NCBI GenBank assembly: GCA_001949185.1
Contig: BDGG01000012.1
Location: 1,666,973 to 1,730,972 of the forward strand
Source: Ramazzottius varieornatus
Taxonomy: Eukaryota > Animalia > Tardigrada
DNA length: 64,000 bases
Direction of reading: 5' to 3'
Under the pieces are notes generated by a model. The model was given only the letters and a program-made list of their open reading frames with translations. It was not told where the DNA came from and made no database searches. The position numbers were made by a program, and so were the translations under genes. Below are positions 1 through 64,000 of this stretch, in pieces; positions within the stretch are counted from its first letter, which is position 1, and each line of letters starts with the position of its first letter.

Positions 1-3000
1 TCGAGGCTCGAGCATCGTTCAACGCAAGAGGTATCAGTGGATACGTCCACTTCAGGGAATACATCCCAGCCCCATCCAATCAATCTGCGGACGGAAATGA
101 TACCAGACAGGAACTTCCGACGAGCCCGAAGACCGACAGGAGGGTCGCTGTGGAATACGAGCTGAGCAGCTCGCAATGGAGCAAACCTCTCTACAACAAG
201 GATGACCTGTTCCTCATACTCCGGGAGTTTCCTGTCATATGGAACGGAGCCTCGGATTCGTGCTCGGACGACAGCCTGGGAAAACAGTTAGCATACACAT
301 TGAACTAAACTTGAATGGATATCGATATGAAGTACTTCATTCCGAATCTACTTTTTCAGAATTTTTGCCAAAGATTTTCAAATTGGGCCTATCAAGCCTA
401 ACTCCACCATATCCGGTCGGATGGACAACCTGGTGATTCCACTGAAAGGACCCAAGAGTATTCGGGGGCGATCCATTCTTTTGATCACTACTAGAGGCCG
501 TCGTGCCTGTGCCACCATCACCACACCATCCAACACTCTGCAGATCCGGACCGCAGTAGCCCGAATGCAAGGGAGCATAGCCGGGACCATCCAGTTCCGT
601 CAGTTCATCTCCGCGCCTACCGACACGACCATCTTTGCCGATCTGTACAAGCTGGTCCCCGATGGGCAAGCGGCCAACGTTACATACAAGTGGTTGTTGA
701 TGACAACGGGTCCGCTGGACCGCTCACGGCCCGAGGAACAGCTGGCCTGCCGGAACATGCGGGTGATCTATGACCCGGACTTCCGGTCGGAGACTGAATG
801 CTCTGTAGATAACCAAGCGAGCTGTAAGATTGGTAATATGATGGAAAAATTCGGTGGTATACCGGTTGGGTCAACTTCCGGTGTAGCAAAACGGGCGTTC
901 TTCACGGATTCGGACTTTGCTTTGTCTGGGTGGACTACGGGCAGAGGGATCTATGTCGCCATATTCAACCCGAGGAACCCGCTGGTTAGCATAGCTTGTG
1001 GAGAAGTCAGGCTACTCCGTCCGAAATTCGCTCAAGCCTCGTTTTCTCTCACTAATGCTCAAGGTATCGTATGAAACCGTTAAGCTCTCGAGAAGAACAT
1101 GCTAACAAAGTATCCATTCGCAGGAACAATAAAGTTCCGACAGAGTTCCTCGTTCGATCCAACCGAAATCTACATCAGCATGAAGAACCTGAATGGTCAA
1201 GCCACCGCTATTGCGGTCCACGATTTCCCTCGTCGTCAAAGATTGAAGGCGGACGAAGAACTCTGTTCCGCGACTGAAGTTGGGGAGATGTACGATCCTC
1301 TAAAAGGCGCCAGATCGTCAGTACCAGTGGACAACTCAACAAGCTACACCCAAGACCAGGTTGCCATCGGGGACCTGACGGCGAAGAACCGTAACTTTAC
1401 TTTGGTCGGGACGGACTCGATAGAGCTTGAACACCAGGATGACTATCTACCTCTGTTCGGAGGTCTCAGCATCATCGGAAGGTCCATTGTCGTGTATGGA
1501 GCTAACAAGACTCGACTGATGTGTGGAAACATTTACTCGGAAGGCAGCCTGGTTTCTGCCAAAGTCTCCTTGTACTACACCGTCGGTACGATGCAACTGC
1601 TGAAATCAGCATTACTGCTTTGTTTTAGAATCATCTTTTTCTCGGTTTCAGGTGGTGTTATCCATTTGCAGCAATCAGCGGAAGACTGGGGCAGTGAAAC
1701 GACCATCTACGGTAATCTCTTCTACACGAATGCAGTGAAGACGAGCATCACGACGAACCACCCATGGCGAGCTCACTGGAGCCAAGTCATGCGAGATGCC
1801 TTCACCTATGATGGCCGCTGCGTGAACGGCGGTGATGTTTTCGATCCGTTGACGGTGGACGTTCGGAAGAACTACACTAGCGAATGCAGTGCGCTACATC
1901 CCTTTCGGTGTCAGCTGGGCGACCTTAGTGCCCGTCTAGCACCACTGACGATCGCGTTGACTGCTTCGTCGGGTCTTGGACGGTTTTTCTTCACAGAAAC
2001 GTACTTCCCGCTCAGCGGACCATTCAGCGCTGTCAACAAGTCCATCATTATTTACAGGTAAACGTTTTCCAGCCAGCTCTGTCACTGAACATCATGAAAC
2101 GGTATGGGAAACCGGCAGTCGGGACGCACTTAACTTTTGGGCACCTGCATACAGGTGCCTACCGGAAAATGCAAACCAATCTGTATGCAGGTGCAGGAGC
2201 AGAGTGGGCGTTTCGATCCCACATGCTTCGTCCACGTCACTTCACTTGCCATCGGACAATTCCCATTTTTAGTCAGAATTTTGGTCGAGATCGGACTGCT
2301 TGTGGCAACATCGAAGTAGTCCATCCGGTCAAAGCCATCACAAAGACCTGGTTCGGGCAAGGAGCCAACAAAGTACAGGGCTTCTTCTCGGCGACCCAGG
2401 TCAGTGCCGCGCAAGAAACCGAAGTCAATATTGGGTTAGATGGGCTGGGTCGCTCTGTCATGGACATGAAGATACATGTGGGACCAGTGGAGAAGGACCT
2501 GGTTATTCCATGCACCGAAGACTCGCTCGGCGGACTCTATGACCCGTTCGATGCCAGCAACGATACTTCATCATCAAACATCACTTCGTTGGTGCCTGTC
2601 GGAGCTCTCAGGTAACGTTGCCTTCTTCACGTTGCTCTCCATCTTGGTATCGATATTTTCGCCCATTGAGCTTTGTCTTTGTAGCTCAAAGTATGGAACC
2701 CTTACCGGTTTGATGAGTTACACCAAACAGACGTTCGATGACAACCTCCCACTGACGGGTTCGAACAGCGTTATTGGGCGGTCTGTCGCGGTTCATGCCG
2801 CCGGAGAAAGTAGGGGATGGCTTTGCGGAGATATAGGTAAACCTCTCCCGAAGTACTTCGCGGAATTAACTTTATTGATAGATTAACATCATAAAATAAC
2901 ATTGCTTTCCGTTTCAGTGCATGATATTACCGGCATGTCTATGGACAAGGTTGTCCTGTTACAAGGGATCGCACAGTTTCCCGGACCTTTCCTTTGGGGA

Positions 3001-4031
3001 TACATACGATTCGTACGAGCTTCCCCTTCTGACGACCGGTTCTCGTTCTTTCCAGCCATGTTTTATTCTTTCAGGCCCAACTTCGATATGCGGACGGCGG
3101 ACATTCCGATGTGACCATTACAGTGCGGCTCGCCCACATGTTGAACGAGTCCATCGACTACGAACTTGCCACTACCGGTCACCGATGGTCCATCCACCAA
3201 CTTCCTGTAGCCGGAGATGCCTCGTCAATATGGGAAGTCTTCAGATGCATCACAGCTGGGCTGGTGGACAACTATTACAACACTATCAGCGACACACCCG
3301 AATACAAGACAGAATGTTGGGCGGGCAACAAGGAACGCTGTGCGTACGGTGACATCACACCGCGGTTGGGTCCTCTCAATATCTCATTCGAGTCTAGGCA
3401 GGTCTTCACCGACGGCATGCTGCAGCTGCGAGGTAACGTTTCGCTGTTCGGTCGGTCGGTGGTAATCTCGGGTTTCCGCGAAGAGGATGGGAAGGAGGTT
3501 AGACTAGCTTGTGCGAACATCGAGGAAGAAGAGGAAGCGACCGTCACGGTGAATTTACAGCAGACGGGAAACTTTGACAGGTTGGTTGAAGGACCGGAAG
3601 TCACATCTTACTTGCAAACTTAACCATATTTTTGCAGTGCTGGGTTCGAAGCAAGAGTAGCGGAAGTCCTGAAGATTCATCCATGGAACGTTATCCTGGA
3701 TCAGACCAAAATCGAGAAGACGTACGAAGGTTCGTGTACGCAAGCCCAGTTGACCATTCGCTCGCCAAAAGCCCAGGACAAGATCCGCACATTCAACAAT
3801 TTTGTTGATTTGGACCAGTTCGCGTACATTGGTTACGAATCCTGTGATAAACATGCCGACACTCTCCTTAAGAATATCATTGCTATGGTCAAAGGTGGCC
3901 ATTCTCGTCCTGTCGTAGACGATGACGATGATGGCAATGGAAGACGGTCTGCTGTATCCCGTCTGTCACACCAGAGAGTCTTTTGGTGTTTTTTGGTTTT
4001 AGTATCGATATTTCATGTGAAAAGCCAATGA
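1..4031 (+). CDS. Multi-exon, 5'-truncated Cu/Zn-SOD-repeat protein (CSRP/Rsod-like): six SOD-like domains plus C-terminal GPI/TM signal
   Basis: The spliced reading has six repeats of (A-x-F..G-x-I-x-F-x-Q ... YDP ... C-x-x-GDL ... LPL-x-G..GRS-I/V-V ... ACG-x-I). Examples are GDLTAKN/GRSIVVY/MCGNI, CQLGDLSARL/TACGNI, GRSVAVH/WLCGDI and CAYGDITPRLG/GRSVVI/LACANI. It ends in SAVSRLSHQRVFWCFLVLVSIFHVKSQ* at 4031. GT-AG introns include ~287-359, 2058-2272, 2612-2683 and 3581-3637. Confidence 0.85.
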
Positions 4032-4189
4032 ACAATTTATAGGACACCGGTAAGGAATCTCTGCACAACGGAAACACTTAAAATGGTAAATTCGAAAATC
4101 AATACAAAAGATTATGAATCACAGCTTGTAAAAACTTTCACAGACGTCAATTAAGGCAACTTTTCCGTCGAGGTAGGATCTCAACAATA

Positions 4190-7100
4190 TCAACTTCGAT
4201 TAAAACTAAACCAACAAGTCAAAAAAATGAGCCAGAGCATAACCAGCGGGGAATTTGTGAGCAATGCAGGACTGCTGGACGGTGTTGTCGCTGGGGGTGC
4301 ACTTCCGGTCACCGTAGGAAGACCTGGTGTGATGGAAGGGTTCACTGGCGACCCGGAAGTGGCTGGTGGGGGTGTGGAGGTGCTTGTATCTGTAAAACTG
4401 GCTTGCTACGGTCAGTGCTCTGGATGATGCCTGAAGGACGCCACAAAATTCAGGTCTTCGTTACCTGGACCGGGGTTAGTAAACTCATCGGTGATCTGAT
4501 ATTCACGAAGCATGCTCTTCTCTGTCCTAACGGTTAGTACATAGCCTGCTTGTGGTAGATCGTAAATTTGACCGGAGTCAACCTCAAGAACTAAATGAGG
4601 AGCTATCGAGGTTTTCGAGACGATGTGGATCGTCATTGTGTTGTGGAAGAAGTCAAAAGTCATGTTGAACTGATGGCCCAAGTGTTTGTAGCCTACTAGG
4701 CTCCATCTGGAGGTTTTAGGCAGGCGCTGTGGATGCAGAGCTAGATGGTCTTCCCTGATTCGGATGCCACCATATCCGTTGATTACAGCCTGGAAGAAAC
4801 AGAGATGAGTATAGGTATACGGTTGCCATTGCCAATGGAGTTCCACGTAGTAAAAAGCCGCTTTCCTCTTCTGTCTCGCCATCGAACTGCGTCAGTTTCC
4901 CTCAGTGAAACAGGTTGATAAGCTGAGTCAGGCTCACCTGCAGGAATCCACCCATGCCAGTTAAGAAGTTCAAAGCGCCAGCGCCATCTCGAACTTCAGA
5001 CCACACCTGCAAAATATTTTTCGTTGAAAGAAGTCTGATCAAAATCTGGTCTTGATGGTTCCACGTACGCCAAACGGTTGGACGATGTTCTCGTAATTCC
5101 GCTCGAAGAGAGTATCTGCCTCGACCAGGTTACCGAGCTCCAGGTACCCGACCGAGAACATTCCCCACGTCATGGCTGGTCCCTCAACATCCGTCACCTG
5201 AAACACTCAGCGGTAAAGAAAACACAACAAAGCCTCCCAAGAACAGATATACCTTGCGGTAGATATCCAAGTCGTTCTTTCGAAGTTCCGGCGACATGTC
5301 CATATCCAAAGGATAGCCCAGTAGAATCACATCCCCTTGCTTGATCTCGGGCACATTCACGTTACTTCTCGGATGCCAAACGCCTATAACACACCATCCC
5401 TTGGAAGCTTCGCTGTGACAGTTAGGTTGCCCTTACTTCGAAGACAGTCATCGCCGAGCTTACCAGGTGTATATCCATCAAACTCCAAATGGAACTCTTT
5501 ACCGTCCATGACACTCTTGGGCATCGCTAGGCGCTGTGCAGTGGTGAGCCAAAGGTTCAGGTCTGGATGAGAATTGTTAGTAATCTTGAAGACGTATGCC
5601 GGCAGCCTAGATTACATAGACACTATTCAGATCAACGCCACTCAGGAAACACGTCTGGATAAATTAGCACGTACTCTAATGAAAGCTTAGCGACGTAGTT
5701 CGTATAGATGGAGTTGCTAACAGGGAAGTGGTACTCATCAGGTGGCATCACATCTGAAAAAAGAGAAATCCTTTCTAAAAGTACTGAAGCCGGAAGTGCT
5801 ATTTTAGCGACGCAAGAGGGAATTCTTACTAATGATACTACAAGTGACAGTAGTTCCGTTCGAACATGCGGAGCGGCTCTGCCAGAAGATGGCCATCTCG
5901 ACCGCCATTTCCTCCAACCTCATCTCCCTGATGGCCTTCATCTTGTCGTCGATCACGTACAGGTACTGCCGAACAGCGAAAGCGATGTCACCGGTGATAT
6001 GGATTTCGTACTCTCCGGATGGTGGCCACGGCGAAGTTTCCGTACCTGCATTCAGGAGCGAACTCCATATCCAGTATTTTAACTGTTTTTGGAAACCAAA
6101 GCAAAGCCACGCGCGCTACACGCCGATGCATACCCGTATAGGCAGATTCCCAGGCAAACTTGGCACCTTTATATCCGTACAGAATAGCGTTGGCTTTCGC
6201 GGCATCCAGTGTCAGGGTTCGAGCTTCGAGCAGAAGTCTAGCTTGCTCGGGATGTAAGTTCAGGATGGGTGGATACTGAAAAACGAAGACAACGGTTATC
6301 CTACCGAAACATAGTAAGATATGAAGGACTGTGTCAAAACATACCATCCAGGTTTCGGTATCCCAAAAGATGTGTCCAGAGTAGTCAGAGTTTGCTGGTC
6401 CACGAGCTAAACCACCTATAACCAGAAATCTGTAATCTATATTCTGCGCTAACGAGTAAGAATGTTCGGATGCGGTGATGACGAGCCTGGGCTGAGTCCG
6501 ATGAAGCGGTTGCCCTGGTCTTGCTGGTTGGGCAAGGAGGCAAGCAGGAAGTACAGGCTACCATATAGTCCTTGAGCTAGCTCGAAGTTCTCGGTGGCAT
6601 CTACATCGATTCTGCCGTTGTCCCAGTAGGAGCCCCACTTGGCAATATGAGCGTTCTTGATAAACTCGGAGGACTTTCCGCGGAACTTCTGGGCCGCCTA
6701 TTGCCATCGAGATAAAACTTAGGTAAACCTGTAACAAGGTGAAAGTCCTAGGCCACCTACCGCCCGAGTCTCACTGGGCCTTGAACTGATGTAGACGTGG
6801 ATTTCGCGCGAAACTTCCTGGCCAGCAGCAAGGACGAAGTTGCTAATGGTGGAACGCCAGATCATGTTGATCGGTGAAGGAGCCATTCCTTTCAACTCAG
6901 GGATGACAGTTCTCCCGTCAGCTTCCTTGAACAATGACTCGGGTTGGTTCCTGCAAACCAAGAGCTGGGTATTTAATCGAAATAAGCTGACTCGAAATAA
7001 TGTAAACTTGAGGCAATAACGCTTCTGTTTGTGGAATGTGAAGGGAATATTCATACCCGCCAATGGATATTTGCCGTGTCGGCTGGAAGACGATATCCTC

Positions 7101-7700
7101 ACTCCTAAGCTGGCTTTCATCCGGGAATTTATCAAAGAAAATTTCCACCGGATCTTGCTCTCGGCTGTCGCGATGCGAGAGTGCGTCTTTGGGTCGCGTG
7201 AACGAGACATGGGCAGCAAGTAGTCTGTCGTTGTCCCGGTGAGCAAAGATTTCATGTGTAATGACCAAGGACGGATTCCGGAGCCTTGTAGTCGTCGTGA
7301 AAATACCTAATCGAAAAACAAACGGTAACACAAACCAATATCAAACCTTCGAATTTACGCTGGGAACCAAAACCGGAAACAGCATTACCTTCCCTGACGT
7401 TGAGCTCGTATGTCCGATTGACCAGCTGCGCGGGCAATGTGTGGTTGGTCCTCACAGTAAAAGCTACCAATGATGGAATACGTGCGCGACTACTCTTGGG
7501 TCCCTCACCGTTGTACAGACCGTTCATGTGAACCCACGAACTGTTGACCATCGTGGCGATATGACCATTCCCCACTTCCGGCATGTACTTCGCCGCTGGT
7601 AAACTGCAACGTAGCATTCATTGTTACACTGATGATCCATTTTCATCCGTGAATTAACGCAGTTTTGTACGATATTTACCTTGTGGACTGAAACAGCCAT
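4190..7700 (-). CDS. PGGHG: C-terminal, catalytically intact GH65 module (PGGHG-like hydrolase)
   Basis: Motifs WDTE (~6355), PPDEYH (~5740), KQGD (~5335), GPAMTW (~5170), WSE (~5000) and FLQAVINGYGG are all present across consistent GT-AG introns. Confidence 0.9.
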
Positions 7701-8528
7701 GGGAGTTGTGACCAATGGAAGGAATCCGCCGCGACCGCTACCAAGTAAATCCGGCTTCTTTTGACGGTGATGTGGCCTCCGACTTTGACTCGCCAGGATG
7801 TGTCGTTTCCTCCGGTGTAGTCCGCGCTCCCAGGTTCGATGTATAGCGTGGCATGTTGGTTCTCCCTGGTTACAGTAATCAGGATCTCCTCTCTTGAAAA
7901 TCTTAGATTCACGATGAAGCCCTGGTAGTTAAGCGCATGGATGGACCATGCTTCAGTTCCTTCCGGGATGATGGGGTCAATCAACAGCCTGTTGTTGTCC
8001 AGTTGGATACCGGCGTATCCGTTGAGGACACCTTGGAGGAAGGCACCGTGTCCCGCAAGGCTAGTTCTGAATGGCCTGTCAGTGGGTAAAGTCTCTCCCG
8101 GCGACGTCCACTGGTACTCTGGTATGATCTGATGACAGATGATCGAGTAAGTAATGCAGGCAATCAGAGAACCCAGTGTGAGTTTGATAAGGAGACGCAT
8201 AGTCTACCTACGTGGAAGTCGCCTTGGACGACGGAGAGCATGTCAGGCACAGGTTGGGACAGGCCTGACAATGGGCAATTACGTCTCTTGGCAAGTTCGT
8301 AAACACTACGCCGTATGGGAACATATGTTGACTTGATATCGCACTGAAAGAAACAGATAGCACCTGTTTGCAACATAGGTAACTGTAGCTAGGTCTACTG
8401 CTATTGCCAAATGCCACAACGTGCAAGCGGAAACCGGTTCAGCAGCTGCCGGCGGCTGAAAAGACCAATAAAGTTAGTTCTCGAAAGGTCCATCCTCGTA
8501 TGTACGTACGGTGCCTGTACTTTAATTT

Positions 8529-8564
<36 letters not shown>

Positions 8565-11512
8565 ATCCCTTATTTCCGCCGATCAGTTCGTTGCCTACTT
8601 GTTGTACAACGAAGACCTTGCAAAACGCGCGAAAAAACGAGTGAAGACCCAGACTACGACAGACCTGAGATATGGCGTGTGGTGAGCTGAAGGGCTGAGC
8701 TTTTGGAAGACTTCGCTAGGTCAACGAAGGCGTCAGGTTTCCGCCTTCCTGCATTGAGCATCCGTAGCGTCGCAAGTCACACACCTGCATGTACGTTTCT
8801 TACGCATAGTGGCTAGCACTATCTAATTCTCTGGACTTTCCCCTATCCACTAACTCAGACGACATATCTATAGTGGAACTTTTAATCGACTTACTGATCC
8901 TTTCTTCGGAGCATGGTCGATTAGGTCCGCTTCAACCATACTACAGAACTGCGCTTGGTCCTCCGTATCGAAAGCCTTATGCCGAAGCGGAAAGTACGCC
9001 AATAAGACGTCCGGTTCGCATGACTCTGCAAAGAGAAAGCCCACGCTATCACTATAGGAATCTTTGGCTTGCGGTATGCGAAACTTACGTTCTGTGTGCT
9101 CGGGAGTACTCGACGTCAAATGCCCCGACGTAAGGAGATCCCGTGGAAAGTAGATGTTGTCAGCAAGGCGTTGAAGTTCAGCCACGTCCAAGTTGACGCC
9201 ACCACCGGAAAAGCCGAGGCGCGAGATCGACTCTGGCAGCCTCAAAGCCACCGAAGCTACAGCGTGAGTGAAAGTGTGGAACTGGACATAAAAGCGAGGG
9301 TCGATCGGATCTGGAGCTGTCGTGGCAGTCAGGAATCGGTTGATCCCGACGACCACTGCAAAAGCAATGTCATGTGAACCTTTCGTGGTCTGAAGTACTT
9401 CTAACTATCGTCTGCTCGACTTACGCTGTTTGATGCCAGACTTTCCTTCCTGCTCTCCATCCAGCCGCTGGACGAGGTGGAGGTAAAACTCAGCAATTCT
9501 GGAAGCCGTTCTCATCATCGCATCTTTGTCGATCCATTCGCTCGGTGGAACTGCTTTAATGTACTCTTGCAGAGCAAATGCGACATCACCACTGCAGAAC
9601 AGAATCACTAGCTAATCTATCATGTTCATTTACCGGGCTTTTCCTCTTTACCTGACGTGAACGGCGCGAAGGAAGTCCATGTCTTGGCTACGATCGTGAA
9701 CCTCCCACAGTTCTTCTCCGGTAACTGTTTCATAAGGATACTTCCCACCTCTGTACGAAAAGTTCCCTGAAGACGCAGCAGGAGCATTCTCGAGAGCTTC
9801 CACCCACTGATCAACTCGATTCTTGATCATCAGCTCGGCAGCTGCAGGTTGAAGCAGTAAGAGGGACGGAAGAACGTAGATTTCTTGTTCCCACCGGACA
9901 CGCCCAGCTGAAGCTAGATCCGCCTCGTTATCGTCATCTACAAACAAGAATTCCCGATGAGATTAGTGGAAAACAACTAGTACCAATAACGCTTACCGAC
10001 TACAGGACCAACGCCCAGGAAATCTTCCAAGAAGTACGGATGACTGGGGATGGCGCTTAGTACAGTGTACAGAGATGAAAATACTGCGTTCTGCAGTTTG
10101 TGTCCCGTGGACCCGGGAGCTGCTTGGAACTGTATCCTTCCTTCGTTGTATCGAAGTCCCCAGAAGTCACGATGACGTGAGTACAGAACTCCAGACGCGA
10201 ACTGTTCATGACCTTCGTCGTATGCCTGTGGGAAAAACGCGTTAGCCTCGTCCAACCGAAAACTTACCACGCAAACATACACCGTGTCGCTGAGATCTCC
10301 CAACCAACATACCTTGCGTGCGGCGGTTATGTTTCTCGAGATAGAAGTCAAGAACACTCCTTTAGCGGATATTGTGTTCCGGTTTAGAGTGATGCTGGGA
10401 GGAGCCTGGTCCCACATGATGGCAATGTTCGAGCTTGTCCTGTTGGAACTATCAGGGTTGCCTGTCACGTTCCCTTCTGCAACACTGTATGGAAGAAACG
10501 ACGAAGGGTCAGCAGAAGATTTAAAGCATACCTTAGATACACATACCCGAAATACACCTACCTGACTTTCTTCGTCCACGGAGCCAGGCCTCCGGTTGAC
10601 AGGACCGTGTGAGTGAAAGTCATGTCATTGGCAGTGAAGATGCATTCGTTAGCTAAGTTGTCGTAGCATCCTTTTCGCCAAAGAGGGATGGATATTTCTT
10701 CGTTTGCAGAGAGCTTGCCAAGTACCTCAGCTTCTAGTTCCATCACAAACAACTCGGGAATGCGGACGTGCGCGTAAAACCTAAATAATAAGAAGGAACA
10801 AAGTCGTCCAAAATATCAGCAGGAAGAAAACATCGAAGCACGATGGGCGTGTACCGTTGTCGAACCCAATACCGCTGTTGAACAGTCACCACTGTCTCGA
10901 AAAACCCTGAAACAAGTCTTCCTTAGCAAACTGATCGATAAAATAGATTAATAGAAATACCTTTGTCTCGACACCTTACCTGCTTCAGGATTGAATGTGT
11001 AATTCACGCTGGATCCTGCTATGTCCTGATGGCGGTCTACCCGAACAGCCATAGTAGACGGCAGCCCGACGCGGACTGGGCGGTCCGCCCTCGTAAAGAG
11101 ATCTTGAACTTGCATGCGTTCACCAAATAACGGTGTCGATAAGTACCCATTGCCCAGGTGAGGAAGGGGATAATTGTCAGGTAACCTGTCGACCAAGACC
11201 AGTTATTTCAACATTCCATATAAACTTTCCTATGTAACTCACTCGACTTGCGCGTGATGACAGCGCACCCTGAGCAAATAACCTGGTCTGCGATGACGTC
11301 AGTGCGCAACCGAGCAATCTCAAGAAATTACGTGCCAAGATATATTCCGTAGGACGGGAGAAACGACCAAGACGTTGTGTGTATATTTACAGCATTAACA
11401 AGTTCACAACTTACCATTGCGTTCTGGTGGACAGCTGAGCTGCGGATAGGTGGAGGAAGATCGAGAAGATCGAGAGCGCAGACGCAGCTCGGCTGTTCCT
11501 GGACGATGCCAT
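4190..11512 (-). CDS. Tandem double-GH65 protein (PGGHG/ATHL1, acid trehalase-like): signal peptide, degenerate GH65 module, intact GH65 module, S/T/P stalk, GPI signal
   Basis: Exon 1 (11512-11415) encodes MASSRNSRAASALSIFSIFLHLSAAQLSTRTQ. Module 1 spans 11185-7680. A phase-2 intron at 7679-7604 joins ...WLFQST-S-LPAAKYMPEVGNGH in frame. Module 2 has GHIFWDTETW, EIHITGDIAF, VMPPDEYH, KQGDVILLGYPL, GPAMTW, VWSE and NFLTGMGGFLQ. The last exon (4389-4190) encodes DTSTSTPPPATSGSP...SSSPALLTNSPLVMLWLIFLTCWFSFNRS*. Confidence 0.8.
7680..11512 (-). CDS. N-terminal degenerate GH65 module (predicted pseudoenzyme)
   Basis: It is colinear with module 2: PHLGNGY, WEQEIYVLP, GGKYPYE, VHVSGDVAFALQEY, PDVLLAYFPL and GAFLQGVLNGYAG. 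The catalytic motifs are replaced. The small exons at 8130-8455 are tentative. Confidence 0.8.
8530..8562. repeat. (CA)n microsatellite, intronic
   Basis: About 16 CA units are visible directly. Confidence 0.95.
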
Positions 11513-11703
11513 TCTTATCCCGCGATGCATGCAACGATTTCGCCGACGCTACTGAACTGCAGTCCTAAATCGTTCCGAGTCACCGGTTGGAGGGGAGGCC
11601 AAATGCCAGCAGATACATTTGCCAGCGTCTGCAGGAGATAGTGCACGAAGAATGCCCGAATGCGCCTACAAGACGCAAGTTTGATTAGATTGAAACGTCT
11701 CGA

Positions 11704-11780
11704 CTCCAGCTATTCAACTCCAACGATTCCAGCTACTCAACTCCAACGATTCACCAACGATTCACCAACGATTCACCAGC
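11704..11780. repeat. Short tandem repeat upstream of the GH65 gene
   Basis: Two ~23-bp units (tccagctaytcaactccaacga) are followed by caacgattcac x3. Confidence 0.8.
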
Positions 11781-14004
11781 GCTTAACCATGACAGATATG
11801 ATTACCTGTTGTCTCCGAGATAGGAACTTCGTAACTTACCGTGTTTACTCACTGTCATGGCGTTTATTCTGCGCAAACAAACCGTTGCCAGCTGGGCAAG
11901 AGCGAGGTTAGCAGAATTGATCCCGCTCGCAGATAGTCCAATCCACAACAACAACAAGAAGTTAGTAGAACTGGCTTTTTCATGATTGAAGTTAACGTGC
12001 TGCAAGAAAACATACGTGCTAATGAAGGACCAGAAATGAGTGACGGAAATTTATGAATTGGTGTACATTGCCCCTGGAATTGTACGAGCTCATTTCCGGT
12101 TGCATCGGGTTGCTTCCAAGCAGTCAGCTGACCGTAACACTTTGTCCGAAGCGCTTTTTATCTGGCATCACACATTGTTAAAGAAATCGTCTAGCAAGAA
12201 AAAAGGGAGTATGCTGCCATTTCAGCGGTGGAATGTCCGAAGGCAATCCACCACGAGATGTGCCGGCAAAAGACGGAATGACTGGGGACTCCGATGGCCG
12301 CTGGTCAGTTCATATCTGGTGCACGACAGGGTCGACCTCGCAATGCAAGATCAAAAGTAAGTTATCGATCGATCACCAGGAAAGCTACTGCACCGTGAAG
12401 AAAAGATCTCATTGCCGGTGGATTACTTATGGTCGATGGTCATCGAAGACCGACAAGGAAAGAGTTTCTCATCGGCTCTTTCGCAGTAGCCGTAGGTCAA
12501 ACTGTCTATGCCGGTCTACTTATGAGGTAAGTCGTCGAGGTCTCTCATTTTATTGTGTCATTGCGAGAGCTTAGAGTATATGGACCGAAGATTGCATTCG
12601 AATGAATATACATGTTTCGGTTGATGAGCGATCATAGGCGAACTGCCGTCACGTTATGCGAATGGACATTGGCCCCAGAAAGAGGTGTGTTTGGAGGAAG
12701 AAGTCTCGATATTATCACACCGGAAACGGCAGCGTGCTTCTGTTGTTCGAAGCAGAAATCTCCTTGCACATCGAGATTTAACGTGACTCCTAGATGAATA
12801 GGTTCAAATTTGGATTACGCTTCGTCGTTTCGCGATCGTGGTAACGTGGTTGGCTTTATCAGAACGCGATCGGGTCTACATAACGAGAGTGCCACATGGG
12901 AACCCAAGTCCTTCCGCCATGAACCTCACTGCTTTTATCATGCATAGAATTTTCTCACAAAGAATTTCTTTGTTGAAACACACAACTTCTCTGGCAAAGT
13001 TCTTAAGAAACATGTAGTAGAGTACGAGTTGCTAGATGCGAATCAGTTCAATGTATAGGTTCCCCAAAGAAAGACTAGCTCTAACGCCCGAAGTTCAACG
13101 ATTCGTCTTACGGCCTGCGTAGTCTGGGATTCGGATTCCAGGCACGTACGTCTTCACGTCATCCAGCCTTCATTACTGTGATCTTTGCTGAGGCTTGTTC
13201 GGTCAAGCGTTAGTAGACGCGCTAACTTAGTAGCGGCGTTACTCACAACGATCTCGAGTGCAAACGCAATATCCGTTTCCTGCCTGCCTTTAAAGGCTGA
13301 TCTCCGTTAATCTTTTTTCACGCTCCCAAAGCATTCATAGGGAAACGTCAATCCTAAGGAACAGTTGCGGTGGGTGGCGAACCTATATTTGTAATGACTC
13401 TTGTATGGAGGAACCCAGCTGAAGAGCCAGAGTAAGGCGAAATTTTAATACAACTGCAGTAGACCACGTTGTATAAAAACTGTCCCGGAATGACGATCCA
13501 CAGAGCGCCCACACAGGGATTTCCGGAGGAAACAATAATGAGAAACTGGCATGCAGCTATTCGATTATACGGAATCGTGAAAGACATCCAGCTGCTATAA
13601 CCAACGTTAAATTCATTCACAGCATGCGAGCTTGTAAATCTATTCAACAGTCGTTTGTTCTCACGTCAGTACATGTACTTCCACGTCAGACGTCCAGAAA
13701 ACCACTTCCTGGTCTCTTCTCGAGGCCGCGTCCCGTATCGTATCCTTCCTTCCCTAAGACTGTTTAGAACGGAGTTCCGCATGGCGTGCTTCCGACAAAC
13801 ATTTCTGCCGTGATTCACCTCGACGAAAATCCGCCTAATAAGGAGTGGCGCGTTTACGGAATGTCAGTAGATTTCATCCCATGATCGTCCATTTAACTAA
13901 CATTGGGGACTTTTATGGCTATGTAAAGAACCTTATCCAGTCAAACTTGAGATAACTTTGTCTCACCTTCGAAGTGATTTCTCTTCGCTTTACGGTTCAC
14001 TGAC

Positions 14005-17000
14005 ATGGATACACAGAACGTTACTGGAAATTCCACCGGAAGTCATTCTGGCGGGCTAATGAGGCTTGACCATTGTGGATGGGAGCGCCAGAGGTTCATT
14101 CCCCACGCCGTTCGTCATCTTGATCACACTACTTATCCCATCCTCCTTTTCATTGCCACCGTAGGAAATGTCCTTACCATCATGATCCTGAGGAAAGAAA
14201 GACCATATGGTTCCAAAGGGATTTACCTTAGTGCTGTGGCAGTCATCGACCTTCTGTACATGTAAGTACTTCCAAGCCCGGTGTTGGTCCCCGGATCCTC
14301 CCAACTTCCGAGCGATCTTCTTTGAGAATGATACCACGAGAAGGAACGTTACTGGTAACCGTTAAGCTTCCTAGTTTACTGATGTAGCAAATTTTCGTCA
14401 ATGAAACCATTGTGGGTTGACCATAGTGTAAAATGTGCATAGCGCAACAATATTGAAAACGTCGAACAACGGTCTGAACACTGATTGGAGTAGGGGCAGA
14501 AAAATCCCGACACGCCCTTCGGATTGGATGACGTCAAGCTTTACTAAAAAATAAATCGTAAAACACGTAACCAAAAGTAGGAAACAAACACAATTCATGA
14601 GACGGGATCACAGGTGAATTCTATCCTTAGGTTTCCTAACAACTTTTGTTTCTTTGGGTTTCGAGAGCTTTTCAACCTGAGTCCGACGCTTCGAGCAGAA
14701 ATACAACCGACATTTGAAGAAAAACTTGGCAAGACCAGAGATCACGTTTGAAATACCGCAAGAACAGTCTACAGAGCCGAAATTCTCTTCTTTCCAAATT
14801 TTGAGGATATTTTCCGAAGCAATCGCGGTGAAAGTCATGAGAGGGTGTCCTTCAATAGCGTCATCGAACTTCGACCGAAAGATGTTCTCGAGATCCCGAA
14901 TGAATGAAAGGAAGGACGGCGTTCCATAAAGCAGCCCACCAAGGTCTAGACGCTCAACCCACTTTGTGATTGTGTGGAGCTCTACTGCGCAGACGTCTTA
15001 CTACAAGCAAACGACTGCTTCGTTACAGCGTCATGTACATACACGTCTGGATAAAAATTACCGCAGATAAGGGCTTTGAAAGGCAAGTAGCGCAAAGCGA
15101 TTCTCGGATGTTTCTCCTACGAATCAAGTTAACACGGAGATAGTAAAGCGCGGAGTCATCGAAGAGGTCCAGTTCCGGTGTAGGATTTGTTATAGCTAAA
15201 CTCTCGCGTATAACTTCGTTAATGGTTTGGTCAATACTCGGCTCTTCTCCAGTTTGCACTTCAGACTCAGGTTGCCCTTCGGTTTTAAATGATTGATGAA
15301 GCTGTAAAAACAAATGAGACATCACGTACTTTCTTCGCCGCGGACTCCATCAGACCTGGAAAATAATCTTATTGGTCAAAAGATATTTGTTTCCACCAAT
15401 CAAAACACTGCCGAAATCATAAAGCTCCTTCCTGCTCAGCGAAATGTTTTGTGATGCGTGAGAGCTCAGGCTTTATAGCCTTAGTGCGACAAGCACATGC
15501 TTACACTGCACACGCACAAACAAAAGCAGAAAGTACGTACGTGCTTATCGCTCTCGTGCCGAAATCGCCTAGCTGTCATGCACCACGATACATGCGCCAT
15601 TCGTTGACGCGTACACGCATACAAACAGGTTAGCGGGACATGACTCGGCTTAGATGTCCACTAACCTGCAACGCAAACACCCACAGAGCGGAGCAGAACA
15701 AAGGGAAGACTCTAGGGAAGAGTCAGCAGCAGAATAAACGGCGACAGAAAAGGCCAGACAGACGACAAGAGCTATGAAGGTGATGATGGGACAAGTCGAG
15801 GCTTCTTCGAGAAGCCTGAAAGAAACAGACGGTTAGCCAGCAGATGGTCCACTCTCCACCGTCAAAGGCTCGAACCAAGCACTTACTCGGTAAACAGAGG
15901 CAGAGGGATAAAGGGGGATACAGGGGACGAAGATAGCAAGAGATGCCGGAAAGCAGGAAGATCTCGTAACCTGCCGGTAATCTGATGCAATATGCCACCA
16001 GCACTAATAAATAATCTAGAACATAACCAAACCTATCGGTAACATAGCCTTGTTGCTGTGTTCGATGAAAGCTGGAGTTGATTTAGCTGTTGATTGATGG
16101 AAAATTTTCCACTATGGTCAACCCACACTGATGAAACTATTCATGATAATCGAACGCGGATGGTTTTTATTTGGGCATGTTGAGGTCGTCTGATCGCATC
16201 GATGGGTGACGTCGATACAGCTAGACTCGAGGTGGTACACAGTCTGGGTGTGATAACAAGGAGGAAGTGACAGCTCGGTGCATCAGCCTTCCACCTGTTC
16301 CTATGAGCTGCCCCGGTCCCGTTAGCGAGCTCAGAAACCCCTTTTTATTGAGGAATAAAAAGCCAAAGAGCATGAAGGGTGGGATGGCGGTTGAGAAATT
16401 CGTGAGATGCAAAGAGCGCGAATGAAATTGTGTATGAAGAATGTTCCGTCGTGAGAACTTCGTGAACATATCCATGCGGCACAGTCTCTGCCGGAAAGCA
16501 GGATGAGTCAACAGCTGGCCATGGCGAGTTACTGGATAGAGTTAGCGAACAAGGAAGTACATTGAGCCGACCAGCAAGAGTACGTGTATGCGGCGCACGT
16601 GTAAATTGCACCGCATACACGTATCAGGACAGTCCAGGAAAAACGCCATGTCCGGTTAGGTAGTCGTAGGAAGGGAGAACGCTTATCATTCAAAAACATT
16701 AACCACCATTATCGCTAAAGACAATAATTTTCAATTACTGTTACGAGGTAAAACTAGCGGACTTGTGCATGTGAAATCGCATGGCGAAGTTGTTCACAAG
16801 GGAAACAGAGAGAGTAGGAGCTGGACAAGTCCGCTAGTTTTACCTCGTATCGTTATCTTTAACTTTTATTTTTGCCATAAAATACTACAAGAAATCTTCT
16901 GTGAACGACCATTAGTTTTCTGAGCTTTATCGATCTGTCTTCTGTCTTTTGTCAAAGATCGTTTTCCTCTCCACAGGTGGGGAGCTTTGCTTACCTATAT

Positions 17001-18203
17001 CTCCATCTATGAAAACGAGCTCCAGGGTGTCTCCGGCAATAGGATCCGCTACTTTGTCGACCTTTGCAGCGGAACTACCATGTTCCTCCAGGAATTTGCC
17101 GTCATCGCATCGGCATGGTAAATCCGCCTAATCACCACACGGAACATCCTGTAAACAGGAGCAATGAGAAGCTGTCGGGAATTTCCCTGCAAGACAAACG
17201 AGCTGGAATGAACTGAATCAAATTAGGAACCCTGCCAATCAAATTACCGCCTATTCTTACTGTATGTACAACTTTGCTTACAGGCTCATTACGAGCTTCA
17301 CGGTGGAGCGATTTGTTGCCATCCGATTCCCTCTCCGACATCTTGCAGTAGGGAAACAACGGTGTTCAAAAATCGTGATGTTCATCATAGTATTGTCCGC
17401 TGCTTTCGTGGTAGTGCGATTGATCGACTATTACTGGGCGTGGCTCAACTACATCGGTCTGGATCCTCGCCCGGAAAAGGTTCCTACGCGTCCTCCGCTA
17501 CTTGCTCGGTGGCACAAGATCTACCTCTGGGGCCTGGTACGTGTGACACTGTGCGAAAACCATTTAGCATTGAAGCATTGAGTTCTGCAGTGTGTAACTG
17601 TTACCGTAGGCAGTCATACAAATAGCCAATTTCCTGCTAATCTGCACATTCAACGCCCTACTGTTGTACGTCATCGCCAAGCAAAACAACACTCGAAGTA
17701 CCACACTTCTGGCTACCCGACACGATGGGAAGCTCGAAGCCAAGCTGGATCGGGGAGCTGTGGCACTACTCCTTTCTTGTGTTATGCTGTACTTGATCAC
17801 ACAATCGCCAGGTTTCATCTACAACGTATGGGATTTACTCAGTCGATCGTGCATAAGAAAGATGTCATCTGATACGAAAATGTTTCTCGCGCCAATTCTA
17901 AATGTCTTACTGAACGTGAATTTTTCCGTAAATTTTATGTTGTACTGTGGAGCCAGCCCAACGTTCCGGAGTGCAGCCCAGAAGCTCCTGACGGGGAGCT
18001 GGACTTCCAACCTGCGGAAGATGTCCCTCCTTTCTACAATGTCCGAAAGCCTGACCACCAGACCATCCAGATCCATCACTCGACGACTGCGGTCTCTGAG
18101 CACCGACTCTACCCAGTTCGATGCAGTCCGTGCCGGCAGAAGACGCATGACTGAAAACCATGAAAGTTTACTAGCGAATTCCAAAGCAAACGCTAAACAC
18201 TGA
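14005..18203 (+). CDS. Rhodopsin-family peptide GPCR (FMRFamide/sex-peptide receptor-like)
   Basis: Exons are 14005-14261, 16977-~17117, ~17285-17537 and ~17610-18203. Motifs: N-terminal NVT/NST sequons, TM1 GN (TVGNVLT), TM2 LSAVAVIDL, TM3 FTVERFVAIRFPL, TM6 YLITQSPG, TM7 NFSVNFMLYC, and a Ser/Thr-rich tail. Confidence 0.92.
14608..15420 (-). mobile_element. Decayed P-element/THAP9/Galileo-type transposase C-terminal fragment inside GPCR intron 1
   Basis: Minus-strand translation gives GNKYLLTNKI, then SALYYL...CATCLSK, then WVERLDLGGLLYGTPSFLSFIRDLENIF...C-x-C...KFFFKCRLYF. This matches the order of P-type transposase C-terminal motifs (YLLT, Y-x-x-GY...CxxC, GGL..PS, RL-x-F). In-frame stops are present. 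Confidence 0.65.
16742..16849. mobile_element. MITE, Tc1/mariner-type (TA-flanked)
   Basis: A 25-bp perfect inverted repeat including the flanking TA: tacgaggtaaaactagcggacttgt / acaagtccgctagttttacctcgta. Confidence 0.8.
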
Positions 18204-18734
18204 TCTCACTCTTGCAGATGCTTGAAAGCTTCTTGCGGAAACGAGTTTGAGCGCAACAGAAAAGATATCATCCGAGGCTTAAACCGTAGTTTCATCCCAA
18301 TTGAAAACTTAATGGCCAAGGTCCAAGAAAAAGAGCCCGACGTTATTGTTGCGGTTTACCTGACCACTTACACATATGCGTTTTACGTACTAATCATAGC
18401 CACGTTCTTAGAAGTTCGGTACAGTCCACTCGCTCGTGATCTGTTACCTAATTTGACGGTTTCAAGACCGAAAGATCAGGAAAATTAACGAGCCTCCTCG
18501 CCCATGCCGCAGCTCAGCTAGACGCATGCGACTTGATTACTTGATTACATCGGTCGAAGCATGGTGTTATGTATATGTTACGTAATTTTGAATGTTGGCT
18601 TGGCCTGCGTTATGGTGAATGTATGGCGGGCCGAGAACTGAAGCCGTGAAATTAGGTAACAGATCTCGAACGAGTGGACTGTATGTTGTACCGTCGTTGA
18701 TTTTCATTTCTTCCTCGGTCTCGAGAATGTGCGC

Positions 18735-19040
18735 TCATCTGGCAGGGATCGCGCTTTGGTAATGCTGAGCGAGAAGAGTCCTGGCTTCCGCAAGTACCCT
18801 ATCCGATTCGATCAGCAACTTCTCGATCTCCTCCATACTTGTCGTCGTCACCTGTATGACAGACTTGCTTTTGGCAGATGGCTGTGACGCACGCTTCTTT
18901 AGCCCTGAAATTAACACAAAACGAAACCGAGTCAGACTCAGACCATACGCCGAGAATAGGAACCTCAACAAGACAATAACAATTATCATTACGATGACAC
19001 AGAGCCAGCACCGGAAGTCAATCAATGATCTCGGTTTCAT
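18735..19040 (-). CDS. Possible orphan single-pass membrane microprotein
   Basis: ATG at 19040, a hydrophobic stretch CWLCVIVMIIVIVLLRFLF, and a helical C-terminus MEEIEKLLIESDRVLAEARTLL. No family recognised. Confidence 0.25.
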   Translation of the reverse strand: MKPRSLIDFRCWLCVIVMIIVIVLLRFLFSAYGLSLTRFRFVLISGLKKRASQPSAKSKSVIQVTTTSMEEIEKLLIESDRVLAEARTLLAQHYQSAIPAR

Positions 19041-19583
19041 CGCCAAAGGGAATTTCGACTCTTGCCTTCACGAAGTTTTCTCTCCTCCAGATCTCTTTGC
19101 GCAGCTCGAAGGTTCTTTGATGAACGCGTGCCCACTCGTCGCGCTTTCTCCTCGGCAGTTTCGCGTAATGAGTGGCCGTAATCGATCGCAGAAACCCACT
19201 CTCGTTCCACAGAGCGAGCGGAAAAATGATTCTGCATGGCTGGCCGTTGGCGGATCATGGAAGGAGGAAAATCAAAACAGGATGGATTCTTGTCAAGGAA
19301 TCTACTGTGTCAGCGTGTTGTACGAGGAGCTAGACCTAACTTTGTCCACTGGCTAAAATATTGTACACTACGTTGTGAACTAGTCACAGGCACTTTGGAC
19401 TTGTAGCGCACAAGTGACGCAGTGTACCAAGTTTTAGCCAGGAGAGGAGACAGATTCAAGGCTGCACATGCTTCCATTAGTGGTCGGTGACGTAAGGGGC
19501 GGATCTAATGAATATTAAATTTTAGAGTAAGACCGGAGTGACGCAGTGTTATTGTGGTTTTTTAGGACAAACCGCATTCATTC

Positions 19584-19783
19584 TACTGTACTACCTCGCG
19601 TAGTCACGTGACAGGCCAGTAAATATTGCGTGGCGGGGATAAAAACTTCACTGCCATCAATCAAGAATTCATCGGTAATCAAGCGTAGCAATATGCCAAA
19701 ATCAAACAGCAGCGATACGAGGCTCCGGGTCTAATTCACTGGTCTGTCACGTGACTGCGCGAAATCTTAGAGGTGATACAGTA
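19584..19783. mobile_element. MITE with imperfect TIRs, TA-flanked
   Basis: tactgtactacctc..cgcgtagtcacgtgacaggccagt pairs with actggtctgtcacgtgactgcgcg..gaggtgatacagta. Confidence 0.7.
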
Positions 19784-19982
19784 TTTCGGCTTAGCCACTG
19801 TCCATTAAAAAAAACTTTGTTCTGAGATTAACCCATCCATAAAGGATGGTTCACCATGGACTTGTTCGACTACCATGAGAAAATCTCCAGGCCGGCGTTG
19901 GTAGATAGCGCTTGTGTGGCCGTGATTATCGGTGAAGCTGGGATATCAAGCGGAACCAGGCCGAGTTCTAGCGAGCCTCGCA

Positions 19983-22693
19983 ATGTTGCTCAAAGTCAAA
20001 GCCATCGCCGTGGACGACAGGAAGCTGCACCTGTCCTGTGGCGTTTTCGCCGAGTTGGCGGAAGCCACTTCAACTTTGGCAGCAACAGAGCATGTGATCG
20101 ATGGGAAGCAGGTAAAGCATGTGGATTTGCCTGAAGAAGTGTTCGGCCAGTTCCGGGCTGTTTATCCCTTTTTTCGCAGGTTGACGTAAAAGCCTGCTTT
20201 GAGAACAGTCGAAGGGGACCTGATGGAATGTACCGCAGAGAAGCAACCGGCGATGCCCGAAACGTAGGCGCTATCCGGTTTTTGCAGGCAGACTCTTCGA
20301 GGACAAAGCAGGAAAACGTTGGCTTTCTCTGTTTTTAGATGAGCGGAAATGGAGGCCCGGGTCGAAATGGGCCACAAGGAAAGACGGATCCCCAAAAGAT
20401 TTTCGTGGGCGGACTGACTTTGGATACTACAAAGGAACAGCTGGAGGAAGCCCTCTCGCCATACGGAGAAGTATGTTCGGGGATAGCAACGAACAACGTT
20501 GTGCTTTTATAGTTCGAATACCTTATTAACAGGTTCAGCACGTCATTGTCATGATGGACACGGGTACAGGTCGCTCCAAAGGTAGTGCGCGCCATATTCC
20601 GACCCGCCAACTGGGCGTGCTTTTTCCCGATACTCCGTTCATCCTGCACTAAATCTTTGACTGTTCGACAGGCTTTGGTTTCGTGACATTTGGCGACAAA
20701 GGAATATGCGAGAATCTCGTCAAGCAGCACTTCATCGAAATAGCTGGCAAGCAGGTGAAAACCAGAAATGCTGTGAAAACATTTACCGGTTCTGTGTGTA
20801 TCATTTTTTGTAGGTGGAAATAAAGCCAGCCATCATTTCCGGGTCGAGATCCTACGAGCCCAGCGGTAATCAGCATACCGGCCAGTACAATGCTGGACCT
20901 CGTGATGGTCCGCGCAGTTACGAGGGACCGCGTCGAGGATCTTACAACCCGCGGGGTCGTGGAGGATATTATCAAGCAGGCGGGGACGCCAGCCATAACA
21001 GTCGCGGCTACGGACCGAGAGGCGACGCTGGTGCCTCTTCCTGCGCAGGAAACGGCAGAAGTCGCGGTGGCCAGAATCTGCAGTGTGAGTTCGTGTCATA
21101 AACATTCATACCCTCTTTAGTCACCACTTACCAGTTGTTCATGAGTTCTCCTTTCACTGACTTTCAGACCAAACACAAGGTTCGCCGCAATGGACTCCGT
21201 ACGGTCAGTATCCGCCCAGCGTTCCCGCTGAATATTCGCCCGAGGTTTACGCTAACTTCGGTACGTATTCTAAGTGGGTTGTGAGCTTCACCATAAAGGT
21301 CTCTCATCGTTCTCCAAGCAATGAGTCATTTTGCAGAATTATTTGCAGCGTACCCGCCAGGCTATGGCTACGATCTTCAGGGAACTCCTTATGCCGGTTA
21401 CGCCTATGCGCAGTTCACGCCTCAAGGTTCGAACCGTGCAAACTCTTGCCTGTCATTTTTGCTATGAACTCTACTATCTTNNNNNNNNNNNNNNNNNNNN
21501 NNNNNNNNNNNNNNNNNNNNNNNNNNNNNNNNNNNNNNNNNNNNNNNNNNNNNNNNNNNNNNNNNNNNNNNNNNNNNNNNNNNNNNNNNNNNNNNNNNNN
21601 NNNNNNNNNNNNNNNNNNNNNNNNNNNNNNNNNNNNNNNNNNNNNNNNNNNNNNNNNNNNNNNNNNNNNNNNNNNNNNNNNNNNNNNNNNNNNNNNNNNN
21701 NNNNNNNNNNNNNNNNNNNNNNNNNNNNNNNNNNNNNNNNNNNNNNNNNNNNNNNNNNNNNNNNNNNNNNNNNNNNNNNNNNNNNNNNNNNNNNNNNNNN
21801 NNNNNNNNNNNNNNNNNNNNNNNNNNNNNNNNNNNNNNNNNNNNNNNNNNNNNNNNNNNNNNNNNNNNNNNNNNNNNNNNNNNNNNNNNNNNNNNNNNNN
21901 NNNNNNNNNNNNNNNNNNNNNNNNNNNNNNNNNNNNNNNNNNNNNNNNNNNNNNNNNNNNNNNNNNNNNNNNNNNNNNNNNNNNNNNNNNNNNNNNNNNN
22001 NNNNNNNNNNNNNNNNNNNNNNNNNNNNNNNNNNNNNNNNNNNNNNNNNNNNNNNNNNNNNNNNNNNNNNNNNNNNNNNNNNNNNNNNNNNNNNNNNNNN
22101 NNNNNNNNNNNNNNNNNNNNNNNNNNNNNNNNNNNNNNNNNNNNNNNNNNNNNNNNNNNNNNNNNNNNNNNNNNNNNNNNNNNNNNNNNNNNNNNNNNNN
22201 NNNNNNNNNNNNNNNNNNNNNNNNNNNNNNNNNNNNNNNNNNNNNNNNNNNNNNNNNNNNNNNNNNNNNNNNNNNNNNNNNNNNNNNNNNNNNNNNNNNN
22301 NNNTCTTCTCCGCCACAAATGGTAAGCTCATCTTTCCACACCTACAAGAATTTTCGGCGATTTTCTGGCCGTCTAAGACTCTCGGGGCCTTGGTTTGCCG
22401 TATCGGGATCACGAAGAAAAATTCTGCAGTGAATTCGTACAACTAACATCGCTGTTCCCGCTTTTCAGAATATGCATGCTGCAGATGTCAACCCCAGAAT
22501 ACTGAACCTCCATTCTACCACGCAGTTTCCGTCCATCCAGTCGCACTTTTCGCCGGTGGTGGGACCGCCTCAGCGACCGCAGGGCTTTGCCGGTAAGCAG
22601 ATGCCGGACTCACCTAACAGTAGTCACCCTCCTCCTGGTCGGAATATGGGTTTGGGAGATGGGGTTATGAAGGACAATCCCTACCGCCGCTGA
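19983..22693 (+). CDS. DAZAP1/Hrp48-like hnRNP RNA-binding protein (partial RRM1, complete RRM2, RGG/Tyr-rich tail); spans an assembly gap
   Basis: The spliced reading gives EHVIDGKQ|VDVKAC, then KIFVGGLTLDTT...GE|VQHVIVMMDTGTGRSK|GFGFVTF...IEIAGKQ|VEIKPA. An RG/RGG region follows. The last exon ends NPYRR* (22693), like DAZAP1. The 5' end is uncertain. Confidence 0.8.
21481..22303. other. Assembly gap (N run)
   Basis: Run of n. Confidence 1.
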
Positions 22694-23279
22694 ACGTCGC
22701 GCAAGAGCCTGCCTCCGAACATGACCAAAGACTAGCTGGACTTGATCAAAGAAGGTCCCTCTTTTCTGTTACTTCTAGTGCGCTTGTTTTCCTTGTTACT
22801 TGTTCCTAGTACTACGGTCTACCTCGGGAATGCCCATTCTGTAGATCTGTTCTTCACATTCCTCTTTTCAGGATTCTAACTTATAGAACTGTGGTGCAGT
22901 ATTTTTCTCAAATCATACTTCACAACTGTACCCAAGCCTTCAAATATCCCAAAATATCCCAAGCCTTCAAAAGATTGATTGTCTGATGCTCGTAAATAAG
23001 ACGGTGGAAATTAAGCGCTATCACGGACCATCAGCGTTAAACTCAGCCTCACTGCTAACGGTTACGAAGAATGGAAGCGAACAAAGCGAAAGACATCAGC
23101 ATAATTTGGAATCAGATCCAAAGGAAAGTTGCTCGCAAAGTATTCAGAAAGAAATACAAAGTTCAAAATGTAAAAGCTATAAAATGGAAATGCTGGAAAG
23201 GAAAGAGTTTGAGTACGCAGAAAGAACATTGATGTGGCGGAAGTAAACTTCCGAGGAGTTGATTGCGGAATGAGATTGG

Positions 23280-24383
23280 TTAGCCGAGTCTCGAACGAGA
23301 GCCATGTAACGCGTCCTTTGTATCGACTTTCAGCATGGAAGCGTTCATAGCGCTTGGTCGCCGGCTAACGAGGGTACTGAAGCTCTGCGCTATCTTCAGA
23401 TCAATATTCAGCCGGTGAAGCGTAATGGACGTGCTGAAGATCGCTAGCAGAACTCCAATTAGCCCACAGCCCGCTAACAAGGAATTGAAAATGGACACTT
23501 CCGTGGCGCTGATCTTGTATGACCGCGCTGGAAGGAGCAGAAACTAATTAGTTGAGCGACCTTTCCCAATTGCCGAAAACAACAAAGCAACAGTACGGAA
23601 TTGAGGATAGTTTACCGTCTGGTGCGTTTGTTTTGTCGATGAGTTCGCTGGCGTGGTTATACGTGTAAACCGCGCAAACGATCTCGCTGATGGACGAAGC
23701 TCCCAACAAGGCTCCGACAACGAAGAAGATTTTGGCCAGCATCATTCGCACAGCAAGACCGAGTTTCCTCCACAGTGTCAAGTACCCGACGACTGCGTAG
23801 GTGATGAGGAAGCAGCCGCTCCAAAAGCCGATGCTCCATCTCCAATGTAGAGAGTTATGAACATAAGCTGCAAGTCAGACAGATAATTATGCATCATGTG
23901 ACGGAGCAATTTTCTTTTTGTGATTGACTTACTGAATGTTTGGATAGCGAACCCGGCGCATCCTGTTGCCAGTGCGATGCTGCATAAGATTAGGATAATT
24001 TGGCGGAGTGTGGGCAGATCGAAGCTGGAACGCTGCGTTACAAATCGATCGACGGACTGGAGATCCGGCGTTAAGGCCGAAGGAACTTCCAAAAGCTGTG
24101 CCGAGTGCCGATTCTGCTTCTGAAGGTTACTGTCAACTCGTCCACGGGATGGCTGGGAACTATCAAGACGCCCTCGGGAGGGTTTGTTGCTTGAATAATA
24201 CACTCGCCGTTCGATGTTATCGTTAAAGGATAAACGTCGTGGTGTCTTGGTATCCCCGTTTCTTGTCTCACTCTTCGTGATTATAACGATCGGCGCCGCG
24301 AGAGGGGTCGGGCTGACGCTGCTGGTTAGGGGAAACGTCTCGGCTTCAGCTGCGTCTTCGGTATAGGAAGGCATCTTGTCCAT
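23280..24383 (-). CDS. Four-TM protein, MS4A/CD20-like, with a long low-complexity N-terminus
   Basis: Three exons (24383-~23933, ~23847-23617, ~23528-23280). TMs are IILILCSIALATGCAGFAI, IGFWSGCFLITYAVVGYL, IFFVVGALLGASSISEIV and LLAGCGLIGVLLAIFS. GFWSG resembles the MS4A FWGG motif. Confidence 0.6.
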
Positions 24384-25649
24384 ATGGTGTTAATCCATCG
24401 CTATGTCAAAGCAACCGGAAGGTGACGGCTGGTTTGCCAGCGACGACTTTAATATCAACGGTCTGCCCTTGGAAGCAATCTATAACGATAACAGAGATAA
24501 CAGATATGACTTTGCAGCACTCATTCGCTTTGTAGAAATACAAATGCAGAATTTATTGAACGATCAGCAGAAAGGATAGCTAGGTTACTGCTGTACAATG
24601 AGACTTACTTTCTGCGACGATGAAAGCGTGATCACTGTTCAGCAGCCGTCCTCGATGGAGAAGGCAACAACGATTACATTTCCAATGACTTCATTTCCTC
24701 TCCGAGCCTTACATACGATAGCTGTCAGATAAACGTCTTTTGTCACGCAAGATCGAAGACAAACAACTGACACTGTGGTCTGCGGCACAAAACGCCGAAA
24801 ACAGAATGAATAATTATGCACTTACCCGGTCTCACCAGCCTTGCCCAGAGACTGGAAACGCCCATAGAAAATCCGTTCTCTCCTCCTAACAAGCTTAGCA
24901 AGCTGTATCTAGTTGGTCTTGACTGATATTGAATCCCTCCCTACAAGATCGTCAGGATGAAACTTCGAGCTGTAAAGAAGAGCCAATAATCATTTTCTTT
25001 CCTGAAGCTTCGAAAGCGTGAGCAAGAGCATCTGCTCAACAGATGACTGCCATTAGAAGCTACAGTAAAGAGATGAGCACAAAAAGTGTGGGCGTGTCTA
25101 CCGCCCGGGCCCAGCGGAAGCACGTGACAATTCGTCTTGACAACATGAAACGGCCGCAGATTTCATTTTCGCCACGTGCCGGGCAAACTCGTAGTCTCTT
25201 TGGGACCTTAAATTTTTACTGCCCAGTTTTCTGTTCCACTATCACATTGTGCCAAGTACTTCTTAATATGCTGCCCAAAACGTTTCCTCTATTCTTCACG
25301 GCGTAGCAAAGAACAGCTCCAAGCAGCGCGTGCGAGTAAGTATCAGAGATAGGCTAGGTTTTCGCAGCAGCGCCGCCCTGCGACAAACTCTTGTCACTTT
25401 GAACATAAAACCGGGATTCTGGACCGGGATGATGGTTAGATTTGCGGTAGCTGACTTTGAGTTTACCACCACTTGTGGAGGCCTTCAACGATGAGAATTT
25501 CCAACAACAAACAGCCCTTCCGCTTCGTAAATGACAAACCCCATAACCGTCAACAGGAAACCGAGAAGACCAACCAAAAGGAAGTAAAACACTATGTTAC
25601 TATCGCAGAGTCTGACGAAACACAGGTGACTCAACAGCATATTCAAAAG

Positions 25650-27202
25650 CTATATTTCAAAGCCAGGGATGAGATGCTTCAACGCTACCACTGTACAGGC
25701 ATGTTCCGCGTCCTTCTTGGACCGGTGAGGAACTGTACTCGTGTAGGTCTTCTTGCCAACCGTCACGCTCCCGCAGAAAGCCCGACCTGCATACGTGAAT
25801 TCATAGCTGGCCGAATCGATCCCATGGCCAACGCACCATTCCAAAAGGCGACTCTTGGGAGTATGTGTATTGTTGGCTCTTTTCAATCTTTTGGAGATCG
25901 GTGAATAATCCAGGCTTTCGCTAACAATCAGACCATCTTCTGAGCACTGATCACGAGGGCGCTTTTCTGTTGGACTAGCATAGATTATAGCCCCTCTATC
26001 TTCGAGCGACTGGTCATTCGGATCTCTTCCTCTCAGACGGATCTGTTCGTCGTAGTACTTCTCATAGTGGAATATCTCGCAGATCTCCCTAAAGTCTCTG
26101 GTAGCTAAGAACTGCTGTCCTCTGGGTGTACTAGTGTCTCCGAAGAGCTGCTGGATCGCGTATTTAGTGTTTCGGTAGGAGCAGTCAAAGTCGATAGCTT
26201 TCTTCATGTAGTCGGAAATCATCTGTTCGCGAGGTAGCTGGCCCTCCTTCCGAAATAAGGAAGGATTCCGCTGCACGGCTCTGGCCAACATCACGGAAGA
26301 AGCACCACAAGCTAGGCGGAACTTTTCTATGTCTTCGTACGAGTGTACATCGGCGGAGCCTCCATTCGCGATGACCGGAATACTGATGGTGGAAGCTATA
26401 ATTCGGATGGCTTCACAGTTGTTGACGTGACGAGGTCGTTCCTGAAGGACAGGAACAATGCATGTCAATGATCCACGTTGTTAGAAGTTTCAAGTGAAGC
26501 TGGCCGTGACGTCACCACGAAGCCCGTATATTCAGTCATTACGTATTATGTGTACCGTACATTCCGTGACGTTTTAGGTTCTTATAAACAGGTCGTATTG
26601 TGAACTTGCGCATGGTTTTGATCTCGCTGGCTAAAGTACAAAACGATTACCTCTTTCGTCCGGCCATGAACAGCCAAAGCATCGACACCTGTAGTTTCGA
26701 TCCTCTTCACCAGTTCCAGAGTATCCTCCATCCGTGGAAGCAGTCGGATTTTACAAGTGAGCGATTTGGAAAAGACAGCGCGACACTGGCGAAGAATCTG
26801 TTCAATGAGCTCTGGATTCTTCAGCAGTGCCGCTCCCATCCCACCTTTCACACTGTAGTCTTTTGGACATCCCATGTTAATGTCCAGACCTGCGATGTCC
26901 CGTTCCATCATTGCGGCCACTGCTGCGGCTTGTTCAGGAACAGCTGTGCCAATTTGCAGGACGACTCTTTCTGCTTCGTCCGGATGAGTGCGGAAGATGA
27001 TTTCACCGTCAGTGTGAACGTAGTCTATGGTACCAAAAACAGGATTTTCGACTCGCCGACACTGTAGAAGTTTGGTATCCACGATTTCCTCGGAGTAAGC
27101 AATGTCACAACCGTAGTCCAGGCAGAGCAGGCGAAAGGGAAGCGTCCCCATACGGACCATTGGCGCAAGGATTACATCGTTGTCGTACTTGAACCGCTTC
27201 AT
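25650..27202 (-). CDS. DUS2: tRNA-dihydrouridine(20) synthase 2 with C-terminal dsRBD
   Basis: ILAPMVRMGTLPFRLL, DINMGCPK, TCKIR, VHGRTKE|ERP, ANGGS and MLARA, followed by the dsRBD PKSRLLEWC...SKKDAEHAC. One intron at ~26442-26649. Confidence 0.95.
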
Positions 27203-28332
27203 TGTCAAATGTCAGCTACCCCGCTGCCGTTCCTGAACTACTTTCTCACCCCGACTGTATATATCAGCAAAGACACAAACAGTAGCCCCACCCTTACGTT
27301 GCAGGAAAAACCGAGAGACGAGGAGGTCGTCAAGTCGAGATGGAACTGGAAGAATTTGAAATTGAAAAGATTCCACATTCGAGGACCAGAATCTGTTCGA
27401 CATATTCGTAGTGAGAGCATGACGTCATGCACGGGAGGTTCTTTTGGTAAAGATGGCGCCACCTAGCACCCTTAACTACCACTGTCTGGACTTCAGAACA
27501 CTGAGGTTTTCAGTTTCAAAACTTTCCAATATTTTAAAACTGGTTAGACAATACCAGTCCGCGACGGTACCGAAAGAATGTCAGCAACAACGAGAGCCAG
27601 GCTTATTAACTGTTCAACTTCCGGAAAGAAGAAGAAGCAACTACATTTGTGGTTAGCAGCCCTGGCTCTTTGATAGTAGAAACCTTTTGGCTCTTTGAGA
27701 GGGAAGATCCTTCAGGTACCGGAAACGGGCACGTTTGCCCCATCTTGGAGATTATTTCACAAAATTCATTTTAACACATGCGGGCTGGAGTTTACCCAAC
27801 CACGGATCAAGGCGTTTCTAACAGGAGTCTAGACGACGTCGATGCGGAAGTGTACTTGCCGATAACGCATTTTCGGACTTAGGGGCTGGAATTTTATTAA
27901 ATTTGATGTTAGTATGCGAGGCTGGCGCGAACGAAAGAACGTATCCATCTGTCGTCCCGAAAGAGAGTTGTTATCACTCCCGGTTATGTTACGCAACGCG
28001 CCTGTCAGCTAGCTGCTAAAACGGTGGAAATCTTTTCATCAAAGTTGTTAATGACCGTCACGCCGCACGTTCCGGCGAGAAGGCGTTAGCTGAACTGTTA
28101 TGTAATGCCGAAAGGTGCGGAGAGAATCTTCCCAGCCATCTGCTTGCTTATTGTGGTTATGTCAACCATTAGTAACAAGGCTCGTAAAGTCGCAAGAAAA
28201 TGGAGGGATCACGTAATGTTGCGACATGCACTTCGGTCTCGTTTCCCATCGCGAGCACTTTTCCGGCCGTCTCCATGCAGTCATTGAGAGGACGACTTTT
28301 CAAAATCACATAAAGGACCTTCTTACTTTGCC

Positions 28333-29321
28333 ATGTATCGCCAACTCGGACGCGCGGCTAATGGTCTCGTAATATTTCTTTTGTTGGCGAGCGAAAGTCA
28401 AGCAAAGTTTTCTGTTGACTCGGACGATCAAAGGTAAGCCGGTGCCTTAAGCACAGTAGTTCTGCGCTATCTGGCATGTTACCCTGAATACACAAAGACC
28501 AAGCTTCCTTATTCAGATACTAGTGCTCTGATCATTGAAGGTTTACACCGGAAGAATGGGATGGGTCAGGATACCAAAATTTCTTCGGGCGGCTAACACG
28601 ACAAGCTTCAGCGGCTCAATGCTGGCCCAAAGCCACGTTTGGACTACTAGAAACCACTTCCGGGTGTCCGAGTGGCGGCTGGAGTAAAGGTGAAGTGCGG
28701 CACTCGCTGAAGAAACAAGCGTCTGTTTCGCATCCGAACCATCTCAAGACAAAGACTGAGAACGGCGGACTTACGCTGAGCTTCTGCATGAGGAACTCTG
28801 AAGTTCCCGAAGAACGTTCGGAATTCAACTGCGATTCCAGCGACCCAAGTTTCCCACCTGGATCCTACTGTATCCTGAACGGTCAAAAAGCCAATGTTTA
28901 CGAACGTTGTCCTCCGGGGTTCCACTGGTCAGCGGTTGGCTTGGATGACTACGGTCGGAACCCGAATGGTCGGCGAACCGGAAGTGCGCCAACCGGGGAG
29001 TATTTTCCTACTTTCACCCACTATTATTTCTGCTGCCGAAATGATTCTGACCCACAGACCGAGATCCAACTTCCTACCACGCAGCCTTTTATCTTGTTTC
29101 CCATCAACTCCACCCAAAAGTGTCAGGAAGTTCGTGGCCTAAAAGCCAAAGAGATCCACATGTTTCTCAGCACGGAATCAGAGTCGTATGTCGGATTTCC
29201 GGATCGTAAAAACACTCCCTACGCATCAACGGAGATTGTCATCGATGGATTGGGCTCTTGCTCTGGAGACAGAGTGGAAAAAGGCCTGAAACTGCACTTA
29301 TGTTATTACTCTAGATGGTGA
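28333..29321 (+). CDS. Secreted apextrin C-terminal (ApeC) domain protein
   Basis: A signal peptide exon 28333-28433 (MYRQLGRAANGLVIFLLLASESQA) splices in phase 2 to 28541. This gives CWPKATFGLLETTSGCP, LSFCMR, FPPGSYCIL, CPPGF, YYFCCRND, LPTTQPFILF, CQEVRG and LHLCYY, the 8-Cys ApeC pattern. Confidence 0.85.
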
Positions 29322-29515
29322 AGCAGCTGCGTATATCATAGTGTTATGTGTATTTGGCTGCTGTACATCATTGTGTAAATTCCCCACACTGAATTTTGTC
29401 ATTAGTAACTGTCCACTGAATTCTTTACGATTTATCAAGAGCAGCCACGTAAACCGCAGATTACTTTTTTTGGATTCAGTAAGAGTAATAAAACAGTGAC
29501 GGTTCGACCAAAAGT

Positions 29516-30022
29516 TCACCAGAAATGGTGACGCCAGTCTTTGTGATTTTGTTTCTGATTGTGGTACTTGTACAAATACTGTATTCGCTTCGTCAGGTTA
29601 CGCCAAGCGGTGGGCATCAGATGAGGAGCGTAATGAAACATGGCTCGACGCTGGCGAAGTAATCTTTGAAACTCATTTCCTCGGAATCCACGAAGCCAGT
29701 GTGGTCCCTCTGTCAGCATATCCCGAGGATGCAATGACCCGTCTCCCAGAATGTCGATGTAATCGTTCTGACCAAAAGTGGCTCGCTTGTATGACCAAGG
29801 GTTCTTGAGTTGTTGAGGCTTGACCGGAAGAGGCTTCAGATCCGGCGTGACAGGCAGCCGAGGAAGAGGGCCGTTAATGTAGTGCTCAAGTGTGAAACCG
29901 TGACGGCGAGTATACACTGGACGATCTCTATAGCCGCGCACTGCTTGTAGAAGGGGCGACGGACGGCATAGCTTCAGCACCGAACTGAGCAAGCTGCGTC
30001 CTGAAGGAAGTGGAGCAGCCAT
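29516..30022 (-). CDS. MRPL51: Mitochondrial ribosomal protein L51 (intronless)
   Basis: FGQNDYIDILGDG...P-x-WLRGFRGNEFQRLLR...LTKRIQYLYK, with an N-terminal transit-like sequence. Confidence 0.95.
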   Translation of the reverse strand: MAAPLPSGRSLLSSVLKLCRPSPLLQAVRGYRDRPVYTRRHGFTLEHYINGPLPRLPVTPDLKPLPVKPQQLKNPWSYKRATFGQNDYIDILGDGSLHPRDMLTEGPHWLRGFRGNEFQRLLRQRRAMFHYAPHLMPTAWRNLTKRIQYLYKYHNQKQNHKDWRHHFW

Positions 30023-30437
30023 GATGCGGGGAAGCTGTCTCAGTCTGAGCCGGTCAGTCTCTGGCCCGTACTTCGCAGATCCAATCTGCTAGCAACGTTA
30101 CACGCATAAACCGCACCCCTGAAACTGAAACTGAAAGGCTGGATGATCAATTTCGCCAACACGCTTACGACGAACTGATCCACCTGGAAGGCTGGAACGA
30201 TAAGCACACTGTTCAGAGCGTCAGGGCTTTGCCAACGCGAGAGAAGGATCTGCCAAGAAAGAGGAGAGTGCTAAATAGATCACATCTTCCAGAGTTCGGA
30301 CCGGAAGTAGAGCTTCTACCGGAAGCGAGGAAGCCTGAAACTGAATGAATAAAAACGCAATAAGCAGCCAAGCTGGGTTTGCGATAATACTCATGTACGC
30401 ACCACCCATCAAAAATATCCCCGTACGTTTAGAAGAT

Positions 30438-30651
30438 TGAGCAGTGGGCAGAATGGATCAGTAAGGCGGGACTAGTTTGTGAAGTATGAAGTGGGGCATG
30501 ATATAAAGAACATCCGTAAATGACCAATCAAAGCATAAAACCTGTCATTTTGACAATCTTGATTGGCCAATTAAAGGTAATTTTCCTTTCATTCCCGCTC
30601 CATACTTTACAAACTAGTCCCGCCTTACTGATCCACTCTGCCCACTGCTCA
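30438..30651. mobile_element. MITE with ~52-bp TIRs in the MRPL51/LUC7L3 divergent promoter
   Basis: tgagcagtgggcagaatggatcagtaaggcgggactagtttgtgaagtatg pairs with catactttacaaactagtcccgccttactgatccactctgcccactgctca. It is flanked by a 3-bp direct repeat gat. Confidence 0.85.
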
Positions 30652-30891
30652 GATAAGCCAGCAGTTAATCGTTCGAGCGGTAGAAAAGCTCTGCGTCTGC
30701 GTCATAGACAGCTTCTGTGTCAACGATGCCGCGCCAGAGGGGGGAAGCGTTTATACTACTGTCAGTCTCACTGTCGATAGCTGTATAAAGCGGAATCGAT
30801 CATTCGAGGTTCTAGAGATCTCCCTTTCGATCACCTCCAGCTCTTGGAAATCGAAGCGTGGCCCGGGAGCTGCTGGGTACAACGCGGAATC

Positions 30892-32860
30892 ATGGCGAAG
30901 GACTTCATGGCTCAAATGCTGGACGAGCTGATGGGACGCAACCGGAATGCTGCTCCTAATGAACGCCAGGAAATGAGCTGGGAAGATGAGACTGTAATAA
31001 GTGACTTTTTACATGTCTTGTTGTTCCTTCCAGATTTTGTTGTGTGCAAGGTAACTCACACAATGTTCACTTCGTTGCAGGTTTGCAAACATCATCTCGT
31101 AAAATACTGCCCTCATGAGCTCTTTCTGAATACGAAAGCTGATATGGGAATCTGTAAGCTGTTGCACGACGACAACTTCAAAGAGCAGTAAGTTGGGCTG
31201 TGAATCTTATCTCTTTTTCGGGTACGATTATGGGAGATACTACGGTTACCGTGGTTATTGCATACAGGTACCAGAACAGCCCGAAGAAAGGCAAGATGGG
31301 ATACGAAGAAGAGTTCCTACGTTTCATTAGGCAAATGGTCCAGGATGTCGATCGCAGAATTGATCGAGGCAAAGGACGTTTAGAGTCAACTCGCCAGGCT
31401 GCTGTAGGTTTATTTTGTAACATCCCGAATGCCCAGACCTCATTCCGTTACGTCTTCTTTAGCAGACGGAAAACATGCATGCTAAGAACGATGAGCGGTT
31501 ACGTGAACTTTCGGAGAAGATCGATGCTCTGGTCCAGGAGGTACCGCTCGAGTTCCCGTTCTGTTTCCCGTCGGCCGTAACATTCGATGTTTTTTTAGGC
31601 CGGCAAGCTTGGTGCTGAAGGTAAAGTGGAGGAAGCACAGCAGAAACTTCGGCAGTCCGACCAGCTGAGAAAGGATCGCGATGGACTGAGACAGGTATGT
31701 TACCTACGTCAAGTTTATCAGTTTGGTCGTTTCGGGAAACATACTTGATCGATCGGTTAATTATGTTTTATTTTCCAGACAATCGAAATGGCAATACAGC
31801 AGGAGAAGCAGCTTGAAGTGTGCCAGACCTGTGGAGCGTTCCTGATTGTGGGAGATGCGCAACAACGAATCGATGACCACTTAGCTGGAAAACAGCATAT
31901 GGGGTACGCCCGCATAAAGGAGACGCTGAAAGAAGAAGAGGTACTGTAGATACTGCACGTTGAAATAATAATCATTCTCCATAACAATCTTTCTTGTAGG
32001 AGAAGATAAGGGCGGAACTGGAGGAACGTCGAAAGTCGCGCAGCTCGCGTGGTGGCAGTCGTGAAAGGAGCGAACGCGGCGACAGAAGCGATAGGGATGA
32101 CCGAAGAAGCCGAAGAGATCGTAGTCGGGAGAGGTGTGTTATTAGTCTTTTAGTCAACACTAGAAGACTATTATGTTGACCTTGTTCAAAATTCATGATG
32201 GGAAATACAAGTGGGTTCTGTCTACTGCAGTGTACTGTGCCCGCTTGATTATACCTGTTTTTTGCTTGTTCTCTAGATCCAAGCGTCGTTCTCCGTCGCG
32301 GGAAAGAAGCAAGAGGCATCGTTCGCGTGGCGAAAGCTCTGACAGGCGTGTCCGTCGTCGGTCGAGAAGCCGCGAAAGCCGACACCGACGAGACCGCTCC
32401 CGCGAACGGGCGAATGGAAGAGAGTCGGGTCGCCGGGATCGATCAGTTAGTCGTGAACGTGATTCGAAATCTCGTCGTGCTGATCGGTCGAAAGAGCGTA
32501 GGTCCAAACGTCGTTCTAGGTCTCGTGAAGAAGTCAAGCGACGATCTCGCGACGACGATTCGAACTCCAAACGACGCTCGACTTCCTCCTCCGGTATGCC
32601 ACGAAACTCTGTCGATTGATGCTTTTTTTCCAAAGAATATACTCATGTTTTATGGCCGAATCACCGAACCGACCAGAGCGAAAATAGTCCCGGCTACTGA
32701 ATCTGTGTTGTTGCTTTTAGGAAGCTCTAACCGCGTAAAGCCGGAATCTGCCAAGAACGGCAACGGAATGAAACAGGACAGTCCACAGGTACTCTCAGTC
32801 GATTCCATCCATCTCCCGCAAAATGGTGGTGGTGAAATGTCAGTCGACGAGCGTGACTAG
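30892..32860 (+). CDS. LUC7L3: Luc7-like protein 3 (U1 snRNP-associated splicing factor)
   Basis: AQMLDELMGRNRN, a CCCH finger VCKHHLVKYCPHELFLNTKADMGIC..HD, a second finger EVCQTCGAFLIVGDAQQRIDDHLAGKQHMGY, and an RS/RD-rich tail. Multi-exon. Confidence 0.93.
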
Positions 32861-33523
32861 ACATTAGCAGGTAAGCGACCTTGAGTTTGTTAATTAGCGA
32901 ACCACATGTTTCCAGCGTTTGACACGGCTGTCTGTGTCCGTATCCAGAAAAGTGCCAAATAATAGAGGTATTCCAGTTTCTTTTCATCACGTTGATAATT
33001 TTGATGCTGCTATGCCTGAGAACTTCATGCCACCAGTTAGCTTTGTCCTACACGCTTTTAAGAATTGCACTGGCTCGCACCGAAAAGAAACTCCGATGTC
33101 GGAGCAGGTACCCATCTAGATTACAGAATTCTGCAGATCTTTCTGCCGTAATCTAGCCCAGTGATCTTGATGCCCAACTTGGAATGCTTTCGACAGATGC
33201 GGGAATAACTTTGAGTTTCCTTTCCACCCTAAGCCTCTTTCGTTGCAGGTCGGCCTACGACGAGAGATTCACCGATCGCGACGGTTGAACAGCAGCTTCG
33301 CAAAGATAATCATCGTTCCACAAACGTACTTTTATCCGAACTCATTACTTTTGCAAAGTCGCCTCTTGAAGTCTTTGTCAATTGTTTGCCACGAATTTGT
33401 CAGAAATTTTTGCCTATTGTTCTTTTCCTCGAGTTGGAGCTAACCATTTGGTCGCATTGCTTCGAAAGGCATCAGCGTCGTGCTCCTCGTACACTTCTCA
33501 GTTCTCACCATATCAATCTTGTG

Positions 33524-33774
33524 TACAGGAGGAGTAAGCATATGTGACCCAGTGAGGAAATGTGTGACCCAGTAGTCTCAGACGGCGCATCCATAGAAAA
33601 GCATGAGACACTCGTAATTAAAATAAAGCCTATGACGTAACGAATTACAGTGTTGTCTATCGTATATAAAAAGTGTTTTTGTTAACGTAATGCATACTTG
33701 ATACATGTCACGCCGTCTGAGACTACTGGGTCACACATTTCCTCACTGGGTCACACATGCTTACTCCTCCTGTA
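33524..33774. mobile_element. MITE, Tc1/mariner IR-DR type, ~62-bp TIRs, TA TSD
   Basis: ta|caggaggagtaagcatatgtgacccagtgaggaaatgtgtgacccagtagtctcagacggcg pairs almost perfectly with the right end ...ttactcctcctg|ta. Each TIR contains tgtgacccagt twice. Confidence 0.9.
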
Positions 33775-33829
33775 CTGCTTATCGATATATTAGGTCTGTC
33801 AGTATGACTGGGGTTTTTTGGAGGGAAAT

Positions 33830-34560
33830 CTTAAAAATTCATATCTCTGGCCTTTGGTGGAAATTCTAGTTTCTTCTTCTCATGAATAACAGTACCTGGT
33901 AGATACAATAGTCTTTTACCCAAGGTATGGAAACTCGGCTCCGTGCATTTGGGTGGTTTTGCACGAGGGTGTTTCGTGATCGCAAATTCTCGAAAATTAT
34001 CTACACCTAGAGTTCTGTTTCTTGCAGCCACACCAAGGCAGCTAAAAATTCAGACACTACGGTAAACGAGACCTCAACGAAGACGCTAGCGAATGATCGT
34101 TTCAGTTCGGCGAGAAAATTTCACACCATTAGTTAGCCAGGTGGGAGGAAACGCCTGGAAAAACTGACTTCGGACGAGGCAAAACTACTTGCTTTGAAAG
34201 CCGGTCAAGAGCAAAACTTTTCAAACTTTGAAAGTGGATAGTAAATACATTGGTGTACTCTCCAATAGCTTTGGCTCTCGTTTTCGTTGAGCAACGATAG
34301 AGAGAAACACTGGAAAGCTTCCACCTCACTAAAGTGACGCACGTCGACAACCACAACTTTCCACCCTGTTTTGCACAAAAGTTCTTTTTCGGAATTCTCA
34401 AACCATATCTTTCAAGGTTTTTTTCTTGCAGTTGACACACCATTTTCAGTAACATAGAACCTTTCAATCCTTCTCGAATTCTAAAAGCCTGTTCCGTGCC
34501 AAAACTTTTTCAAATAGGTTGTGTCCGCAACTGAGGTTTACTCCGTCCGACAGTTTTCTT
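33830..34560 (-). pseudogene. Possible decayed coding/transposon relic
   Basis: Minus-strand protein-like stretches are broken by stops (...CLGVAARNRTLGVDNFREFAITKH...TVIHEKK). The family cannot be assigned confidently. Confidence 0.2.
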
Positions 34561-34935
34561 TTTTCCTGATCTCATTGCGTTGACCAGATCTTGTTTTCTG
34601 AAAAATCGGCAAGAGTCTGTTAGACAGAACATGAGCCAAGTTTTGGATGTCGGTACACTAGCTCTGGAAATTCGTTTGAAAGTGTTCCGCCGAAAACCGC
34701 AAAGTTATACTGACAGACCTAATAACATACGCAGCTGCGTGTTCCTCTGTTGTACCTATTCGAATTATGTACAAGGTAGCTTAGATGAACCAGCGAAGTC
34801 AGATAAAGTCACACAACAAGTTAGTACGGAACAGGAGTGTAGTAGAATAATCATGTAAAAATTCCGAGTTTGACATGCTAGAAATACTAACCGCCCGAAA
34901 AAGACAAGAAAGGGAACTACCGTATTAAGAGAATA

Positions 34936-36966
34936 TCACAAGACTTCTGGTCGTTGTGCAGGAGGCGGACTTTCGTTGTCCGGTGCGCGGTCTTCTGATT
35001 CAACACTACCTCCTCCGTCTGTTTTGTCCACAGGTTTAGTCACAGCAGCGGCGTAACTAATGGGACTCGAAGACAAGGGATGCTCCACCGCCATCGATGG
35101 CGGCGGAGCAGTTTTCTCTAGCCTGAAAAACGTCACTATATACTCTAATACAATACATCGAGACAAGGGAAGATTGACAAATTGGAGGTCGCACTCACTT
35201 GTGTTGCTTAAGTAGCGTACAGTCTCCCCCTTCGTTCGGATCAATAGCGTATATGTACATGTAACCGTCCGATGATGCGATTAGCAGACGAGGAGTTTTC
35301 TGAAGGCTGAAAGCAAAAAGGAATGGAGGTCGGAACGATCAAACAACGAGACATAGAACGGATTTATACTTTGTGATAATACAGATATTGCGCACGCCGG
35401 CGAAGGGATGTCGGACGAGCGCGAAGGACCTTCCTTGGTTCACCACATCGGCGACCTGAGAAGGCAGGTAGGTTGCGGCATTGGCGAGCGCCTTGCCGAG
35501 GTAATTCATCCATCCTTGGTTCTGTGCTTCGACCGGCCTACAGTTCCAACAGAAATATGACTTCTCCATCTTCTGTTCGAATAATAGACGAATAAATGAA
35601 GACGGAAACCTACTTGGTATCCGCTGGCTCGAGCTTGAATACATGGACCGTTTCCGTGTTGCTGGAAGAGGAGAGCAGTACGGCATCGGGGCTGAACGCC
35701 AAGGAATACATGTTGACACATCTGCAACAGACCGTATTGATAACTATTTGAACACAGGTAAGTTGTGAAGTGGCAAACCTCTTCATTCCTCTCCGAAGCT
35801 CAAAGAGCTTGTCTCCAGAAGGAATGGCGAAAACTCGGATAACGGTACCCTGCCAAAGACCTTCCGTTAATACTGTCCTCGCCCACTGTGTAGAGAACAG
35901 TACCTTTTCGGAAGCGGTGGCCAGTCTGATTCCTTCCGCATCGAACGCCATACAGGCCAGCGGACTATCATGAGCGGGGACCATCGTAACAGCTCGCTGC
36001 AAGCAAAATTACAAACGTTATGACATCACTTGATAGGATAGGAAGTTGCAGAGCAGTCACGTACCAGATTCGAAGCGTCGAAGATCTGGACTTCACCGAT
36101 GGTGCTGCTACCAGGATACGCCAAAAAGCAGTTTTCGTCCTTCGAGACTAGGCAGCAAAGGCCATGAGGATTGGGTGGAGTGTCTCGGATAGTATGGAGC
36201 ACTTCCATATTTCTGAAAATGAAAAAACTGATGTTAGAGAACACTCAAAACCAATGCTACGATAATATGCGAGAACTCACCTGATATTGTGAATGTACAG
36301 GCTTTCTTCCAGGCAAACGATCAGACGCTGAAAAGAATTTAAGACTATGAGTTAATCCGCTGTTCTGAGTCGATGGCAAGAATCAAATATGGGGAAGATA
36401 TGTTAGTACCAGTCGGTTGAGTCGAACAGCGAGAATGGTGTTGGAGTAACTGTAATTGCATATTTCCGTTCCCTTCTTGAAGTGGCATACTTTCAGCATC
36501 CGGTGAGCATTCAAACTGACGATAGCAACCAGGCTACTGGAGAACAGTCGTTCCACAATACAGACATCCTTCTCCGTAGCTAGAAAAGAGATGAATCGCC
36601 CAATTAACCATACAACCAACCAAGTCGTAACCACAAAAATTAATGCGAATCAGTCTAGTCCATCGCGGAAGCGAACAACCCTGACAAAGCAGTTCCCACG
36701 AAGAGAATCCATTCCAGATACACCTGAAAAACTTACTGTTCTCGTAGATAAGGTCCAATTTCTCTACGGAGAGGATGGTATACAGCTTGTAACCTTTAGT
36801 CGTTCCAACCGCGAGCGATCTGCCAAACGAACCATCGTTATGTATACAGTGACACAGGTATCATTCTTGCTAAGAGCATTGGTACTCACGTTCCATCCTG
36901 GTTGAAACCTACGAAGAGGACTTCCGACTTGGCACCAGTGGTGCCAGAGCTTTCCGTTTGGCTCAT
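34936..36966 (-). CDS. WIPI2: Atg18/WIPI1-2 phosphoinositide-binding beta-propeller
   Basis: [86 protein letters not shown] and YLPSQVADV. About 10 exons. Confidence 0.95.
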
Positions 36967-37633
36967 GATGACGGAAGAACAAAATGTCCACGTTTACGGA
37001 TGAATGACTCCGTCGTACATCCGTCACGCGCACGGGACGCTGCTGCTTGAGCTACGATAGCAACCACTGACGAACACGCAGAGCATCTAGAGGAAAAGTA
37101 CCATCAATACCAAGAGGCGATACCAACGACGGATATATTACATACAATCTCAATTAACATCAACAGTGAGAATGCTTTGTTTGGAGATTGTCTCCATTAC
37201 ACGTCCAGGGCAACGGTGGTGAGCTACAGGGAGCAGAGCCAGGTGCTTTGTTGTGGGTGAGTCATGCCGTCAGCTGTTTTCGGTGAATTGGACGAGAATA
37301 CCGGCGGGCTGAGTGTAACGGCTCGCCAAACAGCACTGAACAAGGCAAACTTGGCAGGCCGTGGTATTAAGTCTACCCGGTACTCTCGTCCAGGCATGGT
37401 CGCGTCGAGTCTTTACGGGAGGCGGGGTCGTGAAATCGTGACGTGGACGGGACCGTCAGAAAACGGGAAAATCAGTAATTATTATCAGTTTGATCTTCAG
37501 AGAAGAAGGGGAAGTAAACCGGAAGTTGATACGACCGGCCTGCTGTCACGAAATCACCTGTAAGCCAGCCATACTTCTAAGGCTATGCTACCTTCATTCT
37601 GAGCCAATTTTCCACCTTTTGTTTTTGCAGGCA

Positions 37634-39741
37634 ATGTTTGCTCGTGCTTCTCGGTTGACCGTCCTGTCCACCAAACATTCAACGAAAGGACGCTTCATCC
37701 CATTGGCCGCGTTGGCGTTGCAGTCACCTGTTGCATCGTTGCTTTCCACGAGGACTAAACCTTCAGTGACAGCTAACCCAGTAGAAATGGATCCTAGCTT
37801 ACTAGCGCCGATCACCGAAGTTGATCCAGAGATATACAACTTGATGCGTGCAGAGAAGGTCCAACAAGCTAATGCTATTAGCCTTATTGCTTCGGAGAAT
37901 CAGACGAGTCGCGCTGTTTTGGACGCACTATGCACCGCTCTTCAGAACCGATATTCAGAAGGATACCCAGGCGCACGGTAAGATCTGGAGTCGGCAGATG
38001 TTTATCACCTACATAGTCAGGTGCGTGTGTCCTGTTCCAGGTATTATGGCGGACAAGAGAATATCGATAAGGTTGAATTATTATGCCAGAAGCGAGCTTT
38101 GGAGCTGTACGATTTGGATCCAAAACAATGGGGTGTGAATGTTCAACCGTACTCGGGATCACCTGCTAACTTTGCTGTATACACTGCTTTGGTGAGAAAA
38201 CCGAACTTAGGTTCGTCACTGATACAATTGGGTGTTTCATTGAGAATTTGTTTCCGTAGGTCGAGCCTCATGGGCGTATAATGGGACTGGATCTTCCCGA
38301 CGGTGGACATCTCACGCACGGGTTTATGACGGAAAAGAAACGCATCTCAGCTACATCAATCTTCTTCGAGAGTATGCCGTACAAGGTGAACCCGGAAACC
38401 GGCATCATCGACTACGAAAGACTTCGAGAGAACGCAAAGCTTTTCAAACCCAAGCTGATCATTGCAGGTGCGTGTTTTCGTACCCGGTTGGCCAAATGTT
38501 CTTGATATATTGTGGTACCGGTTTTCTCCTGTAGGAACCAGCTGTTACCCGCAAATACTCGACTACGCAAAGTTCAAAGAAATTGCCTCGGAAGTAAACG
38601 CGATCCTGATGGCTGATATCGCGCACATCAGCGGGCTGGTGGCAGCCAAGGTCCATCCGAGCCCGTTCGAACACTGCGACATTGTAACTACCACCACGCA
38701 CAAGACACTTCGCGGACCCCGAGCCGGCATAATATTCTACCGTAAAGGTATAACGGGAACCTTTCTGGCAGATCAGTATACAGAGCGATTACTGACTGAT
38801 GCTCGTGTCGTAGGTGTGAAGTTAACAGATGAAAAGACAAAGAAAGAAATCATATATGACTACGAGAAACCCATCAACGAGGCAGTCTTCCCGGGCTTAC
38901 AAGGTGGCCCGCATAATAACACCATTGCAGGTAATTCATGCATGAAACTTGTGTACTTACCCTTCAGTTTCTGCAAATCAAAGCGTCTTCCTATGGTTTA
39001 TGTTGCAGTCGCGAAAATATGTTTGAGCAAGTTGGTATCCTGCAGGTATCGCTGTGGCGCTCAAGTTGGCGAAGACGCCGGAATTCCGGGCGTACCAAAC
39101 ACAAGTGGTCAAGAACTCGAAAGCTTTAGCCAAAGCTTTGCAACAACGTGGTCACAAGCTCTCAACCGGTAACTTCGAGTTTTCCGGACAGGAATGATGC
39201 GGTAGGCAAGAAGTACTGCATGTAGATTCATCCAGTCTTTTCTCTCGGCAGATGGAACGGAAACTCATCTGTGTCTGCTGGATCTGCGGCCACTTGGTCT
39301 CGACGGAGCAAAAGTTGAGCGAGTACTTGAAGAAGCCATGATCATCTGCAACAAGAACACCTGCCCAGGCGACAAGAGCGCTCTGAAGCCGGGTGGTGTT
39401 CGACTTGGGTCTCCCACCATGACTACTCGAGGACTGAAGGAAGAGGGCTTTGAGATCATTGCAGAGTTTATCCACAGAGGTACATAATGCATTGCAATTA
39501 TACAGAGTATTTCGCATAGAAAACGAAGCCATGAGATTGAAAGTAACGGGAGGTAATTTTTGCAGCTATCCAAATCGCTGACTACGTTGACCAGCAAGGC
39601 GGGAACCGGGCAAAGACGTCCAAAGAGTTTTACGGTAGGCTGGCCAGTGATGAGGAGTATAAGCAGAAGGTGAAGGCTCTTCGCGAAGACGTAGTGGGAT
39701 TCGCTTCGCAGCTGCCCACAGCAGGAGCTCCTGATGTATGA
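37634..39741 (+). CDS. SHMT2: Serine hydroxymethyltransferase with mitochondrial-type presequence
   Basis: [48 protein letters not shown]-lysine motif [22 protein letters not shown] and [13 protein letters not shown] 5'-UTR intron lies at 37560-37630. Confidence 0.96.
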
Positions 39742-39968
39742 TGGTCCCGTCCATCGATCAGCAGAACGCCGCATTCCGTAAAACTTCTCCTCGCCGTTTA
39801 TCATCATTTAAATCATGCTCAAAAATAAAATGACCCAATCCATTTGCTCAAATTTAATATTCCGATACAAGACTTATAGTTTTGCTGACTGGGTTTTTTC
39901 ATCATTAGAAAAGAAATGGGAGAATAACACCAGGACGGTTTTTCGAGTGCTTGACATGTTTTCCGTAG

Positions 39969-40205
39969 TTACCACTTTCGTTGTGTGTAGAGATGACCGG
40001 TCCTTCTTCTGGGTCCTTTCGGGTCGTTAGTTCGAGATATCTCGAGTAAGCGATCGCTGTTCCGAATCTTTCTTCTGTCTTTGGGTGCTCCCGTCTCCGA
40101 TGCTTCCTCTTCTGTCGACTTGTCCTTTGAGTCAAGTGACGAGACAAAGGCAAAGAGAAGACTGATTACAGTCGAGAAGAACAGAAATATGTCCAGATTA
40201 TCCAT
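39969..40205 (-). CDS. Possible small secreted/membrane peptide (78 aa)
   Basis: ATG start, signal-like N-terminus (IFLFFSTVISLLFAFVSS) and polybasic sites RRK, RRR, RK. No homology recognised. Confidence 0.3.
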   Translation of the reverse strand: MDNLDIFLFFSTVISLLFAFVSSLDSKDKSTEEEASETGAPKDRRKIRNSDRLLEISRTNDPKGPRRRTGHLYTQRKW

Positions 40206-40879
40206 AATGAACCGGAAGTCAATGCGATGTCATGTAAGAAAAGTCGGAAAGCACGAAAAAACATAGCGACAATGCTAATCTCGACTTTTCATTCCACGGC
40301 TAAGATTCTTGACAAACCGGAGCTCGGCACTGTGTGTGATGAGCTCTCGCAGCATCTCGTATGCATCCTACGGCGCAGTGTGTGCGTCTATCCTCTTGGC
40401 GCGGTTGCGGACGAAAATCGATAGTTCAGAAGCGGAGCAGCCAACGAGCGTCCAAAAATACTTCTGTCTACACGTTCTCATAATTCCGCTGAACGGAGAG
40501 GAAAAATCGAAGTCAATTAGTCTTTCATGGACATCACCCGTTTTGCGTTGCTACTTTTCGCGCGGTTCTTTGCCATACCTCGAAAAATGTGATCTCCCTA
40601 ACCACCTTGTTTAGAAGAAAGGACGTAGCACACACCGCTTGTAGCTTTACAAAAGAAACCCGGAAGAGAAACGTCGTTCGCCTCAAAGATATAAAACAAC
40701 GCTGCAAGAAAAGGTTTGCTATTAGACCAGCAGAACGAGACACCTTAAGTTATCTACAGCACTTAACAATTAAGACCGATAGCCGAGGCGATCATGCACG
40801 CTGAGTTTCGGCTTCAATGCGTCATCTGCAAGGAAGAACAGAAAATAAGACTAGTATACTTCATTCAAGTCACGCTTCT

Positions 40880-42677
40880 TCATCTTGAAAGATTTTTAGT
40901 GAGGGAGCTCAACGAACCCTGATGAGCTGTGTTAGAGCGGTTCTTGGACGTCTGGTATCCCAAACGGCTGAATACTGATGATCCCGAAGCACGTTCTGGA
41001 GCTGGGCGTTCGTTCCGCCCACTCCTATCCGAACGTCCATTGATGCCTCCAGTTTCACCCGATCCCAGACGGCTGAACACAGGAGTAGGCTCGTCCATTT
41101 TGTCTGACACCAACGTAGGTCTCAGCGGACCCTGCAAAACATATGGCAGTTGGGACAAGTTAAACTAGTATCAAGTGGGTGAGACGTACGCTAGAGTTCC
41201 CAGAGTTTCCGCTGGAACTCTGACCAGTGGTCAAACGAGACATCTTGGTCTCGAGGACTCGAACGAGGCTTGTGTTGTTGTTGGTCTTTGTGCCCTTGGG
41301 ATTCAGTCGCGAGAAGACATCTGGAACAGTGAATGAATGAACTAGATACCAGAATATCTTTGGAAAAATAGGGAGTATTCCGCATCCATTCTTTCGAGCC
41401 ACCTGCCTCGCTTAGCTCCAGGACCCGCTCCCATGCGAACAGTGAAATCAACAGGTGCAGTATCTCGAACGACTCTCTCGCTTTGCCCAAAACCAGGTCG
41501 CTTTATGACTGCAAACGGATCGTGTTTATGAAATTTTCATGAAGAGAAGACAGATCTTCGGTTCACCACATCACAGAACTTCAATAAAAGTTCTAGGCGT
41601 TCTAGTAAAAATAATGGGAAGAGGACTACATACTCGTTCGGAGATCACTGTCGTCATCCGCGGAACGCTTGCCCAAGCGAAGGTGAATAGATGTTTGTTC
41701 TGGTTTCGGTCCCACTGTCAGAACCACATTCTTTAGTTCTCCCAACTTTCTTATCTCACTTTCTCACAAGAAGAGAACAGATTTTCGTACCTCTGGATAC
41801 TGTGCGAACAGCCGGAAGTGAGCCGGAAGTTCGAACTTCACTACGAATCATTCTTCGGACTGGTGGATCAGAAGGCGCATTTTGCTGCTGCTGTTACAAG
41901 AACGAAAGCATGTTTCCAGTTGGACACAGTTAAGAATGAACAAGAGAAGTACGGATATAGTAGAGAGTTCATTGCCTGCTATTCCTCCGAAGGAAGGATT
42001 ACCTGCGGAGCAACGGAGTTCGCCATTTGGCTACGTGATGAGTTATTCGAAGGAGAGGCAATCTCTTCGACTTCCATCATATCAGACCCGTTTGATTCCA
42101 GCTGTGGAGAAAGCTGCTTGGGCTTGGGGAAGGACAATGTAATATTGGGATGATACTGCTCTCCACAGTAACGCTTGGCGGCTTGTAGAATGGCGATCTG
42201 GTCGCCTATGCAGTTGATGCCCATGTCCGTCAGGTATCCCTTATCTAAGTTCTTCAGAATCTGCCAGTTGATGCGCTCCTTGACGAAAATCGCTGCATAC
42301 TCGGCTGAAGCGTGGTCTGGAATACCGCTGTCCAGGAAGAAGTTCTTCCACTCTGTAAGACGCGAATCGTCTCTTCCACCTATACAGAAGCAACCACCGA
42401 AAATTTACAGCTACGGCTGAAATACTCAACATCGCAGATCTTCTTTGCATATCTCCTTACCTGGTTTGGAAGCTGCGCCTGAACTTCCAGAAGACAGAGG
42501 TTCTTTAACAGGTTTAGCAGTCGAAGTGTTTGCGGGTTGAGACGCTGATGGAGCAGCCTTGGGTGTCGGGTTAGCTGTCACCAAAAACTCACGCTGTGAT
42601 CCCTGGGATGACGAGGGCGGCTTACCTTTTGTGCTGGTCGCCCGCACTTCTCTTTCTCGCCCGGTACTTTTACTCAT
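40880..42677 (-). CDS. C19orf47-like protein (SAM-like/DUF5577 domain plus low-complexity tail)
   Basis: EWKNFFLDSGIP..SAEYAAIFVKERI..ILKNLDKGYLTDMGINCIGDQIAILQAAK, and repeated VFSRL motifs in the C-terminal exons. Confidence 0.8.
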
Positions 42678-43367
42678 GGTCGTGGAGTTGATCGTTGATG
42701 TGCAGAATGGCGACTGTGAAAGCTGGTTAACGGATCTCGCAGGTTGGTAGGCTGTTTCAGTTCTCGATCGAACTATCACTCCAGACTGGACAGCACCTTG
42801 TCCCTCAACAATCTTTCTTTCTCGTAAACCCAACGGAACACAGCTAGGGATGAAATGAGGACTAGGATGATTTTGTAGGGAATCAGGTCGACTGAAACTC
42901 GGAAAACATGATCTGAGTAAATATTTGAATGCAGCAACTCCTGCATTCTGCAAGCAATCAGTATGACATACTGAATGTCATCAGGTTGATTTAGATATTA
43001 CTTGATTGGTTGTCGTCGGAATTTTGCAGTAGTGGGTTTGCCATCTGGATGTTCTACAAGAGCCTTCGATGACCTCTTATTCCGACGGTGGATTTTCTAA
43101 TGAGCCAGAAACGAAGCAAAAGACTGGTCTTGAAAGTGCTGAGATTGCATCCCACATCATACTGCTGCTGCTGACAAAAACGAGATCAAACAAAAAACAG
43201 GCGCAGTAAAAAGATGCAAAACGTGGATTACAGGATGGCAAGCGTAGACAAATTCCAGGAAGAAAGTTCCTCAAAAAGATACCTCTGTACACTTGGGACA
43301 CAAACCGCTGTGATATTTCGCTTATGAATTATGATGAACTGATGATTATCGAAAGAAGAACACTTTA

Positions 43368-44227
43368 TTACTTCCAGTGAGCATTTTCCATTTCAATAAG
43401 CACATGGAAAGGGTTGTACCACTCGGCACTCTGTTGAGGTCGCTGTAAAGGCTGTCGAAAGATCTGCGCATTCTGATACGAAGTACCCTGGTAATGCGCG
43501 GTGTCTTCAGTTCCCGAGAGCTCTACACGGATGATAAAGTCATTCCATCCTTGTGCCCGGTATATCTCTTTCATTTGCTGCGCATCCAGCAAGACTGTGT
43601 AGTCATCGGGAGAGCACACCAGAACGCGAACCTTTCCATCTCGGAAGGTCGTACTGGGAAGCCGCATCCTCATCCTCTTCACCTTCTTCCCTGCAAAGCA
43701 TTCAGCACATTTCTATGAGAATAACTTTATAGCTGACTTATATATCCGTTACGCGGGTCACACAAACCTGCAGGAGACAGGTTGAAACGATACTCCAGAA
43801 ACGCGCTGAGCGTATTCCCTTTACCCTGGAAAGATACGTCTTCTCTAGCAAGGTAGCCCATTTTCCAGTCATGCTCTTCTTTCCTCGCTATATTGCAGTA
43901 TCTCCATGTGCCGTTGTTCCATCCTTTCCGAACAGAGTTCTGCGCGCCATTTCGCGGTCGTGTATAAACATCATCGACGACATTATAAAGGACTTGCAAT
44001 ATATCACTGTCTACTTCCTGTCCTTCTGGAATAAATTGATATCCTCCTTGTTCAAAGTGGATGTGGTTGTGTGTATAGATGTCGGACAAAGGGTCGAATG
44101 CCAGTCTGGGTCCATAGTACTCGGCTGGAAGATCCAAAGCATCTCGTGGTACTGGCTCGAAACTGGGAAACCGGTTAGGAGGAAACTCGAACAGGGAAGA
44201 TGCGGACGGCTCCGCCATTTCTCCCAT
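43368..44227 (-). CDS. Stand-alone PAW domain protein (PNGase C-terminal mannose-binding module)
   Basis: Two exons (intron ~43692-43768). YNVVDDVY...GWNNGTW...RKEEHDWKMGYLAR...EYRF...TTFRDGKV...VELSG...YQNAQIFRQ is colinear with the NGLY1 PAW domain (RKVE-x-DW-x-MVYLAR, QH-x-QLFRQ). Confidence 0.85.
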
Positions 44228-44607
44228 CGACAGATAAAAGACAAGAGTGAAGAGGAACGATAGCACGCGCAGGAAGAAGGAACAAGGTTAACTCATGAGC
44301 ACCCGATAAGCACCAACCAGACTTAACCAGACTAAATGTTTTGGTTTCAAGTTTTCAATGAACAGTCTTAAAAGTCAAAACTCTGAATTTTTCACCTGGG
44401 TGCAGGGGCGAAAAATTTCTTCGTGCGAGGAAACATTAGACATGCCACATTCAACATTTTGATTTCCATCTTTTGTAGAGTCTGCACTTTGGAACGATTC
44501 TTCGGTATCCTCTGGGTGATCCGATCCAGTATTCGAGCACTTCTGCCGCTCCTGCAGTGTCAGATTTTCAAGTTGGTCTGTTCTTCTCTCGGGACTAAGA
44601 CAGCGAC

Positions 44608-46843
44608 ATGGCTAGTCGACTAGATGTGGTGATTTTCGGAGCTTCCGGCTTTACTGGAGAGCATGTTGTCCGCCGGGCAATTCAGAAGCAGAAAGAAGAG
44701 TCGGCGTTCACTTTCGGGATTGCTGGGAGGTCAGCGGAGAAGCTAAAGGATGTGCTGAATCGCGCCAAGAAGATCCCGGGTAAGCTCGACTGCTCGACCT
44801 GCCATCTATCCTGCTCTATGTATGCTATCCCGGAAGTCATGCCACTCGCAGTTTTTGCATAAGGTTTCGTTTTCCTTTTCAGGTTTGGAAGAGTTCTCGT
44901 GCGAAATAATCGTGGCAGATATCAACAATGAGCAGAGTCTGCGGAAGATGTGCGCTCAGGCCAAAGTTTTGATCAACTGCGTCGGTCCGGTGAGTTGGTC
45001 CTACGGGCTTTTCATTCACTTCAGAGAGGGTCTCTTAGTTTGTTGAATGGCGAATTTTGTTATTTTGCAGTATCGCTTCTATGGAGAGCAAGTTGTGAAA
45101 GCCGCCATTGACAGTAAGACAAACTACGTGGACATCAGTGGAGAACCGCAGGTGAGTAGACTATAAGCCGTAACTTGCGGGTCCTGTTATGACCGGTGTT
45201 CGTAAAGAAGTGCTGCTGTACGGCGTTGAACTTATGGCGTTCCTGTATGAAGCTTGCTTGGAAGATAGAGAAATTTGACTTCTCTGTTATGCTTGTAGTT
45301 TCTGGAAGGAATGCAGCTGAAGTATGATGAATATGCCAAAAGCCAGGGAGTCTACGTGGTGGGAGCCTGTGGGTTCGACAGCATTCCATCCGAGCTTGGT
45401 ATTGCCTTCACGAAGAAGAATTTCGCCGGCGACTTAAACTCTGTGGAAACTTACATGTCGGTCAAGGCTGGCCCAGAGGTAAGGGCTCGAAAGCAGAAGC
45501 GTGATCACGTACAACGATGAGCTTTGGCCCCTACATCCGACTTCCGTCTGAGGCGATCAAAGTGCAGCGTGACTTTTTGGGTTTTCCCGACTCGAAGAAC
45601 CAACCCGCATGTTTTACACGATAAAATCCTCTTTGTTCGGTGTAGGTATCGCTCTAATCTTGTTTTTTCGTAGGGTGCGGCAGTTCATTACGGGACTTGG
45701 GAGTCTGCGGTCCACAGCTTCTCGACATCAAAGGAGCTTGGTCCGCTGAGAAAGCAGCTTTACGCTACTCGACTGCCGCGTCCGAATCACAAGGTGGACC
45801 AGAAGTACGTTTCTTAGGAGTATTTAGTTACTATGTAATTCATACCCGTATCTTTACTGTCTCGAAATCTTCGATAGAACGGTCCACTATGGTGAAGAGG
45901 CCCAGGGCTATGCCATTCCATTTCCGGGTAGCGATCGAGCTGTCGCTCGTCGCACCGAGTATCTGGAATTCACCGAGCAAAACAAGCGACCCGTAAGAAA
46001 GCAGGATATCTTTGTTTGAGTATGTTTGGATATAAACGTGTTGTGGCTTCTAGGTGCAAGTCGTATCCTATTTGAATGTCGGTTCACTATGGAACACTTT
46101 CTTGATTATGGTGTTCGGCGCTGTCTTCTCCTTCATGGCGAACTTCAAGGCCACCCGCGAACTCCTTCTGAAGGTACAGCTGGACTGATGGGTATATTGT
46201 TCGTAGTAAGGCGTTCATGTGTTGGTGCTCTTCCAGTATCCTAAGGCTTTTTCGGCGGGGCTGTTCTCTCACGAAGGACCAACCGAGCAACAAGTACAAT
46301 ACAATACGAGTTTGCATCTATAAGGTTTTGCATCTTTCCGGTTTTGCATCTATAAGGTATGTGCGATTGTTCCATAGATTGCGCACACTTCATTTCTCAT
46401 GAAAATTATCGGCTACGGATACCCCACCAAGTTGGCGTCAAGCGAGGAAGTTCACTCAGGATTGCCCACTAAGAAGATAATCGTCAACGTCACTGGCCCC
46501 GGTTAGTACACTGTCGTATCATCGAATCGGTTCTAGGAACTATTCTACAGTATTCTACAATCTCACCTTTATAGAACCCGGATACGCCGCCACTTCTGCC
46601 TTCGTCATGGAAAGCGCTTTCACCATCCTCCAGCAAATTGAGCAGCCGCGCTCAAGAATTCCACGGTATATAAGCAATGTTTTTGAGCCGATTACTGTAC
46701 TATACTGCTGCATCTTATCCAAGTTGCGATCTTATTCTCGCAGATTTGGCGTGATGACTCCCGGATATGCCTTCGGAAATACCAACATGTATGAGCGTCT
46801 GGCCAAGTATGGTGTCGGGTTCCACGTGGAGACCCAAACCTAA
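44608..46843 (+). CDS. SCCPDH: Saccharopine dehydrogenase-like oxidoreductase
   Basis: VVIFGASGFTG, IAGRS, NCVGP|YRFYGE, YVDISGEP, ACGFDSIPSE, HYGTWES, PGYAATS and GVMTPGYAF. Multi-exon. Confidence 0.95.
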
Positions 46844-47085
46844 GCTATGGTTGCGTTCTGGCTGTCTGTGAGTAGAAGGTTCATCGACTTGCGTTCATCG
46901 GCTAACTTCCTCGGATGTTACATTTGATAGGTTTGCATTCGTAACAGATATTTGGACGTTTCTGAGGATTAATCTAATTTTACCAATATTCAGTTTTACC
47001 GAGCTGCCTAACTGCAGTATTTATTAAATCTGTCATCGTAACTTAATTTCGTTCGCACATTAGATATTATAAAATAAAAATGGTT

Positions 47086-49185
47086 TCATGTTCGCAGACA
47101 TCTGGTAGTTTCTGACTGCTGACAGAGCAGCCTATGCGCTTTTTGTGATAAGATTGTTCGAGCTGCTCGACCACATTGAAACACTTCGCCGTTACTCTTA
47201 AATGGTGGTCTTCTTTCTTCCAGGGTTTCCTCGCCATAGATGTTGTCGACAGGTGTTTCGCAGGTTTCGGCTTGTTCGTTCCAGTACTGCTTTCGGTTGA
47301 CTCGGCAAGGTGGAAGTGTCAGACCAGCTGGTGCCACGCCCCGTTCTAGAAGGTCCCTCGTCCATTTCGCTTTGGCCATCCTTGACCGCAGAGGTCCTAA
47401 CTCAAAGAGTTCAGGGATGAGATGCTTGCAGTCTAACATTTCGTGGGGCGTGGTGTGAATGAAGCGAACACAGTCCAGAAGACGCTCGGCAAAGTTTTTC
47501 CTGGGATCAGGGCGGAACTGAATCCACCTTATCATGGCATCCACAACGTCCAGTTCAGACTATTCAAGCAAACAAAACGATTACGTGTCTTGGTGAATAG
47601 CACGAAAGTAAGAAAGCTCCTTGAAGATGCCTACGTTTATTTTAATTTCGTTGCTGCTGAAAAGCGCTTCTACGCTCTCGATGGGCCACGCCAGGAAAGA
47701 GGACTGTCCGGTGATTTTGTAAAAGTCGATCGGTCCCTTTTGCGGACAGAGAACCCTGTGACAGAAAAGCATGATAACATGCTCGAGGTTGATCAGAGTG
47801 TGCGGAGATTTGATAAGAAGAACCTACTTGGCCGCTTCTTCTCGGCGAAGTTCCTCTTCTCTTTGGGCATCGGGGACATCTCCTTCGCGGTTACAGGCAG
47901 CGATGGAACGAACGCTTTCCTGCGACTTGACAACTCCCGCTTCGACAGGGTACGCTGGAGCACAAGGTTCGCAAGTGCCAGATCCAGCACCGTCATCCGC
48001 TGCAGCGGGAAGTCCGTGACCACTTTCTATAGACCTGACGAAATTACTGCGGAGCGCATCTTGCCTGGTGCGCGGAGAATTGGGCAACAAATCCGAAAAC
48101 TGCATGGACTTCAGCTTGTCCTTGCACAACTGAGCTAGAGAAAAGATCTTCAAAGCCTGTGCAACGTTTAGGATATCCTGCAACAAACCAAGAATTTTGA
48201 GATACAGTTATGTGGAAAAGTTTGTTATCAGTTTTACCCACTAGAGTATTTAAAACACCTACCGCTGCATTGTAGTGATGGATTTCGGTAGATCCTTTGT
48301 ACATGAACTCAATGCATCTGAGGAGAGCCCTTGTTTGAAGCTGCGACACGTCGATGCATACTTCCGGCATCAACATTCTGTCCGGTCTTTCCCGTATGAA
48401 CTGCTTGTTGAACCGAGGACTAAAGGCGGCAAGCACCAACTTATGACACTTCACCTTGTTTTCACCCACGTAGATTATGACGTCCGCTAGTTCTTTACTC
48501 CGGAACAAGTTGGCGAAATATCGAGCCGTTCGTTCCGCTGAAAACCCCGAAAACGTTTCCGTTAGTTCCGAGAGCAGCAATTACGAAAAATATGATTTAG
48601 CAACTGTCGTACAAGAATACCATGCCTTTCCACGGATTCTCCGATGACCCAGTGAAGGCCTCGTAGTTCCTTGTCGTTGAGTATCTTCGTGGTGTCCCGG
48701 AGAGGTATTTCCCGCATTAATTTGTTACCAACCAAGTACGGCTTCGTTTGGTCCATTCGGATATTGGCGTCTCCCATTAACAGGTTATCCGGTCTGAGAA
48801 ACGTGTTTATGGAGTGCTGATCGCATTCTTCGGGACAAGGTGGTGGCTCCACCCGTCCGCTTGTCGCACAGGGTCCACAAAATGCTTCGAACTTCTGTGC
48901 GGGTTTGGCATTGGAAGCGGACGGAAGTTCTAACGGACATCCACCAGCGGACGGTTCTAACGGACAACCACCTGTTGTTGCAGGTTCGTTTGCGGCAGGA
49001 GGTTCATACAAAAGTGGTGGCTCCTCGAAAAGCGGGTGGTTGTCAATGGGAGGAGAGCAACTTCTGGCTCCACAGATGTCGCTGTCACCACAAATATCCG
49101 ACTTGCCGGTTGCGCATAGGTCTTTCTTCTTTCTGCCACCAATAAAAGAGAGCTTGTGTAACGTGTTGGAAAATGGTGTCATCAC
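47086..49185 (-). CDS. BTB/POZ-BACK protein with Cys/Pro-rich N-terminus (no Kelch repeats); 5' end uncertain, possible exons up to ~50016
   Basis: BTB: LADVIIYVG...CHKLVLAAFSPRF...IEFMYKG...ILNVAQALKIFSLAQLC. BACK: FLAWP...SNEIKIN|SELDVVDAMIRW...LLDCVRF. Confidence 0.8.
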
Positions 49186-50532
49186 AATGGAATAATGTAC
49201 TTATCGAAGTATTCTTTTACTCCTACTTCCGTCAAGGTTTCCACGACTTCCTGGTTACACATGAAACAAATACTGCAGTAGCAAATTGCAAGTCGATGTT
49301 CATCAGAGTAAGTTCCTTCTGCAGTTGCAACCAAAGTTACTTGGAGACTGTGAATTGTGAGAGCGAAACACAAGGCAGGTGTATCTGCGAATCAGGTGTT
49401 CAAAGTGCTCCATACAGTGCAATATGTGAAAGCTGAGCAGAACCAGAGATGTCAGAACTAACGTAAGAAGAGGAAAGTGTGAGGTACCAATTACACAAAT
49501 ACTGCAACTGAAATCGTATCTTTTGTTGCAGCCGATACAGTGTGAGGCTATTACGTAATGCTCGCAGAGCTTACTGATAAACCTTGCATGGGACTTGATA
49601 CCCCATGTTATCCCATGTCAAACCACTTCAGGTGGTCTAACATGGGATTTTTGGGTACGAGCTGTCGTGGCGGAGCTGGTTTTGTTCGTAAGTTTGTGTT
49701 TGAACCCCTCTGCTGGACTTTGCCCAGTAAAGGGCGAAGTACAAGTACAACATTAGTGGAGATAAGCTTGTGAATGGAATGTGACTGAAGAGAAGCGAAA
49801 GTAGGTCACAAAAGAAGGAGATAAGGCTGTAGCATTGCATGCTGAGTGATAGGGAGTAATTCAATGGGTGGGAACTTGGGATACGCACTGCCATGATTCC
49901 AGTTACCGTTTTCTTCCCTCTTAGCCACCTTCGGCGGCAACAGTACCCGTTAGGGTGCCGCCCCGCGAATATACTTCCGTCTCCACACATGTCGCCGAAG
50001 CCTTTCGGATACCCATACGAAGGTTAGTGCATTATCGCGCTGCAAAGTAGAAGTCATACTCTGCCTGGACTATGATTTTTCGAAACTTAGGCCGGGTACA
50101 TTTAGTCGACAGGGTCGTTATGAGTGACGACGTAAACACGGTACGCCACAATATTTTGACGAATCAGCGTTCACAAAGTACGGTGGCAGATGCGATCAAC
50201 CCAGCAATCGCAACCCCGCTAGTTTATTTCCGGCTTTGCTTTGCATCATTTTATTCTCTCATCTGTCCTCAGAAACGTAAACGTCTCTTTCGCTTTTAGC
50301 CTCAGTATTTTTCTTATCTTGTCTGGAAAACGTGGACGCGCTGCGACAGATCAAGAAGATGTGGAATCCGCTGAGAGAAATCCTTTCACTCCTGCCACAG
50401 CGTATTTCTTGAGGATCATAAAGGCTAGTTCTGCTGCGGCGGAAGTTCGGCTATTGGACAGCTCACTGAGAGTATCGGGCTCTTGCGGACGAAGAGATGA
50501 TATCAGAGCCAACAACTCTCACTGGATCAAAA

Positions 50533-51060
50533 ATACGATAAAATTCGATACGATATTTTTCGATGAAATATCCGCAGGTATTTTATCGCGGTCTTTGATA
50601 TTCGTTCGGTATCGATATTTCGATATGATCTTTTTCCCATACCGTATTTTCGATATATCGTATCATATCGCAGCGATATATCGATATTTTTGCAATTAGA
50701 GTTTTTTCAGAATTCTACTGGGTTCAAGGCCAAGAACCCAAGAAGCCGATTTCCACATAACGTATCAGTAAGATCGAAAGCGTTGGATACAGCAAGAAAC
50801 GTGGCAGTACCAAGAGTCCAAGACTTCAAATACATGGAAACCTGGATATTATTAGTACCAAAACCGAATGGGCGAAGCTTGCTCGCCTGCTCGGCGTACC
50901 GTAGCCGGAATCAATGCTTTGAAATCAACTGTAGTCTTTAGTAAATGTGATATAATTGCCGAGTTTGCCATTCAGCAGAATACCGATATATCGAAAATAT
51001 ATCGATATTCCGCGATACGATATCGCCGAATATTTTACTGTGTTATTCTATATGAGTCTC
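50533..51060. mobile_element. Non-autonomous DNA transposon relic, copy A (CGATA/ATCGAT subterminal arrays)
   Basis: Dense cgata/tatcg motifs. Segment 50821-51057 aligns by eye with 51772-51991. Confidence 0.65.
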
Positions 51061-51609
51061 ATACTGCATTCTCTCCGGAAATGGATGTACGACACTCAAT
51101 TCAAAATGTGAAACTGCAGATATGGTCGGTAGGCGGTAGCTCATACGATTGAAACAGCTGTGATGCCACAGGATCCAATCAATCCGGAGAGTTGCTTGGT
51201 TCAGTTATGAAATCAGCTGTTCAGTGAATGACTCGCACAGACTAATAGTATTTTGTCCGAATGCGGTGATTGCTTCGTGTTTTCTGTCACTTCTCGTCGA
51301 ACGTTCTTTTCCTACTGAACCTCATTTGCTGTACTCCGAAACTGTACTATGGGCAAAGTGAAGAATCGGCCACCTAACCAGGGTTTGTCAGCCGATAGCA
51401 CCTGTTCCCCAGACTATTCTTCAGCGTCGTGCAGAGATAATTCACAAGATGGATCATGGGGTCTTCCACCATTGTTAACTGCTTCCAAAAATGTAAAATG
51501 GTCGACCAGAAATTCCGAGATTCGGTCGAACCTGAAACGGTGAATGTTGCTTCAGATCTCAGCTGTCGTGTGATGCCAGTTTTCTCTGTGAGCTGTCTCT
51601 TACTGTAGT

Positions 51610-52093
51610 TTGATATTTTCGATGTCGTATCGATATTTTCGATACGACATCTGCCGCATATCTTATCGCAAAGATTCGATATTTTTCGATACAATATCGG
51701 CGGCTATTTCATTGCGGTCTTCGATATTCATTCGATATCGATATTCCGATACGATAGACGTAACTACACCAAGACTTCAAACACCTGGACAGAATTAGCA
51801 CCAGAACCGAATGGGCGGAGTGTGCTCGGTACACCATGGCCAAAATCAAGTCTTTGAAATCAACCATGGTCTTCCGTAAACAAGATATCACTGGCAAGTT
51901 TGCCATTCAGCAAAATACCGATGTATCGAAAATATATCGATATGGCGTGATACGATATCGCCGAATATTTTATTGCGTTGTTCGATATGAGCTTCATATC
52001 GATATTTTCGATACGATATCTGCCGCATATTTTATCGCAAAGATTCGATGTATTTCGATACGATATCAGTATACCGTGTCGTTGCCAGCACTA
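51610..52093. mobile_element. Non-autonomous hAT-like element, copy B
   Basis: Same internal sequence as copy A and the same CGATA arrays. It ends in ...gccagcacta (reverse complement TAGTGCTG), a hAT-like terminus. Confidence 0.65.
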
Positions 52094-52879
52094 CCAAAAA
52101 GCGTTCACAAAAACGAGAAGTTATGAATGAATTTGATTTGATTTCGATCAGTCTAGTCACCAACTACGTTGACTTTGTGAACGCAACAAGTAAATAACTA
52201 GCGTAGTATGCAATCCCCATTATAAGTTGCCTACCAGACCTACTAACCAAAATGGGCTAATAAGTTCTCCTACCCGACTTTCGATCTCTCTTCCAGTTCT
52301 CAGCTGCGACATCGGAAATGTTCCAACAAACAACGGAGACTTAATGAACGCTGGTTTTCCGGAATCAAGTGGGCTACTTGCAGTTGTTCGTAATCCCGTC
52401 TACCACACCAACTTGCTTTTTCGAGCGTTCGCAAAGTTCACGTAGTTATTCACAATGATCTAGTCGTTCATAACAACCTAGTGGACTAAATGTAAGGTGT
52501 GTCTTAATCATAGTAGATGGGGCCACTTCTTCAGGCAGCATGCGAAGTCTGCTGCCACGTTCAGCACCTATCGATTTCCGAAATGAAATCTGTAGTTGCG
52601 GAGTTTTTGCGAGAGCTTCGCCCAAAAGGCTGGCCTTCCAGCGGAGCTTTAGAACTAATCATAGACCGCTTGAGTCATCGTGGAAAGCTGTTCGGGCATC
52701 TAAAGCCTTAAATTGGGGCAAACTATGGCAAGCCTGAGCTTATGGCGGAAGATCAAAGAGAAATTTCTTGGCACCGAAAGTAGGCTCTACCCATTAATCG
52801 TCTGTTGTACGAACGCGTGCGCGATTGGACCACATATAAGCTATGGTACATACGCCACGTGAGCATCGCCAGCGACTGC

Positions 52880-53170
52880 TAGAACCTGGTACTGCAGCCA
52901 ACCTGGTACACTAGCGGCCTGCTAACACTAGTTTTTTCCCAGCGGCCGACCCACTAAAACCAATGGTAAATTGAGCAACACCAATGGTTACCCGCCAGTG
53001 GTCAGTCTAGCAAGACCAATGGTCAACTTTTGGTAGTCAATCTAGTGACAGTAGCAAGACCCACGGTAATACCCTGTTGATCGTGCAGTGCCGTCAAGTA
53101 GTACTATCAACAGGGTTATCAATTCCGTATTAATCAATACTCCCTATCAATACTTCCGTATTAATAATGA
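52880..53170. repeat. Cluster of short degenerate direct repeats
   Basis: aacctggtac x2, accaatggt x3, tagcaagacc x2 and ttccgtattaat x2. Confidence 0.5.
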
Positions 53171-53819
53171 CTAGTACAGAATTGATTGATCACATCCAAA
53201 ATCACGACTTGGTAAAATTCCTAAAAAAATCGGGGAATCATCCTGAGTAAAGGATCGTGCTGTCTGGAGCTCGAGCTTCGTCTGTTGAGTTTGCGATTCA
53301 GAGTATCTTGAATAATTCTGATACTTGGTAGTAGTGTTATTTTTAGTCATTATAATAGGAAATCGATTTTCTAATATTGCGGTTCGCTTGATTGATTGAT
53401 CCATAACAGGAAATCGAATTTCAATTTTAATAATTGAAATTCGTCAGTGATAATTGATTTTACTTGCACTGAGCTGATCACGTACACTTAACATTAGCAC
53501 GTGACTTTTAATAATTTTAATTGCATAGTAAAATAACACTGCATGGGTGAAGACCTCTACCAAGTTGGTAGCGGTCTTCACCCATGGGAAGAACTTATCG
53601 GGCATCGAGGAGACTCTCCTTATTTCTTCATTCAGTGTGTGGTCGTGGTTCTCAAAGAGAGAAAGTGATGCGTCGAACAGGTCTTCGCTACAATCGTGAT
53701 CCCGAAGCTTCCGCTTGGTTCCTGTGAATGCAGTAATAATCATTATAAGAAATCGTCAGAGTCATATGAAGGTCGTACCAGGAAGGCTTTCGGAAATGCT
53801 ATCGGATCGCTGAGAATCA

Positions 53820-53892
53820 CATTCATATCCCCTTCTTCCAGTCATATCATATTTATATCATATTCATACCATATTCATACCATATTCATATC
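53820..53892. repeat. Tandem catattcatac-type minisatellite
   Basis: catattcatac is repeated about 3 times. Confidence 0.7.
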
Positions 53893-54203
53893 GTTCCCCG
53901 GAATCAGCGTCCCGGGTGAACTGTAGATTAGTCAAAATTGGCGCCCATGGGTCAAAATCTCGCTGAGTGCTTCAACACGAGTAATCAAAGGCTGCGTGCC
54001 AATCAATTCAATGCTCAAGAAGCCCCTGAGACAGGGGCATTCCCCCGTAACAGGTCACGGTGTTTGTTGTGGTTCCTTTTACTTCAAAGTATTTCTAATT
54101 TTCTTATTCGGGCCAATTAGGACTGTGTGGTCACTCACTGCGGAGCGATCTTCTTTGACTTTTTTCGTTTCAGCCATCTACTGCTCTTGTACTACGGTTC
54201 AAG

Positions 54204-57200
54204 ATGTCGACGTCATTCAAGAAGCCCTCAAAGAAGACTTTCAGGAGGAAACAGAACTCTGGCTCTGGGGACGAAGAGGAAAAGGCCAAATCGACGACGG
54301 AAGATCGTGGTGAAGCACCGCCGGAAGTTACATCGGCTTCAAACGCTGCTCCCGCCTCAAAGTATGTTGAGATCACTCTGGATGAAGAGATCGAGAAACA
54401 TGAAGTAGTACAGCCATTGAAATCCGCTTCTTCGAAACTCAGCTTTGAGGATGAAGAAGGTATGCCGGAAGTTGACGTAGTAAAACCTAACCACTGTCAC
54501 GCTAGTCTTTGTCAGAATGAGGATGTTGTTGTTTTCTTACAGACGAAAGCGAGGAATTTCAGGTCAAGAAATCCAACAGAAGCCGTAAGATAGCCCAGAA
54601 GCTCAAGGAGGAGTGGAAGGGCAGTCAGCAAAAAGAAACAACGGAAAATTTCCAGAATATGAAAATCAGTGGCTTTCAACAGGTATCTCTGGTCCCAGGG
54701 CCCATGTCCAGTCGGTGACTTTACTGTTGGCATGCCGGTGGTAGACTGCCTCTTATACATACTTTTCATTTAGGTGACAGCTCCAAAGGATGAAACTCCG
54801 GAAATCTTGCTCGGAGACGACGTGGACGATGCTGGATTGCACGACTATCGTCCTCCCGGAGCGGTGCATTCTCGTAAGTGGAACGGCGCAATAGTATAAG
54901 AGCAAAAGCAACAGCGCGTGTGATTTATGTTTATACGAACTTCTTACGAAGGAGGTGGGATTCCCGATAGCAAACAGATCGCTTTAGCCAAGAAGAAGAG
55001 AGAAGAAGCTCGAAAAGGCGAAGAGTACGTTCCGCTGGACGTTACAGAACGCGTCAGCGACAACAAATCACGACTCGTTCGGTATGCAAACACTTACACG
55101 CCTTTCTTACCGTGTTCGAACCTCGTCGAGATACCCGAAGTCGCTGGTTGCAGGGAAGACGATAACGACCTTAGCGATGAGGATGCAGAAATCATCATGC
55201 CGAGCACGTCCGGAAACTACCTTGGCTCCCGACGCAAGGAAGAGGAACTCCGGCAACGGAACCGAGACTTTTACGAACTCGATGAAAGGATGGGTGCGAG
55301 TACCTATCTTCATTTCCGTTCGAAGTGGTTATTACCGTCATAACTTTGGTGTTTTTTTTCCACAGCACAAACTCTCGAGGAAAGTGACGACGAGATCCAA
55401 CGGTGGGAGGAAGCTCAGTTACGGAAAGGTGTCACTCTTCCCCAGGTAAGTGTATTTGTTCTTTTCGTGAAGTGAAAAGTATGTAGCAGTTATCTTTTTT
55501 CTTAGATCCAAGCGCTGTCAGAAGAAATGAACAAGCCTGTCGATCTAAACTCGTATCAACAGTATATGTATACGCCTCAGTACGATGAGACTACCTATCA
55601 ACCGGAAGGATACAGCATGAACCCGTCGGGACACTATACAAGCGTATCGTCGACGGTGGAGGAGGTTAGACGCAAGATCAAGAATCGGTAAGTAGGTTAG
55701 TATAATAAACTAGCGAATCTTGAAGGACCGCATACAATGTAAGCATAATGCTGAACCTTCGTTGCAGGATGGAGCTGGCAAAAGAACAACAACGGCGGCA
55801 CACTCTAGATCTGGAGAAAGTGAACAGCGACTTAGAGCACTGCAACAAATCAGTAGGGAGCCTAACACTGGAGCTAGAAAGCGCGTCCTTCGAGTACAAA
55901 TTCTACCAGGAAGTACGTGGTTTTGTCTGGGACGTTGTTGATTGCTACAACAGCAAGGTAAGCTGCTTTCTTGCTGCGTTGCAGTAGTGTTTCCGATTTC
56001 CCTTTCGGTATTTTGGCATGCTTATCATTGCTCACAGTAGTTCATGTATATGTTCTGCTTTTCCAGCTTCCACAAATCGCAAACGCCGAGAACGAACTTC
56101 TTGCTTCATGGAAGAAGACGCACCAGGCCAGAGTGGATTCACGCCAACAGTACATCAAAGACAAATCCGACGATATCAGCGGGAAAACTTGTGGGTAATT
56201 TGCATGACTTTCAGACGGTCCTTCTCCTTCTGAATCGTTACAGTTGCGCCCTTTGCCTCGAAGTCCCGATGGGTTTGATTGCAACGGGACTAAACTGTTT
56301 CTGTTTCGACAGCTCTGGATTCGTTGGTCAACGTCAAGCTTATCAACGAACGGAAGTCTCGTCTGATGGACTATTACGAACGAAGGTACGTCTTGAACCG
56401 TACCAGCTAACCATCTTACCACGTTATCTGAGTTCTGGTATCCATCAGGAAGTCGTTTGCCGTTGCTCATGGGATGGCAGAGTCGGAAGTCAGCCTGGAT
56501 GAAGCTGAAACTTTCGGTGATAAACATACAGGTTTGCCGACGCCGAATATAGTTTATACTTTATATTCTCGTTTATGAGATAGGTGTTCCTCTTTGTGTA
56601 AGTGGTAATTTTTTACTGTAGTAGATGCCATTCTTGCCACGGTGTCCGACCTGTTCCAAGACACTGTTGAAGATTTCAAAAGCATCCCAGACGTGGTCAA
56701 ACGCTTCGCGCAATGGCGTTGCGAATGTTTCCAGTCATACAGCGATGCCTGGATAGCGCATTGCTTCCCCAAACTGGTTGCTCCACTTGTTCGCTATCAG
56801 CTTCTCAGCTGGAATCCGTTAGAGCTGAACTCCACGAAGGATGTAACAGAGATGTCTTGGTTCAAGTGCATGATGCCGCTGCTTTTCGGAGGGAAGATGA
56901 ACCCGGAAGTGAAGTCTTCGGATCCAGACGTTAGAGTAATACCGATCATTGTTGAAGATGTCGTCTTCTCCAAACTTACAGGTAATGTTTTACCCACGAT
57001 AGACCAAACTTGTTTTTCTCTGCAGGGATATTTCTTTTTCATTACAGCCCTTCTTGACGTTTGGGACCCGTTGTCTTCATTCCAGACACGGCAGCTTGTC
57101 GGTTTCCTCCAGCAGACTTTCAAGACTTTTCCTGTGATCGACAAGAAACGGAAACCCGTTGAGGTAAGTGGTGTACGCACGATGCTTTACCATCATGCTT

Positions 57201-58051
57201 ACGCCAGCACGATTACGGTGACATTACAAGTTCAAGGCTTACACACTTTACCATTTCAGGAGCTGTTTCGAGCAATTGTTCAGCGACTAAGACTGGCTAT
57301 TGAAGATGATGTTTACCTGCCGCTGTATTCCCAGAGGTACTGTTGCACAAGGGTATTGCCTTTGTTCCGATGTCTGCAGTTGATACTAGGTTCGATACCG
57401 AGTTCTTTTAGGCTGTTGGAATCGGACGCGGAAGCAGCGAGGTTTGCAGCTGAGCAGTACCGATCGGCTTTCAAGGTACGTCGTTGGTTTTCTTGAGAGT
57501 TCCTTGTTTCTTGTAAAAGCTAAGAGATATATATTTCCGGATTATTCCAGCTCTTTTGCAATGCGATGTTGTTTCACGGCATCTTGTCGAACTCGATCTT
57601 GGTGGAGTTAGCCATCGAGCGGCTTCTGAACCGCTACCTGCTAACACCCATCAGGAACTCTCACAACACATCGGAAAGTGTCCAGCGGTGCCTCGCGGTA
57701 AGAGCTTGCGCACATACTCCGTGCCATCACGGCGATCAATGTAATGTTGGATTCCCCGTAGATCGCCCAGAAGATACCAGAGGATCGGCTGCAAGCTGAA
57801 TTTGCGGATTCGCTGGCTGTGCCGAAGTACCTCCAGCAGTTCTGCCATGCTGCTGCCAACTTGGGCAAGAAGAACCCGAACAGGTCCGTGATCAGCGATA
57901 AGTAATGCCAGATTTCTCATTAGCTGCAGCTGACGTGCTGATTGTTTCATGTAGGGAGGAAGTCAGTAGCCTGGCGCGAGCGCTTATGCAACTGAGAGAC
58001 TTTGACAGAGCGGAAGAAATGGAAAAGCAGCTACCGAGATTTAAGTCATGA
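54204..58051 (+). CDS. PAXBP1: PAX3/PAX7-binding protein 1 (GCFC family, Ntr2-like spliceosome disassembly factor)
   Basis: FKKPSKKTFRRK, LSFEDEE, GIPDSKQIALAKKKREEAR, SRLVREDDND, RWEEAQLRKG, YKFYQEVRGFV-x-D, FQDTVEDF, SYSDAWIAHCFPKL, LLSWNPL and VWDPLS. Many exons. Confidence 0.92.
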
Positions 58052-58364
58052 AGACAGATCCAGCGAGTTTGGCTTTTTCTTTTTGTATCACGAGTTCGTT
58101 GTTAAGTTGAATTTGGTTTTTTATTTGGAAACAAATGTGACTATCGCGTCGAGAACGTCTCTGAAACAGCCATACAAGGTAACAGGTGCTTTTCCGAAGT
58201 CCATTCCCGATTCCGGCAAAGCATCACAACCAAACAGAAATGAATTTGACTGACTTATCGTCAGTTCCACGTACAGTGCAATTGCCAACTACATGGCCCA
58301 AGTTTTGAATACTGCACAGATAACCATTTCGTAAGTCTTGAAACAAATTTACAGTCTTCCCGAG

Positions 58365-59310
<946 letters not shown>

Positions 59311-60224
59311 GACGGCAAAGAGGAAATGCGCAGCAGAAGTGTCGACGGCGATAGCTTAATAAGCACTCAGCGCATCAAATGAACGAAATTAGTCCGACGA
59401 TAAGTGGAAACGTGCGATCGACAGATGGGCAGAGAATCTCGAACGGGATCGATTTTTCTGCTCTTCTGTCCTGCGGGTTATTCCTGCATCTGCATTCATC
59501 ACTGTCAAGAGAAATGATTCCAGAACATTATGTTTGTCATTCATGAGCTGATGGATGAAAGAAGACTCACGTGTAAACGGACTGTAATCGAGATTAACAA
59601 ACCAGACAAATTCCGCAGATTGAAACACGGTGGGAACACATAGTCGACCTCTAGCATCCTAGCTCTAAGACTTGAAGGATCCGATCGGACAAGGCTAAGT
59701 TAGTTGACAAAGGGGATGCTTCGGATCCAGACTTCCGAGAGCATCAAAGTCCAGGTCGAAGGACACCTTGATGGTTGGCCCCACGACAGCTTACTTGCAA
59801 GCTTCAGTCGTCTGCAATAGGTTCCGATGGACCTGATCAAGATCCAACAGATTGAAGAACGATCAGAGAGAATGGATAGAAAGAAGATCCTCCAATGCGA
59901 CGAATAGAGAATTGGAGGTCATCAGTCTCTCTAAAAACCCCGTGCGCACGCCCAGGGCGGTAGTGCGACCTTCAAGTCCTGATTGAGTGATTCAACTGAT
60001 TCAGTGATTCCTGAAGGGAGCCCAAGAGTTTTCGGAACTTGGGAGGCGTCGAGCCTGAAGGGGTGAAGGCTGAACGGAACTTACACAACAGTGTACAGAT
60101 TGCGAGCCAAAGCGCACTAGCACAATTCGATACGTACAGGAACACCGTGACATCATATGTAAACATTGTGCGCCTCTTTCAACACAGAGCCTACGAGATA
60201 ACTTGTTCCTATGATGTCACGATG

Positions 60225-60274
60225 NNNNNNNNNNNNNNNNNNNNNNNNNNNNNNNNNNNNNNNNNNNNNNNNNN
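60225..60274. other. Assembly gap (N run)
   Basis: Run of n. Confidence 1.
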
Positions 60275-61463
60275 GCTTTCGCTCGCAATCTGTATAGGCT
60301 CAACTTAGAGAAGCGAGCGGCGAGCCAGGGGCAAGTCCCTCTGAACTAGGGGTGATTTTCGAATTAGAATGATTTTCACCGAAAAAAATCATTCCGAGAA
60401 GTTGTTCCGACGCGATGTGGTAGTTAAAACGTCAACATCCCTAATCCTGTTTCCGATTCCGGAACCGCGATGATCTGAGAAAGAGCTTGTCACCAGGAAT
60501 CTGTTTGCCTCTAAGTGGCAGATACTGCGGACGGGCGAGTTTTGAACCGTCTTGATTGCAACAAGGAACATTGTACCTGTCCAGTTCGTTGAACTTGGAC
60601 TACTTCAACGCCACATACTTCCAAGTTCGAATCTTTGGTCACCTTCCACTCCTGAATCATCTCGTCTTGTTAACCTGTCGTAAGTACTAATACCTCCACG
60701 GTCGCTCAGAAGGGTCACGGTCGGAAAAGCTAACAAGCTTTCGCTCCCGCACAATGTTAATTGGGACAGTGAAGATATCATTAATTGCTCTTTATATGTT
60801 CGCAGGGAGTTGAACTGTCGGAAGAGTATACTCCGTAAACCCACTTTCACATGATTCATACCTCGACTGTGCTTCGAACCATCTAGATCCACGTAAGTTT
60901 ACCTTTACCGTCGTAGGTCTGATTCTGTGGGAAGTGAGAAAGCTGCGGTGGTGGTTGTCCCAGTCTGGCAGTCTCGATTATAAGGCTGCTAAATCATGTT
61001 GCGCATGTATAGCCGAACGCACAGCAGTTCGCATCCCAAAACACCAACGTGATGTTCGTCTGCTCGTATCCATCACAGTGCTCAGTGCCTGGTACAGTTT
61101 TTGGTTATGTCGGAATGCAGTCTCTGTTTCCACATTTCGATGGCGAGGGTATTGTGATGTTGGCGTGCTGTCTGATGGGCGTCAGAGCGACTATTTATGG
61201 TCAATATGGAAGATTCCCTACCCCTCTTGAGTATCGTCATCAAGATATCGAAGTGATTAAGGGATATAGATAAACACTTCCCGGTGCCATGCTAGCCCAC
61301 TTCCGCGACTTAACGACGGGAAGCGTAGAGGGAAGAATTAACCGCTAAGCGGCTTGTTTTCGCGTGACATCCCTCCCTTTTTCGTCATAATATTTATGTA
61401 TACTCACACTACAATCTTTTCTTGTGCAGCATCGAGAGTACGAGACTGGAGGTTGACTAAGTG

Positions 61464-64000
61464 ATGGCCGTCGTTTCTGATTCCTTCCCCGTTTCTCCAC
61501 AACACAGGATGATCCCGGGACCAATAGACGGCTCGTTCGATGGAGCTTCATTCTCCTCGCACCAAGCTAGCTCAGGTTCGACCAGTTCTGGTACATCGGA
61601 TGGAAGTTCTCCGCGATCGGACCCGAAAGCGGCTTCGGCTGAACAGGATGGAATCGTTCCGGATACAGCGGATTCGGAGAACCGAAGGACTTCATCGGAC
61701 GTTCAAGATAGAGCTGCTGATCCACCGAAGCTTCCTGTTACAACTAAGAGGACTCCTGATGACTTCATTTTTGAAAAAGTCATTGGCGAAGGATCGTTCT
61801 CCACAGTATGAGTGATGATCGAGTTCCACTTCCGGTCTGACAGTATTTTCATGGGTTACTTATCACATTGCTATTCTAGGTATATTTGGCTCGCGATATT
61901 CACACGTCGAAACAATGGGCCAGTAAGTGCCGAAGACGCCGCTTTCAGCTGGTCTGAATTATGACCAGAGTAGGTAGTTTTTTCTAACCAGCGTCTCCTG
62001 TTTTATTCGTGAACAGTTAAAGTATGCGAAAAGATGCACATCAAGCGGGAAAAAAAGGAGAAGTCCATCATGCGTGAGAAGGAGATTATGCAGCTGCTAG
62101 GTCTCCATCCTAGCCCATTTTTCGTCAAGCTCTTCTGCAGCTTTCCCGATCAATATCGCTTATGTGAGTATTTTCTGTGGGTATTTTGTGTCGATATATA
62201 GACTAGGTTTCTTTCTTGGTTTTGACACATGTCTCGATGCCGTGACGTTAATTTTGCTGTTGCAGATTTCGTGATGACATACGCCAAGAACGGTGAGATA
62301 TTGCCGTATATTCACAAAGTGGGCTGCTTCGATGCCGAGTGCACCAAATTCTACGGAGGAGAAGTAATACTAGCCCTAGAGCATCTTCACAAGCTTGGCA
62401 TCATCCATAGGTTAGTCGAAACGTGAATACATGATACATCCCAACATTCAGGAAGATTTTTACCGTTCGGCTATCAAAATGTGTTGTATCGCAGGGATTT
62501 GAAGCCGGAGAACATTCTGCTCAATGAGCATATGCATATCCTGATCACGGACTTCGGCTCTGCAAAGCTGGACAATCTGCCAGACGTAGTGGAGGTCGCT
62601 GCTTCTAGCGGTGATGAAGATCTTCCTGGAGCGCGACCACGGAGGAACTCCTTCGTGGGTACTGCAGACTATGTGTCTCCCGAACTCCTTACGAATAAAG
62701 ACGCCACTAGAACGTAAGTGAAATTTTGGTGGTTTCCCATTCTCAGTTGCTAACGTGGTATGTTATTTACTTCTCCAGTGTCGACTTATGGGCCCTCGGA
62801 TGCTTTTTATACCAGCTCTTGGCTGGACTTCCGCCTTTCCGAGCACCGTAAGTCCACTGCGCGTACTGATGTGGGCAAAAATTCCGTGTTGGGTATTTAC
62901 ACATCACCCGCTTTTATACAGGAATGAGTATCTTATATTTCAAAAGATTATCAAGCTGGAGTATAGCTTCCCCGATGGATTCAACCCGGTTGCGAAAGAT
63001 TTAGTAGCGAAGTTGCTGGTGCGAAAGAAACGTGACTGGTGTTGTGTTCGACCGGTGTTTTCTGTATGTGGAAGTTTTGTTCGTGTTTTTCAGGTGAAAA
63101 ATTCGAAGGAACGTTTGGGCTCAGATGCTATGGGTGGTTACCCGGTTCTCAAAAGCCATCCGTTCTTCGAAGAACTGGAATGGGAAACACTGCATACCAT
63201 AAAGCCACCAGCCATCACGCCCTATCTTCCAGCAAGTGGTGATAACGAAGAGCTCCGCAGTGACATTGTGGTTCGTGACTCGCTGGTTCTTAGATTCTAC
63301 TTGGGGACCTTCACCTTGTCCATTTTAGATATCGCCAAACATCAAGCCTGGATTCGATGAGAAGCAGCTTAGCCGCTTGCTGGACCTCCAGCTGCGAGAA
63401 GGAAGTGGCCTCAAGCCTTCGGACTCTAAGAGCAATGACTCGGGTGGTGCCAAAGGAACTATCCTGGACATCTCGCCCGAAGACTATGCCGAACGTCTAG
63501 CGGTACAAGCCAAGAACAACCAGTGGCATCCATTTGTAGACAACCACCTCATATTGAAACAAGGTTTTATAGACAAGAGGAAGGTTAGCGTCAGTCGTTT
63601 TTCTGGATCACGAAAGCAACTCTTCACTGGTGTTTTCGTAGGGTTTGTTTGCCAGAAGGCGGATGTTCCTTCTTACCACAGGTCCGCACTTTTACTATGT
63701 GGACCCAGTGAGTATGGTACTCAAAGGGGAGATTCCATGGTCCGCTAACATGAGACCGGAACCTAAGAATTTCAAAACCTTCTTCGTACACACGGTAAGA
63801 ATTTGAACGGGCTTTCTTGATTCCTGCGGACTGTGAGTATAATACTGTGATTGTTAGTCGAATATGCATTGTAGCCTAATAGGACGTACTACCTCGAAGA
63901 TCAGCAGGGCTACGCTTTGGAATGGTGTCGTGTTCTAGAGGAAGTCCGTGCGTTGACGTTCGACAAACGAGTCGGCAGCTCTGAGCAAGGCAAAGAGACG
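61464..64000 (+). CDS. PDPK1: 3-phosphoinositide-dependent protein kinase 1 (kinase plus PH domain), 3' truncated
   Basis: [57 protein letters not shown] and [14 protein letters not shown]. The PH domain has [31 protein letters not shown] and [14 protein letters not shown]. Confidence 0.97.

What the first reader, a model, noticed from the sequence alone, without database searches (positions are those of the whole stretch)
4190..11512. One gene encoding a GPI-anchored tandem GH65 ectoenzyme (dead module fused to an active module), resembling lactase-phlorizin hydrolase architecture
Seen in sequence: the apparent upstream GH65 gene runs into a canonical 76-nt phase-2 intron (7679-7604, AG|gtaaat...gcag|T) that splices in frame into the second GH65 module, and the second module has no separate signal peptide. 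Exon 1 encodes a signal peptide, and the last exon encodes a mucin-like S/T/P stalk and a hydrophobic GPI-type tail. Both modules appear to share intron positions (phase 2 just before L-P...GNG, and phase 1 after NPEAG / NVREG), which points to intragenic duplication. Established knowledge: animal PGGHG/ATHL1 is a single-module enzyme without a signal peptide, fungal GH65 Ath1 is an acid trehalase, and mammalian LPH carries inactive N-terminal GH1 repeats that act as an intramolecular chaperone. Inference: this is a cell-surface glucosidase, possibly in the gut brush border or cuticle, acting on trehalose, kojibiose or collagen Glc-Gal-Hyl. I do not know of such an architecture in GH65. It could matter for sugar handling in a desiccation-tolerant animal.
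Basis: partly seen in the sequence, partly recalled or inferred. Interest (0 to 1): 0.85.

Follow-up and report, generated by a model that had tools for sequence, protein, structure and literature searches.

The report
Fused double GH65 glucosidase gene, tardigrade
Two neighbouring copies of a sugar-cleaving enzyme gene in a tardigrade genome have merged into one gene, and public RNA data show they are spliced into a single message that encodes a degenerate copy followed by an intact copy, with signals for secretion and membrane anchoring.

Summary
On the minus strand, 11512-4190, I built a 26-exon model with one open frame of 1592 aa. It reads: signal-peptide-like exon 1, GH65 module 1, GH65 module 2, an S/T/P stalk, then a hydrophobic C-terminal tail.

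Transcript-like contigs from four independent studies splice out the 76-nt intron 7604-7679. None of them covers that intron. Single 4.7-4.9 kb contigs span both modules, so this is one gene, not two.

Module 2 keeps the three carboxylates that mutagenesis showed to be needed in human PGGHG (Asp301, Glu430, Glu574). Module 1 is very divergent: Asp is changed to Glu, the general-acid motif is unrecognisable, and the base position is ambiguous. It is probably inactive, but it is conserved in another tardigrade.

Six intron positions and phases are shared between the modules, including intron 1 and the junction intron. This points to a tandem duplication followed by a fusion.

The last intron (4390-4464) is spliced in one run and retained in another, so anchored and soluble isoforms are both likely.

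The same architecture already exists as an uncharacterised 1497-aa RefSeq model in Paramacrobiotus metropolitanus. Double-GH65 models with two intact modules exist for other invertebrates. I found no paper describing any of them. GPI anchoring, cell-surface location and substrate remain inferences.

The parts
4190..11512 (-). Whole coding region of the fused gene: 26 exons, 1592 aa, ATG at 11512, stop at 4192-4190
   Evidence: Model built has one open frame. Exons 7-26 match the RNA contig joints and lengths. Exons 1-6 are inferred from homology and splice consensus.
11415..11512 (-). Exon 1: signal-peptide-like N-terminus MASSRNSRAASALSIFSIFLHLSAA|QLSTRTQ, followed by a phase-2 donor TG|GTAAGT
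   Evidence: the N-terminus is one of the two most hydrophobic windows. P0057 has a matching signal peptide. Not run through SignalP. Not covered by the laid reads.
7680..11185 (-). Module 1 (exons 2-12): divergent GH65 module, about 21% identical to module 2, probably inactive
   Evidence: Exon 7 alone reaches the Pfam Glyco_hydro_65m cut-off (28.4 bits against 27). Exon 7 aligns to human PGGHG chain 297-352 with GRVRWEQE in place of GHVFWDQD. Exon 9 has no GH65 similarity. Exon 12 aligns to PGGHG 586-650. hhalign of module 1 against module 2 gives probability 100%.
9089..9355 (-). Exon 9 of module 1: the place where the general-acid motif (PDEY) should lie; the motif is not recognisable here
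   Evidence: The Paramacrobiotus module 1 also lacks an acidic residue at this position.
8344..8894 (-). Intron 10, 551 nt, by far the longest intron of the gene; contains a (GT/CA)n microsatellite at about 8521-8571
   Evidence: Joint 8343/8895 seen in all four runs. A low-depth X1 contig covers 8572-8924, which is unspliced. The ORF listing shows the CVCVCV repeat.
7680..7722 (-). End of exon 12, encoding the linker FHWSQLPWLFQST; it corresponds to the mature N-terminal segment of single-module relatives
   Evidence: The same motif follows a signal peptide directly in P0059 (LEHWSQIPYKFETT). It also ends the upstream exon of the neighbouring single-module paralog (HWSRSPWLFQSK). Fragments P0001-P0003 from other taxa end at the same boundary.
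7604..7679 (-). Junction intron 12: 76 nt, GT..AG, phase 2, joins module 1 to module 2; homologous in position and phase to intron 1
   Evidence: Joint seen in all four runs and no contig covers the intron. It shares alignment column and phase with intron 1.
4465..7603 (-). Module 2 (exons 13-25): intact PGGHG-like GH65 hydrolase module
   Evidence: Profile score 937 bits. It is 50-58% identical to tardigrade homologs and 37% identical to P0007. All introns are confirmed by contig joints.
6345..6415 (-). Exon 17: GHIFWDTETWM, carrying the equivalent of Asp301 of human PGGHG
   Evidence: query residues 1-23 align to chain 285-307 of 9sd4/9sd7. The chain index is the human numbering plus 1.
5675..5753 (-). 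Exon 20: MPPDEYH, the general-acid Glu (human Glu430; FjGH65A Glu472)
   Evidence: query residues 2-24 align to chain 427-449. PMC8626586 and PMC11012932 identify the residues.
4938..5006 (-). Exon 24: VWSE...NFLTGMGGFLQ, the general-base Glu (human Glu574; FjGH65A Glu616)
   Evidence: query residues 1-23 align to chain 572-594, E = 3e-6.
6416..6486 (-). Intron 16, a GC..AG intron of 71 nt
   Evidence: The joint 6414/6486 is reported with ends CC..AG and 3 ambiguous letters. Only the GC-AG placement fits.
4390..4464 (-). Last intron: 75 nt, phase 1, spliced or retained depending on the run
   Evidence: It is spliced in the X7 main contig (depth bins and 192 letters). It is retained in the X1 main contig, where 4150-4788 is one contiguous piece. 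The X4 and X13 main contigs stop exactly at 4465. Retention gives ...PGPGNEDLNFVASFRHHPEH*.
4190..4389 (-). Last exon: S/T/P-rich stalk (about 49 aa, 65% S/T/P), candidate omega region SSS, spacer, hydrophobic tail LVMLWLIFLTCWFSF plus NRS, then stop
   Evidence: Similar hydrophobic C-termini occur in P0057, P0059, P0030 and P0007. Not run through NetGPI.

Best explanation
This is a single protein-coding gene of a tardigrade. The genome is 55.8 Mb in 200 contigs, which fits Ramazzottius varieornatus.

Origin. An intron-bearing PGGHG-like GH65 gene was duplicated in tandem. The two copies then fused. The last large exon of the upstream copy became joined to the part of the downstream copy's first exon that follows its signal peptide. 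The downstream copy's first intron was kept as the junction intron.

Product. The mRNA of at least 4.8 kb encodes a signal peptide, a highly divergent GH65 module that has lost the general-acid motif, an intact GH65 hydrolase module, a mucin-like stalk and a C-terminal hydrophobic signal of GPI type.

Function. Module 2 most likely works as an inverting exo-alpha-glucosidase of the PGGHG/kojibiose-hydrolase type on the outer face of the membrane or in the secretory pathway. Module 1 most likely serves a non-catalytic role, as a structural partner, folding aid or sugar binder. Retention of the last intron yields a second, soluble isoform without the stalk and anchor.

Shown: gene structure, splicing, the continuous frame, conservation of catalytic residues in module 2, degeneration of module 1, shared introns, and two 3' isoforms.

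Inferred: signal-peptide cleavage, GPI attachment, inactivity of module 1, substrate, and the role of module 1.
For: RNA contigs from four studies splice the junction intron, and single contigs span both modules. The exon lengths sum exactly to the contig lengths. The frame is open over 1592 aa.

Exons of module 2 align to human PGGHG structures with Asp301, Glu430 and Glu574 conserved. Those residues are named in PMC11012932, and the acid and base roles come from PMC8626586.

In module 1, GRVRWEQE replaces GHxFWDxE. The acid exon has no GH65 similarity. Module 1 scores 164+51 bits against the profile, compared with 937 bits for module 2.

Module 1 groups with module 1 of Paramacrobiotus P0057 (support 100/100) and shares the motifs GR.RWEQE, YPYET and IIPE with it. 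P0057 has the same layout of signal peptide, GH65, GH65 and hydrophobic tail.

Six intron positions are shared between the modules. The linker motif is the N-terminal segment of single-module relatives. The only strong hydrophobic windows are at the two termini.
Against: Exons 1-6, including the signal-peptide exon, were not covered by the laid reads.

No SignalP or NetGPI run was possible, because the joined protein has no reference and was not sent to any tool.

The runs are flagged 'RNA? (a guess)'. That they are RNA is my inference from about 20 precise GT-AG (and one GC-AG) skips.

Contigs cannot show transcript starts, ends or isoform ratios, and they drop rare variants. A minor independent transcript for module 2 is therefore not excluded.

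A Glu may persist at the base position of module 1, and Asp to Glu is a conservative change, so inactivity is not proven.

No activity, localisation or substrate data exist.
Confidence: 0.75

Rival explanations
1. These are two separate tandem genes. Gene 1 ends at the TAA at 7678-7676, which lies inside the donor GTAAAT. Gene 2 starts at the ATG at 7617 (MLRCSLPAAKYM...) as a cytosolic PGGHG-like enzyme. The splice across them is only read-through.
For: Both the stop and an in-frame ATG exist in the 76-nt stretch. Human PGGHG has no signal peptide and starts close to the equivalent position. The Hypsibius annotations give single-module proteins.
Against: In all four runs the main contig carries the splice and no contig covers 7604-7679. 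There is no contig break at the junction. The intergenic space would be only 58 nt. The junction intron matches intron 1 in position and phase. The Paramacrobiotus RefSeq model P0057 is fused in the same way.
Confidence: 0.03
2. The gene is fused as described, but the C-terminal hydrophobic stretch is a transmembrane anchor with a 3-residue cytosolic tail, not a GPI attachment signal.
For: There are 15-16 hydrophobic residues followed by NRS. The Hypsibius P0058 model ends with a hydrophobic stretch followed by a longer charged tail, like a true transmembrane protein. No GPI predictor was run.
Against: The layout is typical of GPI signals: small residues (SSS), a spacer of about 8 residues, a short hydrophobic end and almost no cytosolic tail. 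Homologs P0057, P0059, P0007 and P0030 end in the same way. This is a judgement from established knowledge of GPI signals, not a test.
Confidence: 0.15
3. Module 1 is not dead. It is either a glycosidase with relocated catalytic residues and a new substrate, or a carbohydrate-binding (lectin-like) module that targets module 2 to its substrate.
For: Module 1 has been kept as an open frame with its own conserved motifs between two distant tardigrades, which are 30% identical over about 680 residues. A Glu sits at or near the base position (IIPE, conserved in P0057). Asp301 is replaced by Glu, not by a neutral residue.
Against: The general-acid motif cannot be found in the window's module 1. In P0057 the aligned segment has no acidic residue. 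Subsite motifs such as KQAD, GPAMTW and WES are all altered.
Confidence: 0.2
4. An internal promoter gives a shorter product. An ATG at 8200 inside intron 11 opens, in frame with exon 12, a 24-residue hydrophobic segment (MRLLIKLTLGSLIACITYSIICHQ). This could act as a signal for a protein made of the C-terminal domain of module 1 plus module 2.
For: The annotated N-termini of P0058 (Hypsibius) and P0030 (Paramacrobiotus), and the ORF fragments P0001 and P0002, begin with a similar Met-plus-hydrophobic stretch at the homologous place.
Against: No contig covers intron 11 in any of the four runs (bin 8150-8349 equals 132/200 of contig depth). A control over all 25 introns shows that intron 17 gives an equally hydrophobic in-frame Met ORF, so base composition and the habits of ORF callers explain the pattern.
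Confidence: 0.06

Closest known systems
Human/chicken PGGHG (ATHL1), EC 3.2.1.107, GH65; structures 9sd4-9sd8
   Same: Module 2 aligns over its full length. Asp301, Glu430 and Glu574 are conserved, along with the motifs GHxFWD, PDEYH, KQxDV, GPAMTW and W(S/T)E...NFLTGMGGFLQ.
   Different: The vertebrate enzyme is a single module with no signal peptide and no anchor. Here there is a second, degenerate module in front, a signal peptide, a stalk and a hydrophobic tail. Substrate was not tested.
Paramacrobiotus metropolitanus LOC129589014 (P0057, 1497 aa, 'uncharacterized protein', RefSeq model)
   Same: It has the same order of parts: signal peptide, degenerate GH65 (GRIRWEQE, no PDEY), linker (HWDRDPFLMQTNSLP), intact GH65, hydrophobic tail. 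It is co-linear with the window.
   Different: Identity is only 30% for module 1 and 50% for module 2. Its module 2 groups with a different Hypsibius paralog (P0060), so it is probably a paralog rather than the ortholog. It is a computed model with no published characterisation that I could find.
Double-GH65 gene models in other invertebrates (Anopheles spp. P0103-P0107, Porites P0102, Patella P0100, Batillaria P0101)
   Same: They have two PGGHG-like modules in one predicted protein. Several have a signal peptide and a hydrophobic C-terminus.
   Different: Both modules are intact and score about equally (roughly 550-800 bits each). The duplications are lineage-specific. The Anopheles models are inconsistent with each other: module 2 of one species is the ortholog of module 1 of another. 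This suggests merged tandem genes. None has transcript proof here.
Flavobacterium johnsoniae FjGH65A kojibiose hydrolase (7fe3)
   Same: It is a GH65 hydrolase with general acid Glu472 and general base Glu616. Both positions are conserved in module 2 (PMC8626586).
   Different: It is bacterial, has a single module and forms a hexamer. Similarity covers only the catalytic domain.
Mammalian lactase-phlorizin hydrolase (GH1 repeats I-IV)
   Different: It belongs to a different family and fold and has a true transmembrane anchor. Its pro-region is cleaved off. No cleavage site or chaperone role is shown here.
Fungal acid trehalase Ath1 (GH65)
   Same: It is a secreted or extracellular eukaryotic GH65 hydrolase.
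   Different: It is a distant relative; the fungal hit P0089 scores 118 bits with 28% identity. It has a single GH65 module and its +1 subsite residues differ (PMC8626586).

Membership tests
GH65 (CAZy) / Pfam Glyco_hydro_65m, module 2 | Sequence match to the central (alpha/alpha)6 catalytic domain above the curated threshold | tested here: met
   Exon 19 alone scores 33.8 bits against a cut-off of 27. The ORF holding exon 18 scores 27.1 bits. The module scores 937 bits against a PGGHG-like profile.
GH65 hydrolase subgroup (PGGHG / kojibiose hydrolase type), module 2 | General-acid Glu (human Glu430, FjGH65A Glu472) in the PDEY motif | tested here: met
   Exon 20, MPPDEYH, aligns to chain 427-449 of 9sd7.
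GH65 hydrolase subgroup (PGGHG / kojibiose hydrolase type), module 2 | General-base Glu (human Glu574, FjGH65A Glu616) in place of the phosphate site of the phosphorylases | tested here: met
   Exon 24, VWSE, aligns to chain 572-594, E = 3e-6. GPAMTW stands where the phosphorylases have two Ser (PMC8626586).
GH65 hydrolase subgroup (PGGHG / kojibiose hydrolase type), module 2 | Asp301-equivalent in GHxFWD | tested here: met
   Exon 17, GHIFWDTETWM, aligns to chain 285-307.
PGGHG (EC 3.2.1.107), module 2 | Hydrolysis of Glc-alpha1,2-Gal-Hyl on collagen | not testable with these tools
   This needs an enzyme assay. +1 subsite residues differ between GH65 hydrolases (PMC8626586), so substrate cannot be read from the family assignment.
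GH65, module 1 (fold membership) | Detectable homology to GH65 over the N-terminal domain, barrel and C-terminal domain | tested here: met
   Exon 7 scores 28.4 bits against a cut-off of 27 for Glyco_hydro_65m. Exon 7 matches PGGHG with E = 6e-5. Exon 12 matches PGGHG 586-650 with E = 2e-4. hhalign against the module 2 profile gives probability 100% over 693 columns.
GH65 active enzyme, module 1 | General-acid Glu in the PDEY motif | tested here: not met
   Exon 9 has no GH65 match. Alignments place Ile, Asp or Pro at that position in the window and Thr or Phe in P0057.
GH65 active enzyme, module 1 | General-base Glu | tested here: inconclusive
   hhalign pairs the Glu of IIPE with the Glu of WSE. 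An ungapped extension of the phmmer match puts Thr13 at that position, next to Glu12. MAFFT puts Tyr there.
GH65 active enzyme, module 1 | Asp301-equivalent | tested here: not met
   GRVRWEQE: the Asp is replaced by Glu, His by Arg and Phe by Arg. P0057 shows the same changes.
GPI-anchored protein | N-terminal signal peptide, plus a C-terminal signal made of a small omega residue, a spacer and a hydrophobic end without a cytosolic domain | tested here: inconclusive
   All elements are visible by eye, and the hydropathy maxima are at the two termini. No SignalP, NetGPI or experiment was done. An isoform that retains the last intron lacks the signal.

The most novel reading that the evidence does not exclude
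The fusion is a covalent pseudo-dimer. GH65 enzymes of known structure are oligomers, mostly dimers. Tardigrades may have replaced the second subunit with a tethered, catalytically silent copy that has been kept since before the split of hypsibioid and macrobiotoid tardigrades. Retention of the last intron then switches the enzyme between a membrane-anchored form and a released form.
Probability: 0.25. Interest if true: 0.6.

Novelty: new variant of a known kind. Interest (0 to 1): 0.45.

Why it matters
GH65 hydrolases of animals are known from one characterised enzyme, the cytosolic single-module collagen glucosidase PGGHG. This locus gives transcript-level proof of a different design: a secreted, probably anchored enzyme that carries a degenerate copy of itself.

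It is a clean case for studying how a pseudoenzyme module is retained next to its active twin. It also corrects how 'acid trehalase-like' genes are counted and modelled in tardigrade genomes: the Hypsibius models look truncated or split.

Any link to trehalose handling or desiccation tolerance is speculation. Trehalose is not the expected substrate of PGGHG-like enzymes.

Tried and rejected
I therefore could not check whether Hypsibius P0058-P0060 and Paramacrobiotus P0030 are truncated models or real short genes.

2. The search for homologous proteins with P0057 drew its words from module 1 and returned only P0057 itself plus one bacterial protein. This shows nothing about absence, given the limits on word matching and length.

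3. The window's own annotated protein never appeared in any search. How the public annotation models this gene is unknown.

4. A brute-force enumeration of exon paths for 10979-9938 timed out. I replaced it with reading the sequence and reasoning on homology and phase.

5. An alternative first exon inside intron 11 was rejected as the main reading, after the control over all introns and the lack of read cover.

6. The two-gene reading was rejected.

7. A furin-type cleavage between the modules was considered. The only basic cluster (VKRSR) lies in a conserved beta-strand of the C-terminal domain and does not fit R-X-K/R-R, so I make no claim.

8. No structure or complex prediction was run. The joined protein has no reference, P0057 exceeds 1200 aa, and the two modules together exceed the 1000-residue limit.

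9. The joined spliced protein was built only inside scripts from window.fa, for local alignment, hydropathy and trees. Searches were done exon by exon, by reference.

Full report
**What is there.** The region 4190-11512 holds GH65-like reading frames on the minus strand, split by many short introns. Pfam finds Glyco_hydro_65m twice, once in each half, and Glyco_hydro_65C at the end of the first half. The nearest named relatives are tardigrade proteins: Paramacrobiotus metropolitanus and Hypsibius exemplaris 'acid trehalase-like protein 1 / PGGHG-like'. The window's genome has 55.8 Mb in 200 contigs, which fits Ramazzottius varieornatus. A published comparison reports two acid trehalase-like loci for that species (PMC5531438). 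I also find two loci, both on contig 12.

**Is it one gene?** This was the key question. The 76 bases at 7679-7604 can be read in two ways. They can be a phase-2 intron. Or they can be a stop (the TAA inside GTAAAT) followed by a new ATG at 7617.
- The look-up of sequencing runs returned 14 runs that hold 55-59% of the sampled words of the 7.3-kb stretch. That is the share expected of exons.
- I laid four runs from four studies on window:4150-10149, which is 6000 letters, the operators' limit.
- Each run has one main contig that skips 20 stretches with GT..AG ends on the minus strand, and GC..AG in one case. These are therefore transcript assemblies, although the runs are only flagged 'RNA?'.
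- The joint 7603/7680 is in the main contig of all four runs.
- Depth in the bin 7550-7749 is 0.62 of contig depth in every run, which is exactly the 124 exonic positions. So nothing covers the intron.
- Contigs of 4955, 4732 and 4848 nt run across both modules.
- The two-gene reading is in effect refuted. Contigs drop rare variants and cannot show starts or ends, so a minor independent transcript is not excluded.

**Gene model.**
- I adjusted the reported joints to their GT-AG placements and recovered the unlisted joints from contig coordinates and depth arithmetic.
- Recovered features are: exon 9591-9425, intron 9088-9026, donor at 9997, and last intron 4464-4390.
- The result is a 26-exon model with one open frame of 1592 aa.
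- Exons 7-25 sum to 3603 nt. This is exactly the number of contig letters between 9937 and 4465 in run X13.
- Exons 1-6 lie outside the laid stretch. They rest on splice consensus, phase and similarity to homologs, for example GFFETV... and R-F-YAH.
- The donor of the small exon 3 could be 10855 or 10873, a difference of 6 aa.
- The contigs extend 1053-1352 letters upstream of 9937. My exons 1-6 sum to 976 nt, so the contigs reach past the ATG.

**The two modules.**
- *Module 2 (residues 803-1526).* It is 50-58% identical to tardigrade homologs and 37% identical to a single-module invertebrate protein.
  - Searched exon by exon against solved structures, its exons 17, 20 and 24 align to human PGGHG (9sd4-9sd8) at chain positions 302, 431 and 575.
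  - These are Asp301, Glu430 and Glu574 in human numbering.
  - Mutagenesis showed these three carboxylates to be needed in the human enzyme (PMC11012932). The two Glu correspond to the acid Glu472 and base Glu616 of FjGH65A (PMC8626586).
- *Module 1 (residues about 27-802).* It is homologous over its whole length (hhalign probability 100%, 693 columns) but only 21% identical to module 2. It scores 164+51 bits against the profile that gives module 2 937 bits.
  - GHxFWDxE has become GRVRWEQE.
  - The exon that should carry PDEY has no GH65 similarity at all.
  - KQAD, GPAMTW and WES are altered.
  - The base position is ambiguous, because a Glu lies at or next to it in different alignments.
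  - I therefore call module 1 probably inactive rather than proven dead.
  - It is not decaying. The frame is open, it is single-copy in the genome, and it shares its peculiar motifs with module 1 of the Paramacrobiotus protein P0057. The two cluster together with full support on a long branch.

**How it arose.**
- Six of the eleven introns of module 1 fall in the same alignment column and phase as introns of module 2. Two more lie within 6-9 columns in the same phase.
- Intron 1, which follows the signal-peptide exon, corresponds to the junction intron.
- The last 13 residues of exon 12 (FHWSQLPWLFQST) are not part of the GH65 C-terminal domain. In Hypsibius P0059 the same motif follows the signal peptide directly.
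- In the single-module paralog 6.3 kb downstream (contig 12: 1661971-1664803), the motif ends an upstream exon that is followed by the same phase-2 intron.
- The simplest history is a tandem duplication of an intron-bearing gene, followed by a deletion that joined the end of copy 1 to the middle of exon 1 of copy 2. That deletion removed copy 1's stalk and tail exon and copy 2's signal peptide.
- ORF fragments from other taxa (P0001-P0003, 42-81% identical) end at the same exon boundary. The double layout occurs in two paralog groups, so the fusion is old within eutardigrades.

**Ends of the protein.**
- Exon 1 gives MASSRNSRAASALSIFSIFLHLSAA|QL, with a basic start, a hydrophobic core and small residues at -3 and -1.
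- The last exon gives a 65% S/T/P stretch, then SSS, a spacer and LVMLWLIFLTCWFSFNRS.
- The strongest hydrophobic 15-aa windows in the protein sit at these two ends, apart from one weaker window at residue 345 inside module 1. None lies at the junction.
- P0057, P0059, P0030 and P0007 end in the same way.
- This fits a secreted, GPI-anchored protein, but I could not run a predictor.
- The last intron is handled in two ways. The X7 contig is spliced at 4465/4389. The X1 contig, which is spliced everywhere else, retains it. The X4 and X13 contigs stop exactly at the donor, as a graph assembler does at a branch.
- Retention ends the protein 19 residues later, without stalk or tail, so a soluble form is likely made as well.

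**Comparison and novelty.**
- The same architecture is present as an uncharacterised RefSeq model in Paramacrobiotus (P0057, 1497 aa).
- A search restricted to long proteins found double-GH65 models in Anopheles, Porites, Acropora, Patella, Batillaria and a chiton. In the complete models, both modules are intact and the duplicates are lineage-specific. The Anopheles models disagree with each other, which suggests merged tandem genes.
- The 2024 GH65 review does not mention tandem modules, signal peptides or GPI anchors.
- Tardigrade papers only count 'acid trehalase-like' loci.
- The finding is therefore a new variant of a known enzyme kind, with transcript proof. It is not a new kind of system.
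- The lactase-phlorizin hydrolase comparison is an analogy. Because GH65 enzymes of known structure are oligomers (PMC8626586), a tethered pseudo-dimer is an equally good guess for the role of module 1.

**Limits.**
- The joined protein was used only in local scripts. All tool searches were done exon by exon, by reference.
- No structure or complex job was possible within the size and reference rules.

Noticed in passing
G000 contig 12: 1661971-1664803, minus strand (L012: 972-3804), 6.3 kb downstream of the gene and outside the window: A single-module GH65 paralog, 49-69% identical to module 2. Its upstream exon ends ...ADIHWSRSPWLFQSK and is followed by the same phase-2 intron before SLPPVKYMPEVGNGY. 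I found no module 1 and no clear signal peptide in the exon I read.
   Followed up: partly
window 8129-8211 (intron 11): In frame with exon 12, this intron holds an ATG plus a 24-residue hydrophobic stretch (MRLLIKLTLGSLIACITYSIICHQ). It resembles the annotated N-termini of P0058 and P0030. No RNA contig covers it, and intron 17 gives a similar ORF, so it is probably an effect of base composition.
   Followed up: yes
window 8344-8894: Intron 10 is 551 nt, while all other introns are 55-229 nt. It carries a (GT/CA)n microsatellite at about 8521-8571. In run X1 a low-depth contig (14 against 95) covers 8572-8924 unspliced.
   Followed up: no
window 4150 and below; X1 contig record 1 (6750 nt): The X1 contig continues about 3.65 kb past position 4150. 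The two 3' ends therefore seem to overlap or abut.
   Followed up: no
window 6416-6486: A GC-AG intron in module 2. The corresponding intron of module 1 (9938-9996) is GT-AG.
   Followed up: partly
Proteins P0103-P0107 (Anopheles spp.): These double-GH65 gene models are mutually inconsistent: module 2 of the A. dirus model is the ortholog of module 1 of the A. atroparvus model. This suggests tandem arrays merged by annotation pipelines.
   Followed up: partly
Runs X4, X5, X6, X9 (study P2): These runs are labelled with four different organism codes (B-E), yet they hold the same share of this gene's words as the organism A runs. X4 matches at 99% or more. The labels may not name the tardigrade itself.
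   Followed up: no
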